Assembly: GCA_031370785.1 (NCBI GenBank)
Contig: JANMQY010000092.1
Span: 1-64,000 of the forward strand
Direction of reading: 5' to 3'
DNA: 64,000 bases
From: Candidatus Eiseniibacteriota bacterium
Lineage (GTDB): Bacteria > Eisenbacteria > RBG-16-71-46
Of this stretch, positions 1 to 64,000 are shown piece by piece; the first letter of the stretch is position 1; each line of letters begins with the position of its first letter. Made by a program: the position numbers and the translations under genes. The notes beneath the pieces were generated by a model that was not told where the DNA came from, made no database searches, and was given only the letters and a program-made list of their open reading frames with translations.

Positions 1-545
1 CGATTGTCGGGATCCGCCACCTTGCCGCTCCACAGCACGTTGTCGATGGCGATGAGACCGCCAGGGCGCAGGAGCCTCAGGCACGCCTCGTAGTAGGCGT
101 CGTAGCCGGTCTTGTCGGCGTCGATGAACGCGAAGTCGAAAGCGTCCGCGCCGCCGTCCTTGAGGAGCGCGGCGAGCGTGTCCTTCGCGGGGGCGATGCG
201 CAGGTCGATGCGGTTCGCGACGCCGGCCTCCGCCCAGTAGCGCTTCGCGATCGCGGTCCACTTCTCGCTCACGTCGCAGGCGATGAGCTTGCCGTCAGTG
301 GGGAGTGCGGCGGCCACGGCCAGCGCGCTGTAGCCGGTGAACGTGCCGATCTCGATGGTGCGCTTCGCGCCGATCAGCCGCACCAGCAATGCGAGGAACG
401 CGCCCTGGTCGGCGCCGATCTGCATTCCGGCCTCCGGCAGCGCTTCGGTTTCGGCGCGCAGTCGCTGCTGCACCGAGGTCTCGCGATGGATCGTGGTATT
501 GACGTAGGTCTCGACGGCGTCGGACATGACGGAGCGCTTGATCAT
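1..545 (-). CDS. SAM-dependent O-methyltransferase, caffeoyl-CoA OMT-like (3' end runs off window)
   Basis: Manual translation from ATG 545: MIKRSVMSDAVETYV...MQIGADQGAFL...IEIGTFTGYSAL...FDFAFIDADK...IAIDNVLWSG. Confidence 0.92.
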   Translation of the reverse strand, partial: MIKRSVMSDAVETYVNTTIHRETSVQQRLRAETEALPEAGMQIGADQGAFLALLVRLIGAKRTIEIGTFTGYSALAVAAALPTDGKLIACDVSEKWTAIAKRYWAEAGVANRIDLRIAPAKDTLAALLKDGGADAFDFAFIDADKTGYDAYYEACLRLLRPGGLIAIDNVLWSGKVADPDN

Positions 546-615
546 GGCGTTTCCTCTTTCGAAGCGGGCTGAATCGCGGAACGACTCGCGCGTAGCGTAG
601 GCGGGCGGCGGGCGT

Positions 616-645
616 TTGTCACCGATCGCTCCGAGCGGCTAGTTT
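616..645 (+). promoter_or_regulatory. Putative sigma70 promoter, probably leaderless transcript
   Basis: TTGTCA-N18-TAGTTT, ATG 654 follows after 8 nt, no Shine-Dalgarno. Confidence 0.45.
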
Positions 646-653
646 TGCGGCAC

Positions 654-887
654 ATGGACTCTCAGCGCATCCTCGCCCAGCTCTTCGGCCGTCCGCGCGT
701 ACTCATCGGCATGCTCCACCTCGCGGGGTGGATTGCGACCGGCCAGATCGAGGGCGCACTCGAACGCGGCGTGATCTCGGCGGGACTCGCCCTCGAAGGG
801 GTGGGCGCCCAGGGCTTCATGGGTGTCAACCCCGAGATGGCCGAACGGCGGCGCCGCGAACGGTTCCCCGCGCACGGTCTCCCATGA
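654..887 (+). pseudogene. Chimeric relic: BtpA/SgcQ-like N-terminus fused to PfkB-kinase-like C-terminus
   Basis: LFGRPRVLIGMLHL resembles the BtpA start; LAGWIATGQIEGALERGVISAGLALEGVG resembles the PfkB terminal helices; stop overlaps psuG start (ATGA). Confidence 0.55.
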
Positions 888-1819
888 GCGAGCGATTCCT
901 GATCGCGGCGCCGGTCGCCGAAGCCCTGGCCGCGCGTCGGCCGGTGGTGGCGCTCGAGACCACGGTGGTTACTCATGGACTGCCGCATCCGGATGGCGTC
1001 CGCGTGGCGCTCGAGCAGGAGGCCGAGGTGACGCGGGCCGGCGCCCTGCCCGCGACCATTGGCGTGCTGGAAGGCGCGGTGCGGGTCGGGCTCACCCGCG
1101 ACGAGCTGGAGCGCCTCGCTGCCACGCCCGACGTCGCCAAGCTCAACTTGAGCAACTTCGCCGCGGTCCTCACCTCGGGCCGCGCGGGCTCGACCACCGT
1201 CGCGGCAACGGTGTTCGCTGCCGCGCGCGCGGGCATCGAAGTGTTCACGACCGGAGGCATCGGTGGGGTGCACCGCGGGGCCGAGCAGACCGGTGACGTG
1301 AGTGCCGATCTGACCGCGCTCGCGCGTCATCCGGTCGCGGTGGTCTGCGCCGGCGCCAAGGCGGTGCTCGACCTGGCGAGGACCATCGAGATGCTGGAGA
1401 CGCTGGGAGTGCCGGTCTACGGATTCGGAACCGACCGGTTCCCGGCGTTCTACAGGCGCGACAGCGGGCACGGCGTGGATGCGCGCATGGACTCGATCGC
1501 CGACCTCTCGCGCGCGGTGCGCGAACATTTCACGCTGGGCTTGGGCACCGGTGTCGTGATCGCCAATCCGATTCCGATCCAGAGCGAGATGAAGGCCGAG
1601 GTCTACGGGCCCGCGCTCGAGCGTGCGCTCGCCGACGCCGAAGCACGCGGCGTCCGCGGGCGCGCGGTCACTCCGTTCCTGCTCGATCGCATGCGCGAGT
1701 TGACCCTGGGATCGAGCGTCGAGGTGAATCGCGCGCTGCTCGCCAACAACGCTCGTGTCGCGGGCGAGCTGGCGGTCGCGCTCGCGGCCGGCGGCCGGTC
1801 GCGGGTGCTGGCGGAGTAG
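884..1819 (+). CDS. psuG: Pseudouridine-5'-phosphate glycosidase
   Basis: VVALETTVVTHGLP, STTVAAT, TGGIGGVHRG, DVSADL, CAGAKAVLD, VTPFLL, NRALLANNA; start ATG 884. Confidence 0.93.
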   Translation: MSERFLIAAPVAEALAARRPVVALETTVVTHGLPHPDGVRVALEQEAEVTRAGALPATIGVLEGAVRVGLTRDELERLAATPDVAKLNLSNFAAVLTSGRAGSTTVAATVFAAARAGIEVFTTGGIGGVHRGAEQTGDVSADLTALARHPVAVVCAGAKAVLDLARTIEMLETLGVPVYGFGTDRFPAFYRRDSGHGVDARMDSIADLSRAVREHFTLGLGTGVVIANPIPIQSEMKAEVYGPALERALADAEARGVRGRAVTPFLLDRMRELTLGSSVEVNRALLANNARVAGELAVALAAGGRSRVLAE

Positions 1820-2065
1820 CCGATGTGGCCGCGTCGCATGCCCGGCCGGGCCGGCTGAGCCTCGGCCCAGCCTCGACGCGGCACGCACGTCCCTGCGGAT
1901 TGCGGCACACATCCGCTCGTACTGTGCCGACCGACGCTCGTCCGGCGCGCATTGCCGCGCGGGAGAGTCGAGAGCAAGCTGCCCTGCGTCAGCGTTCCCA
2001 GATCCAACCCGTTCGCCGCGCCGGTCGAACATTCTGCCGCGGCCGTAATCGCGCGAAGATCAGCG

Positions 2066-2091
2066 CCAACCTTTGCACCGGCGGGTCCGTC
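2066..2091 (+). promoter_or_regulatory. Putative ECF-sigma promoter
   Basis: CCAAC-N17-CGTC about 45 bp upstream of ATG 2135; similar motifs at 20280-20304 and 58652-58677. Confidence 0.4.
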
Positions 2092-2134
2092 AAAGCCGCG
2101 TGGATCGCACGACCCCTGACCCTGGAGCCGCCCA

Positions 2135-4780
2135 ATGTTCTCGACCACCGCCTTCTCCCTGGTGCTGCTGGCGACCACGCCGCAGGCCGCCCAGCTCGAC
2201 AGCATGTTTGCGGCCCTCCCTGAGATCCACGCGCGCCGCCTGACCGGGACGATCTCGGTGGACGGCGTCCTCAGCGAAGCCGACTGGCAGTCCCTGACGC
2301 CGGTGACCCGCTTCATCCAGGGCGAGCCCAATCAGGGCGCCGAGCCGACTCAGCTCACCGAAGTGCGGGTCGCCTACGACGATGCGGCGCTCTACGTCGG
2401 CGCGCGCATGCACGATACGCATCCCGACTCGATCCTGGCGCGCCTGTGCCGCCGCGATGTCTCGGTTCCCGCCGACAAGTTCTCGGTATTCGTCGATCCG
2501 TTCCACGACAAGCGCAACGGCTACTACTTCCAGGTGAACGCCGCGGGCACCCAGTACGATGGCACGCTGTTCAACAACGACTGGGACGAGAGTTCGTGGG
2601 ACGGCGTCTGGGAGGGTCGCGCGAAGACCGATGCACAGGGCTGGACGTGCGAGATGAGGATTCCGTTCTCGCAGATGCGCTTCCAGAAGAAGGACCAGTA
2701 TGTGTGGGGGATCAATTTCCGCCGCGACATCCAGCGCACCAACGAGCGCGACTGGGTGGTGTTCGTGCCCAAGAATGAGAGCGGCTTCGTGTCGCGCTTC
2801 CCTTCGCTGCTCGGCATCGAGCGGGTTGCGCCCGGGCGCTACCTCGAGATCCTGCCCTACATGACCTCGCGCGCGGAGTACCTGAGCCACAAACCCGGTG
2901 ATCCGTTCAACGACGGCTCACGCTTCAAGGGCGAGATGGGCGGCGACCTGCGTACTGGCATCGGCAGCAACCTCACGCTCAACGCGACCGTGAATCCGGA
3001 CTTCGGACAGGTCGAAGTGGACCCCGCGGTGGTGAACCTGAGCGATGCTGAGACCTTCTTCGAGGAGAAGCGCCCGTTCTTCGTCGAGGGCGCGACCATC
3101 TACAACTTCGGGAATCAGGGGGCGAACAACTACTGGGGATTCAACTGGCCCGAGCCGAAGTTCTTCTACACGCGCCGCATCGGACGTGGCCCGCAAGGCT
3201 CGATTCGCAACGATGCGACCTACGTCGACGCACCGACCGGCACGCGCATCCTCGGGGCGGCGAAGTTGACCGGCAAGGTGCTGAACGGCTGGAGCATCGG
3301 CACCCTCCACGCCATGACCGAGCGCACCGAGGCCCGGCTCGACGTCGGCGGCACGCGCATGAAATCCGAGATCGAGCCGCTCACCTACTATGGCGTCGAG
3401 CGCGTGCTCAAGGATTTCAATCACGGCCGGCAGGGCGTGGGCTTCATGTCGACGCTCGCCACGCGAGTGTTCGACGACTCCAGGCTCGCCGATCAACTGA
3501 ACAAGGAATCGTTCATGGGCGGCATGGACGGCTGGACGTTCCTCGACAAGAACAAGACATGGGTGGTTTCGGGCTGGTCGGTCGTGTCGCACGTGGGTGG
3601 CAATCGGGCGCGCATCACCGGGCTCCAGCAGAACCCCCGCCACTACTTCCAGCGTCCCGACTCGAAGAGCCTCGAGGTCGACACCACCGCGACATCGCTG
3701 AACGGACTCGGCACGCGCCTGTGGCTGAACAAGCAGAATGGCCGGGTCATCTTCAACTCGGCGGCCGGGTTCATGAGCCCGAACTTCGATGTCAACGATG
3801 TGGGATTCCAGAGCCGGGCCGGAGTGGCCAACGCGCACGTGGGCGGCGGGTACAAGTGGACCGAGATCGGCAAGTACAAAGAGTACTCCGAGCTGATCTC
3901 GGCCGTGTTCGGCAGCGTGAACTACGATGGTGACATCACGAATGCCGGTGTCTGGATGGGCAGCTTCCAGGAGTTCCGCAATCACTTCAGCTGGAACAAA
4001 AGTGCGATCTACAGTCCCAAGCGCTACAACGATCGACTGCTGCGCGGCGGGCCGTCGGTGAAGATGCCGGAGACCTGGGAGGCGAGTACGTTCATCGACA
4101 CCGATGGCAAGGCCAGGCGCTTCTACTTCCTCAGCACCGGCGTCAACGACGACGCGACGCACGCGCTCGGCTGGTACTTCAATCCCGGCGTCGAGTTCAA
4201 GCCGACCTCGAGCCTGGTCCTGAGGGTCGGCCCGAACTTCGCCAAGAATCGTGAGGATGTGCACTACATCGGCACCTACACCGACCTGCTCGCGACCGCG
4301 ACCTACGGCAAGCGCTACGTGGTGGCCACTCTCGACCAGACCACCTTCTCGACCGACGTCACGCTCAACTGGTCATTCACGCCGAAGCTCAGCCTGCAGC
4401 TGTTCGCGCAGCCGCTGATCGCTTCGGGGTCCTATCACGAGTACCGCGAGCTGTCTGCGCCGCGCACCTACGACTTCCTGACCTATGGGACCAATGGATC
4501 GACGCTGGGCCCCGGCGTGGTCGCGGATCCCGACGGTGCAGGGCCGGCCGCTCCGATCGCGATCGGGAACCACGATTTCAACGAGCGCTCGCTACGCGGC
4601 AATGCCGTGCTGCGCTGGGAATACATGCCCGGCTCGGCGCTGTTCCTGGTGTGGACCCAGACTCGCGACGACAAGGAGCCCATCGGCGACTTCGAGTTCG
4701 GCCGCTCGGTCCATCACCTGCTCGATGCGAAGGCGAACAACATCTTCCTCGCGAAGGCTTCGTACTACTTCAACCTGTGA
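2135..4780 (+). CDS. Exported CBM9-like/DUF5916 protein (probable outer-membrane protein)
   Basis: Signal peptide; VDGVLSEADW, YDDAALYVGA, WTCEMRIPFSQMRF, WGINFRR, TVNPDFGQVEVD, FFEEKRPFF; C-terminal YYFNL. Confidence 0.85.
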   Translation: MFSTTAFSLVLLATTPQAAQLDSMFAALPEIHARRLTGTISVDGVLSEADWQSLTPVTRFIQGEPNQGAEPTQLTEVRVAYDDAALYVGARMHDTHPDSILARLCRRDVSVPADKFSVFVDPFHDKRNGYYFQVNAAGTQYDGTLFNNDWDESSWDGVWEGRAKTDAQGWTCEMRIPFSQMRFQKKDQYVWGINFRRDIQRTNERDWVVFVPKNESGFVSRFPSLLGIERVAPGRYLEILPYMTSRAEYLSHKPGDPFNDGSRFKGEMGGDLRTGIGSNLTLNATVNPDFGQVEVDPAVVNLSDAETFFEEKRPFFVEGATIYNFGNQGANNYWGFNWPEPKFFYTRRIGRGPQGSIRNDATYVDAPTGTRILGAAKLTGKVLNGWSIGTLHAMTERTEARLDVGGTRMKSEIEPLTYYGVERVLKDFNHGRQGVGFMSTLATRVFDDSRLADQLNKESFMGGMDGWTFLDKNKTWVVSGWSVVSHVGGNRARITGLQQNPRHYFQRPDSKSLEVDTTATSLNGLGTRLWLNKQNGRVIFNSAAGFMSPNFDVNDVGFQSRAGVANAHVGGGYKWTEIGKYKEYSELISAVFGSVNYDGDITNAGVWMGSFQEFRNHFSWNKSAIYSPKRYNDRLLRGGPSVKMPETWEASTFIDTDGKARRFYFLSTGVNDDATHALGWYFNPGVEFKPTSSLVLRVGPNFAKNREDVHYIGTYTDLLATATYGKRYVVATLDQTTFSTDVTLNWSFTPKLSLQLFAQPLIASGSYHEYRELSAPRTYDFLTYGTNGSTLGPGVVADPDGAGPAAPIAIGNHDFNERSLRGNAVLRWEYMPGSALFLVWTQTRDDKEPIGDFEFGRSVHHLLDAKANNIFLAKASYYFNL

Positions 4781-4866
4781 GGTTGGCTCTGCTCTGAGCG
4801 GGGCATCGTCCGCAGGCCCCGTGAAGATTCGAGGTCCGTCGCGCAGGAGCGACCCGGCGGACCAAC

Positions 4867-4905
4867 GCACGAAGCCCGGCGCAAATGCGCCGGGCTTTCG
4901 TGTGC
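4867..4905. terminator. Hairpin terminator between convergent genes
   Basis: AAGCCCGGCGCA-AA-TGCGCCGGGCTTT inverted repeat. Confidence 0.7.
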
Positions 4906-4925
4906 CTCATCGCGCAGGGGGGATG

Positions 4926-5885
4926 TCAGCGCGACAGGATGATCTTTCGTGTGATCGGCTTCTGTTGCCCGGGAACGTAAAGGCGCACGAAGTAGATTCC
5001 GTTGCGCGCCTGCGATCCATCGTCCTTCCGTCCGTTCCAGAACTCGCCGTACGAGCTGGCGGAACGCCGCTCGTGGACGATCGTCCGGACCCTGCGGCCC
5101 TGCAGGTCGAAGATCGACAGATCCACGAGGCCGCCGCGCGCCATCTCGAACTGGAGATTGAGACACTGCGTGAACGGGTTCGGATACGGGTCTTCCAGGA
5201 AGTTGACGAGGCTCGAAGGGCGCGGGATCGGCACGCTCGCGACCGCCCCGCCGATAGTGCTGTCCTGGTAGGTGTAGATATGATCGCCGCCGCAGATCGA
5301 GCAGCTGTCGCCGTTCGCGGCGTTGCCCGCCACGAAGAAGTAGACCTTCGTGCTGTCCAGCGGCGCGATCCAATCAAAGTGCCATTCGATCGGGCCGTGC
5401 TGTCCGTCCTGATTCTCGCCCTTGTGAATGTCTTTGTAGGTGTGCTCGATGTAGACGCGGCGCTTGAATACCGAAGATGAGGCTGGCGAGTAGCGAATGA
5501 TCTTCAGAGAGTCGGGCGGAGTTCCCGTCGACGAGAACGTCCCGGCGCTGTCGCCGGTAGTGGCCTTGACGGCGGTCAGCTGGAAGCCCCACTTCACCAT
5601 GGAATCGGGCGGAGTCAGACTCCAGTTGTAGTTGAGCTGGACCGTCAGCAGGTAGGCATGGCCGGGCGCATACGCCGGGGGAATGCCGGCGATTCTCAGC
5701 GAACCATTGGGATCGCTGTTCACCGCGCCCGCATGGCAGATCGTGCAGTTGTTTTCCGCGGGCTTGCCCCCGACCGCAAAACCGCCGGTGCGGGTCAGAG
5801 GCGGCCCCGTGGAAAACGCGTGAGCAAGGGCTGCTCCACCGATGAGCACAGCGATAACCGCTGCCCTGATGATGGTGTGACGCAT
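4926..5885 (-). CDS. Secreted Reeler-like (choice-of-anchor V) protein with FlgD/T9SS-A-like C-terminal domain
   Basis: Signal peptide MRHTIIRAAV...AHA; FSTGPP..TGG..ENNCTICH, WGFQLTA, FFVAGNAANGD; tail PYPNPF...IFDLQGRRV...WNG...GIYFVRL. Confidence 0.8.
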   Translation of the reverse strand: MRHTIIRAAVIAVLIGGAALAHAFSTGPPLTRTGGFAVGGKPAENNCTICHAGAVNSDPNGSLRIAGIPPAYAPGHAYLLTVQLNYNWSLTPPDSMVKWGFQLTAVKATTGDSAGTFSSTGTPPDSLKIIRYSPASSSVFKRRVYIEHTYKDIHKGENQDGQHGPIEWHFDWIAPLDSTKVYFFVAGNAANGDSCSICGGDHIYTYQDSTIGGAVASVPIPRPSSLVNFLEDPYPNPFTQCLNLQFEMARGGLVDLSIFDLQGRRVRTIVHERRSASSYGEFWNGRKDDGSQARNGIYFVRLYVPGQQKPITRKIILSR

Positions 5886-6090
5886 GGTGCAGCCTCCCCA
5901 TGGGGGTGTAGAGAGGTTCGGGCAGCAAAACAGGCAGCGTAGAGAATAGCCGATCCACCAGTCGTTTTGCGCTAGAAAACTTGGGCAGATTTGGGCCGAT
6001 TTTTCTGGTGGGCCGCGCCGTAGCCGGCGCCGCCTCGAGCCCCTTCCGGAACGCTCGTCACCGCCGCGAGCGGGGGCGGCTGTCCCCGGC

Positions 6091-6119
6091 TTCACGACCG
6101 CGCCGCCGGCCGCTATACT
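6091..6119 (+). promoter_or_regulatory. Putative sigma70 promoter of mqnE-rhodanese
   Basis: TTCACG-N17-TATACT. Confidence 0.55.
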
Positions 6120-6145
6120 GCGCTCCCCTTCCACTTGGAGAGTGC

Positions 6146-7303
6146 ATGATCGCCCCGTCCCGACGCTTCGTCTCGGAACTCAGATCGCGCCATACGGCCG
6201 TCGAGGCCGCCCGGCAGACGCTTCTCGACGGAGGCCAGCTCGGCCAGGAAGAGGGTGTCCGCCTGTACGAAGCGCCGGTGCTGGAGCTGGGTCGGCTGGC
6301 CAACGCGTTGGCGCGCGACCGGCACGGGGATCGCGTCTATTTCACGGTCAACCGCCAGCTCAACCCGACCAACGTGTGCGTGCTGGCCTGCCGCTTCTGC
6401 GACTACGCGAAGAAACCGGGTGCTCCGGGCGCCTACACCATGTCGCGCGATGAGATCGTCGCTCACGTGGATCCGGAGATCACCGAGATCCACATCGTGG
6501 GCGGGCTTCACAATAAGTGGCGCTTCGATGACTACCTCAACATCATCCGCTGGGTGAAAGAGGCGAAGCCGGACCTGAGCGTCAAGGCCTTCACCGCGGT
6601 CGAGATCGACTTCTTCTGCCGCCTCACCCGCAAGCCGGTCGAGTGGGTGCTCGAAGAGCTGCGTCAGGCGGGTCTCGACGCGTTGCCCGGCGGAGGCGCC
6701 GAAGTCTTCAGCGAGCGCGTGCGGCGCGAGATCTTCCATCAGAAGATCGGCGCGCAGCGCTGGCTCGAGATCCACGAGATCGCACACCGACTGGGAATTC
6801 CCTCCAATGCGACCCTGCTCTACGGGCACATCGAGACCCGCGCCGAACGCGTCCAGCACCTGATCCTGCTGCGCGAGCTCGAGGAGCGCGCCCCGGGCTT
6901 CTTCGCGTTCATCCCGCTCGCGTTCCAGCCGGGCGTCACCGGGCTCGTGCGCCGGCAGGCCTCGGCGATCGAGGACCTGAAGACCATCGCGATCTCGCGA
7001 CTGGTGTTCGACAACGTTCCCCACGTGAAGAGCTACTGGATCATGCTCGGGCAGGACACCGCCGGGGTGGCCCTCAACTTCGGCGCCAGCGACATGGACG
7101 GCACGATCGGGCAGGAGAAGATCGCGCACGCCGCCCTCGCGCGCAGCCCGGTCGGCATGGCGGAGGCCGGCATGGTGCAGGCCATCCGCGAGGCCGGCAA
7201 GATTCCGGTGCAGCGCGACGCGCTCTATCGCGTGGTGCGCGAGTACGGCACGGACGGCGAGCCGCTGCTCGCGCCGCACGCCGCGACCCCGGCCGCGAGC
7301 TGA
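6146..7303 (+). CDS. mqnE: Aminofutalosine synthase (radical SAM, CofH family)
   Basis: LNPTNVCVLACRFC, PGGGAEVF, SNATLLYGHIET, FIPLAFQP, KSYWIMLG, DGTIGQEKIAH; GGAG RBS before ATG 6146. Confidence 0.85.
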   Translation: MIAPSRRFVSELRSRHTAVEAARQTLLDGGQLGQEEGVRLYEAPVLELGRLANALARDRHGDRVYFTVNRQLNPTNVCVLACRFCDYAKKPGAPGAYTMSRDEIVAHVDPEITEIHIVGGLHNKWRFDDYLNIIRWVKEAKPDLSVKAFTAVEIDFFCRLTRKPVEWVLEELRQAGLDALPGGGAEVFSERVRREIFHQKIGAQRWLEIHEIAHRLGIPSNATLLYGHIETRAERVQHLILLRELEERAPGFFAFIPLAFQPGVTGLVRRQASAIEDLKTIAISRLVFDNVPHVKSYWIMLGQDTAGVALNFGASDMDGTIGQEKIAHAALARSPVGMAEAGMVQAIREAGKIPVQRDALYRVVREYGTDGEPLLAPHAATPAAS

Positions 7304-7307
7304 CGGC

Positions 7308-7685
7308 GTGGCCCACGCCCATAGCCCCGGATTCCTCGCGCTGGTCACCGACGCGAAGTCCAGAATCCGCGAAATCGAGATTCCTGAGTACCAGCGCCGC
7401 ATCGCAGCGGGCGAGAAGTTTGTGCTCGTGGACGTGCGCGAAGACCGGGAGTGGGCGAAAGGGCATCTGCCCGGTGCGGTCCATCTCGGCAAGGGCGTCA
7501 TCGAGCGCGACATCGAGACGCGCTGCCCGGACAGGGGAACGCCGCTCCTGTGCTATTGCGGCGGAGGGTTTCGCAGTGCTTTGGTGGCGGACAACCTCCA
7601 GAAGATGGGCTACACCAACGTGATCTCACTCAATGGAGGGTTCCGCGGCTGGAGCGAGCGCGGGCTCGAGATCGCGCAGGACTGA
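7308..7685 (+). CDS. Rhodanese-like sulfurtransferase
   Basis: VDVREDREWAKGHLPGA, YCGGGFRSAL, SLNGGFRGW. Confidence 0.9.
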   Translation: MAHAHSPGFLALVTDAKSRIREIEIPEYQRRIAAGEKFVLVDVREDREWAKGHLPGAVHLGKGVIERDIETRCPDRGTPLLCYCGGGFRSALVADNLQKMGYTNVISLNGGFRGWSERGLEIAQD

Positions 7686-7699
7686 CGCCGCCCGCTGCC

Positions 7700-7741
7700 C
7701 GCGTGCATTTCCCGCGCGCGTCGCGTGCATTCCCCGCGCGC
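7700..7741. repeat. 20-bp tandem direct repeat (22-bp period)
   Basis: CGCGTGCATTTCCCGCGCGC and CGCGTGCATTCCCCGCGCGC. Confidence 0.8.
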
Positions 7742-7799
7742 ATGACGTAGGTTCGGCTCGCCTGCATCCCGACACGCGCTCCCGTCCACGGAGGGACAT

Positions 7800-9341
7800 T
7801 TGTTCGAGCCGCTCGCCCCCACGACGCGCCCCGATCCGCAGCAGGTACTGGAGTCGGTCTTCGGCTACCACGAATTCCGACCCGGGCAGCGCCGCATCAT
7901 CGACGCGGTGCTGGCAGGTCGCGATTGCATCGGGGTGATGCCGACCGGCGCGGGCAAGTCGCTCACCTTCCAGCTGCCGGCGAAGATCCTGCCCGGTGCG
8001 GTGCTCGTGATCTCGCCGCTGATCTCGCTGATGAAGGACCAGGTGGACGCGCTCGTGCGCCTCGGCTTTCGCGCTGCGGTGATCAATTCGAGCGTGTCCT
8101 TCCAGGAGCGCCGCGAGCGGCTCGCGCAGCTGCGCCGCGGCGAGCTGGAGCTGGTGTACGTCGCGCCCGAGGGCCTGGAAGGCTCGCTGCGCTCGCTGAT
8201 CGCCGACTGCAACGTCAGCCTGGTGGTGGTGGACGAGGCGCACTGCATCAGCCACTGGGGTCACGATTTCCGTCCGGCCTATCGCAGGCTTTCCGGGCTC
8301 AAGGGCCAGCTGGGCGACATTCCGGTGCTGGCGCTCACCGCGACCGCCACGCGCCGCGTCGCGGCCGACATCATCCGCGAGCTGGGAATGACGAAGCCCG
8401 AAGGTTTCAAGGGGTCGTTCTTTCGCTCGAACCTGATCGTGACCGCGCAGAAGAAGGGCGCGACCCCGGCGGGGCCGGGGCGCAACACGCGCCGCGACAT
8501 CCTCGGCATCGTGCATCGGCACGCGGGCGAGAGCGGCATCGTGTACTGCCTGAGCCGCAAGTCGGTCGAATCGACGACCGAGTGGCTGTGCCAGCAAGGG
8601 GTCAAGGCCGCTGCCTATCACGCGGGCCTTGCCGACCACGTGCGCGCCGAGAATCAGGACGCGTTTGCGCGCGATGAGGTGGACGTGATCGTGGCCACGG
8701 TCGCGTTCGGCATGGGCATCGACAAGAGCAACGTGCGCTACGTCATCCACCGCGACATGCCGAAGAGCGTCGAAGCCTGGTATCAGGAGATCGGGCGCGC
8801 GGGCCGCGACGGCCTCGAGAGCGATTGTGTGCTCATGTACTCATGGTCCGACGTGATCGGCTACGAGGCGTTCCTCGGCGGCATCGAGAATCCCGAGGTG
8901 CGCGAGGAGACGCGGCGCAAGACCGTCGAGCTTTTCCGCATGGTGGATCGCGGCGGCTGCCGGCATCAGGCGCTGGTGCGCCACTTCGACGAGACGATCG
9001 AGCCGTGCGGCGCATCGTGCGACGTGTGCCGTGGAGCCGGGGTCGAATCGCTGGTCGCGGCTCCGCCCCGTGGCGCCTTCGCGGCGCGCGCCGGTGGCGG
9101 GCGCATCGCACAGGCACTGATCGAGAATCCGGAAGTGTTCGAGCGGTTGCGCGCGCTGCGCAAGCGGCTCGCGGACGCCGAAGGCGTGCCGGCGTACATC
9201 GTGTTCAGCGATGCGGTGCTCAGGCAGATGGCCGAGCAACTGCCGCAGACCAGGAGCGCGATGCTGCTGCTCTCAGGAGTCGGTCCGGTCAAGCTCGATC
9301 GCTACGGCGACGCATTCCTCGAGGCGCTCAACCGGGGCTGA
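7800..9341 (+). CDS. recQ: RecQ-family helicase (short form: helicase, Zn-binding, HRDC)
   Basis: MPTGAGKS, VVDEAHCISHWGHDFRP, ATVAFGMGIDK, QEIGRAGRDG, CGASCDVC, HRDC-like VPAYIVFSD; TTG start with GGAGG. Confidence 0.93.
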   Translation: MFEPLAPTTRPDPQQVLESVFGYHEFRPGQRRIIDAVLAGRDCIGVMPTGAGKSLTFQLPAKILPGAVLVISPLISLMKDQVDALVRLGFRAAVINSSVSFQERRERLAQLRRGELELVYVAPEGLEGSLRSLIADCNVSLVVVDEAHCISHWGHDFRPAYRRLSGLKGQLGDIPVLALTATATRRVAADIIRELGMTKPEGFKGSFFRSNLIVTAQKKGATPAGPGRNTRRDILGIVHRHAGESGIVYCLSRKSVESTTEWLCQQGVKAAAYHAGLADHVRAENQDAFARDEVDVIVATVAFGMGIDKSNVRYVIHRDMPKSVEAWYQEIGRAGRDGLESDCVLMYSWSDVIGYEAFLGGIENPEVREETRRKTVELFRMVDRGGCRHQALVRHFDETIEPCGASCDVCRGAGVESLVAAPPRGAFAARAGGGRIAQALIENPEVFERLRALRKRLADAEGVPAYIVFSDAVLRQMAEQLPQTRSAMLLLSGVGPVKLDRYGDAFLEALNRG

Positions 9342-9344
9342 GAT

Positions 9345-11477
9345 CTACGCGGCGCGGCGTTCGGGGACGGCGTCGGGCGTGCGTGCGGGCTCGCGATGCC
9401 GCCACGCTGGCACGCGGTGAAAGATCAACACCGCGAACGCGGCGACGCTGGTTTCCACGAAGCCGGGCTGGGTCGGCGAAAGCGACAGCCCGAGCAGCGC
9501 GCACGCGCCGGCCGCGCCGAGCGTGGTCAGCAGCGTGTTGGCGACCAACAGGCGCGCCGAGCCCAGCGCTCCGGGCGAGAGGCTCGTCACCTGCCCGAAC
9601 ACCGGCGCCCCGGCGAGGATCGGCGGCGCGAAACTCGCCTCTGCCGTTCCGCCCGTGCGCCACGACTCGATCCTGGCAAGGAGTCGCTCGGAGGCGGGCT
9701 GGATCGAGCCGAGCGTCGGTGCTTCCGCGTCGCGCAGGGTAAAGGTTCCCCGCAACTCGCGCGCCTCGTCGTGCCACGTCAGCAGCACGCGACTGACCCG
9801 CACCCAGTTCGGCAGTCCCTCGACCAGCCGGACCTCTTCGATCTGCGTGCGCGAAAGCGCGAAGCGCGTCTCCTCTCCGACGTAGACGAGCTGTTCGCGC
9901 GAGAAGAACAGGAAGCCGGTGTCCCAGTCGGAGAAGTTCTCGTACAGCCGCGGCGTCGCGTCCGGGACGAGCCCGACGAAGACGCCATGCGATGCGTCGG
10001 GATCGACGCCACCGGTGCGCAACCGATCCGCGATTCCTCGACGCAGCGGACGGTAGGGCCGGGTTGCGATGCGATTGAAGGCGAACAGCGTGACGATGAC
10101 GGTCGCGACCGCCGCGATCAGGCACAGCACGGGACGGCCGCCGGAGTCCAGACCGAGGCGCAGCGCGAGCCAGATCGAGAGCGCCGGGGTCAGGGCATAG
10201 CTCACCAGCAGGATCCAGGACAGCCCGGTGATCGCGCGCAGCTTGAACGCGCTGGAAAACACCTTTGCCCGCTCGCCGGTCGGCCCGGCCGCGTAGCGCG
10301 CATCCGGCGACGGCTCGCCGCGCAGCAGCTCGGTCACGCGCCCGGGCGCGATGCTTCCCAGCAGTGCGATCGCGTCCGCGCGCCGGCGCGTCGAAGGATG
10401 CGTGAGCCAGCGCTCGGTCCAGCGTCCCCACTCGACCGGAACGTGATTGAGCCGGTTGAGCCGCGCGAGCGCGGAGATCAGCGCTTCGGGATCGCCGGTC
10501 AGTTTCACCGCGCCGGCATCGGCGCTGCGCTCGAAGCGCCGCGAGATGAAGTAGGAGATACCCGCGGCGAGCAGAACGCCGATCGGCATCGCGAGCGGTC
10601 CGACGAACGAGGGCAGCACGGTCAGCAGCGCCACCGGCACGAGGATGAGTGACAGGGCGAGGCGCAGCGGGTGGCCGCGGCGCAGGTGGGTGATCTCGTG
10701 CGCCATCACCGCGTCCACCTCGCGCCGGCTCAGGTGCTCGAGCAGGTGGTCGGTCAGCATCACCATGCCGCCGCGCACCGCGAAAGCGTTCGCGATCCGC
10801 GAGCGACGCATGGGCAGCACGTACAGCTGTCGAATGTGAACGCCGGCCGCACGGGCGAGCGCGAACAGCCGATCGCGCAGCTCGCCACTGCTCACCGCCT
10901 CCGGGGAGATTCCGCTCACCCTCGCTCTCGCCTGAAGAAGAATGACCGCGAGCGTGAGGCCGCCGAGCAGCGCGCCGACGGCCAGATGGATACGCCCGGC
11001 CATCAGCGCGCCCGGCACCACCACCAGCAATGCAAGAGGGCCGATCTGCGAGGCCATTTGCAGCAACGCGAGGTTGAGCGTCTCGCGAAGCGTGTTCTCG
11101 GTGCCGCGCAGGCGCGTCCCCACCGGGTGCGAGAATACGGCCGCGGCCAGCGACACGAGCGCCGGCGGAACCAGCACCAGGCCGAGCAACCCCAGGTTCA
11201 TGAGCGGGGGCCCGTACGGGTACAGCCTCATCGCAAGGCGCGCGACCACACCGCCACTCAGAGCCAGGCACATCCAGCCGATCCAGGTCGCGGTCACGAT
11301 CCAGCCGACATGACGCATGTAGCCGAACCATGCCCCCGCCACGTCGTCTGCTCCGGCCCTGAGCGCTGCGCGGCGCAGCCACAGGATCAGCGCGAGCGGG
11401 GCGAGCAGGTTCAGGGCGAGCAACGTCGCCAGCACCGCGCGCGGCAGCGGAAAGCCGAAGCTGAAGGGATCGATCAT
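9345..11477 (-). CDS. M48 (HtpX/Ste24) family membrane metallopeptidase with C-terminal extension
   Basis: ANAFA, VMAHEITH (HEXXH), FERSAD, LTHPS; many transmembrane segments. Confidence 0.82.
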   Translation of the reverse strand: MIDPFSFGFPLPRAVLATLLALNLLAPLALILWLRRAALRAGADDVAGAWFGYMRHVGWIVTATWIGWMCLALSGGVVARLAMRLYPYGPPLMNLGLLGLVLVPPALVSLAAAVFSHPVGTRLRGTENTLRETLNLALLQMASQIGPLALLVVVPGALMAGRIHLAVGALLGGLTLAVILLQARARVSGISPEAVSSGELRDRLFALARAAGVHIRQLYVLPMRRSRIANAFAVRGGMVMLTDHLLEHLSRREVDAVMAHEITHLRRGHPLRLALSLILVPVALLTVLPSFVGPLAMPIGVLLAAGISYFISRRFERSADAGAVKLTGDPEALISALARLNRLNHVPVEWGRWTERWLTHPSTRRRADAIALLGSIAPGRVTELLRGEPSPDARYAAGPTGERAKVFSSAFKLRAITGLSWILLVSYALTPALSIWLALRLGLDSGGRPVLCLIAAVATVIVTLFAFNRIATRPYRPLRRGIADRLRTGGVDPDASHGVFVGLVPDATPRLYENFSDWDTGFLFFSREQLVYVGEETRFALSRTQIEEVRLVEGLPNWVRVSRVLLTWHDEARELRGTFTLRDAEAPTLGSIQPASERLLARIESWRTGGTAEASFAPPILAGAPVFGQVTSLSPGALGSARLLVANTLLTTLGAAGACALLGLSLSPTQPGFVETSVAAFAVLIFHRVPAWRHREPARTPDAVPERRAA

Positions 11478-11572
11478 GAGCGGGGTATCGGCTCAGGCGC
11501 CGCCGGGATTTCGCGGGATCTTGAGTGCAGTCACTCGACGGGGTCCGCCCTCCCGTGTAGATTCTGCGCCCG

Positions 11573-12364
11573 ATGAACCCGGTCTCGAAGCTGTCCACCA
11601 CCGTTGCGGCGCGCATTCCCTACGCCAATGCCGCGCCTTTCTACGCCCTGTGGGGCGAGGCGCCGTTTGCGGTGCGCAATCTGGTGCCGCGCGACCTCGG
11701 ACGTGAGGCGGAAGCCGGACAGGTCGACCTCGGCCTCATGGCGGCCGGTGACTATCTGCGGCTCAAGTCGCGCTTCGATCTGCTCGGAGCACTGGGCGTC
11801 GCCGCGCGCGGCCCGGTCCAGTCCGTGCTGCTATTCTCACGGCGTCCGGCCAACGCGCTGGCCGGCTCGCTGATCTCGGTGACGCCCGAGACCTCGACCT
11901 CGATCCGTCTGCTGCGCCTGCTCCTCGACGTGCGCCGCGGACTCGAAGGCGTGCGCTACGTACGCGGGCTCGAGCCCGCGCAGGCCGAGGCGCTGCTCAT
12001 GATCGGCGACAGCGCGATGCGCATGCGCGACCGCAGGCCGGCCGGATTCACGCACACGCTCGACCTGGGGGCGGACTGGCTGGAGTGGACCGGTCTCGCG
12101 TTCGTGTACGCGGTATGGGCGGTGCGCGCTGAGCTCGACTCGGCGGTCAAGGCCGAGCTTCGCGAATTCCTGGACGCCTCGCTCGCCGCCGGCCTCGCGT
12201 CGCTTCCCGAGATCGCGCGCCAGCAGACCGAGCCGGGCTGGACCGCGGCAGAGACCGAGGGCTACCTTCGCCGGTTCCACTACCGATTGGGCCCCGAGGA
12301 TCTCGCGGGCATGGAGCGCTTCGAGCTGCTGCTCCAGCAGCACGGACTCATCGACCACGACTAG
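11573..12364 (+). CDS. mqnA: Chorismate dehydratase
   Basis: IPYANAAP, GPVQSVLLFS, STSIRLL, LMIGDSA, DLGADW, FVYAVW. Confidence 0.87.
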   Translation: MNPVSKLSTTVAARIPYANAAPFYALWGEAPFAVRNLVPRDLGREAEAGQVDLGLMAAGDYLRLKSRFDLLGALGVAARGPVQSVLLFSRRPANALAGSLISVTPETSTSIRLLRLLLDVRRGLEGVRYVRGLEPAQAEALLMIGDSAMRMRDRRPAGFTHTLDLGADWLEWTGLAFVYAVWAVRAELDSAVKAELREFLDASLAAGLASLPEIARQQTEPGWTAAETEGYLRRFHYRLGPEDLAGMERFELLLQQHGLIDHD

Positions 12365-12588
12365 GCGCGGGTCGTAAGCTTCGCTCCCGATCCGCGCCTC
12401 GCGAGTCGGACGCCATCGCAACCCGCCCGGCCGCTCTCCCGTAGCAGCGCTCATGCGCCTCGCTTCTGCATGTTCCGGTCCGCCCTCCAGCCGGTGGGCG
12501 TTGCGCCACTGCGGACGCTAATATCCCATCATCTTCGAAAGTGAACCGGTCCTTCCCAGGTCGCCCCTGCGACATAAGGAGCCTTGCC

Positions 12589-13395
12589 ATGACCACCATG
12601 CACGAAATCGACCACGAGATCATCGGCGACGACATGCAGTTCGTGAAGATCGAGCTCGATCCGGGTGAAGCCATCGTCGCGGAGGCCGGCTCGATGATGT
12701 ACATCGAGGATGGGATCGAAATGCAGACCATCTTCGGCGACGGCTCTGCGCAGTCGGCACAGGGTGGATTCGTGGGCGCGCTGCTCGGAGCGGGCAAGCG
12801 CCTGCTCACCGGCGAATCGCTGTTCATGACCGTGTTCCTGAATCAGTCGAAGCAGAAGAGGAAGGCCGCGTTCGCCGCGCCCTATCCGGGAAAGATCGAG
12901 GCCCTGGACCTCAGCAAGCTCGGCGGCGAGATCCTCGCGCAGAAGGACTCGTTCCTGTGCGCGGCCAAAGGCGTGAGCATCGGCATCGCTTTCCAGAAGC
13001 GCTTCGGCGTCGGCCTGTTCGGCGGCGAAGGCTTCATCATGCAGCGTCTGACCGGCGACGGCTGGGTGTTCGTCAATGCGGGAGGCGCGCACGAAGAGCT
13101 CACCCTCGCGCCCGGCGAGTCGCTGCGCGTGGATACCGGGTGCATCGTCGCGCTCCAACCGAGCGTGAGCTACGACATCCAGCTCGTCGGGGGCCTCAAG
13201 AGCGCGCTCTTCGGTGGCGAGGGGCTGTTCTTCGCGACGCTGCGAGGTCCGGGCCGGGTGTGGCTGCAGTCTCTGCCGTTCTCGCGGCTCGCGAGCCGCA
13301 TCTACGCCGCGGCACCCCAGACCGGTGGACGGGGCCGGGAGCAGGGCTCGATCCTCGGGACGCTCGGCAACCTGCTGGACGGCGACGGGCGCTAG
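12589..13395 (+). CDS. TIGR00266/AIM24 family protein
   Basis: [62 protein letters not shown]. Confidence 0.9.
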
Positions 13396-13476
13396 CGCAG
13401 GGCCGAAGCGTCTCGCGCGAACGCCGCATTCGCCCTCGAGGCCGCGGGGTGGCCCCGGTGCTGGATTGATCGTCCT

Positions 13477-13900
13477 ATGATCCTTTGCTCTCGATCTGCC
13501 TGGACGATCCTGGCATGGCGGTCCTGCTCGCCTCATTTGCCCCCGCGGCCCGCGCGGACTCGAAGCGCTCCGCCGAAGGCGTGCCTCGTCTGGACCACAT
13601 CACCGGGGTCGTGCTCGAGAACCAGAACTACGACGTGACTCGTGTTCAGCCGTGGACCGCGAGCTGGCTCACCGGCGGCACATCATTCTCGCAGTCGTCT
13701 GGCATCACCCATCCCTCCAACAACCTGCCTGCGATCCGCGCGGAGATCGACGATGCGAGCGGCCGGCGCGTGCGCGAGATCGTGTCGGGCGTACGACGTG
13801 GAGAGGTGATGCCGGGGGCGCGAACAGGGCGGGGCTCCACTTCCTGCGGGTGAGCGCGGGTGGTGCGCAGCTCGAACGCCGATTCGCGCGCGTGAGATAG
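13477..13900 (+). pseudogene. Collapsed secreted phosphoesterase (acid phosphatase-like) with FlgD-like C-terminal domain
   Basis: Frameshifted signal peptide; PRLDHITGVVLENQNYD...GITHPS jumps directly to EIDDASGRRVREI; after a frameshift RAGLHFLRVSAGGAQLERRFARVR*. Confidence 0.7.
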
Positions 13901-13993
13901 AAACAACAAGGCCGGGCGTGCCCATGCATGCCGCCCGGCCCCCTAGCGGTGCTGCTCCAGCGTTACGCAGGCGCTGCCGCGCCGCGTCGCTTC
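13900..13993 (-). ncRNA. Candidate sigma54-dependent small RNA (about 94 nt)
   Basis: Follows a -24/-12 promoter at 14004-14019; ends in a GGCCGGGCG/CGCCCGGCC hairpin plus UUGUUGUUU; no credible ORF. Confidence 0.5.
13901..13940 (-). terminator. Intrinsic terminator (minus strand)
   Basis: 9-bp GC stem 13910-13918/13932-13940 followed by TTGTTGTTT on the minus strand. Confidence 0.7.
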
Positions 13994-14003
13994 CCACCTC
14001 GAG

Positions 14004-14019
14004 TGCAAATCCGATGCCA
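14004..14019 (-). promoter_or_regulatory. Sigma54 (-24/-12) promoter
   Basis: Minus strand TGGCAT-CGGAT-TTGCA versus consensus TGGCAC-N5-TTGCW. Confidence 0.65.
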
Positions 14020-14105
14020 CGTGTTGCAGCGGTTGCGGAGCGCCTGGGCGGCCAGGACGCCTCGATCAAGTCTCATGAGTTACGGGCGCGAACGCGGCGC
14101 CCACA

Positions 14106-14148
14106 TGTCCGGTGGGGGTAACAGTTGTGACGCAGCCTTGGACAGTTG
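14106..14148. promoter_or_regulatory. Putative enhancer-binding-protein sites (UAS)
   Basis: TGT-N12-ACA (14106-14123) and TGT-N13-ACA (14126-14144); ACAGTTG repeated at 21-bp spacing; 110-150 bp upstream of the predicted start site. Confidence 0.45.
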
Positions 14149-14312
14149 CGTCGACGGCGGGGCCACCCGAGGCTGTCCCTCGTTCGGTTCGCCGCGAGCC
14201 TACGCCGCGATGCGTGGTCCATGCCTGCGGCACCCATGGAATACAAATTCATAAAGGTCTACAACGCCCGCGGCGCAAGGGCAGTGCGTCCGCGTGCCGG
14301 ATTGACGCGCGC

Positions 14313-16244
14313 TCAGCGTGGCCGCACGCCGAGAAACGCCACGACCGCGAGCGGCGGCAATCCGATTGCAATCGAGTGCGAGCGCCCGTGCATGGGCGTG
14401 GCGCCGGCCTCGGCGCCGCCCAGATTGCCCTGTCCGCTGCCGCCATAGAGTGAAGCGTCGCTATTGAGGATCTCGGTCCAGCGTCCGCCCCACGGCATTC
14501 CGATCCGGTAGCCGGCTCGCGGAACCGGCGTGAAGTTGAATACGAATACGACGGCGCGATCGGGATCAAACCCGACCCGCATCAGACTCACCACGCTCTG
14601 CCCCGAGTCGCTGCAATCCACCCAGTCGAGCCCGTGCGGCTCGGCATCCTGCTCGTAGAGGGCGGGCTCTCCGCGATAGAGCGTGTTCAGGTCGCGCACC
14701 CAGCGCTGGACGCCGCGATGCATCGGATCGGCCAGCAGGTGCCAGTCGAGGCTGCTCTCGTGATTCCACTCGCGGATCTGTGCGAACTCATCGCCCATGA
14801 ACAGCAGCTTCTTGCCGGGCTGGGCGAACTGGTCGCCGAACAGCAGGCGCAGGTTCGCGAACTGCTGCCAGCGGTCCCCCGGCATGCGCGCCAGCAAGGA
14901 CCCCTTGCCGTGCACGACCTCGTCGTGCGAGAGCGGCAGCAAGAAGTGTTCGCTGTGCGCGTACAGGCCGCGGAAGGTGAGGCGGTCCTGGTGCCATCGG
15001 CGATGCACCGGATCGCGCGCCATGTAGTCGAGACGGTCGTGCATCCAGCCCAGGTCCCACTTGAGGCCGAAGCCGAGCCCGCCTGCGTAGGTGGGTCGCG
15101 AGACGCCGGGCCACGCCGTGCTCTCCTCGGCGATGGTGATCGCGTCCGGGTGCTCGCCGTACACGTATTCGTTGAGGCGTTTGAGGAACGTGACCGCCTC
15201 GAGGTTTTCGCGCCCGCCGAACGGGTTCGGGTACCACTCGCCGTGCTTGCGTGAGTAATCCAGGTACAGCATGGACGCGACCGCATCCACACGCAGGCCG
15301 TCGATGTGGTAGCGCTCGATCCAGAACAATGCGCTCGCGATCAGGAAATTCGCGACCTCGGTGCGGCCATAGTTGAAGATCAGCGTTCCCCAGTCCGGAT
15401 GGCGGCCGAGGCGCGGATCGGCGTGCTCGTAGAGATGGCTGCCGTCGAAGCGCGCCAGGCCATGCTCATCGCTCGGGAAGTGCGCGGGGACCCAGTCGAG
15501 GATCACGCCGATCCCGCGGCGGTGCAGCGTGTCGATCAGGTACATGAGATCGTGCGGCGTGCCGTAGCGACTCGTGGCCGCGAAGTAGCCGGTGGTCTGA
15601 TAGCCCCACGAGCCGTCGTATGGATGCTCGGTGATCGGCATCAACTCGACGTGGGTGAATCCCATCGCGCTCACGTACTCGGCGAGAGCGTCGGCCAGCT
15701 CGCGGTACGAGAGCCAGCGGTTGTTCTCTTCGGGGATGCGCCGCCACGAGCCCGGGTGAAGCTCGTACACGCTCATCGGCGCACGCAGCGACTGCGTCTG
15801 GGCGCGACGCGCGAGCCATTCATGGTCGCGCCATGCATAGCCGTCGAGATCGTAGACGCGCGATGCGGTGCGCGGCCGGAACTCCGAGGCAAACGCGTAG
15901 GGGTCGGCCTTCTCGAGCATCTCGCCGGTGGCGCGCGAGTGAATCGCGTACTTGTAGAGCGCACCAGGGCCGACGCCGGCGACGAAGCCGCGCCACACGC
16001 CGCTCTCGCCGGCCGGGAAAAGCGGATCCGCGCCGTGACACCAGCCGTTGAAATCGCCGATCACCGACACCTCGCGCGCCTCGGGCGCCCACACCGCGAA
16101 GTGCGTTCCGCGCACGCCGTCCTGCTCGATGGGGTGCGCTCCGAGCCGCTCCCACGCGCGCAGGTGTGTCCCCTCGCGCAGCAGATACAGGTCGTAGTCG
16201 GTGAGGAACGGGGGCGCGGCCGCCGGTGGAGGAGAAGAGGTCAT
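14313..16244 (-). CDS. glgB: 1,4-alpha-glucan branching enzyme
   Basis: [60 protein letters not shown]. Confidence 0.96.
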
Positions 16245-16324
16245 GGGCGCTGGGATGGTAGGCGCGGCGCGGTGCGGCGCGCAATGACCTGCCGCCTTCA
16301 TGCGCGGCTCGCGGCCGCGCCGCC

Positions 16325-17917
16325 TCAGCGCGTGACCGGGCTCGCGCCGGCGCGCGCGAACCAGAATCCTTCACCCGAGCGGCGGACGACCCGGTACTCG
16401 GTGCTGAGCCAGTTGAGGAATCGGGCGCACTTGTCGGTCGAGCGGGCGATCATGGGCAGGTAGCTCTCGGAGACGAACACGTAGGCCGGCTGCGCTTCTT
16501 CCAGGCTCCGGGTGAGACGCTCCCACTCGTCGGCGGTCGCGTACTCGATGAAGCTCGCACCGTTGCGGGGCACCGCCTGCTCGCGTCCGGTAAGCCAGTA
16601 GTACATGGGATTGCCCATCACCCAGATCGCTCCCGGTTGGGCCTCGGGGCGCATGAGGAATCCGGCATCTCCCAGGATGCGCGGGATCGCGCGATCGAAG
16701 CTGACCTCCGCCTGATACCGGGCGCGATCCTCGCGAACGAGCGCGAAGTGGTGCTCCGCGAGCGTGGCGGCCTTGTGCGCCACGTACCAGAGCGGGATCG
16801 CGAGAAGCGCGAGGGCGAGCGCCGCGCGCGCCGCGGGCCGCTCGATCCCGGTCCAGATCCCATCGAGTCCTCGCGCCGCGAGCAGTCCGACCGGAACCGA
16901 GAGCAGCAGGTATTGATACTCCCAGTACGAAAGACTCTGGATCATGAGCACGAAGAATCCGACCGCGAGCCACACTCCGAGCATCGTGGACAGCAGATCC
17001 GCTCCGCGACGCGCGGCGGCGCGCAGGCCGAGGATGGCGAAGACCAGCAGCGGGCTCCACGTGACTGAGAACCAGTGCAGGCCGCTGAGCAGGTAGTGGA
17101 TGCGAAACGTGTGGAGCTGAGAGAGCGCCTGCCCGGGGTAGACGAAGGTGGTCCACCAGGCGATCGCCGCCGCATGGTTCGCGACGAAATACCCGGCAAC
17201 CGGGGCGAACGCGAGCAGCGCACCCGCGATCAGCGTGAGCGACGCGACGCCCAGCCTCCCGGCGCCGAATCCTGGTCCTGGCCCGTGCCGTCCGCTCTCC
17301 GCCGACTTCATCTTCCACAGCGCCACGAGCCACAGGGCGGCAACGATCGGCACGAACACGATCTTGAGGATCAGAACCAGTCCGCCCATCACACCCGCGA
17401 GCAGCAGGTGGCGGGTGCGCCGCTCTTCGGTCTCGCCGGCGCGCAGCGCCCACCCTCCGCACAGGTAGAGCGGAAGGCCAACCAGTGATTCGATCTGCGT
17501 CAGGTGCCAGTCGCTGGTGACGGCGTAGTACCAGCCGACCGTGAGGAGCGGGGTGAGGCTCGCGATCCAGCGGTGCTCGAACCTTCCGCGCAGCGTGGTC
17601 AGAAGCACCAGCGCCAGGCCGAGTAGCGCGATCAGCTCGAACGCATGGAAGCCCACCGCGTCGAATCCGAACAGGGCGCCGGCCAGCTCGTAGAAGAAGA
17701 ACATCCCGGGCTGCTTGGGATCCCAGTAGTCGCGGTACAGCACGCCGCCGTGATGCATGCTCCTTGCGCCCAGCGCGAACATGGTCTGGTCCCATGCGAG
17801 CGGCTGCATCAGGTTGATGAGCCCGAGCACGAGCACTGCCCCGAGCACGACGAGGTCGAGCGCCGTGAGTCCGGAACGCGGCGAGGAGGCAGGCGTGGGG
17901 CGCGTCGGTTCAGCCAT
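16325..17917 (-). CDS. GT-C/ArnT-like polytopic membrane glycosyltransferase (putative)
   Basis: First-loop DQ...[12 protein letters not shown] motif, about 11 transmembrane segments, periplasmic C-terminus. Confidence 0.7.
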
Positions 17918-18077
17918 CCTTGGCCTGCTCCTCATCCGATGGAAGCGCGGCCCGCGCTGAAGGGCGGGCGGGACCGGCGCATCATACGCGAAGGGGCCCG
18001 CCGGATGGCGAGCCCCTTGGCTGTGAAGAATTCGCGCGGCGGCCCCCGGCGATGCTGACCGGGGGCCGGCCCGTGCG

Positions 18078-20201
18078 TCAGTTGCCGACCACCGCGACCC
18101 GCGCGTACAGGGTTCGGCCGAGAGTCTCCAGCCGCGCGAAGTAGATGCCCGACTGGACGCGCACGCCCTCGTCGCTCGCGAGCGACCAGGTCACGTCCTG
18201 CGCGCCCGCCTTCGCGAGGCCGGCGAACGGGGTCGCGACGTGGCGGCCGAGGACATCGAAGATCTGGAGCTTCGCCTGGGCCTCGCGCTCGAGCGTGAAG
18301 CGCAGGTGCAGCGCTCCCTGCGCCGGGTTCGGGGTCGCCGTGAACTCGAGCGGCGTCACCCCGGGCGCCGCCGTCGCGCGGATCGGACCGAGCATGCCTT
18401 CCGGACCCGAGCATGCCCTGGCGCCGAGCCAGTAGGTTCCGCCCGCATCGTCGGCGGCATCGGTGAAGCGGAACCGCACTTCATCCGCTCGCAACTCGAG
18501 CAGCGCCTCGTGGCCCGCGAACACGCGCTCGCCGCTCGCGTTCTCGCGATAGATGTTGAATCCGTCCACGTGCGCCTTCGCGTCCACGGCCCAGGTCAGC
18601 TCGACCGCGCCATCGTGGCGTGAGGCCTCGGCATGCCGCAGAACTCCGAGCGGCGGCCCCTCCTCCACGTTCGGATGAGCGGCTGCGGGAATGGCGGTCG
18701 CGAAGGCCGCCGGCGCGCCCTCGATGCTGGTCGCCATGGCCATCGGCGCCGTGCCGGAGGTGTAGTCGTAGTTGAACGACATCAGATCGCCGCGGCTGGT
18801 GTAGGTGCTGTTCCGGTTGTTGCCCATCACCCGGAAGCGCACCTCACGCGAGGGACCGACGTAGGCTGCGGGCGACGTGGTGCTCCAGGTCTTGACCACG
18901 TCAGTCGTGCTCACCGTGCCGCTGTTGATCTGGACCCACGCGCTCGTGCCCCAGTCCCACAGGTGAAGCGTCTGGGTGCGCGACACCGTGAAGCTGCCCT
19001 CGTACGTGACCGTCAGGTTGAGCGGTGGGTGCGCGAGGAACGCCGAGCCGTACCAGTCGGTGTTGTACTTGCCGCCGGTGACGCCGGCCGACACGCCGAT
19101 CCGGCTGTCGTCCGAGAGCGCGAGCCGGGTGTAGTCCCCGGTCGCGAGCGAACCCTTCAGCATGGTCAGCGAAGAAGGGTACTGAGTCGTGTTGATCGGG
19201 GGCGGCGGCGGCGGTCCGCCGCCGTTCACGTAGGTGTCGGTGAAGCCGGTGCCGCTCACCGTGTAGTTCGCGCCGACGCCGGGATCGGCCTGCACGACGA
19301 TCGTGCCACCGACCTTGTCCCACGTCGGATCGGGCGCCACGCCGGCCCCGGTCTCGGTCCAGTAGGTCTTGACGGCGTGGTTGTGGAGACGCGTCAGAGC
19401 GTCGGCGGTGGGATGGCCGTAGGTGTTGCCGTTCCCGCACGAGATGATCGCCACCTCGGGCGTCGTCGCGTTCAGCCAGTTGTCGTTGCTCGAATAGCGC
19501 GAGCCGTGGTGGTGGGCCTTGTAGACCTCGATGTCGCCCACCTGTGGCCCAATGCCGGTCTCGACGTCGTTGCCGAGGCCGGCATCTCCGGTCAGGTCGC
19601 CGCTGATCTCCTCGTCGAAGGCGCCATAGCTGACGCGGAGCACGACGCTCTTCGAGTTCTCGTCCGAGCCGGTGACCGGGTAGACCCCGTCGCCATTCAA
19701 GGCAATGCACTTGATCAGCACCGGGTTCGCCGAGCCCGGATCGAGGGTGATCGTCTGGTTCTTGGCGATGGTCTGGCGCTTGGCGCCGAGCGTGTTCACG
19801 TAGCTCGTGTACGAGGCGCTCGAGTATGAGTACGCGCGGTCGTAGCCGGCAGTGCCGATCGTGATCCCAACCGCGGCCAAGTCGTCGATGCAGCCGAGAT
19901 GGTCGGCGTGGTAGTGGCTGCAGAAATGGTAGTCGACCGTCGTAATGCCCATGCCCTGGAGATACGACTTGATGTTGGTGCAGTCGGTGTAGACGCCGTC
20001 GTCGAACAGGGCAGTCTGGCCGAGCGGCGAGATCAGCAGCGCGCCGTCACCCTGTCCGACATCGATGTGGTGGATCTGGAGTTTGCCGTTGCCGAGCGCG
20101 AGTGCGACGGCGGGAACGAGGAGGGCAAGGCAGGCGGACGCGAGAGCGCGCCGCACGGACAGGAGGCCGCAACAACGGGGGGACCGTCGCATCGGGGACA
20201 C
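18078..20201 (-). CDS. Secreted ComEC/Rec2-like metallo-beta-lactamase-fold hydrolase with FlgD-like C-terminal domain
   Basis: HIDVGQGDG, SHYHADH, ENSKSV, SGD, KAHHHGS, ISCG.GNTYGHP; poly-Pro linker; TPNP...IFDVLGRHV...SGIYFARL tail. Confidence 0.85.
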   Translation of the reverse strand: MSPMRRSPRCCGLLSVRRALASACLALLVPAVALALGNGKLQIHHIDVGQGDGALLISPLGQTALFDDGVYTDCTNIKSYLQGMGITTVDYHFCSHYHADHLGCIDDLAAVGITIGTAGYDRAYSYSSASYTSYVNTLGAKRQTIAKNQTITLDPGSANPVLIKCIALNGDGVYPVTGSDENSKSVVLRVSYGAFDEEISGDLTGDAGLGNDVETGIGPQVGDIEVYKAHHHGSRYSSNDNWLNATTPEVAIISCGNGNTYGHPTADALTRLHNHAVKTYWTETGAGVAPDPTWDKVGGTIVVQADPGVGANYTVSGTGFTDTYVNGGGPPPPPPINTTQYPSSLTMLKGSLATGDYTRLALSDDSRIGVSAGVTGGKYNTDWYGSAFLAHPPLNLTVTYEGSFTVSRTQTLHLWDWGTSAWVQINSGTVSTTDVVKTWSTTSPAAYVGPSREVRFRVMGNNRNSTYTSRGDLMSFNYDYTSGTAPMAMATSIEGAPAAFATAIPAAAHPNVEEGPPLGVLRHAEASRHDGAVELTWAVDAKAHVDGFNIYRENASGERVFAGHEALLELRADEVRFRFTDAADDAGGTYWLGARACSGPEGMLGPIRATAAPGVTPLEFTATPNPAQGALHLRFTLEREAQAKLQIFDVLGRHVATPFAGLAKAGAQDVTWSLASDEGVRVQSGIYFARLETLGRTLYARVAVVGN

Positions 20202-20279
20202 CTCATCCTTCTTGGGTTGTGAGCGGGACGCGCTGCCGCGCGCCGCTTCGGTGCTGCAGCACTATCTATAGCGTGAGAT

Positions 20280-20304
20280 GTCGCACGATGCCAAGGAAAG
20301 TTGT
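20280..20304 (-). promoter_or_regulatory. Putative ECF-sigma promoter
   Basis: Minus strand ACAAC-N16-CGAC about 80 bp upstream of the 20201 start. Confidence 0.3.
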
Positions 20305-20462
20305 GCGAGGTTCCGTTTGCGTCAGGATCCGTCGTCCCCGCGAAGGGCGGGCGCCGATGCCCGCGTCGCCTCGACGCCCGCTCGATGCCCGTTGTATCCT
20401 GCATGCCCTGTGCGCGGCTCCAAGTCACGCTTCCACCGCTCGTCATCCGAGGAATCCCCACT

Positions 20463-21671
20463 TTGTGGACCACCATTGAGCGCAAGATCCAGGCGGGCGA
20501 GCGGCTGACGCCCGATGAGGGCGTCTACCTGCTGAGCGAGGCGCCGCTGCTGGAGATGGGCGCGCTGGCGAACGAGGTGCGGGCGCGCAAGACCGATCCC
20601 GGAACCGTGACCTACGTCATCGACACCAACCCCAACTACACCAACGTCTGCACGGTGGATTGCCACTTCTGCGCGTTCTATCGGAAGCCGGGAGACGCAG
20701 AGGGTTACACGTACGACGTCGAAGGCGTGATGAAGATGATGGCGGACGCTCAGAAACTCGGCGCCACGACCGTGCTGCTGCAGGGTGGACTCAATCCCGC
20801 AATCCCGTGGGAGTTCTATCCGACGATCGTTCGCGAAGCGCGCCGGCGCTATCCGGACATCACTCCGCATTTCTTCTCGGCGCCCGAGATTCACCAGATG
20901 ATGCAGGTCTCCGGACTCTCCATGCGCGCCGTGCTCGAGGCGCTCTACGAAGCCGGTCAGCGCTCGCTGCCGGGCGGTGGCGCCGAGATTCTCGCGGCTC
21001 GCGTGCGCAAGCGCATCTCGGTCAAGAAGGGCGGGCCCGAGGCCTGGCTCGACGTTCATCGCACCGCGCATCAGGTCGGAATGCGCTCGACCGCCACGAT
21101 GATGTACGGCCACGTCGAGACCCCGGCGGAAGTGGTGGAGCACCTGAACTACATCCGGGACCTGCAGGACGAGACTCGCGGATTCACCGCGTTCGTGCCG
21201 TGGTCCTACAAGCGCGGCAACACGCCGATGGAATCGAGGGTCAAGCACGTGGCCGGCGCCTCGCAGTACCTGCGCGTGCTGGCAGGCTCGAGGCTCTATC
21301 TCGACAACTTCGATCACGTTCAGGCCACGTGGTTCAGCGAGGGCAAGAAGACCGGACAGATCGCGCTGCACTTCGGCGCCGACGATTTCGGCGGAACGCT
21401 GTTCGAGGAGAACGTCCATCTCGCGACCGGTCATCTGAACAAGAGCACGATCGCCGAGGTCGAGACTCTGATTCGCGAGGCAGGCTTCACGCCCGCGCAG
21501 CGCACCACGCACTACCAGATCCTGCGCGTGGCGGAAGGTCCCGAGGCGCTCGAGCGACTGGGCGACGAAGTGCCGGTGTTCGTCGAGAGCCTGCGTGAGT
21601 TGCCCGCCGAATATCCGGCCGAGCTCGAGGGCGAAGAGCGGACCCCGACGGGGCTGGTCACGCCCCGCTGA
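20463..21671 (+). CDS. mqnC: Cyclic dehypoxanthinyl futalosine synthase (radical SAM)
   Basis: NYTNVCTVDCHFCAFYR, LLQGGLNP, PGGGAEIL, TATMMYGH, FGADDFGGTLFEENV; TTG 20463 with GAGGA RBS. Confidence 0.88.
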   Translation: MWTTIERKIQAGERLTPDEGVYLLSEAPLLEMGALANEVRARKTDPGTVTYVIDTNPNYTNVCTVDCHFCAFYRKPGDAEGYTYDVEGVMKMMADAQKLGATTVLLQGGLNPAIPWEFYPTIVREARRRYPDITPHFFSAPEIHQMMQVSGLSMRAVLEALYEAGQRSLPGGGAEILAARVRKRISVKKGGPEAWLDVHRTAHQVGMRSTATMMYGHVETPAEVVEHLNYIRDLQDETRGFTAFVPWSYKRGNTPMESRVKHVAGASQYLRVLAGSRLYLDNFDHVQATWFSEGKKTGQIALHFGADDFGGTLFEENVHLATGHLNKSTIAEVETLIREAGFTPAQRTTHYQILRVAEGPEALERLGDEVPVFVESLRELPAEYPAELEGEERTPTGLVTPR

Positions 21672-21882
21672 GGGCGACTCGAGCCGAATTCCGGGGCCGG
21701 CGGGCAAGACGTTCGAGCCTGCCGGAGACGACTCGGCGGCGCCGGGGGGTGGGCGAATCGGCCCGCGAATGTAGGTCCTGCCGTCACTTTTGAGCATTGC
21801 GACCCATTCCCGGTTCTCGAGCCGGGCGTCGCAAAGGGGCACAAAGCTCTCGGCGGCAGCAGGTTGAGTTTGCGGGCGTTAT

Positions 21883-21898
21883 CGGCTCAGCGATTGCA
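21883..21898 (+). promoter_or_regulatory. Putative sigma54 promoter
   Basis: CGGCTC-AGCGA-TTGCA (GG-N10-GC); TTGCGAC/GTCGCAA inverted repeat at 21797-21834 upstream. Confidence 0.4.
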
Positions 21899-22121
21899 TT
21901 AGTTTCGAGTTTGGACCAGTGCGTTCGGCCCGTGAAGAGCCGGCGCGTGGGCGCGGGGGCTTCTCACCTCGCCCCCACGGCCCGCACCCCTCGCGAGCGC
22001 CGGCAATCGACCGATCCGGGCCCTGACCACATCCCGGTGACGCCGGCTCAGCGCCGGGTTCTGCGAGCAGGCCGAATCGTTCACAGCACGGATGCCTTTC
22101 ACGAACTATCGAGGTTCAGAT

Positions 22122-25100
22122 TTGATCCGCTCAGTGCGCATTGCTTCGCTGGCCGCCATGCTTCTGCTTTGCCTCGCAGCCGCAGCGCACGCAGCCCTTC
22201 CCCCCGGTTTCGTGGCGGAGGACGTCGCGCCGGGCGCGGTATTCGTCACGCCGGTGCAGGTCGCCTACCTGCCCGGCGGCCGCATGCTCGTGGTCGAGAA
22301 GCGCGGCCGGCTCTGGACGGTATCGAACGGCGTCAAGTACCCGACCCCGCTCTGGCAGGCCGATAACGAGGTGCTCGACGAGCAGGATCGTGGCTTCCTC
22401 AGCGTCGCGGTGGATCCGAACTACCTCGTCAATCATTACCTCTACCTGCTGTACACGGTGGATCCGGATTCGAACGGTGTCGATGACAACAGCCCGGGGT
22501 TCGGAAGGCTCACGCGCTATCAGGTGAGCTTCGCGGACTCGAACGTCCTCATTCCCTCCTCGCGCACCATTCTCATGGGCACGACCTGGTCAGATGCCCC
22601 CGAGATCGGCTCGCCCTCGCACTCCATCGGGACGCTGCGCTGGGGCCGTGACGGAAGCCTGCTGGTGTCGTCCGGCGACGGGGCGCTGTTCGACTATCTG
22701 GACGCCGGCGGCCAGAGCCCGTCAATGTTCCTTCCAGGGCGCGTGCCGCCCTACGAAGACATCGGGGCGTTCCGCTCGCAGTCCATCAGCACGCTGTGCG
22801 GGAAGATCCTGCGGCTCAATCCCGCGAACGGACACGGTTACGCGAGCAACCCCTTCGCCGACTCGAACCTTGCGAGCAAGCGCTCGAAGATCTGGGCGTA
22901 CGGACTGCGCAATCCGTACCGTTTCACGGTGAAGCCTGCCAGTGGCCCGGTCCCGGATACTTCTCTCGGCCAACCCGGCACGCTCTACATCGGTGAAGTG
23001 GGCTGGGCGACGTGGGAGGAGCTCAACATTGCGCCGCAGGGCGGCCTCAACTTCGGCTGGCCGTGCTATGAAGGCCTTGGCCCCCAACCCTCCTACCAGG
23101 GCGCGACGCCGCCGCACAACGGCTGTAACTCGATCGGCACATCGGACAACCCCTCGCCGGTGACTGCGCCCGCAGCCACCTGGAACCACGATGACCCGAA
23201 TGCGAGCGAGCCACCGGGCGTCAAGGGCAACACCTCGATCGGCGGGCAGATCTATCGCGGGATGCTCTACCCGGGCCAGTACCGGAACAAGTACTTCCAG
23301 ATGGACTACGGGCAGAACTGGATGAAGGTCGCGATCATCGACACGCTCGAACACGTGGTCGAGTTCCAGAACTTCGCGGACAGCCTGAAAGGGCCGGTCG
23401 ATCTCGAGATCGAGCCGGTGAGCGGCAACCTCGTCTACATCTCGATCTACACCAGCAAGATCTTCCGCATCCGCTACACGGGCTCGGTCCCCGGCAACTC
23501 ACCGCCGCAGGCGATCGCGCACGGGGCTCCGACGGTCGGCGCGCCGCCGACCACCGTGAACTTCTCGAGCGACGGCACGAGCGATCCCGAGGGCGACCCG
23601 ATTTCGTTCAGCTGGAACTTCGGCGACTCGCAGGGCTCCTCCGCACCGAACCCCGCGCACACCTACACGCTGCCGGGCACGTACCAGGCGGTCCTGACCG
23701 TCACCGACACGCTCGGCCAGATCGGCCGCGACACCGTGACCGTCCTGATGGTCGCCTCGGGCCCCTTCCCGACGACCGGCGTGCTCGACAACTTCAATCG
23801 TCCGAACGGCGCGATCGGCAGCTCCTGGACCGGCGACACGAACGGCCTGGTCATCAGCAACAACCAGCTCACGCAGACCTGCTGCTACGCGACGACCGCT
23901 TGGGACGGCGCGATCTTCGGGCCGGACCAGGAGGTCTTCATCCACTTCAACCAGGCGACGCCCAACGCGTACGAACACGACGTGCTGCTCAAGATTCAGG
24001 GCACCACCACCTACGCGGGCCACATCGAGTGCCGTTGGGATGGAATCGGCAATGTGGTGACGGTGGACACTTACGATCCGACGACGACGTGGGTGAACTG
24101 GGGCACGTTCAACGGGGTTTCGTTCCAGGCCGGCGATACCTTCGGAGCGCGCGCCTCCGCGGACGGCACGGTGCAGGTCTTCAAGAACGGAATCTCGTTC
24201 GGCATCTGCTCGGTGGCCGGGTGGCGATTCGCGAACGGCGGCGGTCGCGTCGGGCTCACTCTGAATGGCGCGACCTCTTCGCTGCTCGACGATTTCGGCG
24301 GCGGCAACGCGGTGCTGGTCACCAACGCGAAGCCGCACGCCACGATCGGAATGCCGGCGGACAGCTCGTTCTACGCGACCGGCGACACGATCCGCTGCTC
24401 GGGCAGCGGGACGGACGCAGAGGACCCGCCGAGCGCGCTCTTCTATCGGTGGGAGGTCGACCTCCACCACAACACTCACGTCCATCCGCTGGTCGAGCAG
24501 GCGGACAGCACCGCCCTTTCCTTCGTTGGGGAAAATCACGACGACGGAACCGGCGTCCACCTCGAGATGCGATTCATCGTGACCGACACCGGTGGCCTCA
24601 GGGACACTGCCAGGGTTTCGATCTTCCCGCGCACCAACCTGACGCCGTCGAGCGTGCTCATCAATCCGGGTAATCCGGGCACGTCGAATCCGGCCGCCTA
24701 CCAGTTCTGGATCCGCAACCGCGAGGCGATGCCCTCGGCCATCTCGCGCTGGCGCCTGATCGCCGACAACACCATGCTCGCCCAGGGCGACACCGTCGTC
24801 CCCGGCAACGACAGCGTGCAGGTGACCCGCATCATTCCGCCGGTCCTTTCCCCGGGCAATCACGTGATCCGTGTGAAGGTGGACACGCTCGGCACCGTGG
24901 TGGAAACCAACGAGAGCGACAATGCCGCGACCCGGACGATCACGGTGGTCTCCGGCAACGGCACGCTGGGCGCGCCGCCGGTGCCGCTCACTTTCGCGCT
25001 CTCGGGCGCCACGCCCAATCCGGGCCCGGGGCGGGTCGCGTTCGCACTCCAGCTTCCGCAGGAGTCCCGCGTCGAAATGGCCATCCTCGACATCCAGGGC

Positions 25101-25265
25101 CGGCGGGTGTGGAGCGAACAGTCGCGAACCCTCGGCGCGGGGAACTGGACGCTGCGCTGGACCGGGCGCGATCTCGACGGGACTGCGGTTCGCTCCGGAG
25201 TCTTCCTGGCCCGGATCACGGTGGACGGTCGCAGCTACGTGCGACGATTCGCGATCCTGCGGTAG
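22122..25265 (+). CDS. Secreted PQQ-dependent sugar dehydrogenase (GSDH-like) with PKD, CARDB-like and FlgD-like domains
   Basis: Signal peptide; GSLLVSSGDG, GKILRLNP, WAYGLRNPYR, NFGWPCYEG; PKD FSWNFGD...HTY; VVETNESDN; TPNP...LDIQGRRV tail; start may be 22092, 22122 or 22158. Confidence 0.85.
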   Translation: MIRSVRIASLAAMLLLCLAAAAHAALPPGFVAEDVAPGAVFVTPVQVAYLPGGRMLVVEKRGRLWTVSNGVKYPTPLWQADNEVLDEQDRGFLSVAVDPNYLVNHYLYLLYTVDPDSNGVDDNSPGFGRLTRYQVSFADSNVLIPSSRTILMGTTWSDAPEIGSPSHSIGTLRWGRDGSLLVSSGDGALFDYLDAGGQSPSMFLPGRVPPYEDIGAFRSQSISTLCGKILRLNPANGHGYASNPFADSNLASKRSKIWAYGLRNPYRFTVKPASGPVPDTSLGQPGTLYIGEVGWATWEELNIAPQGGLNFGWPCYEGLGPQPSYQGATPPHNGCNSIGTSDNPSPVTAPAATWNHDDPNASEPPGVKGNTSIGGQIYRGMLYPGQYRNKYFQMDYGQNWMKVAIIDTLEHVVEFQNFADSLKGPVDLEIEPVSGNLVYISIYTSKIFRIRYTGSVPGNSPPQAIAHGAPTVGAPPTTVNFSSDGTSDPEGDPISFSWNFGDSQGSSAPNPAHTYTLPGTYQAVLTVTDTLGQIGRDTVTVLMVASGPFPTTGVLDNFNRPNGAIGSSWTGDTNGLVISNNQLTQTCCYATTAWDGAIFGPDQEVFIHFNQATPNAYEHDVLLKIQGTTTYAGHIECRWDGIGNVVTVDTYDPTTTWVNWGTFNGVSFQAGDTFGARASADGTVQVFKNGISFGICSVAGWRFANGGGRVGLTLNGATSSLLDDFGGGNAVLVTNAKPHATIGMPADSSFYATGDTIRCSGSGTDAEDPPSALFYRWEVDLHHNTHVHPLVEQADSTALSFVGENHDDGTGVHLEMRFIVTDTGGLRDTARVSIFPRTNLTPSSVLINPGNPGTSNPAAYQFWIRNREAMPSAISRWRLIADNTMLAQGDTVVPGNDSVQVTRIIPPVLSPGNHVIRVKVDTLGTVVETNESDNAATRTITVVSGNGTLGAPPVPLTFALSGATPNPGPGRVAFALQLPQESRVEMAILDIQGRRVWSEQSRTLGAGNWTLRWTGRDLDGTAVRSGVFLARITVDGRSYVRRFAILR

Positions 25266-25325
25266 GGTAGAAGGAGACTCGCGCTCCGGCTGGACGCGGG
25301 TGATCTCCAACAGGGCAGGCCGTGC

Positions 25326-26285
25326 ATGAGTGTCGCCCAACCGGGCGTCCAATCCCGTCTGACACCATTCACGCTTGCGTACCTGAGCCTCGCGCTGGCT
25401 TCGGGGCTCGGCCTGCTGCACTGGCGGATGGTGGACGTGCACAACCTCGATTTCATGCGGAGCTGGCACTCCGCAATCATCGAGGGCCGTGGACCGTATC
25501 CCGACCAGTACCGTTTCCTCACGTTTTTCCTGGCCGAGCTTCTGGTCCGGCTCGGTCTCCCGGTGACCGGCGCGCACTCGCTGCTCAGGCTGCTCTTCAC
25601 CTCCGCGAGTCTCTACGTCTTCTATCGCTACCTCGCCGGCTGGTTCAGCGCGATGACTTCGTTGCTCGGATTCTTCATGCTCGCGGCGATCCTGCCGTTC
25701 TCGTACCTGTTCTACCGCATGCAGGTCACCGACCCGCTGAATCTGCTGATCTTCATCCTTGCGCTGTGGGCGATGCGCGATCGGCGCGACCTCGCGCTCT
25801 ATCCGCTGGTCGCGGTCGGGATGTTGAATCGCGAGGCAGTGATCCTGATCCCGATCCTCTGCGCCTGCGTCCGCGCGGGGGTCGCGCCACTCCGTAGCTG
25901 GCTGCCACACGCGCTGGCGCTCGCACTTCTCGCGGCGGGAATCTACGCCGGGCTACGTCTTGTCTTCGGGCTGAGAGAGCCGTATGCGGGCAGCGGCCTC
26001 GCCTTGCTGCTGGGCTGCTGGAGATTCAATGCGGGACACTGGGCAGGATGGGTCCAGCTTCTGGCGTTCTTCAACCTCGCCCTGATCTTTGCGTGGCGTG
26101 GTCTGAGCCGGCGCCCGATATTTCTGCGCCGCGCCCTCTGGATCGTTCCTATTTTCATGGCGATCCATTTCTCGGTCGGGCATCTTCGCGAGATCAGGCT
26201 CTACCTGCCGTTGGTTCCGATCCTGGTGCCGCTGACGCTGATGGCGCTCGAGGAGCGCCTCGCCGGCCCCGCCCGGGCAGCCTGA
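25326..26285 (+). CDS. Polytopic membrane protein, GT-C-like
   Basis: PYPDQYR loop, TDPL, GMLNRE, REIRLYLP; about 9 transmembrane segments. Confidence 0.55.
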   Translation: MSVAQPGVQSRLTPFTLAYLSLALASGLGLLHWRMVDVHNLDFMRSWHSAIIEGRGPYPDQYRFLTFFLAELLVRLGLPVTGAHSLLRLLFTSASLYVFYRYLAGWFSAMTSLLGFFMLAAILPFSYLFYRMQVTDPLNLLIFILALWAMRDRRDLALYPLVAVGMLNREAVILIPILCACVRAGVAPLRSWLPHALALALLAAGIYAGLRLVFGLREPYAGSGLALLLGCWRFNAGHWAGWVQLLAFFNLALIFAWRGLSRRPIFLRRALWIVPIFMAIHFSVGHLREIRLYLPLVPILVPLTLMALEERLAGPARAA

Positions 26286-26289
26286 TCGC

Positions 26290-28047
26290 TCAGCGTGCGG
26301 CAGACCCGGCTGCGCTGGACCGGGTCGCACGGAGTGCTCCCCGGTCGGCCAGCGCGGGCTCGAGCGGCTTCAGCTCCAGCCACACGATCGTGAAGCCGTC
26401 CGCGCTCTTGAACTCCGAGACGCGCGAGACGTTCCACTCCGCACGGTGCAGCGCCTCGAGCGGATGCTCGAGCAAGTCCCTCCATTGCGGCCACGCGTGC
26501 TGCGCATCTCGGAACACCAGCAGCACGTGACGGAAGTCCACGCGCCGCCGGCACGCGGTGATCTGATCGGGCGACTCCACCAGGTGAATCACCGGGCGGC
26601 GCGCCTCCCAAGCGAGTGAGGGACCGAGGTTGCTCATCACCGGCTGGCCCGGCGTGATGTCGCGGCTCATCAGGCGTGCGATCTGGAGCAGGGTGAGGGT
26701 CGAGGGCACTCCGCGCTCGGTCGAGGTGAGCCGGGCCTCGCGATGGCCGAGCACGGTCTGGCGCGCCCCCCACCCGATCACGAGCAGCGCGACCGCCACC
26801 GAAAGCACGCGCCGCATGGAAAGCGACAGGCCGTCGGCGCGCGCGAGCAGCGCCCACAGCGCGAGCAGCCCCGCCGCCTCGACCAGCACCCGGGTGGGAA
26901 AGAGGTAGCGCAGCTGCGGCACGCTGATCGCGGCGGTCAGGACGCCGGCCGCGGCGAGCGCGAGCGCTGTAATGCCTGCCCAGCGCGCGGTGCGCGGTTC
27001 GCGGGTGGCGGCAACCCACAGCACCAGTGCTCCCATCAGGAGCGCGCGCGGACCGGTGAGCATCTGCAGCGCGAGGGTCGGGAGATTGCGCGCGACCTTG
27101 AGCGCGAGCAGGCGCACCGCCTCGAACCCGGTCGGCGTGGCGGGAAGGCTCGGCGCATTGAAGATCGAGAACCAGGTGCGGCCCTGCACGCCGTCCCACA
27201 CCGAATACCGCGAGAGATCCCACGCCGGGGAGCCGAACTCGCGCCACTTGTACAGCCACCACGGGGTGAGCGGCAGTGCGTAGCCGGCGAGCACCAGTGC
27301 GAGCGTGCGCGCGCGGCGCCCCGGCGGCGCCAGAGCCGCGGTTCCGAGCGCGAACAGCGGCGCCAGCCACAGCATGCTGCCCCGGAACGCGCCGGTGAAG
27401 CCCAGCTCGAGGCCGAAGATGAACGGGAGCCTGGGCGAGATTCCGAGCGCCATCGCTGCAACCGCCCCGAGCAGCCCCAGCGTGAACGGAAGCTCGGTGA
27501 AGCCACCGACCGCGAAGTGCTGGGCCTCCGGATCGAGAAGGAACGCCATCCCGACCATCGTTCCCGCCAGCACCCGTGTGATCAACGACACCTGCGGCGC
27601 GAATCGCCTGAGGACGTGCGAGGTGGCAAGCGCGAGCCCGACCGCGATGACGATGAAGCTGATGAACGGGATGACCAGCACCATCCACTCCATCTGATCC
27701 GGGCGCCTTGCATCCACGACCCGATCGTCGCTCACGCGAAAATCGGGCGGCGCGAACTGGAACAGGATCGCTTCCGAGATCACGAGCCCGGGCTGCACCA
27801 GCGCCAGCGGCCAGGGTGGCGTCGGGTGCCGTTCCAGCTCGACCGGCAGGGCATAGGTGGTGGCGAAGCGGCCGTGCCGGGCGAGCTCCCGGGCCGCGAC
27901 CGCGTACTGCGCGGAGTCGTAGCTCAGGATCGCCGAACGGTTGCCGAGGCTCCACGCATCGGCGTGAAGCAGCCACAGCCCGAATCCGGCCGCCGAGAGC
28001 GCGAGGAACATCGCGAGGTGGGAGAGAAAGCGCGGAACTCGATTCAT
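26290..28047 (-). CDS. Polytopic membrane protein, GT-C/PMT-like glycosyltransferase (putative)
   Basis: YDSAQYAVAAREL first-loop motif, FTELPF, RYLFP; about 11 transmembrane segments plus soluble tail. Confidence 0.6.
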   Translation of the reverse strand: MNRVPRFLSHLAMFLALSAAGFGLWLLHADAWSLGNRSAILSYDSAQYAVAARELARHGRFATTYALPVELERHPTPPWPLALVQPGLVISEAILFQFAPPDFRVSDDRVVDARRPDQMEWMVLVIPFISFIVIAVGLALATSHVLRRFAPQVSLITRVLAGTMVGMAFLLDPEAQHFAVGGFTELPFTLGLLGAVAAMALGISPRLPFIFGLELGFTGAFRGSMLWLAPLFALGTAALAPPGRRARTLALVLAGYALPLTPWWLYKWREFGSPAWDLSRYSVWDGVQGRTWFSIFNAPSLPATPTGFEAVRLLALKVARNLPTLALQMLTGPRALLMGALVLWVAATREPRTARWAGITALALAAAGVLTAAISVPQLRYLFPTRVLVEAAGLLALWALLARADGLSLSMRRVLSVAVALLVIGWGARQTVLGHREARLTSTERGVPSTLTLLQIARLMSRDITPGQPVMSNLGPSLAWEARRPVIHLVESPDQITACRRRVDFRHVLLVFRDAQHAWPQWRDLLEHPLEALHRAEWNVSRVSEFKSADGFTIVWLELKPLEPALADRGALRATRSSAAGSAAR

Positions 28048-28130
28048 GCGCGCACACTAACCACCCGACCCCTCTGCCGACAAACCGGGGCTGACTTGCA
28101 GCGCGTAATCCAACCCGGCACGCTACCGCC

Positions 28131-28778
28131 ATGAGTGCCGCTCCGCATCGCGCGGAATTCATTCATCGCTTCGCACCGGGACGTCCCGGCGCGAAGCGCA
28201 CGCTTCTGCTGCTGCACGGCACCGGTGGCGACGAGCACGATCTCGAGCCCCTCGGCACCCTGCTCGACCCCGACGCCGCACAGCTCGCACCGCGCGGCCC
28301 GGTGCTCGAGCACGGCATGCCGCGGTTCTTCAGGCGTCTGAGCGAAGGGCTTTTCGACCTCGAGGACCTTCGCGCGCGGACTCATGATCTGGCCGAATTC
28401 ATCCGTCAGGCCGCAACACGCTACCGGTTCGACCCGGGGTCGGTGGTCGCGGTCGGCTTCTCGAACGGCGCGAACATCGCGGCCAGCCTGCTACTGCTGC
28501 ATCCCGGAGTGCTGGCCGGCGCGGTGCTCCTGAGCCCGATGGTTCCGTTCGAACCCGGCCCCGGCACCGACCTGGCGGGGGTTCCGGTTTTCATCGGCGC
28601 GGGGCGCACCGATACGATCGCGCGCCCCGAGCAGGCCGAGCGCCTCGCCGCGCTGCTCAGGGAGCGCGGTGCCAACGTGACGCTGCACTGGCACCCGGGC
28701 GGGCACGGCATCGACCGCGCGACCGTGAACGCGGCACGCGACTGGCTTGCATCGTCCTTGACGGAGAGCCGCGGATGA
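28131..28778 (+). CDS. Alpha/beta hydrolase (phospholipase/carboxylesterase, MhqD-like)
   Basis: LLLHGTGG, PRFFRRL, GFSNGANIA, GRTD, GGH. Confidence 0.9.
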   Translation: MSAAPHRAEFIHRFAPGRPGAKRTLLLLHGTGGDEHDLEPLGTLLDPDAAQLAPRGPVLEHGMPRFFRRLSEGLFDLEDLRARTHDLAEFIRQAATRYRFDPGSVVAVGFSNGANIAASLLLLHPGVLAGAVLLSPMVPFEPGPGTDLAGVPVFIGAGRTDTIARPEQAERLAALLRERGANVTLHWHPGGHGIDRATVNAARDWLASSLTESRG

Positions 28779-29404
28779 CCTCCGGCACATCGTCCGACCT
28801 GCAGGAATCCGCCAGAGTCGAAGCGTTCAGTGACGGCGTGTTCGCGATCGCGATCACGCTGCTCATCCTCGAGCTGAAGGTGCCGCATCCGGGCGAAGCG
28901 CCGCTCGGGTCGAGGCTCGTCGCCCAGTGGCCGTCGTACGCGGCGTACCTGACGAGCTTCGCGACGATCGGCATCATGTGGCTCAACCATCACCGGGTGT
29001 TCCAGCTCATCCGCCGGGTGGACCACAGTCTGCTGGTCATCAACGGCCTGCTGCTTCTGGGAGTGTCGATCGTGCCATACCCGACCGCACTGATGGCGGC
29101 CTATCTAGGGGCTCCGGGGGAGACGCTGGCCGCACTCGTTTACTCGGGGACCTACGTCTACATCGCGATCGCATTCAACTGGCTATGGCGCTACGCATCT
29201 TCGCCGAAGCGAAGTCCGTCGCTACTGCGCGTGGCCCACGACGGGCCCGAAGTGCTTGCGATCCACGCGCAGTATCGGTTCGGGCCGCTCTTCTATGTTG
29301 CGTCGTTTCTGCTGTCGTGGTGGAACGCGAGCGCCGCCATGGCTCTCAACATGGCGTTCGCGCTGTTCTTTGCGATTCCGCCGCGGAAGGTGACGAAGAT
29401 CTGA
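28775..29404 (+). CDS. TMEM175-family potassium channel
   Basis: RVEAFSDGVFAIAITLLIL, IGIMWLNHH, PYPT; 6 transmembrane segments. Confidence 0.9.
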   Translation: MTSGTSSDLQESARVEAFSDGVFAIAITLLILELKVPHPGEAPLGSRLVAQWPSYAAYLTSFATIGIMWLNHHRVFQLIRRVDHSLLVINGLLLLGVSIVPYPTALMAAYLGAPGETLAALVYSGTYVYIAIAFNWLWRYASSPKRSPSLLRVAHDGPEVLAIHAQYRFGPLFYVASFLLSWWNASAAMALNMAFALFFAIPPRKVTKI

Positions 29405-29417
29405 AGCGCTGAAGCGT

Positions 29418-30272
29418 TCAGATCACGTCGAGCACGGGCACGCTGCGCATCACGTCGGCCGCCACGGCCGACTCGTAGAGCCGCGCGAGCGCGCGGCGCC
29501 CGAGCTCGCCCATGTCGAGCGTGAGATCGTTCACGTACATGCGCACGAACCTGCGTCCCTGTCCGGTGTCGAGCCCGCGCCCGAAGCGGAGCGCGTAGGC
29601 GAGCGCCTCATCCTCGTGTGCGTGCGCGGCCTCGATGCTCGAGCGGAAGCCCCGGCTCACCGCGCGCATCAGCTCGGGTCCCAGGTCGCGCCGCACGACA
29701 TCGAGGCCGAGCGGCACCGGCAGCCCGTCGCGCTGCTGCCACAGCTCGCCAAAATCCACGATCTTGGTCAGGCCTTCCTCACGGTAGGTGATCTGACTCT
29801 CGTGGATGATCACTCCCGCATCCACTTCCCCCTCGAGGACCGCCTGCGGAATCCGGTCGAACATGACTTCGACCGGGATGGATTCGGGGCATTCGATCCG
29901 GAGCAGCAGCGCCGCGGTGGTCAGCAGCCCCGGGATCGCGACCCGCTTCCCGCGCAGCGAGGCGAGATCGCGCGCCTCGCGCGCCACCACCACCGGTCCG
30001 TAGCCGAAGCCCATCGAGGCTCCGCACGAGAGCACCGCGTAGCGATCGAGCAGGTGGGCGTAGGCATGGGCCGAGACCGCGGTGATCTCGAGATCGCCCT
30101 GCTCGATCGCGCGCCGGTTGAGACTCTGAATGTCCTCGAGCACATGCTCGACCTGACAGCCGTCGATGCGCGCGAGCCCGGTGTGAAATCCGTAGAACAT
30201 GTACGCGTCGTCGGCGTCCGGGCTGTGTCCGAAGCGCAGTGTGCGCTGTCCCGCGGCGGAAGTGGTGCTCAT
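29418..30272 (-). CDS. mqnD: 1,4-dihydroxy-6-naphthoate synthase
   Basis: GHSPDADDAYMF, DIQSLN, GASMG.GYGP, PGLLTTA, IIHESQ, YVNDLT. Confidence 0.9.
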   Translation of the reverse strand: MSTTSAAGQRTLRFGHSPDADDAYMFYGFHTGLARIDGCQVEHVLEDIQSLNRRAIEQGDLEITAVSAHAYAHLLDRYAVLSCGASMGFGYGPVVVAREARDLASLRGKRVAIPGLLTTAALLLRIECPESIPVEVMFDRIPQAVLEGEVDAGVIIHESQITYREEGLTKIVDFGELWQQRDGLPVPLGLDVVRRDLGPELMRAVSRGFRSSIEAAHAHEDEALAYALRFGRGLDTGQGRRFVRMYVNDLTLDMGELGRRALARLYESAVAADVMRSVPVLDVI

Positions 30273-30619
30273 GTGCCTTGCTCCCGATCGGAGGTTGTGG
30301 CGAGCAGCGCCTCGAGCCGCGCGAGCGCGCGCGGCCAGGCGGAACCATACTTCGCGGCTGTGGCTTCGTACTCGGGCCGCGAGGGAAACGAGTGCCGGAC
30401 GGCGAGCGCGGTACCTTCGCCGCTCGACTCGAGCGCGTATTCGACCACGCGAGCCTCGCTCGCGGCGCGGTCGCAGAACCAGCGCGTGAGAAGCGCGGAT
30501 TCGGTCAGCGCTGCGAACACGCGTGGCATCGGTGCGACGATCTCGACGTCGAACACCAGACTGGTCAGGGGCCCGGTGACGGACTCGACTGCCGCGCGGC
30601 GCGGCGCGAAGGCGCTCAT
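30269..30619 (-). CDS. SRPBCC/AHSA1-like protein, unusually short (central segment apparently missing)
   Basis: APMPRVFAALTESALLTRWF...EAR then VVEYALESSGEGTALAVRH...WPRALARLEALL; 116 aa; overlaps both hflX and mqnD by 4 nt. Confidence 0.7.
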   Translation of the reverse strand: MSAFAPRRAAVESVTGPLTSLVFDVEIVAPMPRVFAALTESALLTRWFCDRAASEARVVEYALESSGEGTALAVRHSFPSRPEYEATAAKYGSAWPRALARLEALLATTSDREQGT

Positions 30620-31740
30620 GAAGCGCGGCGGTCGGCGCGCTCGGTCGCGAGCTGCCAGATGTGCGATCGCAGGTCGACCAGCCCTTCGCCGGTGCGCGCC
30701 GAAACCACGAGGCAGCCCGGGAACTCGACGCGCAGGCCCTGGGTGACCGCGCCATCCACGAACACGTCGGCCTTGTTGAAGACGATGAGCGTGGGGCGCG
30801 GGCCGGGCAGGATCTCCTCGAGCACACCCTCGACCGCGAGCATCTGGCGGCGGAAGTCGGGATCGGCGCCGTCGACCACGTGCACCAGCAGATCGGCCTC
30901 GACCACCTCGGTCAGAGTGCTGCGGAACGACGCGACCAGATGGTGCGGCAGCTTGCGGATGAAGCCCACCGTATCGGTCAGCAGCGCGACCCGGCGCTCC
31001 GGACTCACCATCTGGCGTGTGGTCGCATCGAGCGTGGCGAACAGGCGATTCTCCACGAACACGTCGGAGTGGGTGAGGGTGTTGAACAGCGTGCTCTTGC
31101 CCGCGTTGGTGTAGCCCACCAGCGCCGCGCGGAATTCGCGGCGGCGGCGCCGGCGCTGGGTCTCGCGCTCGCGCTCGACTCCGGTGAGCTCGCGCGTGAG
31201 ATGCGCGATCTTCTCCCGCACGCGCCGGCGGTCGACTTCGAGCTGGGTTTCGCCGGGTCCGCGCGTTCCGATGCCGCCGGCCTGACGCTCGAGGTGCTTC
31301 CACATGCCGGTCAGCCGCGGCAGCGTGTACTCGAGCTGAGCGAGCTCGACCTGCAGACGCGACTCCCGGGTGCGGGCGCGGCGCGCGAAGATGTCGAGAA
31401 TCAATTCGCTCCGGTCCACCACCTTCATGTCGAGCGCCTTCTCGAGATTGCGCACCTGCGGCGGAGACAGGTCGTCGTTGAAGATCGCGACGTCGGCCTG
31501 CAAGTCGAGCGCCATCGCCTTCAGCTCGTCGAGCTTGCCCTTGCCGATGAAGTGCGCAGGATGCACCGTGCCGCGGCGCTGCACCATGGTGGCCTGCGGT
31601 TTCGCGCCCGCGGTGTCGGCGAGCCGCGCCAGCTCCTCCATCGAGCGGTCGAGATCGCGCCCGTCGCGCCCAGCATGCCCGACCAGGATCGCGCGCTCGC
31701 GCTGCGGCGGCCGCGGAACTTCGTGGGAGCGCTTCTTCAA
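30616..31740 (-). CDS. hflX: GTPase HflX
   Basis: LILDIFARRA, GTRGPGETQLEVDRR, GYTNAGKS, LFATLD, DTVGF, NKAD; TTG start overlapping the upstream stop. Confidence 0.95.
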   Translation of the reverse strand: MKKRSHEVPRPPQRERAILVGHAGRDGRDLDRSMEELARLADTAGAKPQATMVQRRGTVHPAHFIGKGKLDELKAMALDLQADVAIFNDDLSPPQVRNLEKALDMKVVDRSELILDIFARRARTRESRLQVELAQLEYTLPRLTGMWKHLERQAGGIGTRGPGETQLEVDRRRVREKIAHLTRELTGVERERETQRRRRRREFRAALVGYTNAGKSTLFNTLTHSDVFVENRLFATLDATTRQMVSPERRVALLTDTVGFIRKLPHHLVASFRSTLTEVVEADLLVHVVDGADPDFRRQMLAVEGVLEEILPGPRPTLIVFNKADVFVDGAVTQGLRVEFPGCLVVSARTGEGLVDLRSHIWQLATERADRRAS

Positions 31741-32957
31741 CCGCGCGGCTCGATCACGAGGTCGTAGGGCGCCGGAGTCAGGTTCTCGAAGGTGCCGTCC
31801 GGGCGCACCACCACCAGGTCCTCGATGCGCACTCCGAGCTGCTGCGACGGATAATAGAGACCGGGCTCGACCGTGATCACCATCCCCGGGGCGAGCGTCT
31901 GGGTGTTGCTCGGGGGCCCGCCGAGGCGCGGCGCCTCGTGCACCGCGAGCCCGACGCCATGCCCGAGGCCGTGCACGTAGCCTTCCTGCGCGCTCTCGTT
32001 GGTGCGCAGCGTGGGGTGTCCGCGCTTTTCGAACAGCGCGCACACGTCCTCCTGATAGCTGCGGCACGGAGCGCCGAGCTTGAGACCGTCCATCGCGAGG
32101 CGGAACGCGTCGTGCACGTCGTCGTACAGCTTCGCGAGCGGCGCCGGCGCGGGGCCGAGGCAGAAAGTGCGCGTCAGATCGCTGTGGTAGCCCCCGCCCG
32201 CCTCCCCGGGGAAGATGTCGATGAGCAGCGGCGCGCCCGCCCGCAGCGGCTCCGAGTCGTTGCCGCGGTTGTGCGGAACGCCGGCATCCCGGCCCTGCGA
32301 GACGATGCTCTCACCGTCTTCGCCGAGTCCGTGCTCGAGGAACACGCGCTGGATGAGACGGCGCACGTCGCCCAGCGTCGCGGGGCCTTTGCCATTCACG
32401 AAGCCGCTGCCGCTCGCGCGCAGCGAGCCCAAGTACTCGCGCACCCGCTCGATCGCCTCGACCGTGCCGCGCGCCGCGCGGCGGATCGCATCGATCTCGG
32501 CTTCGTCCTTGGTGGTGCGCGCCTCGGCCAGCAGATCGGGCTGAGTGCGGTCCACCGCGAGCGCCGGGTTCACCTGCAGCGCGCGCTCGAGGATCTGATA
32601 CGCGGTGCCGAGCGCGGTGTCGCCGTAGAAGGCGATCGGGCCGTTCATCCCGAGCGTGGCGCAGGTCTGGGCGATCAGGCGCCCGAGGCCGCGCGCCGAG
32701 CTGCCCTCCTCGGCGGTCAGGCGGTTGAGACCGTGCTGGGGAAATCCGGAGTGATCGCAACCGGCGAGCGCTGCCTGGTCACGCTCCATCGGATCGTGAA
32801 TCAGGTGTGCGCGCCCGTCGGTGCCGCGAAAGTAGATTCCATGATGAAGTTTCTGGCCGATCGCGTAGTGCATGGCCGGGCTGTAGCGGTCGTGCGCCAG
32901 CACGACCATGCCGGCGAGGCCGCGCTCACGCATCAGTCGGTCGAGATCGCTGCGCAA
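31737..32957 (-). CDS. M24 family Xaa-Pro aminopeptidase
   Basis: GVPH, DIFP, YHSDLTRT, HGLGHGVGLAVHE, TVEPGLY, GVRIED. Confidence 0.92.
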   Translation of the reverse strand: MRSDLDRLMRERGLAGMVVLAHDRYSPAMHYAIGQKLHHGIYFRGTDGRAHLIHDPMERDQAALAGCDHSGFPQHGLNRLTAEEGSSARGLGRLIAQTCATLGMNGPIAFYGDTALGTAYQILERALQVNPALAVDRTQPDLLAEARTTKDEAEIDAIRRAARGTVEAIERVREYLGSLRASGSGFVNGKGPATLGDVRRLIQRVFLEHGLGEDGESIVSQGRDAGVPHNRGNDSEPLRAGAPLLIDIFPGEAGGGYHSDLTRTFCLGPAPAPLAKLYDDVHDAFRLAMDGLKLGAPCRSYQEDVCALFEKRGHPTLRTNESAQEGYVHGLGHGVGLAVHEAPRLGGPPSNTQTLAPGMVITVEPGLYYPSQQLGVRIEDLVVVRPDGTFENLTPAPYDLVIEPRG

Positions 32958-33076
32958 GACACCCTCCTGTGAATCGAACTCGGGGCTCAGGTGTGGATCG
33001 GGGCGAGGATTTTAGACCATCGCGGTCGGTCGGGAAAGGCGGCGCGAACGGCGCGCCGGCCGTCGGCGCGAATGCA

Positions 33077-33757
33077 TCATACCCAGCCGCGAGGGCGTTC
33101 CCGTGCGATGTGGATGCGCATCACCGCGTATCCGAACGCGAAGCCGCCGAAGTGCGCCCACCAGGCGACTCCAGCGCTCGATCCTCCCAGGGTCAGGGCG
33201 CCGCTCACGAACTGGAAGAGGAACCAGAAACCGAGCAGCACGAAAGCCGGCAGGGCCACCACCTGGAAGAACGGGAACAGCGGCAGCAGGGTCACGACGC
33301 GCGCCCGCGGGTAAGCCGCGGCGTACGCGCCGAGCACGCCGGCGATCGCGCCGCTCGCGCCCACGGTGGGCAGGCGCGATTCGTACGCAATCAGCGAGTG
33401 CAGCAGGCCGGCGGCGATTCCCGACGCGAAGTAGAAAAGCAGAAAAGTGAAGTGACCGAGCCGGTCTTCGACGTTGTCGCCGAAGATCCACAGGTACCAG
33501 AGATTTCCGATGAGGTGCATCCAGCCGCCGTGGAGGAACATCGACGTGACCAGCGTGAGCGCCGGCGCGAAGATCGGCTCGTTGCCCTGAAGGGCGAGGG
33601 TGAGGCGCAGCGGAATCAGGCTGTAGGCCGCGAACAGGCCGCCCAGGTCGCGACCCAGCGCCAGCTCATAGAGGAACGCGGCGATGTTGAGGGCGATCAG
33701 GGCGCGGGTCACGACCGGAACGGTCAGGGATGGATTTTCGTCGCGCAGCGGGAACAT
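33077..33757 (-). CDS. Rhomboid family intramembrane serine protease
   Basis: SMFLHGGWMHLIGN, FGDNVEDRLG, VGASGAI, AWWAHFGGF. Confidence 0.93.
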   Translation of the reverse strand: MFPLRDENPSLTVPVVTRALIALNIAAFLYELALGRDLGGLFAAYSLIPLRLTLALQGNEPIFAPALTLVTSMFLHGGWMHLIGNLWYLWIFGDNVEDRLGHFTFLLFYFASGIAAGLLHSLIAYESRLPTVGASGAIAGVLGAYAAAYPRARVVTLLPLFPFFQVVALPAFVLLGFWFLFQFVSGALTLGGSSAGVAWWAHFGGFAFGYAVMRIHIARERPRGWV

Positions 33758-33812
33758 CGGGTGATCGGGTTCTCCGGATCCGGGGCCCGCGCGAGGCGCC
33801 AAGGAGAGGCGC

Positions 33813-33842
33813 TTGACGCTCTCGGGGACGCCTACCTATCCT
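33813..33842 (+). promoter_or_regulatory. Putative sigma70 promoter of trxA
   Basis: TTGACG-N18-TATCCT. Confidence 0.5.
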
Positions 33843-33941
33843 GCCGCGGCTCTAGAAGACGTCGCGCATCGCTCGGTTCCTCCGGACATCCGAAGGAAGC
33901 CGCAGCCGTGGATAATAGGGGAGTATCGAGGGGGAAGCGCC

Positions 33942-34265
33942 ATGGGAAACGCAGTCGTAGTCAGCAGTCAGACATTCGAATCCGAAGTTCTCAAATCCCC
34001 GGTCCCCGTGCTGGTGGATTTCTGGGCTCCCTGGTGCGGACCGTGTCGGGCGGTGGGCCCGGTGGTGGATCAGATCGCCGCCGAATACGCCGGCAAGCTC
34101 AAGGTGGTCAAGGTCAACACCGACGAGAACGAGGCGGTTTCGATCCAGTACCAGGTCATGAGCATCCCGACCCTGATCCTGTTCAAGGACGGGACGGCGG
34201 TCGAGCGCATCGTCGGCGCGCATCCGAAGCAGTCGCTGCTGGCCAAGGTCACCCCGCACCTGTAG
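33942..34265 (+). CDS. trxA: Thioredoxin
   Basis: [20 protein letters not shown]; 107 aa. Confidence 0.96.
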
Positions 34266-34336
34266 TCGAGCCCGGCTCACCGGAAACTGCAGCACACCAC
34301 CCGGTGAGCCGGGCTGTTGGTGGCGGACTCCGCGGC

Positions 34337-35950
34337 TCAACGCGCCAGACGGCGCCGCTCGATGCTGAATTGCCGCGCCGGCCTGTCGCGGCCGCGCGAG
34401 AGCTCACGGAACGCGGCCGGCAGCGACTCGATGATGTCCCCGGCGGTGAGACCCATCTGACCCGCGCTCGCCGCCCGCAGGTCCCCGGCCAGCCCGTGTG
34501 CGTAGGCGCCCAGGCGTGCCGCATCGTAGGGTTCGACCCCTTGCGCGATCAGCGCGGCGATCGCGCCCGAAAGGGCGTCGCCAGCGCCGGCGGTCGCCAT
34601 CCCCGGATTGCCGGTCGGATTGATCGTGGCGCGGCCGTCGGGATGCGCGACCACGGTCGGCGCGCCCTTCAGCAGCACGACCACGCCCCACTTCGCGGCG
34701 TAAGTGCGCGCCGAGTCGATCCTCGTCGCCTCGAGCGATCCGGCGCTCTCGGCGGTGAGCCTCGCCATCTCCCCGAGGTGCGGCGTCAGCACGCGCGGTC
34801 CGCCCGCCTTGCGCAACTCGCCGGCGGTGCCCTCGAAAGCGTTGAGCCCGTCGGCATCGAGCACCACCGGTAGCTCGAGCTCAAGGGCGAGCGAGCGCGC
34901 CAGATCCTGCGTCTCGGGATCGCGCCCGAGTCCCGGCCCCAGCACCGCCGCGTGAGCGGAGCGCGCGCGCTCGATCGCCAGCGGCAACGCACTGCGGGCG
35001 ATCCCGCCCGAGGCGGTCCCGGGCGCGGGGAGGAACATCTCCTCGGTGAGCCGTGCCTGGATCACGTCGTGGAACCGCTCGGCGGCCATCACCTGCACGT
35101 AGCCGGCGCCCGAGCGGCTGGCCGCCCGCGCCACCAGCACCACCGATCCGGTGAGCCCGAGCGAAGCGCCGATCACGAGCACGCGGCCGGCCGTGCCCTT
35201 GTGCGCGCGCGGATCGCGCACCGGAAGCAGCGCCGCTAGCCCCGAGACGGTGGCCAGCTCCACCTTGAAGTCGGGATCATCGGTGGGCGGCGCGACCAGC
35301 CCAATGTCGATGACCTCGAGCGCTCCGGTGAATGCGCGCGCCGGATAGAGCAGGTGTGCGCGCTTGGGATGGCCGAAGGTCACGGTCAGGTCGGCGCGCA
35401 CCGCGCGGCGCGCGATCGCGCCGCTGTCGGCATCGACGCCGGTGGGCAGATCCACCGCCACGACGTGCGTGCCGGCGTCGTCCAGATCGCGCAGAGCCTG
35501 AACACCCGCCGCGATCATGCCTTCGGGTGCGCCGCGCGCGCCGGTGCCGAGCAGCGCATCGAGCGCGAAGTCCCACCCCGGACGCTCGGCGATCGCGCGC
35601 GCCAGCGCCTGCTCGGAGTCCACGACCGTGGAAGTCACGCGCTCTGCCTCGAGGCGCTCGAGGTGGAGCCTGGCCTCGCCCTTGACGCGATTGCGAGGCG
35701 CGAGCAACACCACGCTCGGCGCCGCGCCGCGCGCCCGCAGGTGCCTTGCGGCGACGAAACCATCGCCTCCATTGTTGCCGGGTCCGCATAGCACCAGCAC
35801 CCGCAGCCCGAGCACCGGGCCGTAGCGCCGCTCCATCGCGAGCACGACGCCGGCACCGGCGCGCTCCATCAGCGCCTCGCCCGAGGCGTGTCCGCCTTCG
35901 ATGGTCAGGTGTTCCAGGCGCCGCATCGCCTCGGCGGTGAGAACGAGCAC
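34337..35950 (-). CDS. nnr: Bifunctional NAD(P)HX epimerase/dehydratase (NnrE-NnrD)
   Basis: LMERAG, GPGNNGGDG, DALLGTG, DLPTG, HKG, GPGLG, DADGL, TPHLGE, ATAGAGD. Confidence 0.93.
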   Translation of the reverse strand: MLVLTAEAMRRLEHLTIEGGHASGEALMERAGAGVVLAMERRYGPVLGLRVLVLCGPGNNGGDGFVAARHLRARGAAPSVVLLAPRNRVKGEARLHLERLEAERVTSTVVDSEQALARAIAERPGWDFALDALLGTGARGAPEGMIAAGVQALRDLDDAGTHVVAVDLPTGVDADSGAIARRAVRADLTVTFGHPKRAHLLYPARAFTGALEVIDIGLVAPPTDDPDFKVELATVSGLAALLPVRDPRAHKGTAGRVLVIGASLGLTGSVVLVARAASRSGAGYVQVMAAERFHDVIQARLTEEMFLPAPGTASGGIARSALPLAIERARSAHAAVLGPGLGRDPETQDLARSLALELELPVVLDADGLNAFEGTAGELRKAGGPRVLTPHLGEMARLTAESAGSLEATRIDSARTYAAKWGVVVLLKGAPTVVAHPDGRATINPTGNPGMATAGAGDALSGAIAALIAQGVEPYDAARLGAYAHGLAGDLRAASAGQMGLTAGDIIESLPAAFRELSRGRDRPARQFSIERRRLAR

Positions 35951-35952
35951 GG

Positions 35953-36750
35953 TCAGTGCACCGTAAACGGGATCACGAGCCGCGCGTAGAAGCGGGAGGG
36001 TTGCCCATCGACCACGACCGGCTCGAAGTGGGCGCCGCGCGCAACTTCGAGGGCCGCAGCGTCCAGCTCGGGAATGCTCTTCACGATTCGGGCCTCACGC
36101 ACCGTCCCGTCCGTATCCACGAGCACGAGCACGCGTACCACGCCCTGCACGCCGGCACTGTGCGCCGCCGGCGGATAGCGCAGCTCGACATCGAGGCGCT
36201 TGACCGGCGCCGGGCGGAGCCCTGAGGGCGCGGTTCCGCCCGGCAGCACGGCGTTGAGCGTGTCCGCGAGCAGGGGCGGCTCGGCCGCGACCGGCACCGC
36301 CAGGGCGGCGGGCTCGGGCGTCGGGTTTGCGTCCGGGTCGGGCCGGCGCATGCGCGCGGTCAGATGCTGGGCGTTCGCGGTGAGCGTGACCGAGACCGCG
36401 CCGGCCCACTCGCACGAGAGGCTCTGCTTCTCGATGCAGCCGCCGCGGTAGCCCGAGCGCCGCATCTGGTCCGCGATGTAGTCGAGCGTATGCGAAGAGG
36501 GCGCGGCGACTTCGAACGCCGCGGCGGCGAGCACGCCGCCCTCGAAGTCGAGCGAGGCGTCGCCCTCGAGCCCGAAGAAGCGCACGCGCGACTGGCGCTG
36601 CGCACGACCGCGCGCATCGGCGGGCGCACCGCGCAGACCGAGCAGCGAGTCGACGGCGCTCAGTCGCTGCCCGAGCCTGAGATTCGTGCCGGGGATCGAA
36701 GCCGGCGGCAGGCCGAGCGCGAGAACAGCCGCCAGCACCAGCACCGTCAC
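35953..36750 (-). CDS. Exported protein with TonB C-terminal domain
   Basis: N-terminal hydrophobic segment; YPPAAHSAGVQGVVRV...DGTV...LDAAAL...FEP. Confidence 0.78.
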   Translation of the reverse strand: MTVLVLAAVLALGLPPASIPGTNLRLGQRLSAVDSLLGLRGAPADARGRAQRQSRVRFFGLEGDASLDFEGGVLAAAAFEVAAPSSHTLDYIADQMRRSGYRGGCIEKQSLSCEWAGAVSVTLTANAQHLTARMRRPDPDANPTPEPAALAVPVAAEPPLLADTLNAVLPGGTAPSGLRPAPVKRLDVELRYPPAAHSAGVQGVVRVLVLVDTDGTVREARIVKSIPELDAAALEVARGAHFEPVVVDGQPSRFYARLVIPFTVH

Positions 36751-36762
36751 GATGGCTCCCGG

Positions 36763-37101
36763 CTAGCGCTTGCGCACACGGCCGCGCGCCTCGGACGTCA
36801 GGTCGCGTAGCAGCCGGGTGCGGTAGTCGGTATCGCGCGTCACGCGGTTCAGCAGATCCGGATCGTTCGAGATGAACGGCAGGTCGAACAGCTCGGGATC
36901 GGCTTCCTGTTCGGCGTAGATCTTCTCCTGCTCGTGTCGCTGGAAGGCGGCCGCCTTCTCGGCTGTCTCGAAGTGACGGCCCTCGAGGAAGTTCTGCTGG
37001 AAGACGTCGAAGATGTAGACGTGGAACTGGGCGTCGGCAACCGTGCCTTCCGGAACCTGATGCACCTTGATCTTGGCCGCCTTGACCTTGCTCACCGACA
37101 T
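36763..37101 (-). CDS. Hypothetical protein, 112 aa
   Basis: GGAGG RBS, GC3-biased codons, tight operon packing; no recognised motif. Confidence 0.75.
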   Translation of the reverse strand: MSVSKVKAAKIKVHQVPEGTVADAQFHVYIFDVFQQNFLEGRHFETAEKAAAFQRHEQEKIYAEQEADPELFDLPFISNDPDLLNRVTRDTDYRTRLLRDLTSEARGRVRKR

Positions 37102-37127
37102 GAGTCCTCCCCCTGTGGAGCGCCGCC

Positions 37128-37868
37128 TCAGCGTGCGGTGCTCGTGGAATCGCCGGCGGCGGGAAGCCCGGCTTCGGGCGTCGTCCCGCGTCCGTTGAGC
37201 CGGTCCACGATGTGGACCAGCTCGATGATGTCGTCGATATCGAAGTCCGCGCCCGACTCCTTCGTGTCGAACGTGTCGCCGTAGCGCGCAAACACCGTCC
37301 GCATGCCGAGGCTCCTGCCTCCAACCACGTCGCGCTCGGCCCAGTCGCCCACCATCAGGGCTTCGGCCGGCTCGACCGCGAGCCGGCGCAGCACCTCGCG
37401 GAACGGCGCCGGCCCGGGCTTGCGCTCGCCGGTGTCATCGAACGTGACCACCGCGTCGAAGTTGTGCTGGAGCGAGAGCTCGCACAGGCGCAGCCAGACC
37501 TGCATGCGCGGCGCGTCCGAAACCACGCCCAGCCGGATGCCCCGACGCGCCAGCTCGAGCATGGTCATCTGGGTGTGCGGGTAGAGCACCAGCGCCGAGG
37601 AGCGCGCGCGGCGGTAGGCCACGATCCCGGAGGCAAGGATCTTGGGATCGATGCGTCCGAACTCGCGTTCGAGCAGCACGTCGAGCACCTGCTGGTATTC
37701 GAGTCCGAGTTCCTTGTAGATCGCGTCGATCCGCTTCCGGATGTCCTCGCGCGGCAGCTCGAGACCGGCGTCGATCATGCCCTCGATCGCGGCTTCCACG
37801 GCGTCGCCCTTCATGCGCATGAAGTCGACGAGCGTGTTGTCCAGGTCGAAGACGATGGCGCGGATCAC
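37128..37868 (-). CDS. HAD-superfamily hydrolase (subfamily IA)
   Basis: IVFDLDNTL, VVSDA, KPGP, MVGDWAERDVVGG; GTG start. Confidence 0.9.
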   Translation of the reverse strand: MIRAIVFDLDNTLVDFMRMKGDAVEAAIEGMIDAGLELPREDIRKRIDAIYKELGLEYQQVLDVLLEREFGRIDPKILASGIVAYRRARSSALVLYPHTQMTMLELARRGIRLGVVSDAPRMQVWLRLCELSLQHNFDAVVTFDDTGERKPGPAPFREVLRRLAVEPAEALMVGDWAERDVVGGRSLGMRTVFARYGDTFDTKESGADFDIDDIIELVHIVDRLNGRGTTPEAGLPAAGDSTSTAR

Positions 37869-37884
37869 GGACGCGGGGATTCCG

Positions 37885-38076
37885 TCACTTGGTGGAGAGT
37901 CCGATCGCGCGACCCAGGCTGATCTCGCCATTATCGATGCGCAGATTGAACCCGCAGGCCGGATTGCTGCACACCCAGGCCTTGTAGGTAATCGGCGCTC
38001 CGTCGCGTCCGTAGTCGGACAGGGGCAGAAGAACTCCGTCCTCGCACTTGCGGCACTCGGGAAATTGCAGCTCCAT
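37885..38076 (-). CDS. Small zinc-ribbon-like protein, 63 aa
   Basis: CRKC...CSNPAC; GGAGG RBS; 16 bp upstream of the HAD gene. Confidence 0.75.
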   Translation of the reverse strand: MELQFPECRKCEDGVLLPLSDYGRDGAPITYKAWVCSNPACGFNLRIDNGEISLGRAIGLSTK

Positions 38077-38203
38077 CCCGCACCCCTCCCTTCGCCCCCG
38101 GCCGCGCCCAGCGACGGGGCGGCGGAGCTCCGCACCATCTTAGGCGAGCGTTCGGCCCCCGCCAAAGGAAACGAGCGATGCCCGTGACCTCTCGGGTCAC
38201 AAG

Positions 38204-38929
38204 CTATTTCATCGCGATTCCGGCGGCCAGCGGCCAGATCGTGGCCGTGCCCAGCGAGACGTGGTCGGGCGCGGTGCAGATCCACGCGACCAGGGAGGCG
38301 ATGTCGGCCGGCTCGAGGTTGCGGTCGCGCTCTTCGGAGCCCGGAGCGATCGCGCGACCGGCGGAGTTGATGTTGTGAGGCGCGACGATGCTCACCCGCA
38401 CGCGCTGAGGCTTGACCTCGAGGGCAACCGACTCGAGCAGGCCTCGCAGACCCCACTTGCTGGCCGCGTACGCCGAGGAGCCCGGCTGACCGACGAACGC
38501 TCCGAGCGAGGCGATGCCCACGACGGTGCCGCGGCGCTGCTTCCTGAGATGGGGCAGTGTGTATTTGAGCGTCAGGAAGGCGCCCTTGAGGTTGAGGTCG
38601 TGGAGCAGGTCCCACATCTGCTCGGTGGTCTCGGTCAAGGGCGCGCCCTGCCAGGTGCCGGCGTTGAGCACCACGATGTCGAGCTTTCCCCAGCGCTGAA
38701 TCGCGGCGCCGACCGCCTTTTCGAGCTGCGTCGCCGAGGTCACGTCGGCGGGGGTGGCGAGCGCGTCGACGCCCTTGCCACGCAGCGCGGCGACCGCGTC
38801 GTTCAACTCGGCGCCATCGCGCGCCACACACGCGATCGAAGCGCCCTCGGCGCCCAGCGTCCTGGCGATCTCGAGGCCGAGCCCGCGGCTCGCGCCGGTG
38901 ATGAGTGCTACCTGCTTCTCGAGCTTCAT
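38204..38929 (-). CDS. SDR family oxidoreductase
   Basis: TGASRGLG, LNAG, YAASK. Confidence 0.93.
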   Translation of the reverse strand: MKLEKQVALITGASRGLGLEIARTLGAEGASIACVARDGAELNDAVAALRGKGVDALATPADVTSATQLEKAVGAAIQRWGKLDIVVLNAGTWQGAPLTETTEQMWDLLHDLNLKGAFLTLKYTLPHLRKQRRGTVVGIASLGAFVGQPGSSAYAASKWGLRGLLESVALEVKPQRVRVSIVAPHNINSAGRAIAPGSEERDRNLEPADIASLVAWICTAPDHVSLGTATIWPLAAGIAMK

Positions 38930-38944
38930 GGTTCTCCCTGGCGC

Positions 38945-39679
38945 TTAGTATCGGCCGGCGAGCAGGTCGGTCCGGTCGGCGAACGGCTGCTCGCAGGGCC
39001 GTCCTTCGGCGTGAAGATAGCGCGCTTCGCCGGGCGCGAGCCACACCAGCGAGGACGAGACCGTGACCATCTGTCCGGTGTGAACGCACACCGCGCGCTC
39101 GCCGTCCTTGCCGTGTTCCGCGAGCAGGGCCATCAGCATGCGTTCGGTGCGCTCCCGGGACCCGGTCGCGATGCCGGCCAGCGACCCGAGCAGGGCCGCG
39201 GTTCGCATCTCCAGTGGATCGTCGAGCTCGGCATGGGTGAGCACGTGCCAGCCCGATCCGATGCGCCGCGACCGCGGCGCCTCGCCGGCCTCGCGCGAGA
39301 TCATCCAGCAGTCGCCCGGCGCGGCGTGCACCAGCGAGAACGGAGCGAAGAAGTTCCGCGCAGCCAGCTCCCGCGCGCGCTCGGGAGAGGGCGTCTCGAG
39401 CGCGGCAACCTCGAGCGCGAGGCGGCCGCGCGAGACCGGGGTGCCGGTCACGGGCTCGCCCGCGCGCTCGCGCCGATTGAGCATCGCGACCACCGCGCGG
39501 CGCTCCCGCACCGCGAGCCAGGTGCCGCCCGCGACCCGGTCACGCCCGCCCGCGAGGGGCGGCGCGGTTTCGATCACTCCGGGCGGATCCGAAGGCCGGC
39601 GCGGGTCCTCGTCGCGATTCGCCGCCAGGATCACGCTTCGAGGCGCGACGACGTCGATCCCCAGGATGAGAGTGCACAC
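38945..39679 (-). CDS. NRDE/TANGO2 family protein
   Basis: GTG start giving MCTL; AANRDE, GRDRVAGGTWL, SRG.L, TVSS. Confidence 0.88.
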   Translation of the reverse strand: MCTLILGIDVVAPRSVILAANRDEDPRRPSDPPGVIETAPPLAGGRDRVAGGTWLAVRERRAVVAMLNRRERAGEPVTGTPVSRGRLALEVAALETPSPERARELAARNFFAPFSLVHAAPGDCWMISREAGEAPRSRRIGSGWHVLTHAELDDPLEMRTAALLGSLAGIATGSRERTERMLMALLAEHGKDGERAVCVHTGQMVTVSSSLVWLAPGEARYLHAEGRPCEQPFADRTDLLAGRY

Positions 39680-39828
39680 GCGAGTCGACTGTAGGGGCCA
39701 TGGTCGTGCGCGGCAACCCGGGGGACTGCTGGAGCCGGCCGCGCGCCGGCATGTAGACCGACCGTCGGCTGAGACACTCCCCCCGGAGCTCGACGATCCG
39801 ACCTGCAACTCGCCACAACCTGCGCGCC

Positions 39829-39972
39829 ATGACTCTGGCGTGCCTCGCGCTCCTCACGACCCTGCTCGTTTCCGCCGCCGATCGCGGTTCGCCGAGGGTC
39901 ACGTACCTGCCGCAGTCGCGGCCGCCTTCACTCAAGCTCAACGTCTATCGCCCGGCGGCCGCGCGTCCGTGA
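39829..39972 (+). pseudogene. 47-aa signal-peptide ORF, probable truncated exported hydrolase remnant
   Basis: MTLACLALLTTLLVSAADRGSPRVTYLPQSRPPSLKLNVYRPAAARP*; LKLNVYRP resembles the first strand of esterases. Confidence 0.35.
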
Positions 39973-40028
39973 CGCTCAGGCGCATTTCCATCTTGACCGC
40001 CGGATGCGAAAACCCGTCAACTCGCGAC

Positions 40029-41204
40029 ATGCGCGCCCCTGGCTTGAGCCTCAGCCTCGCCCGCATCCGGGCGGGGCTGAGGTGTGTGCTGCTGCTCGGA
40101 TTCGCCGCCGTCCTCGCGCCGCGGCCGGCGGGTGCGGCCGAGGTGCTGCAGCCGTGGAGGCCGCCCGCGGCGGATTCGGTCTTTGCGTGGAGCGCGGAGG
40201 CGCGGGCACGATTCGCCTCGAATACCGGGGACAGCGTGAGCGGCGGAAATTTCCTCGCCTACCAGCGCGTCGGCCAGATCGCACGGCGCCTGCTGCGCTC
40301 GCTGGGCCGTGGCCACTTTCTGCAGGCGTATGCGATCGGGCCGGTGATGGATTCGCTCGAGCTCAAGACCGAGGTGACTCTGGACCCGTCGCGGCCGGAG
40401 TTCGTTCTGGTCGCGGTGCACAATCCGATTCAGCGCGACGCGGGTACGGTCGGATTCCTCTACTGGTACCAGGGTGATGAGCTGCGCTATCAGGGCACGT
40501 ACCTCGACGGCGGGTGGCGACCCAGGCTGCGAATCTGGTACAGCGGTCGGAACGATGCCCCGTATGAATGCGGAATCCTCCATCACAGGGTGGCGCTCGG
40601 GCAGGCGCCGCAGTTCCTGCTGCTGAAACTGCACGCGAGCGGGAAGTTCTGGAACGTTGCGCAGTACGCCGGGCACGGCCCGGATCTCGGGTCGCGCGGT
40701 GAGGCCGACTGGGTGGACGTGAACGGCGACAACCTGCCGGAGATTCTGTCGTGGGTGCCGGCGGCGTCCGACTCGATGTTCGAGGAGTGCGAGGCGTGTC
40801 CGCGGATCATGAGCGAGCGCCTGTTCGTCGAGCGCAAGGAAGGATTCGTGTTGCAGGACAGCCGGCTGATGTCGTCGCCCTACTCCACGTTCCAGCTTTT
40901 CATCCGGTTGCTGGTGGAGGGCAATCGAACCGCCGCGGCGCGCCTGCTCGCGGATCCGGCAAAGGTGAACGATGCGCTGGCGCTCGGCTGGGGAGTGCGC
41001 CGTGCGAAGAGTGCATGGAAGTACGAATATAGCGAGCCGGACGAGACCTGGCCGCGCTGGATCGTGCTGCGCTACAAGGCCGGCCCGGACCGTCCACAGT
41101 ATGTCGTTCACTTCGTACAGCGCGAGGGTCGATGGGTGATCTACGACTGGATCCAGGAACGACGCGGCACGCCGGCGGCGCCGCCACCGGCGGGGAGCCG
41201 GTGA
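40029..41204 (+). CDS. Exported hypothetical protein (CxxCP paralog A)
   Basis: Signal peptide ending AGA; ECEACP...SPYSTF...ALGW...GRWVI. Confidence 0.75.
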   Translation: MRAPGLSLSLARIRAGLRCVLLLGFAAVLAPRPAGAAEVLQPWRPPAADSVFAWSAEARARFASNTGDSVSGGNFLAYQRVGQIARRLLRSLGRGHFLQAYAIGPVMDSLELKTEVTLDPSRPEFVLVAVHNPIQRDAGTVGFLYWYQGDELRYQGTYLDGGWRPRLRIWYSGRNDAPYECGILHHRVALGQAPQFLLLKLHASGKFWNVAQYAGHGPDLGSRGEADWVDVNGDNLPEILSWVPAASDSMFEECEACPRIMSERLFVERKEGFVLQDSRLMSSPYSTFQLFIRLLVEGNRTAAARLLADPAKVNDALALGWGVRRAKSAWKYEYSEPDETWPRWIVLRYKAGPDRPQYVVHFVQREGRWVIYDWIQERRGTPAAPPPAGSR

Positions 41205-42319
41205 GGGTGGCGCGCATGAGTGGTCGGATGCGGAACCGGGGGTCACGCGTGCCGATGCGACTCGCAGCGCTCGCCGGGCTCGCGAGCGTGATGCTTGCGC
41301 TCGGCGTGGGCGGGTGTGGTCGCAAGACCGACCTCAGCCATCTGCGTGGCGACTCGAACCAGGGGTTAAGTCCGGACTCGACCGCTGCCCTGGCGCGCGA
41401 GGTCCAGGATCGATGGGACTCCGGCATGGGCGAGGACGCCTCCATGCTGAGTGCGCGCCTGCTCGCGCTCACGCTGTCCGCGGTCGACCCGCCGCAGTGG
41501 CCTTCGCGCGCGCGCTCCATGCTCGATTCGCTCGCGGTCGGCGCCGATGTCGCCGGCGCGCAGAGCGCGCTGGTGGTGAATTTCTTCAACCGGGCCAATC
41601 CCGAGGCCGGTGCCTGGCCGTATCTTTTCTGGCAGGGAGAAAACGGCGTGCGCCAGCAGGCGCTCGACGGCCGCGGCATGCACCTGAGCGCGGTGGCGGC
41701 CCGCGGGCTCGCGGTGGGCGAGAACCGGCCGGCGAGCGCTGCGGCGCTGTTTGGACGGCGCACGGGTGGGGGGCAGCAGCCGCTGCTCATGGTCTGGAGC
41801 CATCAGCGCCGCGACGATCCGTGGAAGCTGGTGCAGAGCCTGGGGGCCGATTCGCTGGGGGCGGTCGGCACCGGAGAATTCGAGACCCGCGATACCACAC
41901 TCACACTGGTCACCGAAACCTACCGGGCGACCCGCGGTATCGACGAGTGCGCGACCTGCCCGCACGCGTACCGCAGGCGAGTCTTCGTGTGGGGACCCAA
42001 AGGCTTCGAGAAAATCGAAGAGTCCGAAGTCCCCTCGCCCTACGCCACGTTCGTCCACTTCCTGCAGGCGCTCACCAGCGGAGAGCCGCAGCAGGCGGAG
42101 CGCTGGACCGCGGATCGCGAGCTGGTGGATCGCGCGCGCCGGCTCGGGTGGGACGAACCCAGCCGGGGCACGTGGCGAGTCGCGCCCGAGACCGATGAGC
42201 GCGCGAGAGACATGGTGTTCTTCCGCGGCAGCGAGGAAGCCTATCGAGTCGAATTCACGCAGCGCGACGGCGGCTGGGTGATCCAGAACTTCGACGCCAC
42301 ATCGCGCAGCGTGGAGTAG
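41201..42319 (+). CDS. Hypothetical lipoprotein (CxxCP paralog B)
   Basis: Lipobox-like VGGC; ECATCP...SPYATF...RLGW...GGWVI; exact start uncertain (41201-41255). Confidence 0.75.
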   Translation: MRVARMSGRMRNRGSRVPMRLAALAGLASVMLALGVGGCGRKTDLSHLRGDSNQGLSPDSTAALAREVQDRWDSGMGEDASMLSARLLALTLSAVDPPQWPSRARSMLDSLAVGADVAGAQSALVVNFFNRANPEAGAWPYLFWQGENGVRQQALDGRGMHLSAVAARGLAVGENRPASAAALFGRRTGGGQQPLLMVWSHQRRDDPWKLVQSLGADSLGAVGTGEFETRDTTLTLVTETYRATRGIDECATCPHAYRRRVFVWGPKGFEKIEESEVPSPYATFVHFLQALTSGEPQQAERWTADRELVDRARRLGWDEPSRGTWRVAPETDERARDMVFFRGSEEAYRVEFTQRDGGWVIQNFDATSRSVE

Positions 42320-42388
42320 CGCCCCGCACCGGAATCATCCCAACCGCCTCGACGGGTCAGGGGACCACGCTCCGTCCCCTGGCGAAGC

Positions 42389-42417
42389 TTGGAGAGAAGC
42401 GCGCGCGACGCTATACT
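42389..42417 (+). promoter_or_regulatory. Putative sigma70 promoter of the helicase-exonuclease operon
   Basis: TTGGAG-N17-TATACT. Confidence 0.55.
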
Positions 42418-42498
42418 GCGCGCCTTCACGGGCGTCCCGAGCGCCCGCGCGATTACGGCGGCGGCCCGCACTGCGCGTGGGCCGCGAGGTTTGATCCC

Positions 42499-44883
42499 AT
42501 GCAGGCACCCATCGCCCGTTTCCTCGAACGGCCAGAGGCGGCCGGCGAGGAGTCGGCAATCGCGCGCTGGCTTCGCGGAGCATCGCTCGCCCCCGAGTCC
42601 AGGGGAGCGCTCGCGCACTGGCGGACCCTGCCCGCTCGCGCCGCGAGCTTCGCGAAGCTCGCTCCGCCGCTTCCCGCGCCGCTCGCCGATGCGCTCGCCC
42701 ACCGTGGCATCGGACAGCTCTACACGCATCAGGTCCGGGCGATCGAGTCCCTCAGGGCAGGACGCGACGTGGTGGTGGTGACCGGCACCGCGAGCGGGAA
42801 GAGCCTGTGCTACCACCTTCCGGTGCTGGAGCGGTTGCTGGTCGATCCGGAAGCGACCGCGCTCTATCTGTTCCCGACCAAGGCGCTCGCGCAGGACCAG
42901 CTCAAGAGCCTCACCCGGCTGGCTTCGGGCCACATAGATGTGCTCAAGGCGCTGCGAGCCGGCGTGTACGACGGCGATACCCAGGCGACGACCCGGCGCA
43001 GGATCCGCGACGGGTCGAACCTGATTCTGTCCAATCCCGACATGCTGCATCAGGGCATCCTGCCCTCGCACCCCAAGTGGGCGCGGTTCCTGCGCAATCT
43101 GCGCTTCGTGGTGGTGGACGAGATCCACTCCTATCGCGGCATCTTCGGCTCGCACGTGGCCAACGTGCTGCGCCGGCTCGAGCGCGTGGTTCGCCACGTG
43201 GGCGGCGATTTCCGCTACGTGACGTGCAGCGCCACCATCCGCAATCCAGGCGAGCTGGCCACCGCACTGATCGGGCGCGAAGCCGAGGTCGTGGACGACG
43301 ACGGCGCGCCGCGCGGCGAGAGGCACTTCGCGTTCTGGAACCCACCGTTCACGGACGAGACCCGAGTCGAGCGCCGCTCCTCCAACGTCGAGGGCAGCGC
43401 GCTGTTCACCGCCCTGGTGGAGCACGGCGCGCAGGCGATCGCGTTCACCAAATCGCGGGTCGCGGCCGAGCTGGTCTACCGCTACTCGCACGAGCGGCTC
43501 GAACGCCGCGGCGATGATCTGCACGAGCGCATCCGTCCCTATCGCGGCGGCTACCTGCCCGAGGAGCGGCGCAACATCGAGCACGCCCTGTTCTCGGGCG
43601 AGCTGCGCGGGGTGGTGAGTACGAACGCGCTCGAGCTGGGCGTGGACATCGGCGGGCTGGATGCGGTGGTAATGATCGGCGCCGCTCCGACGCTGGCCAG
43701 CATGTGGCAGCAGGCGGGGCGCGCGGGGCGCACCGGCAAGGCGGCACTCGCGGTGCTGGTCGCCTACAACGAGACGGTCGACCAGTACCTGATGCGCCAT
43801 CCCGAGTACTTCTTCGGACGCTCCCCCGAGGCGGCGATCATCGACCCGCATAATCCCTACATCCTCGCCGCGCAGCTCGGCTGCGCCGCCTACGAGCTGC
43901 CGCTCGACGAGGCGGATCGCGTCACCTTCGGGCCGCAGAGCGAGGCGATCCTCGCCGCGCTCGAGGAGGAGGGCGAGACGCGCACCATCGATGGCCGCGC
44001 GTACTGGGCAACCACCGAGTTCCCCGCCGCGAAGGTCAGCCTGCGCACGATCTCGGACGACACCTACACGATCATGGACGTGACCCGGGGCAACGCGGTC
44101 AAGGGCACCGTGGACGGGATCAGCGCGCTGGAGCTGCTCTACCCCGAGGCCATCTACCTGCACGAGGGCGAGACCTGCTTCGTGCGCGAGCTGGACCTCG
44201 AGCAGAAGGTGGCCTACGTGGAGCCGCGCGCGGTGGACTACTACACGCAGCCGGTGCTCGAGACGAACATCCGGATCCGGGGCGAGCAGCAGCGCCGGGA
44301 GTGGCGCGGCGAATCAGTGAGGCTCGGCGAGCTCACCTACTCGTGGCAGACCGTCGCGATGAAGAAGGTGAAGTTTCACTCGCTCGATGCGATCGGTTAT
44401 CACCCGCTGAGCCTGCCGCGGTTGACCCTCGAGACCACGGGATTCTGGTTTGCTCCCGGGGAGGCGGCGTGGCATGCGGTGGCGCGACGCGGGTTCAGTC
44501 CGATCGAGGGCCTGATGGGCGTGCGCAATCTGTACATGACCCTGCTGGCCATGCTGAGCATGTGCGACCCGTTCGATCTGGGCGGGATGATCGATTCATC
44601 CAACCTGGGACGCCCCGCGCTGTTCATGTTCGATCGCTATCCGGGCGGCCTCGGCTTCTGCGAGCAGGGCTATGCGCGGCTCGACGAGCTGGCGCGCGCA
44701 GCGCACGAACATCTGATCGGCTGCGACTGTGCGGCCGGATGTCCAGCGTGCGTGGGCATCCCCATCCTGCGCGTCGCCCAGCAGCAGGATCCCGACCTTG
44801 TGCACGCCCGCGAGATTCCGGGCAAGGATGCGGCGCGCGTGCTGCTCGAGCACTGGCTCGCCGAACACGGGAGCAGGGCCTGA
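42499..44883 (+). CDS. DEAD/DEAH helicase with DUF1998 Zn domain (MrfA/YprA/Hrq1 family)
   Basis: TGTASGKS, PTKALAQDQ, DEIHSYRG, SATI.NP, TNALELGVD, QQAGRAGR, DRYPGGLG, CDCAAGCPAC. Confidence 0.92.
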   Translation: MQAPIARFLERPEAAGEESAIARWLRGASLAPESRGALAHWRTLPARAASFAKLAPPLPAPLADALAHRGIGQLYTHQVRAIESLRAGRDVVVVTGTASGKSLCYHLPVLERLLVDPEATALYLFPTKALAQDQLKSLTRLASGHIDVLKALRAGVYDGDTQATTRRRIRDGSNLILSNPDMLHQGILPSHPKWARFLRNLRFVVVDEIHSYRGIFGSHVANVLRRLERVVRHVGGDFRYVTCSATIRNPGELATALIGREAEVVDDDGAPRGERHFAFWNPPFTDETRVERRSSNVEGSALFTALVEHGAQAIAFTKSRVAAELVYRYSHERLERRGDDLHERIRPYRGGYLPEERRNIEHALFSGELRGVVSTNALELGVDIGGLDAVVMIGAAPTLASMWQQAGRAGRTGKAALAVLVAYNETVDQYLMRHPEYFFGRSPEAAIIDPHNPYILAAQLGCAAYELPLDEADRVTFGPQSEAILAALEEEGETRTIDGRAYWATTEFPAAKVSLRTISDDTYTIMDVTRGNAVKGTVDGISALELLYPEAIYLHEGETCFVRELDLEQKVAYVEPRAVDYYTQPVLETNIRIRGEQQRREWRGESVRLGELTYSWQTVAMKKVKFHSLDAIGYHPLSLPRLTLETTGFWFAPGEAAWHAVARRGFSPIEGLMGVRNLYMTLLAMLSMCDPFDLGGMIDSSNLGRPALFMFDRYPGGLGFCEQGYARLDELARAAHEHLIGCDCAAGCPACVGIPILRVAQQQDPDLVHAREIPGKDAARVLLEHWLAEHGSRA

Positions 44884-44885
44884 CC

Positions 44886-45857
44886 GTGCCGCGCGGGGAG
44901 GCGTTGCGCGCGCGCCTGGGAGAGATCACTCGCGCCCGCCGGATCGGCGAAGCGCGTGCGGATGAAACCGGCGCGGCGGCGATCTGCGAGATGGCGCACC
45001 TGTCGGCGACGCCTCGGGCGGGGACGGCGCCGGCGGACCTTCCCGCGGTTGCGAAGCCGCGTCGCCCGCGACCGAAGCCCATGCGCAATGGGGCGGCTGC
45101 GGGCGCGGAGGCCCGGGTCGGCGTCGAGGCGTTCCTGCCGGGCGGCGAGTGGCGCGACGGGTCGGGAGCGGTTTACGTGCACGAGCGCCTCCGCTCCGAG
45201 ATCGAGAGGCCGCGCAGCCACTGGGGCCAACTCGGCGTGCCGCCCGCGGACGAGGTGGACCTCGTGGCGCTGGTCGCGTGCGGACTCGAGCGCGCGCTGT
45301 TTCTCGATCTCGAGACCGGGGGCCTGAGCTCGAGCCCGGTGTTTCTCGCGGGCACCATGCACTGGAACGGCAAGGACTTCGTGATCCGCCAGTACTTCGC
45401 GCGGCACTACGGCGAGGAAGGCGCGCTGCTGCGCGCGGTGAGCGAATGCGCGCGCGACTTCGAGTTCCTGGTGACGTTCAATGGCAAGAGCTACGACGCT
45501 CCGTTCCTCGCGACCCGTGCGGTGATCCACGGGGTGCGCCTCACTCTGCCGCCCCGCCATCTCGACCTGTTGCACGCCTCGCGCAGGCGGTGGAAGCGCG
45601 AGCTCTCGAACTGCCGGCTCCAGACGCTCGAGTATCACGTCTGCCGCCGGCGCCGTGTGGGCGACGTGCCGGGTGATGAGGTACCCGGGCTCTATCACGA
45701 CTACGTGAGGAGCGGCGACCCCTGGCGGCTGGCCCCGGTGTTTCACCACAACCTGCTGGACGTCATCACAATGGCCGAGATCGTGCGGACCCTGTGCGAC
45801 CCGCGCCGGGGCCCACCCCAGTCCGACCCGGAGGACTGGCCGTCGCGGCCCGAATGA
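44886..45857 (+). CDS. RNase H-like DEDD exonuclease (MrfB/YprB family)
   Basis: FLDLETGGL, TFNGKSYDAP, HLDLLH, LQTLE, HNLLDV; directly after the helicase. Confidence 0.88.
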   Translation: MPRGEALRARLGEITRARRIGEARADETGAAAICEMAHLSATPRAGTAPADLPAVAKPRRPRPKPMRNGAAAGAEARVGVEAFLPGGEWRDGSGAVYVHERLRSEIERPRSHWGQLGVPPADEVDLVALVACGLERALFLDLETGGLSSSPVFLAGTMHWNGKDFVIRQYFARHYGEEGALLRAVSECARDFEFLVTFNGKSYDAPFLATRAVIHGVRLTLPPRHLDLLHASRRRWKRELSNCRLQTLEYHVCRRRRVGDVPGDEVPGLYHDYVRSGDPWRLAPVFHHNLLDVITMAEIVRTLCDPRRGPPQSDPEDWPSRPE

Positions 45858-45907
45858 TGCTGGCCCTGCGGCGGCCGAGGGCTATCGAGCCGCCCCGGTG
45901 GTCGTCG

Positions 45908-45937
45908 TTGACACCCCTCCCGGCACGGTGACATCAT
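45908..45937 (+). promoter_or_regulatory. Putative sigma70 promoter giving a leader of about 200 nt
   Basis: TTGACA-N18-CATCAT with an upstream TG (weak -10). Confidence 0.35.
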
Positions 45938-46143
45938 TTTGCCCGTCGTTCGCGAGTGGGTCCGTCCGATCGAGCGTGGTGCACCGATGAATTCTGTCAT
46001 GGGTAATCTTGTGTCTGCGAATTTCTTCCGAGTCACCGGTCTCGTCGTCTGAATCGCCCTGGCAGCGTCGGCCTGCCGGGGCATTCTTGTTTTGGTCCCA
46101 CGCTGGTTGTTGTCCCAAGTCCCCTCGGAGGGTGTCGGGCGTC

Positions 46144-46764
46144 ATGGTTACCGGAGAGGATCAGAAGATCACGTGCGTGGACTGCGGTGAAGAGTTCCTG
46201 TTCACCGCGGGCGAGCAGGCCTTCTATCGGGAAAAGGGACTGACGCACGCCCCCACCCGATGCAAGCGCTGTCGGGAGAGTCGAAAGAGCAAGGGTGCCG
46301 AATCGCGGGGCACGGCAGGATCCACGATGGGCGGCAAGGAACTGTACACCGCGGTCTGCTCGGATTGCGGCATCGAGACCCAGGTGCCGTTCATGCCGAC
46401 CGGCGCACGCCCCGTGTACTGCCGCAACTGCTTCCAGACCCACCGGGCCGACGGTGCGCGGACTGTCGGCGCTCGCGGCGGCAGTGGCCGCGGCGGCCAG
46501 CGTGCCGCTCGCGGCGACGGTCCGCGCACCGCGCCCGCGACGCCCGCGCCGATCGGCGAACGCACGCAGGGCGCGGTCAAATGGTTCAACGAGTCGAAGG
46601 GCTTCGGTTTCATCCAGGACGAAGGGGGAGAGGAAATCTTCGTTCACTTCAGCGCCATTCAGTCCGACGGCTTCAAATCCCTCAACGAGGGTGATCGCGT
46701 CGAGTACGACGTGGTCGCCGGTGCCAAGGGAAAGCAGGCCTCGAACGTGGTGCGTAGGCCCTGA
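46144..46764 (+). CDS. Double zinc-ribbon (CxxC...CxxC) plus RGG linker plus cold-shock domain protein
   Basis: [14 protein letters not shown]...P.RCKRC; CSDC...VPF.P...[31 protein letters not shown]. Confidence 0.9.
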
Positions 46765-46863
46765 GCCGAGGTTCGGCCCCCGCCCCCATCCTGAGCTATC
46801 CTTGGCAGGCCTCCGCGCCCATGCGGCGCGGGGGCCTGCCAAGTTTTCAGCCCACGGAGAGAC

Positions 46864-48510
46864 ATGCTCGAGACCGAAAAGACCTTCGCCGCGCTCAGCG
46901 AGGAGTTCGTCGAGGTCACGTTGCGCCACAACCCGGTTGCCGCCACCCGCGCCGGGCTGCACGACTACGACCGGAAGTTGCCCGACGATTCCCCGGCGGG
47001 CCTGCGCGAGCGCGCGGCGTGGTTGCGCGACATCGACCAGCGCCTGGTGGCAAGCGTGCCGTGGGGTGAGCTGCCGATCGAGTCCCGCGTGGATTTCGCG
47101 CTGATGCGCTCGATGATCTCGGCAACCCGCGCCGATCTGGAAGAGGTGAAGGTCTACGCGCGCAACCCGGTGATCTACCCGGAGACCGCGCTCAACGGAG
47201 TGTTTCTGCTCATGGCCCGCCCCTTCGCCCCGCTCGACGAGCGCAAGGAGGCGGTGCTCGAGCGCCTGATGGCGATCCCGGATTACCTTGCCGCCGCCCA
47301 GGCCAACCTGCAGCAGGCCCCCGAGCTGTTCGTGCGCATCGCGGGCGAAGTCAACCTGAGCGGCCCGCAGTTCGTGGACGAGGTGATGCGGACGCTATTG
47401 CGCAGCTTCCCGGGCGAGGCCGAGCGGATCGAGCACGCGGGAGAGCGCGCGCGGGTCGGTTTCCTCCAGTACCAGGAATTCCTCGAGCGTGATCTGCGGC
47501 CGCGCGCCGGTGGAACGTTCGCGATCGGCGAGCGCTGGATGAACTACAAGCTCGAGCGCCAGCACCTGCTCTCCGTCGACTGCGCCTACCTCGAGTCGAT
47601 GGGCCGCGATCGTGTCGCGAGCACCCAGTCGCTGCTCGAGCAGGAGGCGAGGCGTCTGGACTCGACCCGCGGCTGGCGCGAGCAGGTGGCGGAGGCCAAG
47701 CTGCGCCATCCCGAGTCGCTGCACCTGCTCGATGCCTACGTTGCCGAAGTCGAGCGCGCGCGCCGCTTCGTTCAGGAAAAGAAGCTGGCTCCGATCGCTC
47801 CCGGGGCGCTGGAGGTGATCGAGACTCCGATCTTCGAGCGCGCCGTGCTGCCCTATGCGTCCTACCTGGCGCCCGCGCCGTTCGACGAGGAGCCGGTCGG
47901 GCACTTCTACGTCACCCCGATCGATCTCGGACGCCCTCGCGCGGAGCAGCAGCAGCAGCTCGAGGAACACAACTACGCATCGCTGCCGATCGTCGTGGTG
48001 CACGAGACCTTTCCCGGGCACCACCTGCAGCGCTGCCACGCCGGACGCAACGGCTCCAGGCTCCGCCGCCTCGCCTCGAGCGAGCCGTTCGCCGAGGGCT
48101 GGGCCCTGTATGCGGAGGAGCTGATGCACGCCGAGGGCTACTTCCTCGATCCGCTCACCCGGCTGCTCCAGTTGCGCGACCTGCTGTGGCGTGCGTGCCG
48201 GGTGGTGCTGGACATCGGGCTGCACACCGGCCGCATGACGTTCGAGCAGGCAGTCGAGTACCTGGTGGAAGAGGCGATGATCGAGCGCGTCAACGCCGAG
48301 ATGGAGGTGAAGCGCTACGCACTCACTCCGACCCAGCCGCTCAGCTACCTGGTCGGCAAGGAGATGCTCGACGAGATCCGCGACGAAGCCCGCGCCCGGA
48401 TGGGCAGGGCGTTCAACCTTTACGATTTCCATGCCGAGCTGCTCCGTATCGGAACGTTGCCGCCGTTCCTGATTCGCGAAGAGCTCGGTGGGAGGCTCAC
48501 CCCACGATGA
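46864..48510 (+). CDS. DUF885 family protein (metallopeptidase-like)
   Basis: AGLHDYD, HETFPGHHLQ, EGWALYAE, RACRVVLDIGLH, EVKRY..TPTQ..SY.VG. Confidence 0.9.
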   Translation: MLETEKTFAALSEEFVEVTLRHNPVAATRAGLHDYDRKLPDDSPAGLRERAAWLRDIDQRLVASVPWGELPIESRVDFALMRSMISATRADLEEVKVYARNPVIYPETALNGVFLLMARPFAPLDERKEAVLERLMAIPDYLAAAQANLQQAPELFVRIAGEVNLSGPQFVDEVMRTLLRSFPGEAERIEHAGERARVGFLQYQEFLERDLRPRAGGTFAIGERWMNYKLERQHLLSVDCAYLESMGRDRVASTQSLLEQEARRLDSTRGWREQVAEAKLRHPESLHLLDAYVAEVERARRFVQEKKLAPIAPGALEVIETPIFERAVLPYASYLAPAPFDEEPVGHFYVTPIDLGRPRAEQQQQLEEHNYASLPIVVVHETFPGHHLQRCHAGRNGSRLRRLASSEPFAEGWALYAEELMHAEGYFLDPLTRLLQLRDLLWRACRVVLDIGLHTGRMTFEQAVEYLVEEAMIERVNAEMEVKRYALTPTQPLSYLVGKEMLDEIRDEARARMGRAFNLYDFHAELLRIGTLPPFLIREELGGRLTPR

Positions 48511-49394
48511 AGCGCACCGCTGCGGCGATCTTCGCTCTGCTCCTCGCTCTCGCTCCATTCTCCGCGCATGCGGTCGTTCCGGGCACACGCTACGCCGAGA
48601 TGCCGGACCGGTACGGACTCCAGTACGACCCGGTTGAGATCCCGACTCCCGACAAGGCGACGGTGTTCGGCTGGTGGTTTGCCGGCCGAGCGAAATCGCC
48701 GGTACTGGTGCTGGCTCCGGGCAGCACCGGCACCATGGCGTCGCTGCTGCCGGTGGCGCGCGAGTTCCACGATCGCGGCTTCTCGGTGCTCACCTTCGAC
48801 TATCGCGATTTCGGCCCCAACGGCGCGGGCCCGCAGGACAGCCTGCATTACGTGGTGCGCTCCTCGCGCTGGATCACGGACATGCAGGGTGCGCTGCGTT
48901 TCGCGCGCGCCAGGTCCGACAGCGCCGCGGTGTTCGCGTGGGGCGGTCCCGACCTGGCGAGCGTGGTCGCGCTCGGTGCCGCGGCGCGCGAGCGATCGCT
49001 GTGCGAAGGGCTGGTGATGGAGGGCGTGTACGCCAGCGCCGATGACGAGATGCGCGCCAACGGCACCGCAGTGATTCCCGAAGCAGTGCAGCAACAGGCA
49101 CCTCAGATGCTTCCGCGCGACGAGCCGAGGGCGGCGGGGGTCGCATGCCGGACTCCGATCCTGCTCGTAGGTGGCTCGCGCGACACGCTGACGCCACCGG
49201 CCGCGACCGCGCTCCTCATCGCGCGCGGACGGGCGCGACTGGATCGATTCATCATCCCCGGTGCCGGGCACGAGAATCTTGCCGCGACTCCCGGATACTT
49301 CGATCGGGTGTGTGAGTGGGTGCTGCACATGGGACAGTTCGTGGGCGAGAACCTCGGGCGCTCGCGGCCGGATTCCACGCGGTCGAGGCGGTAA
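48507..49394 (+). CDS. Exported alpha/beta-fold hydrolase-like protein
   Basis: Signal peptide; GWW, GFSVLTFDYRDFG, GSRDTLTP, GAGH; nucleophile elbow reads WGGPDLA. Confidence 0.75.
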   Translation: MKRTAAAIFALLLALAPFSAHAVVPGTRYAEMPDRYGLQYDPVEIPTPDKATVFGWWFAGRAKSPVLVLAPGSTGTMASLLPVAREFHDRGFSVLTFDYRDFGPNGAGPQDSLHYVVRSSRWITDMQGALRFARARSDSAAVFAWGGPDLASVVALGAAARERSLCEGLVMEGVYASADDEMRANGTAVIPEAVQQQAPQMLPRDEPRAAGVACRTPILLVGGSRDTLTPPAATALLIARGRARLDRFIIPGAGHENLAATPGYFDRVCEWVLHMGQFVGENLGRSRPDSTRSRR

Positions 49395-49399
49395 GCGAA

Positions 49400-49428
49400 A
49401 CGGGGCGACGCATGGCGCGCCGCCCCGT
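49400..49428. terminator. Hairpin between convergent genes
   Basis: ACGGGGCG...CGCCCCGT. Confidence 0.5.
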
Positions 49429-49448
49429 CCTCCCGCGTTGCGCAGCTC

Positions 49449-50792
49449 CTAGCGATCTTCCCCGCTTCGCCACGGGAACATCGTCCAGCCCGCCTTGCCC
49501 TCTTCGTATTGGATCTGCGGCAGGACGCGGCCTTCGAGACGGCTCGGCAGCATCTTCGACGAGTTGTTCGAGGCGACCGAAGCCAGGTTCACGTGCTGGA
49601 TCTTTGCGCCGAACTTCGTGTTGACCGCGTCGATCAGCGCGTTGCACAGAATGCCGTGAGCGATGTCGGTCGGATGCACGCCGTCCAGGCTGAATAGACC
49701 ACCGGTGACGAAATCGCTCGTGTAGAGCTGTCCCTGGTAGGTAAAGCCGGTGGTTGCCGCCTGCCGCAGAAGCGCGTTCAGATCGAGCAGCGCGCCGCCG
49801 CGTGCGGTCGCAAGGCTGGCGATCGTCACGTTGTACGCGTTGACCGTGGCCTGGATCGAAGCGGCCTCGCTGGTCGAGAGCACCACCGAATTCGGCAGCG
49901 CCACACCTGTACCCGGCGCGCCGGTCAGGTAGGAGAAAGTGCCGACTGGGAAGCCGTCCCCATTGGCCAGTGACGGCGCTGCGGTGAGCAACACGTGGTC
50001 GAGCGGTGAGAGCGGGGCCGGGGAGCCGCTCTCGCTCCCGATCAGCGGGATCAGCGGGAGCACCGGGTTGCCGGTCGCATCGAGCACCACTGCGGGGAAC
50101 GTGGTGACAAAGGGAATGCTGGTCACGTCCGGCACGTTCACCAGCGCGAACTTTGCGTTTGGAGCTGCGACCGCGATCTTGTCCAGCAGCGCGGTCAGAT
50201 CAGTAGCGAACGTAGCCGGCGGCGACAGCGAAGTGCCTGAACCGTTCGTCGCCGGGCCCAACACCTCATTCGCGCCGTATTCGATGGTGAGGAACGTCGG
50301 CGAGAGCGAGAGCGCCTGATCGGAGACCGGTGTCGAACCCCGTGCGATGAGCGGGAAGGCGCCAGAACCGTAGTTAGCCGCGCTGCTCGCATCGGTCAGA
50401 AGCGCGCCCGGTACGGCCATGTTGTGGTAGGGGGTAGGCTGGGTCGCGTTGGTTGGCGAGCCGGCCACACGCCCGTTTCTGTTGATGACCAGCGGGCTCA
50501 GAGAGACCAACCGCAGCAGGGGGGGCAACCCGTCCGCGCTCACGCTCGGAATGGTAAACGGAGTTCCGACCTGCTGCGCGAACAGGTAGACGAACGATTT
50601 CTGCTGATGATGGACCACCAGGCCGCCCGATTGGTAGCCGGCGGAGATGCTGGTTCCGAGTGCGGCATAGGTCGAGAAATCCGCGCTGCCCGATTGCAGG
50701 GCCGGCGCGTTGATCGCCTTGAGCTTGCCGCAGCCCGCGAGCGCGAGCGCGGCATACCCAAGCGCGAGTAGAGTTCGAACGGATGTTTTCAT
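49449..50792 (-). CDS. SGNH/GDSL lipolytic lipoprotein
   Basis: Lipobox LAGC; ALGTSISAG, NMAVPG, GANE, FSLDGVHP. Confidence 0.88.
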   Translation of the reverse strand: MKTSVRTLLALGYAALALAGCGKLKAINAPALQSGSADFSTYAALGTSISAGYQSGGLVVHHQQKSFVYLFAQQVGTPFTIPSVSADGLPPLLRLVSLSPLVINRNGRVAGSPTNATQPTPYHNMAVPGALLTDASSAANYGSGAFPLIARGSTPVSDQALSLSPTFLTIEYGANEVLGPATNGSGTSLSPPATFATDLTALLDKIAVAAPNAKFALVNVPDVTSIPFVTTFPAVVLDATGNPVLPLIPLIGSESGSPAPLSPLDHVLLTAAPSLANGDGFPVGTFSYLTGAPGTGVALPNSVVLSTSEAASIQATVNAYNVTIASLATARGGALLDLNALLRQAATTGFTYQGQLYTSDFVTGGLFSLDGVHPTDIAHGILCNALIDAVNTKFGAKIQHVNLASVASNNSSKMLPSRLEGRVLPQIQYEEGKAGWTMFPWRSGEDR

Positions 50793-50817
50793 GGCGTGCA
50801 TTCTCCTCTGGCGCCCG

Positions 50818-52113
50818 TTACCAGCGCAGTTCGGCGGTGACGCCGATCGAATTGATGAAGGTCTTGTACTCGCCGTCGTATCCGTCGCGGTTGATGCCTT
50901 CGGTGCTGCGCTTGTTCACGAACAGCGCGAGGTCGTAGGCGTCCAGCGCCCACTGCTTGTTCGCGCCGAAGCGCATTCCCAGGCCCAGCGTCGCGCCGTG
51001 GCGGTCCGCATCGGGCAGCAATGGAGAAACCGACTCGGGCGGCGCGGCGCCCTGATCGAAGTAGTAGCCGAACCGGTACGTGAACGCAGTCAGCCGGTGT
51101 TCGGCGCCGACCCGCACCTGCACGGTGTTGTCGTAGTTTTCCTCGATGGTCTGATTCGCGGACGGCGTGGTCTTGAAGTAGAGCGGAAGGTCGCTGAACA
51201 GCTTCCACTCGACGTAGTTCACATCGGCCTCGACCGTCCAGTCCGTCGCCGGCAGGAACGCGATCCCGGCCGACCACGTGGCCGGGAAGCGCAGCACCGT
51301 GCTCACGTTCTGATCCGGCGGAAGGCTCGCGGCCACCGCGGCGTCGAATCCGGCATTGCCGGTCAGGATCTGCGTGAAGTCCGCGTGCCCGTCTTCGTGC
51401 ACCACCACCTTGCTGCGATAGGCCGCACCCAACTTCCACTGCGTGCCGGGCACGAACGAGAGTGCGGCATTCCAGCCATAGCCGGGCGTCCGGTCTCCCT
51501 CGAGATCGGCCTTCGCCACATCTGTCACCGCCCCGCCGCCGCCCGGCACCACCGCCTGGACGCGGTTGTGCAGCTCGACGTTCGCGAGCAGCACGTTGCC
51601 GCCCGCGGCCACGCTCCACTGGGGGTTCAGCTCGTAGGCGAGCGAGAGCGTGGAGTTGATGGTGGTGAGCTTGGCCTTGGTCACGATGTAGCGGCCGGTG
51701 TAAGTGTCCGGATTCTTCCAGTCCACCCCGAGCCCGTATGTGGTGTTGACTCCGAACCCGACCGCCCATTTCGACGCCGTGCGGTGGGTGAGATAGAAGG
51801 TGGGCAGGGGGAAGTGCTGCGAGTTCATCTCCTCGGTGACGCCGTAGCCCGGGTAGGCCGGCATTCCGGCGAAGCTCACGGCCGGAGACAGGATGCTGCT
51901 CCCGATGTAGAAGCGCGTGCGATCCACTCGCGTCAGCGCGGCGGGATTGAAGAACAGCGCCGAGGCATCATTCACCGATGCGGTGCCCGCCCCGGCCATG
52001 CCGAGCACGGCAGAACCCTGCTCGTAGATCTGATAGCCGGCGGCATGCGCCGGATCGGGAGCCGCGATCGCGCACAGCAGCGCGGCTCCGAGCATGAGAC
52101 GGACCGGTTTCAT
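50818..52113 (-). CDS. OmpP1/FadL long-chain fatty acid outer-membrane transporter
   Basis: Signal peptide; AGYQIYEQG...GMAGA...DASALFFNPA, YGL..DW, LPDADR, terminal W; AAGGAG RBS. Confidence 0.92.
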   Translation of the reverse strand: MKPVRLMLGAALLCAIAAPDPAHAAGYQIYEQGSAVLGMAGAGTASVNDASALFFNPAALTRVDRTRFYIGSSILSPAVSFAGMPAYPGYGVTEEMNSQHFPLPTFYLTHRTASKWAVGFGVNTTYGLGVDWKNPDTYTGRYIVTKAKLTTINSTLSLAYELNPQWSVAAGGNVLLANVELHNRVQAVVPGGGGAVTDVAKADLEGDRTPGYGWNAALSFVPGTQWKLGAAYRSKVVVHEDGHADFTQILTGNAGFDAAVAASLPPDQNVSTVLRFPATWSAGIAFLPATDWTVEADVNYVEWKLFSDLPLYFKTTPSANQTIEENYDNTVQVRVGAEHRLTAFTYRFGYYFDQGAAPPESVSPLLPDADRHGATLGLGMRFGANKQWALDAYDLALFVNKRSTEGINRDGYDGEYKTFINSIGVTAELRW

Positions 52114-52151
52114 GATGCTTCTCCTTAGGGGTGGGGAGGGTCCCGGCGACG

Positions 52152-53972
52152 CTAGGCTCTGCCGTAGTTCGTCGGGTGGGCGGGAGCGTGGGCATATAGC
52201 TTCGAGATGACGTCGGCGAATCGCTCCGCGACCACCCGCCGGCGGACCTTGAATGTGGGCGTCAGCTCGCCGGCGTCCTGACTCAGGTCGCGGCCGAGCA
52301 GCGCGAAATACTTGATCTGCTCGAACGGAGCGAGATCGACGTTGAGCGAATCCACGATCTGCTGATAGAGCGCATTGACCTCGGGAAGGCCGAGCAGCTC
52401 CTCGTGGGTCGTGAACTTCCATCCGTGGGTGCGCGCCTCGGCCTCGAGGGTCGCGAAGTTGGGCACCAGCAGGCACACGACGTAGGGCCGCTGGTCGCCG
52501 AGCAGCACCGCCTCGGTCACGAACTTGCTCTGCTTGAGCCTGGCCTCGAGCGGCTGCGGCGCGATCTTCTTACCGCCCGCAGTCACCAGCAGATCCTTGA
52601 TCCGGTCGGTGATGACCAGCATGCCGTCGGAATCGAGGTAGCCGACATCCCCGGTGTGGAACCATCCATCGCGGATCGCCTGGTGAGTGGCCTCCTCGTT
52701 CTTGAAATACCCGAGCATGACGTGCGGGCCACGCGTCAGGATCTCGCCGTCCGCGCCGATGCGCACTTCCACTCCGGGGATGGGTGGTCCGACCGAGCCG
52801 GGCTTCTCGTTTCCGCGCCGGTTGAGACAGATCACCGGCGAGGTCTCGGTCAGGCCGTAGCCTTCGACGATCGGGATGCCGACCGCGAAGAAGAACTCGA
52901 GCAGCTTGCCCGAAAGCGGCGCGCCGCCCGAGACGCAGTAGCGCAGCCGGCCGCCGACCCGCGCACGGATCTTGGCGCCGACCAGCCGGTCGGCGATCCG
53001 GGCTTGGAATGCGGCGAGCGGGCCGAGCTTGCGGTGCGCGAAGTAGGCGCGGGCCTTCACCTGACCCGCATGCAGGCCCCAGAAGAAGATGTTGCGCCGG
53101 ATCGGGGGCTGCGAGAGCGCGTTCTCCATCACCCGGGCATATACCTTCTCGTAGAAGCGCGGCACACCGGTCATGACGGTCGGGCGCACTTCGACCGCGT
53201 TGGCCGCCACCGTGTCGATGCTCTCGGCATAGGCGATGGTGACGCCCGCGCCGAGCATGGCGTAGAGCCCGGCCATGCGCTCGAGGATGTGACACAGCGG
53301 CAGGAACGAGAGGCTGGTGTCTTCAGCTCCGAGCCCGATCGTCTCCAGGCACGCGGCGACGTTCGAGGTCACGTTGCCGTGAGAGAGCATCGCCCCCTTG
53401 GGCTCTCCGGTGGTGCCCGAGGTGTAGATGATGGTGGCGAGATCCCCGCTCTTCACCTGCTGCGCCGACTGGCGGAAGGCCTGCGGTTCGCGCGCCAGGC
53501 GCTCCGCGCCGCGCCGCATGATCGCATCCAGCGGCCGGTCCTTGGGGTGGCTCTCCGCAACCGGGTCCATGTGCACCAGCGCGGCAAGCCGGGGAAGCGT
53601 GTCGACGATGGCGTGAAGCTTGGCGAGCTGCGCCGGCGTCGAAGCGATCACCACCTTCGCTTCGGAATTCTCGAGGATGTAGCGGCACTGCTGTGCGGTG
53701 AGCGTCGGATAGATCGGCACCGAGACCGCGCCGAGCCCGAGGATCGCCAGATCGCACACCGGCCACTCGTAGCGGTTCTCCGAGAGGATTGCGACGTGAT
53801 CGCCGCGCTGCACTCCCAGGTCGCTGAGCCCGAGCGCCAGGCGCTCGACGTCGGCGAGCGCTCGCTCGGCGGAGATGGACTCCCAGCGGCCGGACACCTT
53901 GCGCATGAACAGCGAGGGCTTGCGATGGCGCGCGACGGTTTCGAGAAAGATGCCGATCAGCGTTTGCGTCAT
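52152..53972 (-). CDS. fadD: Long-chain fatty acid-CoA ligase
   Basis: IIYTSGTTGEPKG, LPLCH, EGYGLTE, GWFHTGD, DRIKD. Confidence 0.9.
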   Translation of the reverse strand: MTQTLIGIFLETVARHRKPSLFMRKVSGRWESISAERALADVERLALGLSDLGVQRGDHVAILSENRYEWPVCDLAILGLGAVSVPIYPTLTAQQCRYILENSEAKVVIASTPAQLAKLHAIVDTLPRLAALVHMDPVAESHPKDRPLDAIMRRGAERLAREPQAFRQSAQQVKSGDLATIIYTSGTTGEPKGAMLSHGNVTSNVAACLETIGLGAEDTSLSFLPLCHILERMAGLYAMLGAGVTIAYAESIDTVAANAVEVRPTVMTGVPRFYEKVYARVMENALSQPPIRRNIFFWGLHAGQVKARAYFAHRKLGPLAAFQARIADRLVGAKIRARVGGRLRYCVSGGAPLSGKLLEFFFAVGIPIVEGYGLTETSPVICLNRRGNEKPGSVGPPIPGVEVRIGADGEILTRGPHVMLGYFKNEEATHQAIRDGWFHTGDVGYLDSDGMLVITDRIKDLLVTAGGKKIAPQPLEARLKQSKFVTEAVLLGDQRPYVVCLLVPNFATLEAEARTHGWKFTTHEELLGLPEVNALYQQIVDSLNVDLAPFEQIKYFALLGRDLSQDAGELTPTFKVRRRVVAERFADVISKLYAHAPAHPTNYGRA

Positions 53973-54178
53973 GCGTCCCTCCGGTTCGGGCCGCCTTCCT
54001 GGTGGCGGCACGGCGCGGGAAGGCATAGCACCCGCGGAACACACCCTCAAGCGCGAAAAGGCCGCCGCAACACGCTACCCGGTGCGCCCGGTGCGGCCGT
54101 TGACAAGTGGAACGGCGGTGAAGGACAGTCCGCGGGCTGTGGGGCGCATGAGGCGCCCGGCAACGGAGGCGTCATGCC

Positions 54179-54988
54179 ATGGCACGTCTGAACGGATTCC
54201 ACGCCACTACGCGACTCGCACTGCCTGCCCTGCTCGCGATGCTCGCGCTGCTCTGGGCCCCGCCCCGCATCGCGGTAGCGTCGGGTGCCGCCGAGGCCGT
54301 CACGCGCGGCGATGAGCTTTACGCCAGAGGGCGCCTCGCCGATGCGTACGCGCAGTACGCGGTCGCGCTCCAGGCGAACCCTTCCGACTTTCACGCGCTG
54401 TGCCGGATGTCCCGCGCCGAGTCCGAGCTGGGCGAAGACGCCAGCGGCGAGGAACGCCGCCGTCTGATCGCCGCGGCGGTCGAGCATGCGCGCGCGGCGG
54501 TGCGCATCGCGCCCGACAGTGCGCAGGGCCACGTGTGGCTGGCGGTCGCGCTCGGGCGCCAGGCGCTCAAGGAAGGACCGAAGGGCAAGCTCGCGCTGGC
54601 GCGCGAGATCAAGTCCGAGGCCGATCGTGCGCTTGCGCTCGACCCGAACAACGCGCGCGCCTACCACGTGCGCGCGGTGTGGAACCGTGAAGTGGCGGGC
54701 CTCAACTTCTTCGAACGGGCCGCGGCCAACACCGTGCTGGGCGGAGTGCCGGCCGGAGCCTCGATGGACAACGCGGTCCGCGACCTCGAGAAGGCGATCT
54801 CGCTCGAGCCCGACTACGTAAATCACCACCTCGAGCTGGGACGCACGTTCCGCATGCTCAAGCGCTGGGGCGACGCGCGGCGCGAGCTGGAAAAGGCGAT
54901 CGCGCTGCCGCCCACCAGCAATTCGCGCGATCCGAAATTCCAGGACGAAGCGCGCGAGCTGCTCTCGCGCCTGCCGAAGAAGGGCTGA
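54179..54988 (+). CDS. Exported TPR protein, RMDN (regulator of microtubule dynamics)-like
   Basis: Signal peptide; LCRMSRA, GHVWLA, EG.K.K, IKSEADRALALDP, W.REVAGLNFFERAAA...GGVP, LELGRT, EARELL. Confidence 0.75.
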   Translation: MARLNGFHATTRLALPALLAMLALLWAPPRIAVASGAAEAVTRGDELYARGRLADAYAQYAVALQANPSDFHALCRMSRAESELGEDASGEERRRLIAAAVEHARAAVRIAPDSAQGHVWLAVALGRQALKEGPKGKLALAREIKSEADRALALDPNNARAYHVRAVWNREVAGLNFFERAAANTVLGGVPAGASMDNAVRDLEKAISLEPDYVNHHLELGRTFRMLKRWGDARRELEKAIALPPTSNSRDPKFQDEARELLSRLPKKG

Positions 54989-54999
54989 GCAAAAGCGAC

Positions 55000-56286
55000 A
55001 TGGCGAGCGGTTCCTCCTCCGCCTGGATCCTTGCTGGCGTGCGCACGCCGTTTGCCAAGGCCGGAACCGCATTCGCGCGCACGCCGGTCTACGAGCTGGG
55101 CCGGATCGCGCTCGCCGAGCTGCTCGCGCGCCAGGAGCTGGATCCGGCGCGCCTCGATGAGGTGATCCTCGGCAACTGCGCGCAGCCTGCCGAGGCCGCG
55201 AACGTCGCGCGCGTCACCGCGCTGCGCGCCGGAGTTCCCGAGTCGGTCCCCGGATTCACCGTGCACCGCAATTGCGCCTCGGGCATGGAGTCGGTGGCCG
55301 ACGCCGCGCTGCGCGTGCGCGCCGGTGAGGCCAGGCTGGTGCTGGCCGGCGGCATGGAGTCGATGAGCCAGATTCCGCTCCTCTACCCCTACGAATACGG
55401 GACATGGCTCGAGAGCTTCATGCGTGCGAAGACGCCGCTGCAGAAGCTCGGCGCACTGACCCGTTTCCGCGCCGGGATGCTCAAGCCGCGGATCGCGATC
55501 ATGGAGGCGCTCACCGATCCGGTGTGCGGTCTCAACATGGGCCAGACCGCGGAGGTGCTGTCGCGCGAATGGAAGATCACGCGCGAGCAGCAGGACGCCT
55601 TCGCGCTGCAGAGCCACCAGCGCACCATCGCCGCGCGCGAGCGGCTGCGCGACGAGATCGTGCCGGTGTTCGTCGAGCCCGGCTACGCGATGATCGCGGA
55701 CGATGTCGGGCCGCGCGAGGGGCAGACGCTCGAGGCGCTCGGGAAGCTGAAGCCGTTCTTCGACCGTCGCAACGGAACGGTCACGGTCGGCAACTCCTGT
55801 CCGATCACCGATGGCGCGGTGGCACTGCTGGTCGGGGACGAGACCGTGGCCGGGTCGTGGCCTACTCCGCCGCTCGGGCGCATCGTCTCGTTCGCGTTCG
55901 CGGGGCTCTCGCCGAAGCGCATGGGGCTCGGGCCGGTCTACGCCATGGCACGCGCGCTCGATCAGGCGGGACTGACGCTCGCCGACATGGGGCTGATCGA
56001 GATCAACGAGGCATTCGCTGCGCAGGTGCTGGCGTGTCTGGCGGCGGCGAAGAGCGCGGAGTTCGCGCGCACCGCACTCGGGCGCGAGGAGCCGCTGGGC
56101 GAGATCCCGATGGAGAGGCTGAATCCCAACGGCGGCGCGATCGCGCTCGGCCATCCGGTCGGGGCGAGCGGCGCGCGCCTCCTGCTCACCCTGCTGATGG
56201 AGATGCGCCGGCGCGGGCTCAAGCGCGGCATCGCCAGCCTGTGCGTCGGCGGCGGACAGGGCGCGGCGTTCGTGGTGGAGCGATGA
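55000..56286 (+). CDS. Acetyl-CoA C-acyltransferase (3-ketoacyl-CoA thiolase, FadI-like)
   Basis: RTPF, NCASG, GGMESMS, NEAFA, GHPVGASG, LCVGGGQG. Confidence 0.95.
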   Translation: MASGSSSAWILAGVRTPFAKAGTAFARTPVYELGRIALAELLARQELDPARLDEVILGNCAQPAEAANVARVTALRAGVPESVPGFTVHRNCASGMESVADAALRVRAGEARLVLAGGMESMSQIPLLYPYEYGTWLESFMRAKTPLQKLGALTRFRAGMLKPRIAIMEALTDPVCGLNMGQTAEVLSREWKITREQQDAFALQSHQRTIAARERLRDEIVPVFVEPGYAMIADDVGPREGQTLEALGKLKPFFDRRNGTVTVGNSCPITDGAVALLVGDETVAGSWPTPPLGRIVSFAFAGLSPKRMGLGPVYAMARALDQAGLTLADMGLIEINEAFAAQVLACLAAAKSAEFARTALGREEPLGEIPMERLNPNGGAIALGHPVGASGARLLLTLLMEMRRRGLKRGIASLCVGGGQGAAFVVER

Positions 56287-58460
56287 GCCCGGGCGCCTTC
56301 CGCATCGTGTGGCCGCGGCCCGGGCTCGCGCACCTGGTGATGGACGACCCCGCGCACAAGGTAAACGTGCTCGACGAGCCGGCGCTGCGCGATCTGGAGC
56401 GCGCGATCGCCGAGCTCGAGGGCGCCGCCTCGCTCGAGGGTGTGGTGCTGGCCAGCGGCAAGACCAGCGGATTCATCGCCGGCGCGGACATCGAGGCGAT
56501 CGGACGCCTGACCGATCGCGAGCAGGTGCTGGCGCTGATCCGGCGCGCGCACGCGATCTTCAACCGGCTGGCCGCGCTCAAGGCTCCGACCGTGGCGGCG
56601 ATCGACGGCGTGTGCCTCGGAGGAGGGACCGAGCTGGCGCTCGCATGCGACTCGCGAGTGGCTGCCGAGGAGACCGCTCAGATCGGCCTGCCCGAGACCC
56701 TGCTCGGCATCTTCCCCGGATTCGGAGGCACCACCCGCCTGCCGCGGCTGGTCGGCGTGCAGACCGCGCTCGATCTGATCCTGACCGCGCGCACGCTCGA
56801 TGCGCGGCGCGCCGAAAAGGTCGGGCTGGTGGCGCGCGCGGTCCCGCAGGCGTGGCTGATGCAGGCCGCCGAGGAAAGGCTGGCCCAGCTGGCCGCCCGC
56901 CCGGCGAAGCGGCGGCGCGACGCGTTTCGTCCGCGGGGCTTCAGGATGTGGCTGCTCGAGGGCAACCCGTTCGGTCGCCAGACGGTGTTCCAGCGCGCGG
57001 AGGCCATGACCAGGGCGCGAACCCAGGGGAAATACCCGGCGCCGGTCGCTGCGATCAAGGTCATGCAGCTCGCGCACGGCCGTCCGATCGGCGAAGCGCT
57101 GGAGCTCGAGGCCCAGTGGGTGAGCGACCTCGTGATCGGGCCGGTGTGCAAGAACCTGGTGCGCATCTTCCGGCTTCAGGAGCGGGCGAAGAAGGATCCG
57201 GTCGGCGATCCGACCCTCAAGCCCCGTCCGGTGCGTTCGCTGGCGCTGATCGGCGCGGGCCTGATGGGCGGGGGCATCGCGGAGCTGGCCAGCCGTAACG
57301 GTGTCGAGGTGCGCATCCGTGACGTCCAGCCTGCCTCGCTGACGCACGCGCTCCAGACCGTGAAATCGCTGGTGGATGAGCGCGTGCACAAGCGGCGCGC
57401 GACCCGCATCGAGGCCGCGGCCCAGCTCGCTCGCGTGCTGCCAACCCTGGATCTCACCGGATTCAAGCGCGCCGATTTCGCGATCGAGGCGGTGATCGAA
57501 GACGTCGACGTCAAGCGCCGCGTCTTCGGCGAGCTCGAGGTGAGGGTTTCGCCCGATGCGATCCTCGCCACCAACACCTCGTCGCTTTCGGTCAACGCGC
57601 TGGCCGACGGGCTCGAGCATCCGGAACGCTTCTGCGGATTCCATTTCTTCAATCCGGTGCACCGCATGCCGCTGGTCGAAGTGGTGCGCGCGCGGCAGAC
57701 CTCGGATGCGACCCTGGTCAGTGCGGTCGCCTTCGCGCGCCGGTTGGGGAAGACTCCGGTGGTGGTGAACGACTCCCCGGGATTCGTGGTGAATCGTATC
57801 CTGATGCCCTACCTGCGTGAGGCCATGCACCTGCTCGAGGACGGCTATCCGCTCGCCGACATCGATGCCTCGATGAAGCGCTTCGGCATGCCGATGGGCC
57901 CGTTCGCGGTGCTGGATGAAGTCGGGATCGACGTCGCGCACAAGGTGGCCGGCGTGCTGTCCCGCGCATTCCCCGACCGGATGACGCCGTCCGATGCGCT
58001 CGAGAAGCTGCTCGCCGCGAAGCGGCTGGGGAAGAAGAGCGGCGCCGGGTTCTATCGCCATCGCAGGCGCAAGTCGGTCCTTGACCCGAACCTGCGCGCG
58101 CTGCTCGGGCTCAAGCGCGAGCGTCGGGCGCAGAGTCTCGAGCTCCTGAGCGAGCGCATGGTCCTGGCCATGATCAACGAAGCCGCGCGATGTCTGGAGG
58201 AGGGCGTGGTCGCGGACGCGGGGATGCTCGACCTGGCGATGATCTTTGGCGCGGGATTTCCGCCGTTCCGTGGTGGCCTGTTGCGCCATGCCGACACCCT
58301 CGGGCTCGCGAGGATCGAGGCGCGCCTGACCGCGCTTCGCGCTGAGAAGGGCGAGCGCTTCGCTCCGGCCAGGCTGCTGTCCAAGCTCGCGGCCGAGGGC
58401 GGCACATTCACGGGCGAGGCGGCAGGCGAAGCGCGCGGGAACTCGCGCGGCGAGAGCTGA
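56283..58460 (+). CDS. Multifunctional enoyl-CoA hydratase / 3-hydroxyacyl-CoA dehydrogenase (FadJ/FadB-like)
   Basis: FIAGADI, CLGGG.E, GLPE, GAGLMGGGI, EAVIED, TNTSSL, HFFNP, GFVVNR, PMGP; ATGA overlap with the thiolase. Confidence 0.95.
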   Translation: MSPGAFRIVWPRPGLAHLVMDDPAHKVNVLDEPALRDLERAIAELEGAASLEGVVLASGKTSGFIAGADIEAIGRLTDREQVLALIRRAHAIFNRLAALKAPTVAAIDGVCLGGGTELALACDSRVAAEETAQIGLPETLLGIFPGFGGTTRLPRLVGVQTALDLILTARTLDARRAEKVGLVARAVPQAWLMQAAEERLAQLAARPAKRRRDAFRPRGFRMWLLEGNPFGRQTVFQRAEAMTRARTQGKYPAPVAAIKVMQLAHGRPIGEALELEAQWVSDLVIGPVCKNLVRIFRLQERAKKDPVGDPTLKPRPVRSLALIGAGLMGGGIAELASRNGVEVRIRDVQPASLTHALQTVKSLVDERVHKRRATRIEAAAQLARVLPTLDLTGFKRADFAIEAVIEDVDVKRRVFGELEVRVSPDAILATNTSSLSVNALADGLEHPERFCGFHFFNPVHRMPLVEVVRARQTSDATLVSAVAFARRLGKTPVVVNDSPGFVVNRILMPYLREAMHLLEDGYPLADIDASMKRFGMPMGPFAVLDEVGIDVAHKVAGVLSRAFPDRMTPSDALEKLLAAKRLGKKSGAGFYRHRRRKSVLDPNLRALLGLKRERRAQSLELLSERMVLAMINEAARCLEEGVVADAGMLDLAMIFGAGFPPFRGGLLRHADTLGLARIEARLTALRAEKGERFAPARLLSKLAAEGGTFTGEAAGEARGNSRGES

Positions 58461-58508
58461 CACCCGACCTCGCGACGCGGCGCTTTCTCCAGGAGCGACA
58501 CTCTCACT

Positions 58509-58550
58509 AGAAATGCAAGAGCGCCCGGCTGGGAGCCGGGCGCATCTTGC
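58509..58550. terminator. Strong hairpin terminator
   Basis: GCAAGA-GCGCCCGGCT-GGG-AGCCGGGCGC-A-TCTTGC; ATTTCT tail on the minus strand. Confidence 0.7.
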
Positions 58551-58644
58551 GGCCCTGGAGCTTGCCCTCTCCAGGTCCCCCTGTCTTGGAAGACTCGCGA
58601 CTGGTTTGAAGGTCGCACGCCACGCGTTCGCATTCACGTGACGG
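58509..58644 (-). ncRNA. Candidate ECF-sigma-dependent small RNA (about 135 nt)
   Basis: Promoter-like GCAAC-N17-CGTCTA immediately upstream; three internal hairpins; terminator; no credible ORF. Confidence 0.4.
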
Positions 58645-58651
58645 ATATATA

Positions 58652-58677
58652 GACGCTTGGGGGTCCACCAAAGTTGC
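58652..58677 (-). promoter_or_regulatory. Putative ECF-sigma promoter
   Basis: Minus strand GCAAC-N17-CGTC (spacer begins TTT) followed by AT-rich TATATAT. Confidence 0.5.
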
Positions 58678-58828
58678 AAGGCTGTGGTCAAGAGTCGAGA
58701 TCACGGGTTCACGACCGGCCCGCACACGACGAACGCGGGAAGATGCTGCCTCGGACGCGGCTCCGAGCACAAAAGCCAGACGGCACCCGCGTGATGCGGA
58801 CGCCGTCGGTGCACTCTGAAACCGGCCT

Positions 58829-60904
58829 TCAGGCCCCGGCGGGCCTTGGCGAGGGGAAGGGTTCGATCGGCGCTGCGCCATCCGCACGTGACGTGGGCGG
58901 CGTCTCGGAGGCGTGCGCGGCCTCGCTGTGATCGTCCTCGGAGGTCCTCACTGGCGCGAGTGTCTCGCCCTTGAGCAGGCGGTTCATCTCGTCGCCGTCC
59001 AGCACCTCGCGCTCGAGCAGCGACCCGGCGATCAGGTGCAGCTTGTCGAGGTTGCTGCGCAGCAGTTCGAGCGCGCGATTGTAGGCGGACTCGATGATGG
59101 TCCGGACCTCTTCGTCGATCGCGACCGCGGTCTGCTCGCTGTAATTCTTCGAGCTCGAAATCTCCTTGCCGAGGAAGACCATCTCCTCCTTCTTGCCGAA
59201 GGTGAGAGGTCCGAGCCGGTCGCTCATGCCGAGCTCGCACACCATCCGCCGCGCCAGCTCGGTGGTGCGCTCGATGTCGTTCGAAGCCCCGGTGGTCAGA
59301 TGATTGAAGACCAGGAACTCCGCGGCACGGCCGCCCATCATTACCGCGAGCGTACGCATCAGATCCTCGCGTGAGCGCGAGTAGCGCTCCTCGGCGGGGA
59401 AGTACGAGGTCACCCCGAGGGCGCGTCCGCGCGGGATGATCGTGATCTTGTCGACCGGATCCGAGCCGGGCAGCAGCCACGCCATGAGTCCGTGTCCGGC
59501 CTCGTGATATGCCGTGCTCCTGCGCTCGGACTCGGTCATCACCAGGCTCTTGCGCTCCATTCCGAGCTGAACCTTGTCCTTGGCGTCCTCGAAATCCCGC
59601 AGCGAGACCTTCTTGTGATTGCGCCGGGCCGCGAGCAGCGCGGCCTCGTTCACCAGGTTGGCGATATCCGCGCCGGCCATGCCCGGCGTGGAACGGGCGA
59701 TCTGCTGCAGGTCCACATCGTCCGCCAGCGGAATGCGCCGGGTGTGCACCTTGAGAATGCCCTCGCGACCGCGAAGGTCCGGCCAGTCCACCACGATCTG
59801 CCGGTCGAAGCGCCCCGGGCGGGTGAGCGCCGGATCGAGCACGTCGGGCCGGTTGGTCGCCGCGATCATGATGACGCCTTCGTTCGAGTCGAATCCGTCC
59901 ATCTCGACCAGCAGCTGATTGAGCGTCTGCTCGCGCTCGTCATGCCCACCGCCGAGCCCGGCACCACGATGCCGTCCGACCGCATCGATCTCGTCGACGA
60001 ACAGGATGCACGGCGCATTGCGCTTGCCCTGCTCGAACAGATCGCGCACCCGGCTGGCTCCCACGCCGACAAACATCTCGACGAAGTCCGAGCCGCTCAT
60101 CGAGAAGAACGGCACGCCGGCTTCACCGGCGACCGCCTTGGCGAGCAGGGTCTTGCCTGAGCCGGGAGGGCCGAGCAGCAGCGCACCCTTGGGAATGCGT
60201 CCGCCGAGGCGCTGAAACTTCTGCGGCTCCTTCAGGAATTCGATGATCTCCTGCAGCTCCTGCTTGGCCTCGTCGCAGCCGGCGACGTCCTTGAACGTCA
60301 CCTTGGGCGAGGTCTCGAGCAGCACCTTCGCCTTGGTCTTGCCGAACTTGAGCGCCGCGCTGCCGCCGGACTGCATCTGGCGCATGATGAACATCCACGC
60401 CGCGAACAACAGCACCGCCGGGCCCCAGCCGAGCAGAAGCGAAAGCCAGTTCATGCCGGCGTTGCGCACTTCGACTTCGATTCCGGGATTGGTCTTCCAC
60501 ACCCGGTCGGGAAGGTCGGCGCCGTCGCCAACGATGTTCGCGCGGAACGATTTGTAGGGGATGTCGTGCCCGTTCACCCGGAGCGAGGACTCGTTCTTCA
60601 GATCGCCGGTGACGCTGCGTTCGATGATCTGAAGATTCGCGATGTTACCCTTCTCCACTTCCTGGATGAAACGGGTGTACGAGATTTCGAGGCGCTGAGG
60701 CGCCATGAAACTACCCTGATAGATCCGGACAGTGATGATCGCGAGCAGGATCACGAACGCCCAGAACGCCAGGGTGCGGAAAGGACGGCCGGGAGGCGCC
60801 GAGCCCGATCCGCGCCGCGAGCCACCGCGCGATGGTCCGCGGTGAACGTCACGATCACGGTCGTTGTCGGACCCAGAACCCGAGTCACGTCTCAGATAGT
60901 CCAC
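58829..60904 (-). CDS. ftsH: ATP-dependent zinc metalloprotease FtsH
   Basis: Two transmembrane segments, [29 protein letters not shown] 60904 with GAGGAGG RBS. Confidence 0.97.
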
Positions 60905-60908
60905 TTGG

Positions 60909-61460
60909 TCAAGCCTCCTCAACCACGCCCACGTAGGGCAGATTGCGATATCGCTCGGCGGCATCCATCCCGTACCCGATCACGAATTCTGAGCCGATCT
61001 TCCAGCCCGCGTAGTCCACCGGGACCTGGAGCTTGCGGCAGGGTACTTTGTCGAGCAGGGTCGCCACTTTGATGCTGGCCGGCCCACGAGATTGCAGAAG
61101 ATTCAGGATAAACGAAACGCTAAGCCCTGAATCCACAACACCCTCACACAGGACCACGTCGCGTCCGGCGATGTCGGTCCGCAAGTCCATGATCAGCCTC
61201 ACCGTACCGCTCGAGATGGTGCCCTGTCCGTAGGACGCCACCGCGAGAAAATCCATCTCAAGATCCAGCGGGGTGGCGCGGGCCAGGTCGCACTGGAACA
61301 TGCACGCACCTTTGAGCACCCCCACGAACAGCGGCTTCTTTCCGGCATAGTCGCGGGCGATCTCGAGGCCCATCTCGCGCACGCGCGCGGCGATGCGCTC
61401 GGCGCTGTACATCACGCGAATCGCCGGCTCGGTCTGGATGGCGGGGGGATGTTCGGTCAT
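60909..61460 (-). CDS. hpt: Hypoxanthine phosphoribosyltransferase
   Basis: VLKG, DL.R, VVLCEGVVDSG, LLDK, FVIGYGMD, RNLP; tilS-hpt-ftsH synteny. Confidence 0.92.
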   Translation of the reverse strand: MTEHPPAIQTEPAIRVMYSAERIAARVREMGLEIARDYAGKKPLFVGVLKGACMFQCDLARATPLDLEMDFLAVASYGQGTISSGTVRLIMDLRTDIAGRDVVLCEGVVDSGLSVSFILNLLQSRGPASIKVATLLDKVPCRKLQVPVDYAGWKIGSEFVIGYGMDAAERYRNLPYVGVVEEA

Positions 61461-62674
61461 GGCGCTCCTGATGGACGCGGTCGGCTCTTCGCTTGGCGGC
61501 CCTGACAGGTGCGTGACAGCCCGAGGAGACTACCACCTTCGCGCTCCGGGCGCCTGAGCCGGTTCGCTTCCCGCGAGGAATTCCCGCCCGGGAACGCGGC
61601 TCGCTCCACGCGGGGCGATGCCACGCCGCGGGTTGCGGCGAATCGGAGCTCTCCGGCGTGGCGCTCGGCGCGCCAGCCATCGGGCAGCCCGACGCTCGCG
61701 CCCAGCGCCGGGCGCGCGACCAGCGCGAGCAGCGCCTCGAGATGGCGATGCGTGAGCCCGCCTGGCGAGGGGCCGAGCCGTGCCCACGCTTCGCGCAGCA
61801 CCAGACGCTGGATCGCGCGCGGCATGGCTGCCAGCGCCGCGGCATCCAGCGCGAGCGGAACGCGTGCGCCGCTCGTCGCCTGCACGGTGCGCATTGCGCG
61901 CCTTCCGACCCGCCGCGCCACGAACTCGAGCGCGGCCCGCGCCTCGCGCAGCTCGCGCGTCGCACGCGCCGCATGCGCGGCCAGCATCGCGCGAGGAATG
62001 CCGCCCGCGTCGACCAGCGCCGGCACCACGCGGTCGCGGATCCTGCTGCGAAGGTAGTGCGGGTCGTGATTCGAACGATCCTCGCGCCACGCGATTCCGA
62101 TAGCGACAAGGTCGGCTTCGATGTCCGCGCGGGTCGCCGCGAGCAGCGGCTTGATCCAGGCGACGGCGTCGACTGTGCCTCGCCGCCCCGCACTGCGCTC
62201 GCGCATGGCGCCAAGGCCGGTCAATCCCACGCCTCGCATCAGGCGCATGAGAAGGGTCTCGAGCTGGTCGTCGGCGGTGTGCGCGGTTGCGATCGCCGCC
62301 GCGCCGGTGCGGCGCGCGGCCGCAACCAGGAATTCGCGGCGCAGCGTGCGCAGTCCGGCGTGGCCGGAGAGGGAACGGCGCCTCATACGCAGGCGGGTGT
62401 TCCAGCGCGCCGCGATCAGCGGCACGCCCAGCGAGGCGCAGCGCCGTTCGACGGCCGCGAGATCGGCGTCGGCCTCGGCGCCCCGCAGGCCGTGGTGCAG
62501 GTGCGCGGCGTGCAGCGTCAGGCCGAATTCATGGCGCACCCGATCGAGCGCGACCAGCAGAGCGGTCGAGTCGGCGCCGCCACTCACTGCCACCAGCACC
62601 ACCCCGCCCTTGGCCACGGGGCACGGGCCGCGGAGCGCGCGGCGCACGAGCGGTTCGATCCGGCGTAGGCGCAT
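61457..62674 (-). CDS. tilS: tRNA(Ile)-lysidine synthetase
   Basis: AVSGGADS, HHGLR, AHTADDQLET, KPLL, EDRSN, R.RIR. Confidence 0.92.
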   Translation of the reverse strand: MRLRRIEPLVRRALRGPCPVAKGGVVLVAVSGGADSTALLVALDRVRHEFGLTLHAAHLHHGLRGAEADADLAAVERRCASLGVPLIAARWNTRLRMRRRSLSGHAGLRTLRREFLVAAARRTGAAAIATAHTADDQLETLLMRLMRGVGLTGLGAMRERSAGRRGTVDAVAWIKPLLAATRADIEADLVAIGIAWREDRSNHDPHYLRSRIRDRVVPALVDAGGIPRAMLAAHAARATRELREARAALEFVARRVGRRAMRTVQATSGARVPLALDAAALAAMPRAIQRLVLREAWARLGPSPGGLTHRHLEALLALVARPALGASVGLPDGWRAERHAGELRFAATRGVASPRVERAAFPGGNSSREANRLRRPEREGGSLLGLSRTCQGRQAKSRPRPSGAP

Positions 62675-62692
62675 GGGGTGACTAAGGGTGGA

Positions 62693-62768
62693 TGGTGGCG
62701 GCGCAGGGACTCGAACCCCGGACACAGAGATTATGATTCTCCTGCTCTACCAGCTGAGCTACGCCGCC
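62693..62768 (-). tRNA. tRNA-Met (CAT), elongator type, CCA encoded
   Basis: GGCGGCG TA GCTC AGCTGGTA GAGC A GGAGA ATCATAA TCTCT GTGTC CGGGG TTCGAGT CCCTG CGCCGCC ACCA; paired G1-C72. Confidence 0.93.
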
Positions 62769-62806
62769 TGATGCGTGTGCCGTCCAGAGAGGACGGCGGG
62801 CCAGAA

Positions 62807-62835
62807 AAGTTAGGGTCGCTGCGCTCTCCTGTCAA
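62807..62835 (-). promoter_or_regulatory. Sigma70 promoter of tRNA-tilS-hpt-ftsH
   Basis: TTGACA-N17-TAACTT. Confidence 0.7.
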
Positions 62836-62887
62836 GCAAGGGCGGCGCGCTTCGCGCTTGCGACGCGCGCAGCGCGCGAGCGCGTGA

Positions 62888-64000
62888 CTAGCGGCCCCGC
62901 GCGAGCAAGCGCCTGGTGATCTGGACCACATCGGCGAGCGAAGCGTCGGTGCGTAACGCTCCCTCGGGAATCCTCGCGAGCGCCTCTCGAGCGCCGTTCG
63001 CCTCTCCCGACAGCGCATCGATCAAAGCCTGGTGGCCGAGGACGGTGGGCTCAGGCAGACCCGCGCGGCGTGCACGCGCCAGCGTCGCGCGGGCGGCTTT
63101 CAGATTCTGGCGCTGGATCTGCGTGCGGATCAGCGCCGCCCATGCGGCGTGAAGGCTGGGATCGGCTTGGACCGCGAGCGCGAACAGGCTCTCGGCGGCG
63201 GCGATCTGGCCGGTGCGCGCGCTCTGCCACGCCCGGGCTTCGAGGGAACGGCCTTCGCCGCCGACCAGCGAGGAAAGTCTCGCTTCGAGCGCGGCGGCGG
63301 CCTCGGTCCTGCCCCGCGCGCGGTAGGCCGAGACCAGCGCCTGCACCGCGGCCGCGTTATCGGGCGCGATCTCGACCGCACGCTCGTACCACGGCAGCGC
63401 CTCCTCGTCGCGACCGGTGTCGTGAAGCGCGGTGGCGTAGTTCGAATAGAAGCTCGCGCGCTCCATTGCGGTCATCGGATCGTTTCCGAACCGGACCGCT
63501 TTGCGCTCCTCGAGCCTGACGGCGGTCTCGAATTCGCGAACCGCGAGATCGGGCCGTCCGCTCCGAAGCCAGCGCTTGCCGAGGTCCCACGCGACGCCCC
63601 ATTCGTACTTGGCGCGCGACAGCTGCGGCGCCGGCAGATTCACGACCAATCCACCTGCGATCAGCGCGGCCGCCAGAGCGAGCGCGAGACGGCGGTCGCG
63701 CGTGGCCAGGGCCGTGACGCCCTGCGCGATCGCGATGCCGGCCAGCAGGAAGGCCGCCGGCATGAGCTGGTGCCGATAGCGATCGGTCACGAAGAACGGC
63801 AGCGTGCCGAGGGAAAGCACGATGACGCTGCCCAGCGCGAACCGGCCCGCGGCGCCGAAGCGTGGCGCGTACCACGCGCCGGCGATCGCGAGCGCGCCGA
63901 TCAGGAGGAACTCGCCCGCGATCGGGATGCCGAGCGGCCCGCTCAGAGTCCGGAACTCGTCCGCGTTCTCGATCTGCGGATACTCGCGGCGATTCCACAG
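62888..64000 (-). CDS. GT-C/PMT-like membrane protein with C-terminal TPRs (5' end outside window)
   Basis: Frame open to 64000: LWNRREYPQIEN...PFFVTDRYR, then TPR-like YSNYATAL...EEAL.WYERAVEIAP. Confidence 0.75.
   Translation of the reverse strand: MWNRREYPQIENADEFRTLSGPLGIPIAGEFLLIGALAIAGAWYAPRFGAAGRFALGSVIVLSLGTLPFFVTDRYRHQLMPAAFLLAGIAIAQGVTALATRDRRLALALAAALIAGGLVVNLPAPQLSRAKYEWGVAWDLGKRWLRSGRPDLAVREFETAVRLEERKAVRFGNDPMTAMERASFYSNYATALHDTGRDEEALPWYERAVEIAPDNAAAVQALVSAYRARGRTEAAAALEARLSSLVGGEGRSLEARAWQSARTGQIAAAESLFALAVQADPSLHAAWAALIRTQIQRQNLKAARATLARARRAGLPEPTVLGHQALIDALSGEANGAREALARIPEGALRTDASLADVVQITRRLLARGR

Follow-up and report, generated by a model that had tools for sequence, protein, structure and literature searches.

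An RMDN/PTPIP51-family TPR protein in a bacterial fad-type locus as a candidate periplasmic lipid carrier

We analyzed a 64,000-nt stretch of contig JANMQY010000092.1 (hereafter, the window) from the genome of a Candidatus Eiseniibacteriota bacterium (G000), and in it the locus at 49449..58460. An earlier note on this DNA had assigned six genes to the locus, and all of them were present where it had placed them (Table 1). They form two divergent runs, SGNH hydrolase-FadL-fadD on the minus strand and TPR-thiolase-fadJ on the plus strand. The TPR gene heads the latter run, separated from the thiolase gene by 11 bp, the same spacing as noted before, and the thiolase and fadJ genes overlap by 4 bp. 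Further neighbors encode a DUF885 protein and a protein with an alpha/beta-hydrolase fold.

Table 1. Genes and sequence features of the locus (window coordinates)
Feature	Coordinates	Strand	Evidence
GDSL/SGNH hydrolase with lipobox-like LAGC	49449..50801	-	PF00657 above cut-off
FadL/OmpP1-family outer-membrane barrel, 431 aa	50818..52113	-	PF03349, 184.7 bits
Long-chain acyl-CoA synthetase (FadD type), 606 aa	52152..53972	-	PF00501, PF23562; top NCBIfam match FadD11 below cut-off
Divergent intergenic region with back-to-back sigma-70-like elements	53973..54178	.	By eye
RMDN/PTPIP51-family TPR protein, 269 aa	54179..54988	+	PF21033 above cut-off; 7CC7 top by sequence and fold
Likely Sec signal peptide, residues 1-34, without lipobox	54179..54280	+	Sequence, hydropathy rule
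Predicted helix-8 insert, residues 175-191, counterpart of the PTPIP51 plug helix	54701..54751	+	Model helix 143-152
Thiolase (FadI/FadA-like), 428 aa	55000..56286	+	PF00108, PF02803; TIGR01930 above cut-off
Fatty-acid oxidation complex alpha subunit (FadJ/FadB-like), 725 aa	56283..58460	+	ECH and 3HCDH domains; NF008363, 697 bits, below cut-off

The names FadL, FadI and FadJ are used at the family level only, because the proteins P0003, P0005 and P0006 score below the NCBIfam equivalog cut-offs. In particular, the barrel gene reached 119 bits against the FadL equivalog NF007988 (cut-off 585); it belongs to the wider PF03349 family, and its neighbors suggest a FadL function. The SGNH protein retains the catalytic block motifs intact, and the same blocks are found in most of 30 homologs. 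In the divergent intergenic region, a sigma-70-like TTGACA at 54100-54105 points towards the TPR gene and a TTGAGG...TGCTA element starting from 54050 points towards fadD. Both elements were seen again by eye in the intergenic regions of relatives, while a strict sigma-70 consensus scan returned no promoters and terminator-like sites numbered 4 against 4.4 expected. Two RNA runs from one study contained a relative of about 93% identity on contigs of 25-31 kb, with depth flat over genes and spacers; these reads may derive from DNA and give no sign of expression.

The TPR protein (P0001) belongs to the RMDN/RMD1-3 family (PF21033), which it matched with 58.8 bits (cut-off 26.7). The earlier note had drawn a likeness to RMDN proteins from seven motifs; all seven were found in the order described, and the likeness was borne out by Pfam, by the PDB sequence match and by the profile. 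The TPR domain of human RMDN3/PTPIP51 (PDB 7CC7) was the best of 52 PDB sequence matches to the protein (E = 1.9e-15), and the family profile aligned with 7CC7 in a single stretch covering positions 33-252 of 257 (E = 9.5e-42); above 7CC7 in that search stood only three designed consensus-TPR arrays, through their summed repeats. PF21033 was also matched at E <= 0.01 by 126 of 128 aligned homologs. Filing the protein as a generic TPR protein was dropped in view of the single full-length match to 7CC7. The RMD1-3 label for such bacterial proteins is already in databases. A family-profile search for longer or fused forms gave 118 matches with the domain lists of long TPR arrays, and a tblastn search of plasmids with one Bacteroidota-like member gave no match.

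The predicted model of the TPR protein consists of 12 helices (pLDDT 96.3). Two fold searches agreed that its best structural match is 7CC7 rather than a generic TPR protein (Z 26.0, rmsd 3.1, 223 residues aligned; Foldseek TM 0.80/0.82), and the model has a helix-8 insert and a capping helix 12, as in 7CC7. Helix 8 has the highest mean hydrophobicity of the 12 segments across the family, and Lys or Arg is conserved at positions 135, 137, 145 and 180 in 107, 108, 110 and 126 of 128 homologs, respectively. Judging from the fold match, the TPR protein may have a deep, channel-shaped cavity.

The model also resembled the TatT family of periplasmic proteins, namely Es_TatT (8G52; Z 22.5, 218 residues aligned), BstC (7T1S; Z 21.1, 216 aligned) and Tp0956 (3U64; Z 19.7, 211 aligned), although OGT tied with 3U64 and Foldseek listed only 7T1S among the three, at rank 26. 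Es_TatT was crystallized with palmitate, BstC binds sterols, and carriage of fatty acids or sterols across the periplasm has been proposed for the family (PMC11713862). Roughly three in four TatTs are encoded beside TRAP P, Q and M genes (PMC11713862). A periplasmic TPR-like fatty-acid binder was already known, which the earlier note had overlooked (PMC11713862). In HHalign, the family profile matched a 20-sequence TatT profile with 98% probability, a score of 91 and 194 collinear columns, in which the helix-8 insert is a gap; five generic-TPR profiles used as controls gave 64-88% and scores of 37-46. The signal appeared only with the 20-sequence profile, as a single TatT sequence gave a probability of 2%, and TatT entries were absent among the best 60 PDB sequence matches of two profiles.

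Residues 1-34 of the TPR protein likely form a Sec signal peptide. According to the hydropathy rule, a heuristic that we applied to 125 family members, an N-terminal hydrophobic core is present in 121 and a small -3/-1 pattern in 116; a later membrane-like stretch was found in none, and a lipobox pattern in four, P0001 not being one of them. The TPR protein is likely to be exported to the periplasm, though the same heuristic would also fit a signal that stays uncleaved as an anchor, or a protein secreted beyond the outer membrane.

The proposed linkage of RMDN-like genes to fad genes held well beyond G000, in three phyla, but failed for most of the distant homologs, which lie among housekeeping genes. 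A fadD or thiolase gene directly adjoined the RMDN-like gene at 26 of 28 close loci, and FadL was encoded within 8 kb in 34 of the 40 genomes of the G000 phylum having both. In the Krumholzibacteria group (the phylum of G137), a divergent fadD was found at 8 of 17 loci (6 of 14 without three preselected genomes), and five of the ten KSB1 genomes with a FadL had it within 5 kb. In the protein tree, the linked copies are spread over four or more distinct supported clades; as the three linked phyla may be related to each other, some of the synteny could reflect common ancestry. Among distant GTDB loci, linkage was present at 5 of 80 and missing at 75 (60 of these with at least 4 kb upstream). It was also missing at all 46 Bacteroidota-like metagenome loci (21 with at least 4 kb upstream) and at all 10 loci, with 1.5-kb flanks, in the phylum of G133.

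A fixed lipase-FadL-carrier-FadD system, as envisaged in the earlier note, finds no support as a general rule, since FadL and the RMDN-like gene each occur without the other. FadL was found without the RMDN-like gene in all three genomes of family f2, in all seven of family f7 and, within the phylum of G137, in 29 of the 42 genomes with FadL. The RMDN-like gene is dispensable: several relatives have lost it and kept beta-oxidation. In G007, G008, G013 and G030, it was lost together with the FadL-SGNH genes while fadD, thiolase and fadJ stayed in place; in G109 it alone was lost, and FadL alone was lost in five genomes.

Our preferred reading, which we hold with even confidence, is that the TPR protein is an accessory, non-essential periplasmic protein that carries long-chain fatty acids or small acyl lipids and has been drawn into an uptake and beta-oxidation locus in this lineage. 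It starts from the observed family, predicted fold, gene order, conservation pattern and dispensability, and supposes export, a ligand and its transfer. The SGNH lipoprotein, judging from its family and intact motifs, would liberate fatty acids from ester lipids, and the FadL-family barrel would let them out sideways into the outer membrane, as is established for E. coli FadL (PMC9329746). By analogy with 7CC7 and TatT, the hydrophobic helix-8 plug of the TPR protein may dip into the membrane so that an acyl chain enters the cleft, with the conserved basic residues gripping the head group. The protein would then hand its load to the inner membrane; there, as established for E. coli, flip-flop together with FadD would draw the fatty acid inward for oxidation by the thiolase and FadJ. 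Direct binding between the TPR protein and FadL would not be required. In favor of this reading are the fold and profile matches to PTPIP51 and TatT, the hydrophobic helix 8 with the conserved basic residues, the linked loci, the four joint losses with FadL-SGNH and, in KSB1, the higher frequency of TatT in genomes where the RMDN-like gene was not found (11 of 22 versus 12 of 79). Against it count the rank of the generic TPR protein 2PL2 above TatT, the disputed lipid site of PTPIP51, the many unlinked loci, the KSB1 carriers without a matching FadL or a close FadD, the higher frequency of FadD in KSB1 genomes missing the gene (14 of 22), the genomes with FadL but not the gene, the separate losses of either one, and a co-loss test that was not significant.

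A rather unlikely alternative is that the protein handles envelope lipids in general, returning envelope-derived fatty acids, lysophospholipids and misplaced phospholipids to the inner membrane, with fadD serving to re-activate endogenous acyl chains more than lipid from outside. Such a role would suit KSB1, where 79 of 101 genomes carry the gene, nearly always in single copy, and 69 of these 79 lack a FadL matching the query used. Likewise, five Eisenbacteria genomes keep the gene without FadL, the neighbor kept in the phylum of G137 is the above-mentioned fadD and not FadL (2 of 13 genomes having both), and human PTPIP51 transfers phospholipid from membrane to membrane. However, a close FadD is also missing from most KSB1 carriers (56 of 79). 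In addition, the gene heads the thiolase-fadJ run opposite the lipase-FadL run in the lineage of G000, and it disappeared along with FadL in three of four loss events.

We consider it unlikely that the protein is a periplasmic protein-binding scaffold or chaperone, for example for outer-membrane proteins or lipoproteins, that binds no lipid. Peptide binding is the usual role of TPR domains (PMC10243591), ten TPR-type Pfam families also match the protein, and the generic bacterial TPR protein 2PL2 ranked second by fold, above TatT (Z 23.1, 193 residues aligned). Generic TPR profiles also scored 157-171 against the family profile, although these controls had been chosen with that same profile. 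On the other hand, the fold matches extending over at least 211 residues were PTPIP51, Es_TatT, BstC and Tp0956, all of which are reported lipid binders; the hydrophobic helix-8 insert is conserved, and no one partner gene accompanies the family. Less likely still is that the gene is a passenger, which arrived next to fadD a single time in a common ancestor, was inherited there ever since and does something other than fatty-acid handling. In favor of this, most sampled homologs lack the linkage, the gene is cleanly removable from a locus that otherwise stays, and co-loss with FadL on the FadD-thiolase-FadJ tree gave no significant result (median p 0.625 with 4 independent pairs). Against it, the divergent layout survives at 35-45% protein identity despite changing partners (fadD, or FadL-SGNH without fadD), the gene lies between a promoter-like element and the thiolase with its 11-bp gap, and the fold, quite apart from the neighborhood, suggests a link to lipids.

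The periplasmic carrier reading bears on two questions. The earlier note saw a gap in the classical uptake route, and a review indeed describes how fatty acids cross the periplasm after FadL as unclear (PMC9329746). The presence of lipid in the PTPIP51 TPR cleft is disputed, and a commentary regards the lipid-binding site as unproven (PMC10243591). With a small, likely soluble bacterial homolog whose neighbors hint at the ligand, both could be addressed with one purified protein. Because PF21033 matched none of 14 well-known control genomes, the gene cannot be a general answer for E. coli-type uptake. The analysis also ties together two lipid-binding protein families, RMDN/PTPIP51 and TatT/BstC, and our literature search found no paper connecting them. 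A bolder idea, possible though doubtful, is that both branched from a single TPR superfamily of lipid carriers, that the exported bacterial RMDN proteins are soluble fatty-acid shuttles from FadL to FadD, and that mitochondrial PTPIP51 lipid transfer descended from a bacterial periplasmic carrier.

Among known systems, the PTPIP51 TPR domain is built of 12 helices, with a channel-shaped cavity and a plug formed by alpha-8 (PMC10243591), and it moves phosphatidic acid in vitro (PMC10243591; PMC11811300). It shares with the TPR protein the Pfam family, the 12 helices and the helix-8 insert, and the two are collinear over 223 of 235 residues (TM 0.80, 24-25% identity). The TPR protein differs in being bacterial, a lone domain after a likely cleaved signal peptide, and the product of a fad-locus gene; it is too short for the FFAT and coiled-coil regions of PTPIP51 (PMC10243591). 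A full-length PTPIP51-type tether, in which a membrane anchor, FFAT motifs and a coiled coil come before the TPR domain, was ruled out, as only 34 residues precede the domain, and the homology is at the domain level. TatT (PF16811) shares an all-helical TPR-like ring fold (Z 19.7-22.5 across 211-218 residues) and a collinear profile match that includes the final capping helix. However, identity is 14-19%, and TatT is described as a lipoprotein while the TPR protein is without a lipobox. The TPR protein carries the helix-8 insert missing from TatT but not two other inserts present in TatT, and TRAP genes are absent at its locus. PF16811 had no match in G000 at E <= 0.001, while three of four other genomes searched alongside matched, and filing the protein as a TatT member was dropped for want of a PF16811 match, a lipobox and TRAP neighbors. 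The AupA/AupB alkane uptake system of Marinobacter (PMC5989066) similarly pairs a barrel of the FadL family with its own partner protein, which helps a hydrophobic substrate on its way to the inner membrane, but AupB resides in the inner membrane, binds AupA and is required for uptake, whereas the TPR protein is likely soluble and, by the pattern of gene loss, dispensable. The E. coli FadL-FadD-beta-oxidation route (PMC9329746) has its barrel, acyl-CoA synthetase, thiolase and alpha subunit represented here as family-level matches; in G000, these are gathered in one divergent locus together with an SGNH lipoprotein and an RMDN-like gene.

The TPR protein belongs to the RMDN domain family. Its likeness to RMDN proteins, which the earlier note had proposed, was borne out by Pfam RMD1-3 (58.8 bits against a cut-off of 26.7), and its top PDB sequence match was 7CC7, the TPR domain of human PTPIP51/RMDN3 (E 1.9e-15; next match, 5.2e-8). 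A profile of 128 family sequences matched 7CC7 in a single stretch (E 9.5e-42) with only three designed repeat arrays ahead of it, and PF21033 was matched by 126 of the 128 aligned members. At E <= 1e-10 the family comprised 1665 representatives, generic TPRs among them. The ESM Atlas carries bacterial RMD1-3 clusters (0.97-0.98; Gemmatimonadota and Bacteroidota most frequent), so databases already contain this bacterial branch. Of the homologs with names, two bear the label Ca. Eisenbacteria and one a different label, which makes that taxon a probable one for the window. When N-termini were judged by a hydropathy rule, 121 of the 125 members looked signal-like; four showed a lipobox pattern, and none had a later membrane-like stretch.

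The model of residues 35-269 contains 12 helices (pLDDT 96.3, pTM 0.92). 7CC7 ranked first both in a fold search of 48,161 chains and in Foldseek (TM 0.80/0.82), the latter having been suggested earlier as a check.

Best fold matches of the modeled TPR protein, in rank order
Chain	Z	rmsd	Aligned
7CC7	26.0	3.1	223
2PL2	23.1	2.2	193
Es_TatT 8G52	22.5	3.1	218
BstC 7T1S	21.1	3.1	216
OGT	19.8	2.3	186
Tp0956	19.7	3.0	211

The family profile aligned end to end with a 20-sequence TatT profile (98%, score 91, 194 columns), and five generic-TPR control profiles scored 37-46 in the TatT comparison; the controls scored 157-171 against the family profile, but had been selected using that profile. From these scores, the family is therefore intermediate between canonical TPRs and TatT. 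Membership in TatT itself was rejected, as PF16811 had no match in the window's genome. A helix-8 insert (residues 175-191), which TatT lacks, is the most hydrophobic of the 12 segments in the family, and its position 180 is R or K in 126 of 128 members.

Open reading frames and translations confirmed the two divergent gene runs described earlier. The fad names are family-level only; in a family-profile search the barrel reached a score of 119, and the FadL cut-off is 585.

Genes of the fad locus and its neighbors in the window
Feature	Position	Strand	Basis	Spacing
ORF with two CxxC pairs	46009-46764	plus		
DUF885 gene	46864-48510	plus		
Exported-looking alpha/beta-hydrolase-fold protein	48507-49394	plus		
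GDSL/SGNH protein, lipobox-like LAGC	50801-49449	minus	ORF, translation	
FadL/OmpP1-family barrel	52113-50818	minus	ORF, translation	
FadL-SGNH pair	49449-52113			
Acyl-CoA synthetase	53972-52152	minus	ORF, translation	
TPR gene, 269 aa	54179-54988	plus	ORF, translation	
Thiolase	55000-56286	plus		11 bp beyond TPR gene
FadJ-type gene	56283-58460	plus		4-bp overlap with thiolase

Within the 206-bp spacer between fadD and the TPR gene are sigma-70-like elements arranged back to back, and inspection by eye shows them again in relatives; a strict sigma-70 scan found none. In four loci of the Krumholzibacteria group (L162, L164, L166, L167), TTGACA and TGTCAA face each other in the fadD/RMDN-like spacer, separated by about 20-25 bp, an arrangement that looks like two overlapping divergent promoters. 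The DUF885 gene, with three further paralogs in the genome, adjoins the locus in most relatives of genome family f1, including after FadL-SGNH loss. Upstream of it, the CxxC ORF is conserved in relatives, and its C-terminal part after the CxxC pairs is presumably cold-shock-like. Many relatives retain the hydrolase-fold protein next to the fad locus; the nucleophile-elbow region in the window and seven homologs has no serine and mostly reads W-G-x-D-L-G, and the protein may use an aspartate or be inactive.

The expected linkage of homologs to fad genes held in 26 of 28 close loci, where fadD or thiolase adjoins the gene (1.5-kb flanks), but was rare among the 80 GTDB loci confirmed out of 178 picked up by a single motif: FadL-SGNH lies within 8 kb in five of them, and one more has a partial FadJ match. 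Among 121 genomes of the window's phylum, the family occurs in 45, the barrel in 58 and both in 40; gene and barrel lie within 8 kb in 34 of these 40, 11 kb apart in one and on separate contigs in five. The gene and FadL-SGNH are both absent from four genomes (G007, G008, G013, G030) with fadD, thiolase and fadJ in place, and G058 probably shows the same loss across a contig break; one genome (G109) lost the RMDN-like gene alone and five the barrel alone. The proposal that lipase, FadL, carrier and FadD form one system is matched by 10 of 20 wider loci in this phylum, which hold all six genes, but a barrel without the gene is common (29 of 42 in the Krumholzibacteria group, plus all of genome families f2 and f7). 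On a 22-row enzyme tree, the gene underwent 4 state changes and the barrel 6, and the pairing of the two was not significant (median p 0.625).

The gene occurs in 17 of 81 genomes of the Krumholzibacteria group, with divergent fadD beside it in eight of the 17 carriers (6/14 minus three preselected genomes). All 10 of the 101 KSB1 genomes with a matching barrel carry the gene, within 5 kb in five (two known beforehand), not in three, and cut by a contig end in two. With single-protein queries, which may miss distant homologs, 69 of 79 KSB1 carriers had no matching barrel, and FadD (E <= 1e-90) was absent from 56 of 79 carriers and present in 14 of 22 non-carriers. Among KSB1 genomes, a TatT match occurs in 11 of the 22 without the gene versus 12 of the 79 with it, although related genomes are not independent. 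In a FastTree of 243 family proteins (16 of the 28 close loci excluded), fad-linked copies were spread over at least four separate supported clades, and copies lacking the linkage fell between these.

Common neighbors in the GTDB loci resemble housekeeping genes (uvrA, glutamate synthase, lepA/lepB, enolase). Fad queries gave no match in 46 Bacteroidota-like metagenome loci, many short and 21 with 4 kb upstream, and ten loci of a small phylum had no fad gene within 1.5 kb. Four loci of that phylum (L132, L133, L138, L139) have the RMDN-like gene near ExbB/MotA-family and MacB-family envelope genes. A separate RMDN-like clade lies outside the fad locus (L125, L126, L127, L129); G020, G023 and G127 have it as an additional copy, and G033 also carries it. 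Loci L126 and L127 encode, on the same strand and about 2 kb further downstream, a distant AMP-binding enzyme (28-41% to FadD). In three KSB1 genomes (L241, L242, L243), SGNH-fadL diverges from thiolase-fadJ-acyl-CoA dehydrogenase, what we take to be a TetR-like regulator occupies the RMDN-like gene's slot, and the RMDN-like gene is on another contig. Each of the 14 barrel loci retrieved without an adjoining RMDN-like gene (L230-L243) has the SGNH lipoprotein after the FadL-family gene. No link to the TPR gene is as tight as this FadL-SGNH pairing, and the two proteins may form a complex.

The data are best fitted by an exported lipid-binding domain recruited to fatty-acid loci and accessory in the periplasm step, to which we give about an even chance. 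Such a domain would be broadly used in these phyla, and some lineages would have placed it under shared regulation with the uptake and oxidation of fatty acids; there, the carrier would accelerate the periplasm step without being essential and, being soluble, would not require contact with FadL. A role in envelope lipid recycling is less likely by itself, and lipid binding, common to both readings, is probable for the two jointly. That the product is a protein scaffold is rather unlikely. Least probable is a mere passenger gene. The RMDN-like fad-locus finding is real and testable.

Our literature search, which covered mostly open-access papers, returned none linking PTPIP51 with TatT, BstC or 7CC7; on bacterial RMDN homologs and Eisenbacteria beta-oxidation it found no account of such a locus or protein, though subscription papers may contain one. 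The earlier claim that the FadL-FadD route has no well-defined periplasmic carrier agrees with a review, in which long-chain fatty acid transfer from outer to inner membrane is still unclear and FadL lets its substrate out laterally, within the outer membrane (PMC9329746). A commentary describes the PTPIP51 domain as a 12-helix fold with a cavity shaped like a channel and a plug formed by alpha-8, and reports in-vitro lipid transfer, with the binding site cautioned as unproven (PMC10243591); a second paper describes transfer in liposomes (PMC11811300). The TPR protein shares this domain family but is not a PTPIP51-type tether. The solved Es_TatT structure contains palmitate (PMC11713862) and BstC is a sterol binder (PMC11713862; PMC10942540); the TPR protein likely works like TatT without belonging to it. 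For a partner of FadL, AupAB provides a precedent (PMC5989066).
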